The notes: generated from the sequence alone by a model not told the origin. A stretch of 13,200 nt of DNA from Synechococcus sp. (GCA_051439425.1 JBFRWD010000180.1:1-13200), one strand, 5' to 3'; shown: positions 1 to 13,200, numbered from the stretch's first letter. Numbers and translations: made by a program.

Positions 1-106
1 CAGTATCTTCCGCTATGGACTCGATCGCCTACGCTCGGTCATCCTCGACTTTCAGCATAAAAAATCACTCTTTCTACATGCTCTTGAGTTTTTGTCCTGT
101 ACTTAG
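1..106 (+). mobile_element. Right (3') end of an IS4-family, IS10/ISAba1-like insertion sequence, truncated by the window edge
   Basis: Exact reverse complement of 13076-13181, with identity ending sharply at 106/13076. The terminus read inward, CTAAGTACAGGACAAAAA, resembles the ISAba1 end CTCTGTACACGAYAAA (from memory). It encodes a transposase-like C-terminus. Confidence 0.85.
2..106 (+). CDS. IS4-family transposase, C-terminal fragment (partial)
   Basis: Manual translation gives SIFRYGLDRLRSVILDFQHKKSLFLHALEFLSCT*. The (HG)xxxxSIFRYGLD...FLSCT tail is typical of IS10-group transposases, and the TAG stop forms the last bases of the element. Confidence 0.8.
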   Translation, partial: SIFRYGLDRLRSVILDFQHKKSLFLHALEFLSCT

Positions 107-120
107 ATCTTGCGTATAAT
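92..120 (+). promoter_or_regulatory. Putative hybrid sigma70-type promoter spanning the IS junction
   Basis: TTGTCC (92-97, inside the IS end), a 17-bp spacer, then a perfect TATAAT (115-120, in flanking DNA). Confidence 0.4.
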
Positions 121-210
121 TTGGTCAGGCTACTTATTAGAGAATTGTGACTGTTGAGTAGCTGAGTTGTTCGTGAAATTGTGTTTTGCGAGATGCTAGA
201 GCAAAGCCCG

Positions 211-291
211 TACCATTTAGGAGATTTCGGTTACGTCCAGCCCTGACTGCGTTAGAAAGCCTTTGTCCTAACTGTAATAGAAAATACTATA
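211..291 (+). repeat. ~80-bp dispersed repeat, copy A (inverted relative to copies B and C)
   Basis: Matches the reverse complement of 1749-1828 at 62 of 81 positions by manual alignment. Shared blocks are CCCTGACTGCG, CTTTGTCCTAACTG and AAATACT. Confidence 0.85.
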
Positions 292-324
292 GAAGCAGAC
301 TGCAGGAGAATTGGCTGGGCATGG

Positions 325-1749
325 TTAGCTGTACAGTTCTGAAAAGGCTAAATCAAAGTACCGCTGGTAAAGACTGCAGCTGATCGCGACCCTATTATTG
401 AAGTAATCGATTAGACCCATGCTGTGTAGTTTATATGCCTGTATTGGATCTAAAGAAACAGGAGTTTGTGATTGAGTCGTTGTTTTTAGAGCTTCGATTA
501 ACGTGTCATTATCTTGAAGTGCAAGCCACAATCTACGTAGGTGATCGCTATAGATTCCTTGCAGAAGTGAGCTGGTTTCAAATAAGTCTGGGAGGGGTGT
601 GTGATTTTGGCTGATTTCGTGAAACGCTAGGCGAATTAGATAGGGATGGCCTCCGACTTCTCGTTGCAATTTTGCAATGTTGTCTGCATCCAGAGATATG
701 CGGTATTTTTGCGAAACTTGCAGAATTTGTTCGGCAGTAAATTCGGGCAGGCTGATCGGAACACCTGTATTGAACGGTGATTGATTGTAGTCAAGAGGTA
801 TATAAGCTTCAGTGGAGTGAGACAGGATAAGCCGTAGCTTTTGCCAAATTGGTGAGATCCGTCCTTTTTCATGCCAACTACGCAGCATGCCGAAGAAATC
901 ATCGGTAATTTCCCGATACGAAAATAGGCGATCGACGTTGTCTAGCGCTAATACTAGAGGGCTGTTGCTTGCATCTAGTAAGTATTCTTCAAAGTAAGCT
1001 GTGCAATTGTCATTGCTACCAAAGATGTCCGAGTCCCAAAACTCATCTAATCGATTGGGAAGTTTCAACTGACGTGTAATTTTGACACATAGCCACCTCA
1101 GCATTTTTTCCAGATCGGTCAAGATCGAGCGATCGCAACTTCGGAAATCTAAATACATGGTGACGCAGCCCTGAGCTTCGGCAAATGCCATCAGGTTGTA
1201 TACCAATGATGTTTTACCCATCAGCCGAGGGGCCTTGATGCGAATTAGCGATCCCGGGCGATCGACGGTACGGTAACCTGTCTCTTCTACTCCCTCGCGC
1301 ACCACATATAGCGATGACCCAGGTGGTAAAGGTCCTTCGATGAGTCCACCTGTTAATTCTTCGGTCGTCTCCACAGAGATGCTGACTAGGTTTACAGCCT
1401 GGGATGTCAGGTTTGGATTGGAGCTCTGTGTTGTGAGTGAGAGCGAATTCTGGATTTCTGAATGGCGAGCTTTCCAGGCCCGTCGGAGTGCTTCGCTAAA
1501 ACTGAGCTTGCTGACTTTCTCGTCTAACGCTTTGGATAATTTCCTCCACAGTGGGTTCCCGACATCGCGATTGAGGTATCCAGCTCCATAGTTGAGATCT
1601 TCTGCCATGCGGTCGTAGGTTTGTTTATTCCAAGCACCCTGCAGAACTCTCACTTCTAAATCGGTGAGATGTTTGCCTGTGTGCTCGAAAACAACAAGAT
1701 CGGCAAAATCTCTCGCCTCCTCCCACGAAAAAGTTTTGTGCTCACTCAT
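325..1749 (-). CDS. AAA_35-family (STAND-like) P-loop ATPase with an N-terminal HTH domain
   Basis: 474 aa. The N-terminal LTDLEVRVLQGAWNKQTY...LWRKLSKAL..KVSK segment matches the HTH seen on cyanobacterial NB-ARC/AAA_35 proteins. Also Walker A IKAPRLMGKTSL, Walker B LVLALDNVD, and AAA_35 hallmarks FFGMLRSWHE, SPFNTG, GGHPYL and YSDHLRRL. Confidence 0.88.
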   Translation of the reverse strand: MSEHKTFSWEEARDFADLVVFEHTGKHLTDLEVRVLQGAWNKQTYDRMAEDLNYGAGYLNRDVGNPLWRKLSKALDEKVSKLSFSEALRRAWKARHSEIQNSLSLTTQSSNPNLTSQAVNLVSISVETTEELTGGLIEGPLPPGSSLYVVREGVEETGYRTVDRPGSLIRIKAPRLMGKTSLVYNLMAFAEAQGCVTMYLDFRSCDRSILTDLEKMLRWLCVKITRQLKLPNRLDEFWDSDIFGSNDNCTAYFEEYLLDASNSPLVLALDNVDRLFSYREITDDFFGMLRSWHEKGRISPIWQKLRLILSHSTEAYIPLDYNQSPFNTGVPISLPEFTAEQILQVSQKYRISLDADNIAKLQREVGGHPYLIRLAFHEISQNHTPLPDLFETSSLLQGIYSDHLRRLWLALQDNDTLIEALKTTTQSQTPVSLDPIQAYKLHSMGLIDYFNNRVAISCSLYQRYFDLAFSELYS

Positions 1750-1828
1750 ACAGTATTTGCCATTCAGTTAGGACAAAGATTTCCAATCGCAGTCAGGGTT
1801 GAACATAGCTGAAATGTCCACAGTAGTA
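1749..1828 (-). repeat. ~80-bp dispersed repeat, copy B, abutting the AAA_35 start codon
   Basis: About 65 of 81 positions identical to 6694-6773 (direct) and 62 of 81 to 211-291 (inverted). On the minus strand it ends ...GGCAAATACTGT-ATG. Confidence 0.88.
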
Positions 1829-2071
1829 ACTGCTATCAATTCCTCTTACCATGGCCAGACGTGAAGCGCTCATGACTCAGACAGCAGCATATTCTGTATT
1901 TTTTCTCTTAGCTCGTGACTTGAGGGTCAGGCTTGAGATCGCAGATGTTGAAGCATTTTTGAGGCGGGCTGCTTACTGTCAGATTAATGCTTGCGGTGCG
2001 CGCAGTTGCTCTGTACAGTACCTGGCTCGTCCGAGCCAGACTGGTTTTAGCGCGATCGCCACTGCTCCTGT

Positions 2072-2101
2072 ACCCAATAAAACCCAATAAAATCCAATCA
2101 A
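2072..2101. repeat. Short tandem repeat, 3 x 10 bp
   Basis: ACCCAATAAA ACCCAATAAA ATCCAATCAA. Confidence 0.55.
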
Positions 2102-2932
2102 GCACTGTGCGGTGCACTATCTAAGCGTTTGAAATACCCAATTATTCTCCCTGGAATGGGACAGTGCATCAGAGAACAATCATGGCGAAGCGATTACTGC
2201 TTCAGTCGATGTAGTGCACAACCTCAGATATCAGCTGATTTAATCGCTAGTCGTGAAACTGGGGTGTGAGCTGTCGATTTCCAACGTCAAACTGTCACCA
2301 TGAGGAGTGGATGTGATGATGCACCAATGTATTAGGAATTGTCATCTGTTGTGGAAGTTGATGCGCAAGTAATATTCAGCATCTTGTCCGAGAGCTATTT
2401 TGCCCTATGTCTTAGCAAAAAAATTCGGGGCTCTCACATGCATATGTAGTCGTCTTCTATATCTAATTAAGTAGCGGGCGCAAGCGAACAACTCATTCTC
2501 ATCTAGGAAATTGACATGCCTCATTCCTCAAGCTCTCATGCACTCGCTTATTCCTCCTCGACAATTGGCAGCGATCGCCGCCCCAGTTACGTTAGAGCTT
2601 GGATGTTTCGTGCGAATCACAATACTGCAACAGACTTCTTGTGCAGTTACACCTCCACTCTCCCTGCTCTGCTGAACAAGCTTTGCCAGCGAGGGCATTA
2701 GGGACGTCGGCCGTTGCTACTCCAATCTGTGCTGATGACATGTTTAAAACGGACACCCCGAATAGAGTGAGATTGGTTGTGTTTGTGCCGAAATGTCGCA
2801 TGTCATCGGCAGCTTGATGGTAGGCAGCGAATAGTTGTTTGGTTGGAATCGTCCTTCGAAGTTCTCTTAATGTCTGGTTGCCAAAACGTTACAGATTGAG
2901 TCATTTGTGTCTTGTGTGACATCTCAATAGAG

Positions 2933-3787
2933 TCATTCGGCTGCGGGAGGAACTTCCAAGGCGACTGCGCCCAGTATGCCCTTACGAAAATCAGTCAAAA
3001 TTTGCTGGGCAGCGCGCTCTGCGTTTCCTGAATGCACGCGCTGTGCAAGTTCTTGAATGAGTATGCTGCCTGGTTCGGCTAGGGTATCGAACCTATAGCG
3101 AGAGCACACTTTTTCTGCTGTCCGCGAGTCCATGTTGGACAGCATCTCTAAAAAGCTAGCGGCCACATGTTCGGTAACGTAGCTGGCTTGGCCAATATCG
3201 TCGCAAATCGCCAGTTTGAGTGCAGCCTCTTGATCGTCCAGCTGAGGGGGCAGGATGCCAGGGGCATCCAGAATGTCTAGGTCTTTGCCCAATCGCACCC
3301 ACCGTAATTGCCGGGTGACGCCAGGCTTACGTGCACTTTCAACCACCCGCTGACCGAGTAGTCGGTTCAACAGTGCCGACTTGCCAACGTTGGGAAATCC
3401 AATCACCACAGCTCGCACGGCTCGCGGTTTCATGCCCCGCTTTCGGCGGCGATCGTTGGTCGCTTGTCCAACTTGTTGTGCTGCCTTTCTAATTGCTGTA
3501 ATGCCTTTGCCCTCGCGGGCATTGGTTGGCCATGCTTCTTGACTACGGGATTGGAACCAAGCTTGCCAAGCTTGAACGTGGCGATCTGGCACACAATCGG
3601 CTTTGTTGAGGACGACGATTCGTGGTTTGTCGTTTGTCCATGTGTCCAGGTCTGTATTTCGGCTGGACTGGGGGATCCGGGCATCCAAGACCTCAAATAT
3701 TACATCCACTTTCTGCAGCTGTTGCTTGAGCTGACGCTGAGCTCTGGCAATGTGCCCGGGATACCACTGAATAGGTGGAGTAGACAT
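2933..3787 (-). CDS. rbgA: Ribosome biogenesis GTPase RbgA (YlqF)
   Basis: N-terminal IQWYPGHIARA, DARIP, and circularly permuted G motifs NKAD (G4), GFPNVGKS (G1), PGVT (G2), DAPG (G3); C-terminal DFRKG. Confidence 0.97.
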   Translation of the reverse strand: MSTPPIQWYPGHIARAQRQLKQQLQKVDVIFEVLDARIPQSSRNTDLDTWTNDKPRIVVLNKADCVPDRHVQAWQAWFQSRSQEAWPTNAREGKGITAIRKAAQQVGQATNDRRRKRGMKPRAVRAVVIGFPNVGKSALLNRLLGQRVVESARKPGVTRQLRWVRLGKDLDILDAPGILPPQLDDQEAALKLAICDDIGQASYVTEHVAASFLEMLSNMDSRTAEKVCSRYRFDTLAEPGSILIQELAQRVHSGNAERAAQQILTDFRKGILGAVALEVPPAAE

Positions 3788-4084
3788 TAGCGTTCGTCAG
3801 GACAACAGAGGATAGAGCGAGTTACTGTAAGCGAGGGCAATGATGGAGTCATTTTGGGCTGCTTCTCTCAGAGGAGATGCGTTAAATGTTTAGAACTGCT
3901 GCTCGCATGCAACAAAATAACCGAACGAACTTCGCTCGGCTGTAACTTTGTAGCAACTAGCGTTCAGCATCCACCTGCATAACATGAAGTCGAGGCACAA
4001 ACGGCTGCACTAAGCCAATGGCATAGTCGTTTGTACCGAACACAGGATGTCTGCTGACCGGTGGTGGAACAATGAGCCTCGACG

Positions 4085-4384
4085 TTAAGAATTACCAGCG
4101 AACAAGACTTCTGGGAACTTCTCAGCCGCTTTATCCATCGGCTTTTTGCGACCATCTTCTTGCCAGTAGTTAATCACTTCAGTGGCTTTGTTGAGTAACT
4201 CAACCCTCTGCACATCTGTAATCCAACTCTTGCTTTCCAGTTCGGATTTGATGGCTTCCCAAGCGTTATCGCGGGGCCAGAAGTAATATTTGGTTAGAGG
4301 GCTGCGGCCTTGACCAACAATTTGATCGACAGCGATCGCCAAGTTATCATCCAACCACACTGCCTTAAGCGCAAAGTCTGTCAA
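4085..4384 (-). CDS. ycf65: 30S ribosomal protein PSRP-3 / Ycf65
   Basis: [18 protein letters not shown]...[16 protein letters not shown]...[15 protein letters not shown] signature. Start moved from 4507 to the TTG at 4384, which has AGGAG 7 nt upstream and gives 99 aa. Confidence 0.93.
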
Positions 4385-4574
4385 GATCGTCTCCTGTGAA
4401 AAAACAGTCCGTCTTCCATAGTATCTTGCCGTGCACCTTACTAAATCTCTATTTCTGATGTAACGTGCTGCTTTTTCGCAATCTCCGTTCGCGCTAACCT
4501 CAGTCAATCTATCCCCTCGCCCCCCTAAACTATTGCGGTCATAATAGGTGCCACAACTGCGTGTGTGTGATGGA

Positions 4575-5153
4575 ATGAAAAACTCATATGGTGCTAGTAG
4601 CGTGGCGTTTGCTGCTCCGCTTCTGGCGGTGGGGGCCGTGCTTGTTGCAGTGCCGTCTGTAGTATTGATGTCGGGTTTTGTGAGATCGGTTACGGCAATT
4701 GAGTATCGCGACCTCCGCTATTTGCAAGCAACAGGACAATGTCCGCAGTGCGATCTGAAAGAGGCTGTCTTGACCAATGCTGCCTTGATGGGAGCGCAAC
4801 TAATGGATGCCGATCTGGCAGGAGCTGACTTAGCTCAGGCATCTTTAATGGCATCAAACTTGGTCAATGCTAATCTTCAGCAAGCCAATTTGTCGGGAGC
4901 GAATTTGTCGGGAGCTGATTTAAGCTATGCCGATTTGAGTTCGGCCAATATGATTGGCGCTGTTCTCTGGGATGTGAATTGGAACGGAGCATTGACTGAA
5001 GGAGCCCTGTACAGCGAAGACACTGTTTTTGATGATTCGGTCAATCCCCAACGCTTGGGTATGATTTTGGTCAAAGATGATGAATTGCCCCTTTCTCGTC
5101 AGATTGACAGTTCGGGTGTTGGGGGGCATGTTCGCGATCGATCTGTCCGCTAG
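4575..5153 (+). CDS. Pentapeptide repeat protein with an N-terminal hydrophobic (signal or TM) segment
   Basis: A(D/N)LXX repeats ([45 protein letters not shown]) preceded by CPQCDL and a hydrophobic N-terminus. ATG 4575 preferred over GTG 4548. Confidence 0.9.
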
Positions 5154-5195
5154 TATCGCTCTGGTTACGAGTACTAGACCCATGGTGGCAGTAGC

Positions 5196-6608
5196 GTGAA
5201 GCCTCTGGCCGACATATTAATTCTTTCAAATGGTCCTGGTGAACTCTTGACGTGGGTCAGGCCTGCAGTCAAACAGTTGCGCAATGAGCTTCCCCAAGCT
5301 CGCCTTTCGTTGGCTTTGTCGCCTTGTTCTCATGCGTCGGGCAAGGAAGCCCAACTTGCGACAGAGTGGCTGGGTCTCGACCGCGTGCAGGGCGCCGAAC
5401 ATTTCTGGCCATTTCTGATATCGGGGGTAACAGCAGACAATTGGGATTGGTCTCCGTTTGGAGTCGTACTGTTTTTGGGGGGCGATCAATTTTTTGCACT
5501 CCGTTTGGCCCGTCAGCTAGGGTACAGAGTTGTCATCTATGCAGAGTGGGAGGCTCGCTGGCAGCGCTGGGTGGATGCCTTTGCCGTCCGTACGGAAACC
5601 ATTGCGGCTAAAGCGTCTCCACGCTGGCAGTCGAAGATGTATGTTGTGGGAGACTTGATGGCAGATGGGGTTGCGAATACTGCTCTGCGCAGCTCCAGTC
5701 AGTTGCCTGTAACGGATATTAATCTTCAAAGCCAGACGGAGCCTTTAGACGTTCAGGATATGACCCGACCTGAGCCGCTAACAGGGGGAGAGTCGGCCAC
5801 ACTGCCAGTAAGTTTTGCTCCATCCCTGCCTTGGTTCTGGCAGCCGGTGAATAGTCGAGATCGTGCCGCCTTTCAGATTGGTTTGTTACCTGGCTCTAAA
5901 CCCGCCAAGCTGTCGCTGGGGGTACCACTGATGCTGGCGATTGCCGATCGCCTGCGAGAATCATTACCGGCTGTCCGATTTGCTATTCCTGTGGCGCCAA
6001 CCCTCGATGTCGATGAGTTGGCCAGCTATGCTCTCGTCGCCAGCAATTGGAATATGGCTGCAGTCTACGGAACCTCTGCTGTTTTAGAGGAAGGGGGGAG
6101 CAATATGCAGTTCTCTACGCCATTCGGTACTACGGTGACGTTGTGGAGAGAATTTCCGCCATATGACCTACTCGCCAACTGTGACATTTGTCTGACGACT
6201 GTGGGAGCAAATACAGCGGAATTGGGACGATTAGGAATACCGATGGTTGTCCTGTTACCCACGAATAAGCTGGATGTGATGCGCTCGTGGGATGGTCTAC
6301 TGGGGCTGATTGTAAGGGCACCGGTTGTCGGGCGTCTCGTCGCTCGTTTGGTGAACTGGTACGTGCTTCGGTTTGTGAAGTTTTTAGCGTGGCCAAACAT
6401 CTGGGCTCAGCGACGCATTGTGCCTGAATTGCGCGGACATCTCACGCCACAGGCGATCGCAGATGAAGTGTGTCAGATTTTGTTAGACCGCGAACGATAC
6501 AACCAGATGCAAAACCACTTAAAAGAGTTGCGGGAGGAACCTGGAGCGGCTGAAGCCATTGCCCAGATTGTGGCTGCGCAACTAGAAGATGCTGGAGCTT
6601 TGTCATAG
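5196..6608 (+). CDS. Lipid-A-disaccharide synthase-related (LpxB-like) GT-B glycosyltransferase
   Basis: DILILSNGPGE, FLGGDQF, VVGDLM, GLLPGSK, TTVGANTAEL and LAWPNIWA..IVPEL motifs of the cyanobacterial LpxB-like family; GTG start. Confidence 0.8.
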   Translation: MKPLADILILSNGPGELLTWVRPAVKQLRNELPQARLSLALSPCSHASGKEAQLATEWLGLDRVQGAEHFWPFLISGVTADNWDWSPFGVVLFLGGDQFFALRLARQLGYRVVIYAEWEARWQRWVDAFAVRTETIAAKASPRWQSKMYVVGDLMADGVANTALRSSSQLPVTDINLQSQTEPLDVQDMTRPEPLTGGESATLPVSFAPSLPWFWQPVNSRDRAAFQIGLLPGSKPAKLSLGVPLMLAIADRLRESLPAVRFAIPVAPTLDVDELASYALVASNWNMAAVYGTSAVLEEGGSNMQFSTPFGTTVTLWREFPPYDLLANCDICLTTVGANTAELGRLGIPMVVLLPTNKLDVMRSWDGLLGLIVRAPVVGRLVARLVNWYVLRFVKFLAWPNIWAQRRIVPELRGHLTPQAIADEVCQILLDRERYNQMQNHLKELREEPGAAEAIAQIVAAQLEDAGALS

Positions 6609-6693
6609 GTGTTTGATGGCGCGGATATGTAGCGTCGCTCAACGACCCAACTTCCCAGAACAGGCTATCGCGCACCTAATGTCTGGTGTTAGT

Positions 6694-6773
6694 TATGGTA
6701 TTTGCCATTTCAGTTAGGACAGAGGTTCCGATCGCAGCCAGGTCTAGACCTGGCTGAAATGTCCGCAGTGGTA
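6694..6773 (-). repeat. ~80-bp dispersed repeat, copy C (same orientation as copy B)
   Basis: TATGGTATTTGCCATTTCAGTTAGGACAGAGG...CTGAAATGTCCGCAGTGGTA. Contains the perfect 22-bp palindrome CAGCCAGGTCTAGACCTGGCTG (6735-6756). Confidence 0.88.
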
Positions 6774-6815
6774 TGGCCACTGGCATATGCCAACGTAGGA
6801 GTGATGGTTATTTGC

Positions 6816-6875
6816 TTTTACTCAGGCTTGCCATAAGGGATGTCATCGACCTCCTTTATGGCAAGCCTGATAAAA
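6816..6875. terminator. Long hairpin between convergent genes; possible bidirectional terminator or REP-like element
   Basis: Arms 6822-6844 and 6848-6870 are complementary at 21 of 23 positions around a 3-nt loop, flanked by TTTTA and TAAAA. Confidence 0.55.
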
Positions 6876-6920
6876 CACTAGGATTACCTTGTTTCTATTG
6901 CAGTGGGTGATGCTGTTTGT

Positions 6921-7679
6921 CTAGTTGGCCGAGGGTAGAGGCTGATTGGACTGCTGGGTGTTTAGACGCTCGAGAATGCCAAATAAATCGGCGATTGTGT
7001 CAGAGGGTGGTGCTTGATGACCGTCCAGCCTCATCATCGGTTTGGCGCGACGTAACCACAGTGCGTTGAGGCCAGCTCGTTTGGCCCCTTGATAATCTTG
7101 GCGCTGATGATCTCCAACGTGCAAAGCATTGGCAGGTCTGACTCCTTCCTGGCTCAGTGCTGCATCGAACACAGTTGAGGAAGGCTTCGCTGCTCCTACC
7201 GCTGTAGAAATTGTCACCGAACTAAAGACTCCATCTAGCCCCAAGGCACGCAGCACTTTATACAGGCGAGAATCGAAATTGGAAATCATTGCCAGCTTGG
7301 TTTGTTGCTCTAAGGCTTCGAGAACGGGGAGGGTTTCGGGATACAGTTCCCAAACGGCATCTGTCTCAAAGCTGTCAAACACATCGCGGAAGTAGCGCGG
7401 GAAATCGCGGAATTTGTCCAGTACCCCAACTCGTTCGAACGTTTGTCGCATTACTGAATGCCACCAATCTTGTTCGAGTTGCGGCAGGCGATCGCCGGCA
7501 TCGGGGAACGCTGCTGGAGGTGCTGATTTGAACACCGAGTAAAAATGGCGATCGACCGTTTCTGGCTGGGTCTGTACGCCATAATCAGCTGCAATTTGGC
7601 TGTATACTTGCCCGACACTGCCTCGGACTCTAAACAATGTTCCTACGGCATCAAAGAAAATAACGTCTGGATGTAACAC
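6921..7679 (-). CDS. HAD-superfamily hydrolase, subfamily IA (REG-2/HDHD3-like)
   Basis: Motif I FFDAVGTLF, motif II ISNFD, motif III AAKPS, motif IV HVGD...DYQGAKRAGL; GTG start. Confidence 0.92.
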   Translation of the reverse strand: MLHPDVIFFDAVGTLFRVRGSVGQVYSQIAADYGVQTQPETVDRHFYSVFKSAPPAAFPDAGDRLPQLEQDWWHSVMRQTFERVGVLDKFRDFPRYFRDVFDSFETDAVWELYPETLPVLEALEQQTKLAMISNFDSRLYKVLRALGLDGVFSSVTISTAVGAAKPSSTVFDAALSQEGVRPANALHVGDHQRQDYQGAKRAGLNALWLRRAKPMMRLDGHQAPPSDTIADLFGILERLNTQQSNQPLPSAN

Positions 7680-7780
7680 GGCATTATCTCAACAACTAGA
7701 AGAGTGAAGAGTTGGTTTTGAATATCGCGCGAGCGAGCATCGGGAGGGTTCGTCGTGATCAAAGTGAGAGGCATGCTCAG

Positions 7781-8395
7781 TTATTGGGCTCCATCCTCAT
7801 TTAGAGAGCGGAGAGGCCGTTGTAGCCAAGTTCCCATCACCTCAAACCCGTGGGAACGGTAAAACGTGTGTGCGATTTGATTGCGGCCAAATACCTGTAA
7901 CTCAATCGCATCACAGCCCACGCCGGTACCCCATTCTTTGACAGCTTCAATTGCTGCCGATCCCAAGCCTTGTCGTCGGTATTGAGGAGATACCCACAAG
8001 GCCAATACGTAAGCAACCGGACAGCCAGTCGCCTGACCAATGCCTTGACAAACCCAGACATAGGCCGCAGGTAACTCCGGTTCTATGTCCAACGCTTGCT
8101 CAGCAATGGGAAGAGGAGCAGTTGTTTCTTGAACTTCAGACCCACCATTTGCATAACGGCATGGCTCGATCCACCACACTGGTGAGGAGACAGGATGGAA
8201 ATATCGGTCGACCGTTTGGGCAAGATGAGACCACGAAGTCTGCTCTGGAAAGGCTTCAGCAAACGCCAGCTGCAAACAATGCAGCAACTCTGCACGATCG
8301 CTATCGTTTCCCACTCGCCATTGAAATCCGAATGGAAGTGAAATGGATGGCAGGTTCTTGCGATGCGAAGCAGTCAAGAACTCACCCAGCTTCAA
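7781..8395 (-). CDS. GNAT-family N-acetyltransferase (start codon uncertain)
   Basis: Acetyl-CoA-binding motif A LWVSPQYRRQGLGS and motif B LQVFGRNQIAHTFYRSHGF. Confidence 0.9.
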   Translation of the reverse strand: MKLGEFLTASHRKNLPSISLPFGFQWRVGNDSDRAELLHCLQLAFAEAFPEQTSWSHLAQTVDRYFHPVSSPVWWIEPCRYANGGSEVQETTAPLPIAEQALDIEPELPAAYVWVCQGIGQATGCPVAYVLALWVSPQYRRQGLGSAAIEAVKEWGTGVGCDAIELQVFGRNQIAHTFYRSHGFEVMGTWLQRPLRSLNEDGAQ

Positions 8396-8543
8396 CCCAG
8401 TGTATTTGAGCTAGATCGTCGAGAGGGGCAGGAGCTGCCATGTCATTGGGTAAAAATGCACGAGCACTCACTGCAACCAGAGCAACTGCAAACACCAAAA
8501 CGATGAGCAGTGGGACGACGTACTGAGTGATGAAGGACTTCAT
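8382..8543 (-). CDS. Small single-pass membrane protein, 53 aa (absent from the ORF track)
   Basis: Manual translation gives MKSFITQYVVPLLIVLVFAVALVAVSARAFLPNDMAAPAPLDDLAQIHWVEAG*. It has a clean ~20-aa hydrophobic helix, an A-rich upstream region, and a stop overlapping the GNAT start region. It resembles a conserved cyanobacterial hypothetical with an SARxFLPxDMAAPAP motif (from memory). Confidence 0.8.
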   Translation of the reverse strand: MKSFITQYVVPLLIVLVFAVALVAVSARAFLPNDMAAPAPLDDLAQIHWVEAG

Positions 8544-8815
8544 GTTTCTTCAAAAAACTGTTATCAGCATAACTTGATTCTCTGTATCCTCACAGGTGGT
8601 TTTTAAGTAGCTAATTGTACTTGATGAGGTTTCGTCAACGGATCTCAACAGGGCTGATTAGTCTTCTGTCCACGTCAGGGTAGGGCCTAGAAGGCTGAAT
8701 TGATCGAGGATTTTCTGAACAACATTCTTAAACTCGACGCAATACCATCATCCACGCGGCAGTTATCGCAGTCTTTCTGGGGACCTCTGACTTGTGAGGG
8801 ATTCTTAGAATCTGT

Positions 8816-8837
8816 TCCCCGCTGTTCGAGGCGGGGA
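8816..8837 (-). terminator. GC-rich hairpin downstream of the DUF4079 gene
   Basis: TCCCCGC (8816-8822) pairs with GCGGGGA (8831-8837), about 40 nt past the stop. There is no good U tract, so the call is weak. Confidence 0.3.
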
Positions 8838-8874
8838 GCGGATGCTTATTCACATAGGCTGTGCGAAGGCGCAG

Positions 8875-9549
8875 CTAGTTGGCGTAAAACGCAATATCGT
8901 AAATGTCTCGTGCTCCACTCATTCCCTGAGCGATAAACAGGACAAGGGCCAAACAATTCAACAGAATATGAAGATTCCGCCATTTATTAGACTTGTCACG
9001 GTAGATATTGGGCTGGATGGCCACTGAGAATACCATCAGCATGGCGACTGTAATACCGAAATAGAAGTGGGAGATATACCATTCATTGGTGCGCTCAAAT
9101 ATCGCCCCCCCTCCCTCTCTACCTAGCACAGCATCTTGGAAGCTGAGCAACATAAACCAAAGAGCTGTGAAGCCTGTGAAGACTCCGCGCCATAATGCGG
9201 TCTTGGCTCGTAGTAGCAATACAAATGAAGCAATTGCAGCAATAGTGAACAGAGCGATCGCGACGGATTCAAGCACTGGCCATTGCTCGGCTGCATATAA
9301 ATACTTCAAGCTGGGACGCACTAATCCTACGATGGAGACTCCCACAACCCCTGATGCCAGCCAGCGGCCAATTTTGACATGCTCTACTCCGACGCTCGGA
9401 GGAATTTTGCTTTTTTCCTTCTTGGCTGTAGCGAGCCTGCGCTGACGGGTTTGCCAGGAGTAGTGGGTGACAATACCAACCATTGGGAAAACGAACAGCA
9501 TTGCGATGATGGGATGTACCAGCAATGCGTTGGAGATTAGGTCCTTCAT
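8875..9549 (-). CDS. DUF4079-family membrane protein
   Basis: LLVHP...WQTRQRRL...KIPPSVGVEHVKIGRWL, SHFYFG and WRNLHILLN..ALVLFIAQGMSGARD. Several TM segments with His residues in or near helices. Confidence 0.82.
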   Translation of the reverse strand: MKDLISNALLVHPIIAMLFVFPMVGIVTHYSWQTRQRRLATAKKEKSKIPPSVGVEHVKIGRWLASGVVGVSIVGLVRPSLKYLYAAEQWPVLESVAIALFTIAAIASFVLLLRAKTALWRGVFTGFTALWFMLLSFQDAVLGREGGGAIFERTNEWYISHFYFGITVAMLMVFSVAIQPNIYRDKSNKWRNLHILLNCLALVLFIAQGMSGARDIYDIAFYAN

Positions 9550-10565
9550 ATGGATGCTCTGAATGCGCTCAAGATAGAGGTGAAGCTTTGGATATGGGAG
9601 AGCAGTGTGGAGTGAAACTGGAGGAGCGTCGATCGGTAGCCCGAATCGATTGGGATAGCTGCGATCGAGAGGCAGGAACCAGGAGAACAGAGAATCTCAG
9701 TTCAATGCATTACGTTCAATGCAGTTACCGGCAGATTGCTGTCAATGCAAGCAGTGTGATGTATGCAATCCGAGTTGGCAAGTTCTCGGCAGGGCGTTTA
9801 ATTCTGTGTCCCTGCCTGGTCAGAAAGGCGTACCTAGATTCCTTCTCCACATGTCTAATTGAAGATGTTCCTGATGCAATCACCTTAATCATTCCTGAGA
9901 AAACTCTGAGTGAGTGTGAATCTTTCAATTGAACCGCTTCTGTTGACAGTGCGAAAATGGTGTACCTCGTTACCATTCAGTTTGAAGAAGCCTGGCCACT
10001 TGGGCTGTGCTGAACGTCTGTTATCTTGTAACCCACTGATATCCTAAAATCCAGTGTGCTATTACACTCAAGACATTAAAGTCGCCTCTAAAAACGCTTG
10101 CTAGCGAAGCGACATACGTTAAGGCGCAATCGCTCAATCGGGAGCGAGCATAATCCAGTTATGTGTCCTTGCTCAGTTAAAGGGTAGAGCAAGCAAACTT
10201 AGTTTTTTGTGCCCCTGCGCACACCTCGGATCGTAGAATTTGCCCCTATGATCTCTAAGAACTGTAAAGCAGTAATTAAGTTATCTGCTGGGTTTATTGC
10301 CGCTGCTTTTCGTTAGGCAGCGTGCGAGTTGAGTGAGTGCTGTTGAGCAAGGGCTAGCGAGTGATGTTCAAGATTCGGGGGCTACTCAGCTCTAGAGCTT
10401 AACCCCTCGCTAACCCCGAAGCGGATTTGCGCTACTTGGCAGAGATTGGTGGTTTCATTGCCGGTTTTATCAACCAACAGAACAGGTTGATTGAACGTAA
10501 TTGTTTGCAGTCTGAGTTGTGCTGCTAACGGTCCTTTCCTAGTCCTGAAGAGTTTCGCGCTATTC

Positions 10566-12887
10566 ATGCAGAGATATACCCCCAATAAACGATCTTACTC
10601 AGGGCGGTCCTACTCAGCGCCCATCCGCTGGCCGAAAATACCAGTTTTCATGCCTCATAAGGCGACCCTGGCGATCTGCGGTAGTTTACTGCTGGTCGCT
10701 CTCGTTGCTGTTGCTTGGGCGTTGGGTGAGCCGACGATTTCAGGATTTTTTGCCGCGTGGGATTCGATCGAGCTGAATCCACCGTCTTGGGTACGTCCCC
10801 CCCAAGGTTCACTGTTGGATTCGTGGCTGCCTGTCATTGTTCTGGTGGGCTCAGCTCAACTCATTATGGTGATTTCTCCCCGTCCACAGCGGTGGTCTCG
10901 CTCTTTGGTTGTGATGTTGATGCTAGCGGCGATCGGCCGCTACACGCTGTGGCGCATTCTGGCCAGTCTGAACTTGGTGGGGCCTTCCGAAGGCATCTTT
11001 AGCCTAATCCTGTTTGGTATGGAAATGGCTGTGATTGCCAGTGCTGTCCTGCGTCTGGTTTTGATGTTCGGCATCCGATCGAGATCTCCTGAGGCTGACC
11101 GGATGGCAGAGGCCGTCTTGTCTGGAGCGTATCTACCCTCTGTGGATGTTCTCATCCCTACCTATAACGAGCCTGCCACTATCCTCAGACGAACGGTGAT
11201 TGGATGTCAGGCGTTGGATTATCCAAACAAACAGGTTTACCTGTTGGATGATGGTAAGCGAGCGGAAATCCGCCAGTTGGCCCAGCAGCTTGGCTGTCAC
11301 TACATTGCTCGACCCAGCAACATTCACGCCAAAGCTGGCAATATCAACCATGCATTGGGTAAGACGGGTGGCGATCTAATCGCTATTTTTGATGCTGACT
11401 TTGTGCCGACCAGTAATTTCCTCCTGCGCACAGTTGGGTTCTTCCAAGACCGAACTACTGGCTTGGTGCAAACTCAGCAGGGCTTTTACAATCCCGATCC
11501 TGTTGCTAGAAATTTGGGGCTGGAGAAAGTATTGCCCCCCGAGGTGGAGATTTTCTCACGCCACTACCAGCCGCTTCGAGACACGAACGAGACGTCCATT
11601 TGCTACGGCAGTTCGTTCGTCGTTCGCAGGAGTGCCTTGGAAGATATCGATGGTTTTGTCACTGAATCTTTGAGCGAGGACTATTTCACTGGCATATCTC
11701 TATCTGCCAAGGGCGATCGCACAATCTACCTCGACGAAGTTCTGAGTTCTGGACTGTGTGCTGAGAATATGACTGGTCACATCCTGCAGCGCCAGCGCTG
11801 GGCTCGCGGCACAATTCAAGCATTCTTCCTACGGTGCAATCCGCTTACGTTACCTGGCTTTAATCTGATGCAGCGGTTGTCTCACTTGGAAGGGATTTCT
11901 CAGTGGTTCTTTAGCCTTTTCCGAGTGCTGTTCCTGCTGATGCCGATGATTTATGTTCTCTTTGGCACGGTACCGTTGAGAACATCAGTCATGGAAGGTC
12001 TCTATTTCTTCCTGCCGTTTTACCTCCTCAATCTGACAACGTTTTCTTGGCTAAACGATCGCAGCCGCTCTGCGTTGGTGTCGGACATCTATGAAGTTGC
12101 CCAATGCATTCCCGTGTCGATCGTGTTGGTAAAGGCACTGTTTAAACCGTTTGCAGCCCGCTTTAAGGTGACGCCGAAAGGGGTATCTCGCGATCGCCAT
12201 ATTTATAACTGGGAGATCGCTTGGCCATTGATTGTACTGTGGCTGATGTCGGCCATAACGTTGTTGGTCAGCTTGAATGTGGCGTATGGCAATGGTTATT
12301 CTTTCTTTCTGTCTGTTCCCGATAACCCTCACTTTGTTGAAGGGATGAAGGTAGCTTGGATTTGGAGCGCATACAACATCTTTGTGCTCAGTATTGCATT
12401 GGTAATTATGCGCGATGTGCCCAAGCCCGATTTGAACGAGTGGTTCGATCGCTGCACTCCCGTACAACTGAGAGTTGGTAGCCGCACGCTGGAGGCAATG
12501 ACCCGTTCTGTTTCAGAAGTAGGCGCAGAGGTAGAACTGCGAGGTCGAGTGGACGGTATCCAGTCCGCAGTTTTCCGCATTCCCGAGACATCTGTACTCT
12601 TGGACAGTTCAGTTTTGGCAATCGAGCATCTCGAACACAGTACCGTGTTGCACCTGCGGTTCGATCGCCCAACTCATGCTCAGTTCCGTGCCTTAGTTGA
12701 GTTCCTATTCTGCCGTCCAGGTCATTTCAAAGGAATCCAGGTGCCCAACGAGCTGGGTTCGCTCTTAATACTCATGAAGATATTTGTGTCTCCCATCACG
12801 TGGGGAATTCAAAAGACTGCCGCGTTAGTGGATAGGCAACGCATTACATCAACCTTAAAGCATCCTCAGAAACAGTTGAAGGCGTAG
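10566..12887 (+). CDS. bcsA: Cellulose synthase catalytic subunit-like GT2 (BcsA/CesA) with a degenerate PilZ-like C-terminus
   Basis: DVLIPTYNE, LLDDG, HAKAGN, FDADF, SED, QRQRW (D,D,D,QxxRW), gating-loop FKVTPKG and multiple TM helices. The start is probably ATG 10566 or 10650 rather than TTG 10491. Confidence 0.88.
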   Translation: MQRYTPNKRSYSGRSYSAPIRWPKIPVFMPHKATLAICGSLLLVALVAVAWALGEPTISGFFAAWDSIELNPPSWVRPPQGSLLDSWLPVIVLVGSAQLIMVISPRPQRWSRSLVVMLMLAAIGRYTLWRILASLNLVGPSEGIFSLILFGMEMAVIASAVLRLVLMFGIRSRSPEADRMAEAVLSGAYLPSVDVLIPTYNEPATILRRTVIGCQALDYPNKQVYLLDDGKRAEIRQLAQQLGCHYIARPSNIHAKAGNINHALGKTGGDLIAIFDADFVPTSNFLLRTVGFFQDRTTGLVQTQQGFYNPDPVARNLGLEKVLPPEVEIFSRHYQPLRDTNETSICYGSSFVVRRSALEDIDGFVTESLSEDYFTGISLSAKGDRTIYLDEVLSSGLCAENMTGHILQRQRWARGTIQAFFLRCNPLTLPGFNLMQRLSHLEGISQWFFSLFRVLFLLMPMIYVLFGTVPLRTSVMEGLYFFLPFYLLNLTTFSWLNDRSRSALVSDIYEVAQCIPVSIVLVKALFKPFAARFKVTPKGVSRDRHIYNWEIAWPLIVLWLMSAITLLVSLNVAYGNGYSFFLSVPDNPHFVEGMKVAWIWSAYNIFVLSIALVIMRDVPKPDLNEWFDRCTPVQLRVGSRTLEAMTRSVSEVGAEVELRGRVDGIQSAVFRIPETSVLLDSSVLAIEHLEHSTVLHLRFDRPTHAQFRALVEFLFCRPGHFKGIQVPNELGSLLILMKIFVSPITWGIQKTAALVDRQRITSTLKHPQKQLKA

Positions 12888-12910
12888 AATCAGCGTTCTG
12901 AAAGCACTAG

Positions 12911-12950
12911 AATTCCCAACTGTGGAGCTACTCTAGGTTGGGAATTTTTT
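12911..12950 (+). terminator. Rho-independent terminator of the cellulose synthase gene
   Basis: AATTCCCAAC (12911-12920) pairs with GTTGGGAATT (12937-12946) and runs into a T tract, 23 nt after the stop. Confidence 0.75.
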
Positions 12951-13075
12951 GATTGAGCACCAGTCTGGATACAAATTATTTCTGCAAAGTATTGTTGGGG
13001 CGAAATTTTAGGTAGTAAACCTCTCCATAGTTGTTTTTTCATCGATCTTGTAAGTGCCATTCCACTGATAGAAAC

Positions 13076-13198
13076 CTAAGTACAGGACAAAAACTCAAGA
13101 GCATGTAGAAAGAGTGATTTTTTATGCTGAAAGTCGAGGATGACCGAGCGTAGGCGATCGAGTCCATAGCGGAAGATACTGCGTGCCCTCCTGCCATG
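13076..13198 (-). CDS. IS4-family transposase, C-terminal fragment (partial)
   Basis: Translates as HGRRARSIFRYGLDRLRSVILDFQHKKSLFLHALEFLSCT*. Confidence 0.8.
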   Translation of the reverse strand, partial: HGRRARSIFRYGLDRLRSVILDFQHKKSLFLHALEFLSCT

Positions 13199-13200
13199 AT
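13076..13200 (-). mobile_element. Right (3') end of a second, inverted copy of the IS4-family element, truncated by the window edge
   Basis: 13076-13181 is the exact reverse complement of 1-106. Confidence 0.85.

Follow-up and report, generated by a model that had tools for sequence, protein, structure and literature searches.

Two copies of a newly described IS630-type MITE very probably bracket an accessory AAA_35 ATPase gene of Synechococcus sp. by position alone

ISY100 is an insertion element of about 950 bp that duplicates its TA target. RUP, a 107-bp pneumococcal MITE, is thought to be moved by IS630-Spn1, and the passages of PMC2229807 that deal with it report IS elements as its target. 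The Correia or NEMIS elements of Neisseria, described in the same source, are about 105-155 bp long, end in TA with target duplication and lie close to genes in hundreds of copies (PMC2229807); where their transcription is treated, they are said to be co-transcribed and able to alter the expression of their neighbours (PMC2229807; PMC2649163). Cyanobacteria have abundant MITEs of their own, among them Nezha, MaeMITE and those of Lin et al. (2011), which were recognised as mobile from filled and empty orthologous sites and whose ends are common to those of intact IS, according to the sections of PMC3184786 devoted to them. That paper, where it turns to the Neisseria REP2 repeats and the upstream repeats of Borrelia, places them immediately upstream of genes, to which they supply expression signals up to the ATG (PMC3184786).

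Here we describe a repeat family found around an AAA_35 ATPase gene of Synechococcus sp. The window, by which we mean the whole 13,200-nt stretch of DNA analysed, is the entire 13.2-kb contig C180 of the assembly (G000; 4.8 Mb, 182 contigs), and it carries the cyanobacterial marker genes PSRP-3/Ycf65, DUF4079 and pentapeptide repeats (Pfam). The ATPase gene (325-1749, minus strand; 474 aa) is an accessory gene and the sole ORF between two inverted repeat copies, A and B. An earlier note, made from the sequence of the window, had claimed an inverted repeat pair around this gene at 211-291 and 1749-1828. A repeat search of the window, which gave inverted arms of 64 nt at 211-274 and 1765-1828 (77% complementary), and the family profile described below confirmed that the pair is real and placed its limits about 10-15 nt further out on the outer sides.

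Copy A occupies 197-291 on the minus strand (nhmmer 293-194, 71.8 bits, E 1.4e-19). It is decayed, with 78% identity to the family consensus (rank 76 of 91) and a degenerate outer end, and the end that faces the gene is its left (TATAG) end, 33 nt past the stop codon, exactly the distance given earlier. Copy B, at 1749-1837 on the plus strand (nhmmer 1747-1837, 82.5 bits, E 7e-23), is likewise decayed, with 86% identity to the consensus and 5 nt missing close to the right end. It overlaps the start codon by its terminal TA (T|ATG): position 1749, a T, opens copy B and pairs with the A of the gene's ATG, which agrees with the earlier claim that the TA of this copy gives the A of the ATG. A third copy, C (6694-6787, limits approximate, plus strand; nhmmer 6691-6789, 96.3 bits), is flanked by an LpxB-like gene on one side and a HAD hydrolase gene on the other (Pfam). 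The mean column identity of the three-copy alignment is 82%, and the three copies match the family model with nhmmer E-values of 1e-19 to 4e-27. A palindrome at 6812-6881 adjoins copy C, and three sub-threshold matches to Rfam miRNA models fall there. The repeat at the contig end (1-106, identical over its 106 nt to an inverted copy at 13076-13181) stands outside this family; its summed contig depth of about 354 vs 12 and the varied loose ends at position 106 mark it as the end of a multi-copy element.

As the earlier note had proposed, a profile built from the three window copies was scanned over the genome. This first profile matched 116 places, and the refined nhmmer profile gave 129 matches in 4.8 Mb, 91 of them full length. 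The family unit is about 95 nt long and non-coding, starts with TATAG (conserved in 69-82 of 91 copies) and ends with CTATA (55-82 of 91), and its flanks are unconserved. The terminal inverted repeats are imperfect, pairing at 10 of 15 terminal positions and over an inner GCCAT/ATGGC block. With genes called by a longest-ORF heuristic and not by a trained gene finder (3,924 ORFs, 80% coding), the 129 copies divide into 110 in intergenic DNA, 11 that overlap the end of an ORF and 8 within ORFs. Run on both strands with RNA as well as DNA parameters, RNAalifold returned no consensus structure for the family, covarying column pairs of the alignment formed no helices, and no Rfam family matched the copies. 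The repeat lacks the features of a structured RNA or a REP-type palindrome.

Comparison of filled with empty sites revealed that the family duplicates its TA target. One copy nested in a second repeat family has TA at both ends, where four of five uninterrupted paralogues have a single TA, and upstream of an FAD-oxidoreductase gene the sister genome G003 has the empty sequence TCTATG against TA-element-TA-TG in G000. The family is a bacterial MITE, being shorter than 300 bp, non-coding and dispersed, with terminal inverted repeats and target duplication, and the combination of short length, many non-coding copies, inverted ends and duplicated TA identifies it as one of the IS630/Tc1-mariner type. 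It is a newly described IS630-type MITE of a narrow cyanobacterial lineage, with lineage-specific subfamilies, and joins the many MITEs already described in cyanobacteria.

By analogy, the family appears to work like RUP and the Correia elements in size, TA target and IS630 link. With RUP, as portrayed in the relevant passages of PMC2229807, it has in common a length of about 100 bp, the absence of coding sequence, terminal inverted repeats, insertion at TA, IS630-like ends in the same genome and a copy number of about 100. It differs from RUP in its unrelated sequence and host, in its excess at start codons and in being known here from sequence alone; its terminal repeat, set against that of RUP, is an imperfect one of five terminal bases and the inner GCCAT block. 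It resembles Correia / NEMIS, so far as the cited passages describe these, in its length of about 95 nt, its duplicated TA ends and its many copies near genes. Correia elements are further characterized by 24-bp terminal repeats, IHF sites, end-generated promoters and RNase III-cleaved hairpins, whereas neither a conserved fold nor a promoter match at the ends was found in the present MITE. Like Nezha and MaeMITE it is small, bears terminal repeats and is abundant in a cyanobacterial genome; Nezha, of 130-170 bp and tied to ISNpu3, is set apart from the ~95-nt MITE by description, not by sequence.

The earlier note had seen no cognate transposase. This holds for the window, where Pfam revealed none, but not for the rest of the genome, where IS630-family elements with related ends are present. 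There are 12 DDE_3 (IS630) matches in G000. Contig C112 carries a 964-bp element that, like ISY100-type IS630 elements, has TA-adjacent inverted ends and DDE_3 coding sequence (two ORFs of 127 and 151 aa), and its ends share motifs with those of the MITE; unlike such elements, the MITE is without coding capacity. The remaining IS630-like copies are diverged, have split ORFs or lie at contig ends, and neither an intact autonomous element nor a single-ORF transposase copy with near-identical ends was found in the assembly. The IS630-like ends open with TA-T(A/T)G, as the MITE ends do. The left ends of one group read TAT-G and then the 11-mer CAGTTAGGACA, identical to that of the MITE and at the same offset from the TA, and the right ends have TAT-GCAGT-GCC and GGACA in common with the MITE's right end. 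Identity is partial, at 14-19 of 32 positions; the better-matching ends reach 17-19/32, a level equalled by 0.2-0.7% of TAT-starting sites in the genome. A split-match search for an autonomous partner found no left-end/right-end pair of the MITE 0.5-3 kb apart, and blastn-short of the MITE ends near the 12 DDE_3 loci returned the known MITE only. The partial likeness of the ends is suggestive, and it points to an IS630-family (ISY100-like) transposase from another part of the genome, acting in trans, as the probable mover of the MITE.

Given a family of this size, we asked whether the pair around the ATPase gene is special. In one account, put forward earlier, A and B are paired recombination sites, and capture, inversion or exchange of the gene between them is the work of an enzyme supplied in trans; in a variant of this account, the two copies carry the gene along as a composite transposon. 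The arrangement has the look of such a cassette: left ends point inward on both sides, little besides the ORF lies between them, and the gene is accessory and non-syntenic in the complete congeneric genome G002. Moreover, of the 21 neighbouring pairs within 5 kb among 127 merged copies, 10 are direct, 8 have left ends inward and only 3 have right ends inward. Against it, most of the 129 copies have no neighbouring copy, and nothing marks A and B as a matched pair: identical at 66 of 95 positions, they are less alike than the average of 1,500 random family pairs (72.7%), 70% of which were at least as alike as A and B. Nor did brackets around single genes, which the earlier note had suggested looking for in their inward-facing form, exceed chance: when the 118 intergenic copies were placed at random by spacer length, 2.98 genes on average received a copy in both adjoining spacers, and 3 were observed (P 0.57). 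The chance of bracketing is about 1 in 1,000 for any gene, and about three such genes are expected. The other two, a TldD/PmbA-like gene and a membrane protein gene, are unrelated to the ATPase gene, and Pfam detected no site-specific recombinase in the window.

Comparison with relatives and other strains bears on the same question. Of the 41 genomes searched, 20 have a match to the protein, G000 among them. The best relative of full length, found in G002, is 60-64% identical and has the same start codon, with T before the ATG; it has different neighbours, with no MITE and no window gene within 19 kb. The MITE family was not found in the complete G002 genome, and G001 gave one weak match only. 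In G003, 121 family pattern matches were found vs 4 for the reversed control, and among the genomes compared only G000 and G003 have the family in abundance. The central stretch of the G003 copies differs from that of the G000 copies, so that the bursts look lineage-specific. With exact 18-mers, a scan of 185,579 species genomes hit one other genome (33 stretches) and gave five single matches, in unrelated phyla. G001 seems to have a related element in the spacer that corresponds to that of copy C.

The G003 contig C126 is syntenic with window positions 2434-12508 and ends before the ATPase gene. The G003 ortholog consists of the 34 last codons, 88% identical, at a contig start; homology ends at the stop codon, the 3′ flank is unrelated and there is no MITE within 3 kb downstream, which counts against a cassette. 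No clean empty site for copy A or B was found, since the G003 ortholog is cut by the contig end and the relatives in G002 and G034 lie in other contexts; at copy C the intergenic DNA is too diverged for alignment. Data from other strains were searched as well. The contigs of X2, which is an independent strain data set, follow the window collinearly over 135-772 and 776-1986 and include both copies. A 155-nt X4 contig of depth 3.4 is identical to 311-413, runs on through the 20 nt adjoining copy A, and leaves the window sequence exactly at the inner TA of this copy; this single thin contig fits a site without copy A. In the contigs of four runs there was no joint between A and B, the single joint found being one that connects the contig-end repeat to a MITE-like stretch on one contig. 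With the 129-copy family, the chance rate of brackets, the unmatched pair and the missing A-B joint all against it, the cassette account of the earlier note did not survive, and we regard paired recombination sites or a composite transposon as highly improbable. The same size of family, chance brackets and unmatched pair support the third of its options, two independent MITE-like insertions, which is the only one of the three to find support. In our judgement, A and B are very probably two separate insertions of a ~95-nt non-autonomous MITE, bracketing the gene by position alone.

The protein itself offered a further explanation of the pair. Its AAA_35 domain is clear (residues 138-466, E 1.7e-132, 441.7 bits vs a gathering cut-off of 27), and it is preceded by a helical N-terminal domain of 137 residues that the earlier note had labelled HTH and taken as a possible binder of both repeats, which as paired operators would loop or autoregulate the gene. 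Residues 1-137 have no Pfam or NCBIfam match below E 0.01, PADLOC gave no match for the ATPase, and a PDB sequence search with the N-domain returned one weak, irrelevant match only. A model of the N-domain built from four sequences predicts a five-helix fold over the N-terminal 105 residues (mean pLDDT 76; >90 at residues 11-90). Foldseek with this model found nothing at E <= 0.001; the top row, non-significant, is a HAD hydrolase, and other non-significant rows are HTH domains of the LuxR/FixJ/NarL, sigma region 4 and KorA types. An HTH in the modelled domain is plausible, so the label may stand in that sense, but a significant family or fold match for DNA binding is absent. The five predicted helices, the weak HTH rows and the position of copy B at the start codon would agree with operators. 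The distribution of the repeat does not: it occurs 129 times, beside unrelated genes; around the genome's five other AAA_35 or N-domain matches, no copy comes closer than 3.7 kb; G002 has the gene without the repeat; and the repeat itself has transposable-element ends and a TA duplication. The proposal of paired operators was abandoned on these grounds, and we find it scarcely credible.

Two separate MITE insertions leave the position of copy B to be considered, as it belongs to a wider pattern. The earlier note had predicted that ATGs would be enriched at the TA end. Among left ends in G000, 12 of 108 are followed by TG, and 7 of these ATGs open ORFs of 156-474 codons; right ends are followed by TG in 7 of 111 cases, in which at most 17 codons are open and no long ORF begins (0/111). 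The abutted genes encode an alpha/beta hydrolase, LysE, a YiiD-type thioesterase, DJ-1/PfpI, an FAD oxidoreductase, a HAD hydrolase and the AAA_35 ATPase. The six others belong to unrelated Pfam families, the domain match starting within 15 residues of the start in 4 of the 6, and orthologs of the abutted genes begin at the same codon. Six of the 78 full-length intergenic copies abut an ATG (seven if a doubtful TTG call on contig C130 is counted), where a genome-wide null of intergenic TA sites hit at random predicts 0.39 (P 3e-6; 1.6e-7 for 7 cases). The excess persists at close range: of the 12 ends that fall no more than 30 nt from a start, 7 lie at distance 0 (P 2.6e-4; 6 of 11, P 1.2e-3), against a null in which T|ATG accounts for 12.9% of the TA sites over the 31 nt leading up to the ATG (1,031 ATG-start ORFs, minus-strand genes only). 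Both nulls assume that every TA site is equally hit and equally tolerated. The prediction is thus borne out in G000 (6-7 cases vs about 0.4 expected) and fails in G003, where no left end in 94 starts a long ORF and three TA|TG junctions open 7, 47 and 70 codons (P 0.002 at the G000 rate; Fisher 0.016). The start-codon excess is a real but unexplained bias of G000, in one orientation only.

How the abutments arose is partly visible in relatives. The FAD oxidoreductase gene, with its empty site in G003, shows a TA-targeted insertion exactly at T|ATG. A T precedes the start in 4 of the 6 nearest relatives vs a background of 26% (P 0.04), by which direct TA-targeted insertion explains most abutments; the 2 of 6 relatives without this T imply that some junctions may have arisen otherwise. 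For the abutment at the C141 gene a deletion origin was tried and discarded; flanks stripped of the elements align about equally poorly whether deletion or independent insertion is assumed. The G003 copy there sits 69 nt upstream of the same gene, and each copy has the central sequence of its own genome, which favours independent insertion.

The two ends of the MITE differ in ways that might matter to a start codon. In the consensus, the right end shows a GC-rich hairpin of 7 bp that lies 4 nt in from the tip, and this could explain why only one orientation is tolerated. The left end, read toward the gene, is A-rich and holds a five-codon ORF; in copy B this mini-ORF (1746-1763, minus strand) ends in a TGA that overlaps the gene's ATG (ATGA). 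A sigma-70-like promoter match lies upstream of copy B at 1955-1982 on the minus strand (9/12 consensus), from a scan for consensus matches only that found 5 vs 4.2 expected in shuffles; transcription from it, if it is used, would make copy B the 5′ leader of the gene.

These features allow a reading in which the left end is a portable translation-start module, its A-rich unstructured sequence and mini-ORF sustaining initiation, so that copies lying exactly at T|ATG in this orientation would be retained or favoured; copy B would then control AAA_35 expression. The opposite orientation would put the GC-rich hairpin on the start site. Such a module would add to the two insertions and not replace them. 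The one-sided abutment of long ORFs, its excess both genome-wide and at distance 0, the unrelated abutted genes with early domain starts and the shared start codons of their orthologs speak for such a module, as does the ATGA overlap of the mini-ORF stop in 5 of 7 abutments. This overlap is, however, non-significant against a background of 37% (P 0.07), and 78 of 91 copies keep the mini-ORF frame intact wherever they lie. A consensus scan found no promoter-like site reading out of the left end, and no Shine-Dalgarno-like run was noticed. The absence of the pattern from G003, the relatives without T before the ATG and the assumption of equal TA sites in both nulls also weigh against it, and we treat a start module in both respects, as an initiator at copy B and as an addition to the two insertions, as possible though unlikely. 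The fuller proposition, that the MITE is a mobile start-site module inserted or kept one-way at T|ATG, where it swaps the native leader of at least 6-7 unrelated genes, AAA_35 included, for its A-rich end and the overlapping five-codon mini-ORF, strikes us as rather doubtful. REP2 and the Borrelia repeats are the nearest precedent for start-codon abutment in the sources consulted, as presented there; REP2-type repeats are described in those passages as holding promoter, ribosome binding site and ATG, whereas the present MITE gives the A of the ATG only, with neither signal detected. In the part of the literature that our search reached, no paper on start-codon-abutting MITEs in cyanobacteria was found.

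Returning to two MITE insertions as the preferred explanation, the history of the locus may be pictured as follows. Insertions A and B would have landed in the intergenic regions on either side of the accessory AAA_35 gene, and landing in both flanking spacers brackets a gene by position alone. Copy B would have entered a TA whose T preceded the start codon and whose A belonged to the ATG; duplication of this TA rebuilt the ATG, leaving the reading frame intact, and copy B would now be the DNA directly upstream of the gene. The TA is the sole duplication, and it fits two single insertions as well as one composite move via the outer ends. Family membership, copy number, TA duplication, the chance rate of brackets and the lack of repeats at the G002 relative are direct results; the IS630-type transposase as mover, the order and independence of insertions A and B and any effect on AAA_35 expression are inferred.

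Most probably the bracket around this gene is a side effect of a burst of MITE insertions into a compact genome, and neither a cassette nor an operator system. The family is of practical consequence too, as it breaks assemblies and can mislead annotation. If the excess at start codons reflects function, the MITE would offer a simple case, taken from nature, of a mobile element that supplies a translation-start context; and were the start-module reading true, a selfish element would be rewiring translation initiation genome-wide.

The two ends of the window carry a 106-nt repeat (1-106 and 13076-13181), the copies being inverted to each other and 100% identical. Depth at this repeat, summed over contigs, was ~354 compared with 12 for the remainder, and past position 106 the repeat is followed by numerous differing sequences. 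The contig-end repeats are the termini of a multi-copy insertion sequence, by which the assembly was broken at both sides. In many other cyanobacteria the AAA_35 ATPase gene adjoins a paralogous NTPase gene of 1,000-1,300 aa, as exemplified by the AAA_35 relatives at G039:C69:197675-199497, G032:C28:4190-6058 and G036:C10:37212-38932 (genome:contig:positions); the Synechococcus gene has no adjoining NTPase partner on its contig, which stops 324 nt past the gene. The 1.1-kb gap on its other side, from MITE copy B to the GTPase gene, contains a 79-aa ORF (1851-2090, + strand) for which Pfam gave no match, and positions 2434-2691 are 80% conserved in the sister genome G003.

Analysis of the bases flanking the ~95-nt TA-duplicating MITE revealed T as the first base beyond the left-end TA in 47 of 108 copies in the Synechococcus genome, versus 25 of 94 in G003, while the outer flanking base of the right end displayed little bias. 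This left/right asymmetry is unpredicted by a symmetric TA-target model.

Another dispersed ~95-nt repeat family, distinct from this MITE, was observed in the same genome, with 40-95 BLAST matches for each flank query and termini near GGCAATCCGCTATGGAGA... and ...GGATTGCCATAC; example sites include C156:33190-33460, C92:41395-41490 and C143:31567-31663, among others. Its copies often adjoin or surround those of the first family, and the two MITE families are therefore nested in one another.

Thirty nucleotides past MITE copy C (6694-6787), between convergent genes, lies a 28-nt near-perfect palindrome (86%; 6817-6875), which is probably a bidirectional terminator hairpin; its three miRNA-model matches were all sub-threshold. 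The spacer of copy C itself appears to be occupied in genome G001 as well, where locus L033 (contig C27) seems to hold a related element at 1237-1315. Similarly, the MITE abutting the ATG of the hydrolase gene on contig C141 has a counterpart upstream of the hydrolase gene at L134 (contig C26 of G003), the G003 element lying 69 nt further from the ATG. The same intergenic spacer holds related elements in different species, each with a central sequence specific to its genome, and it looks as though the same spacers have been hit repeatedly by independent insertions.
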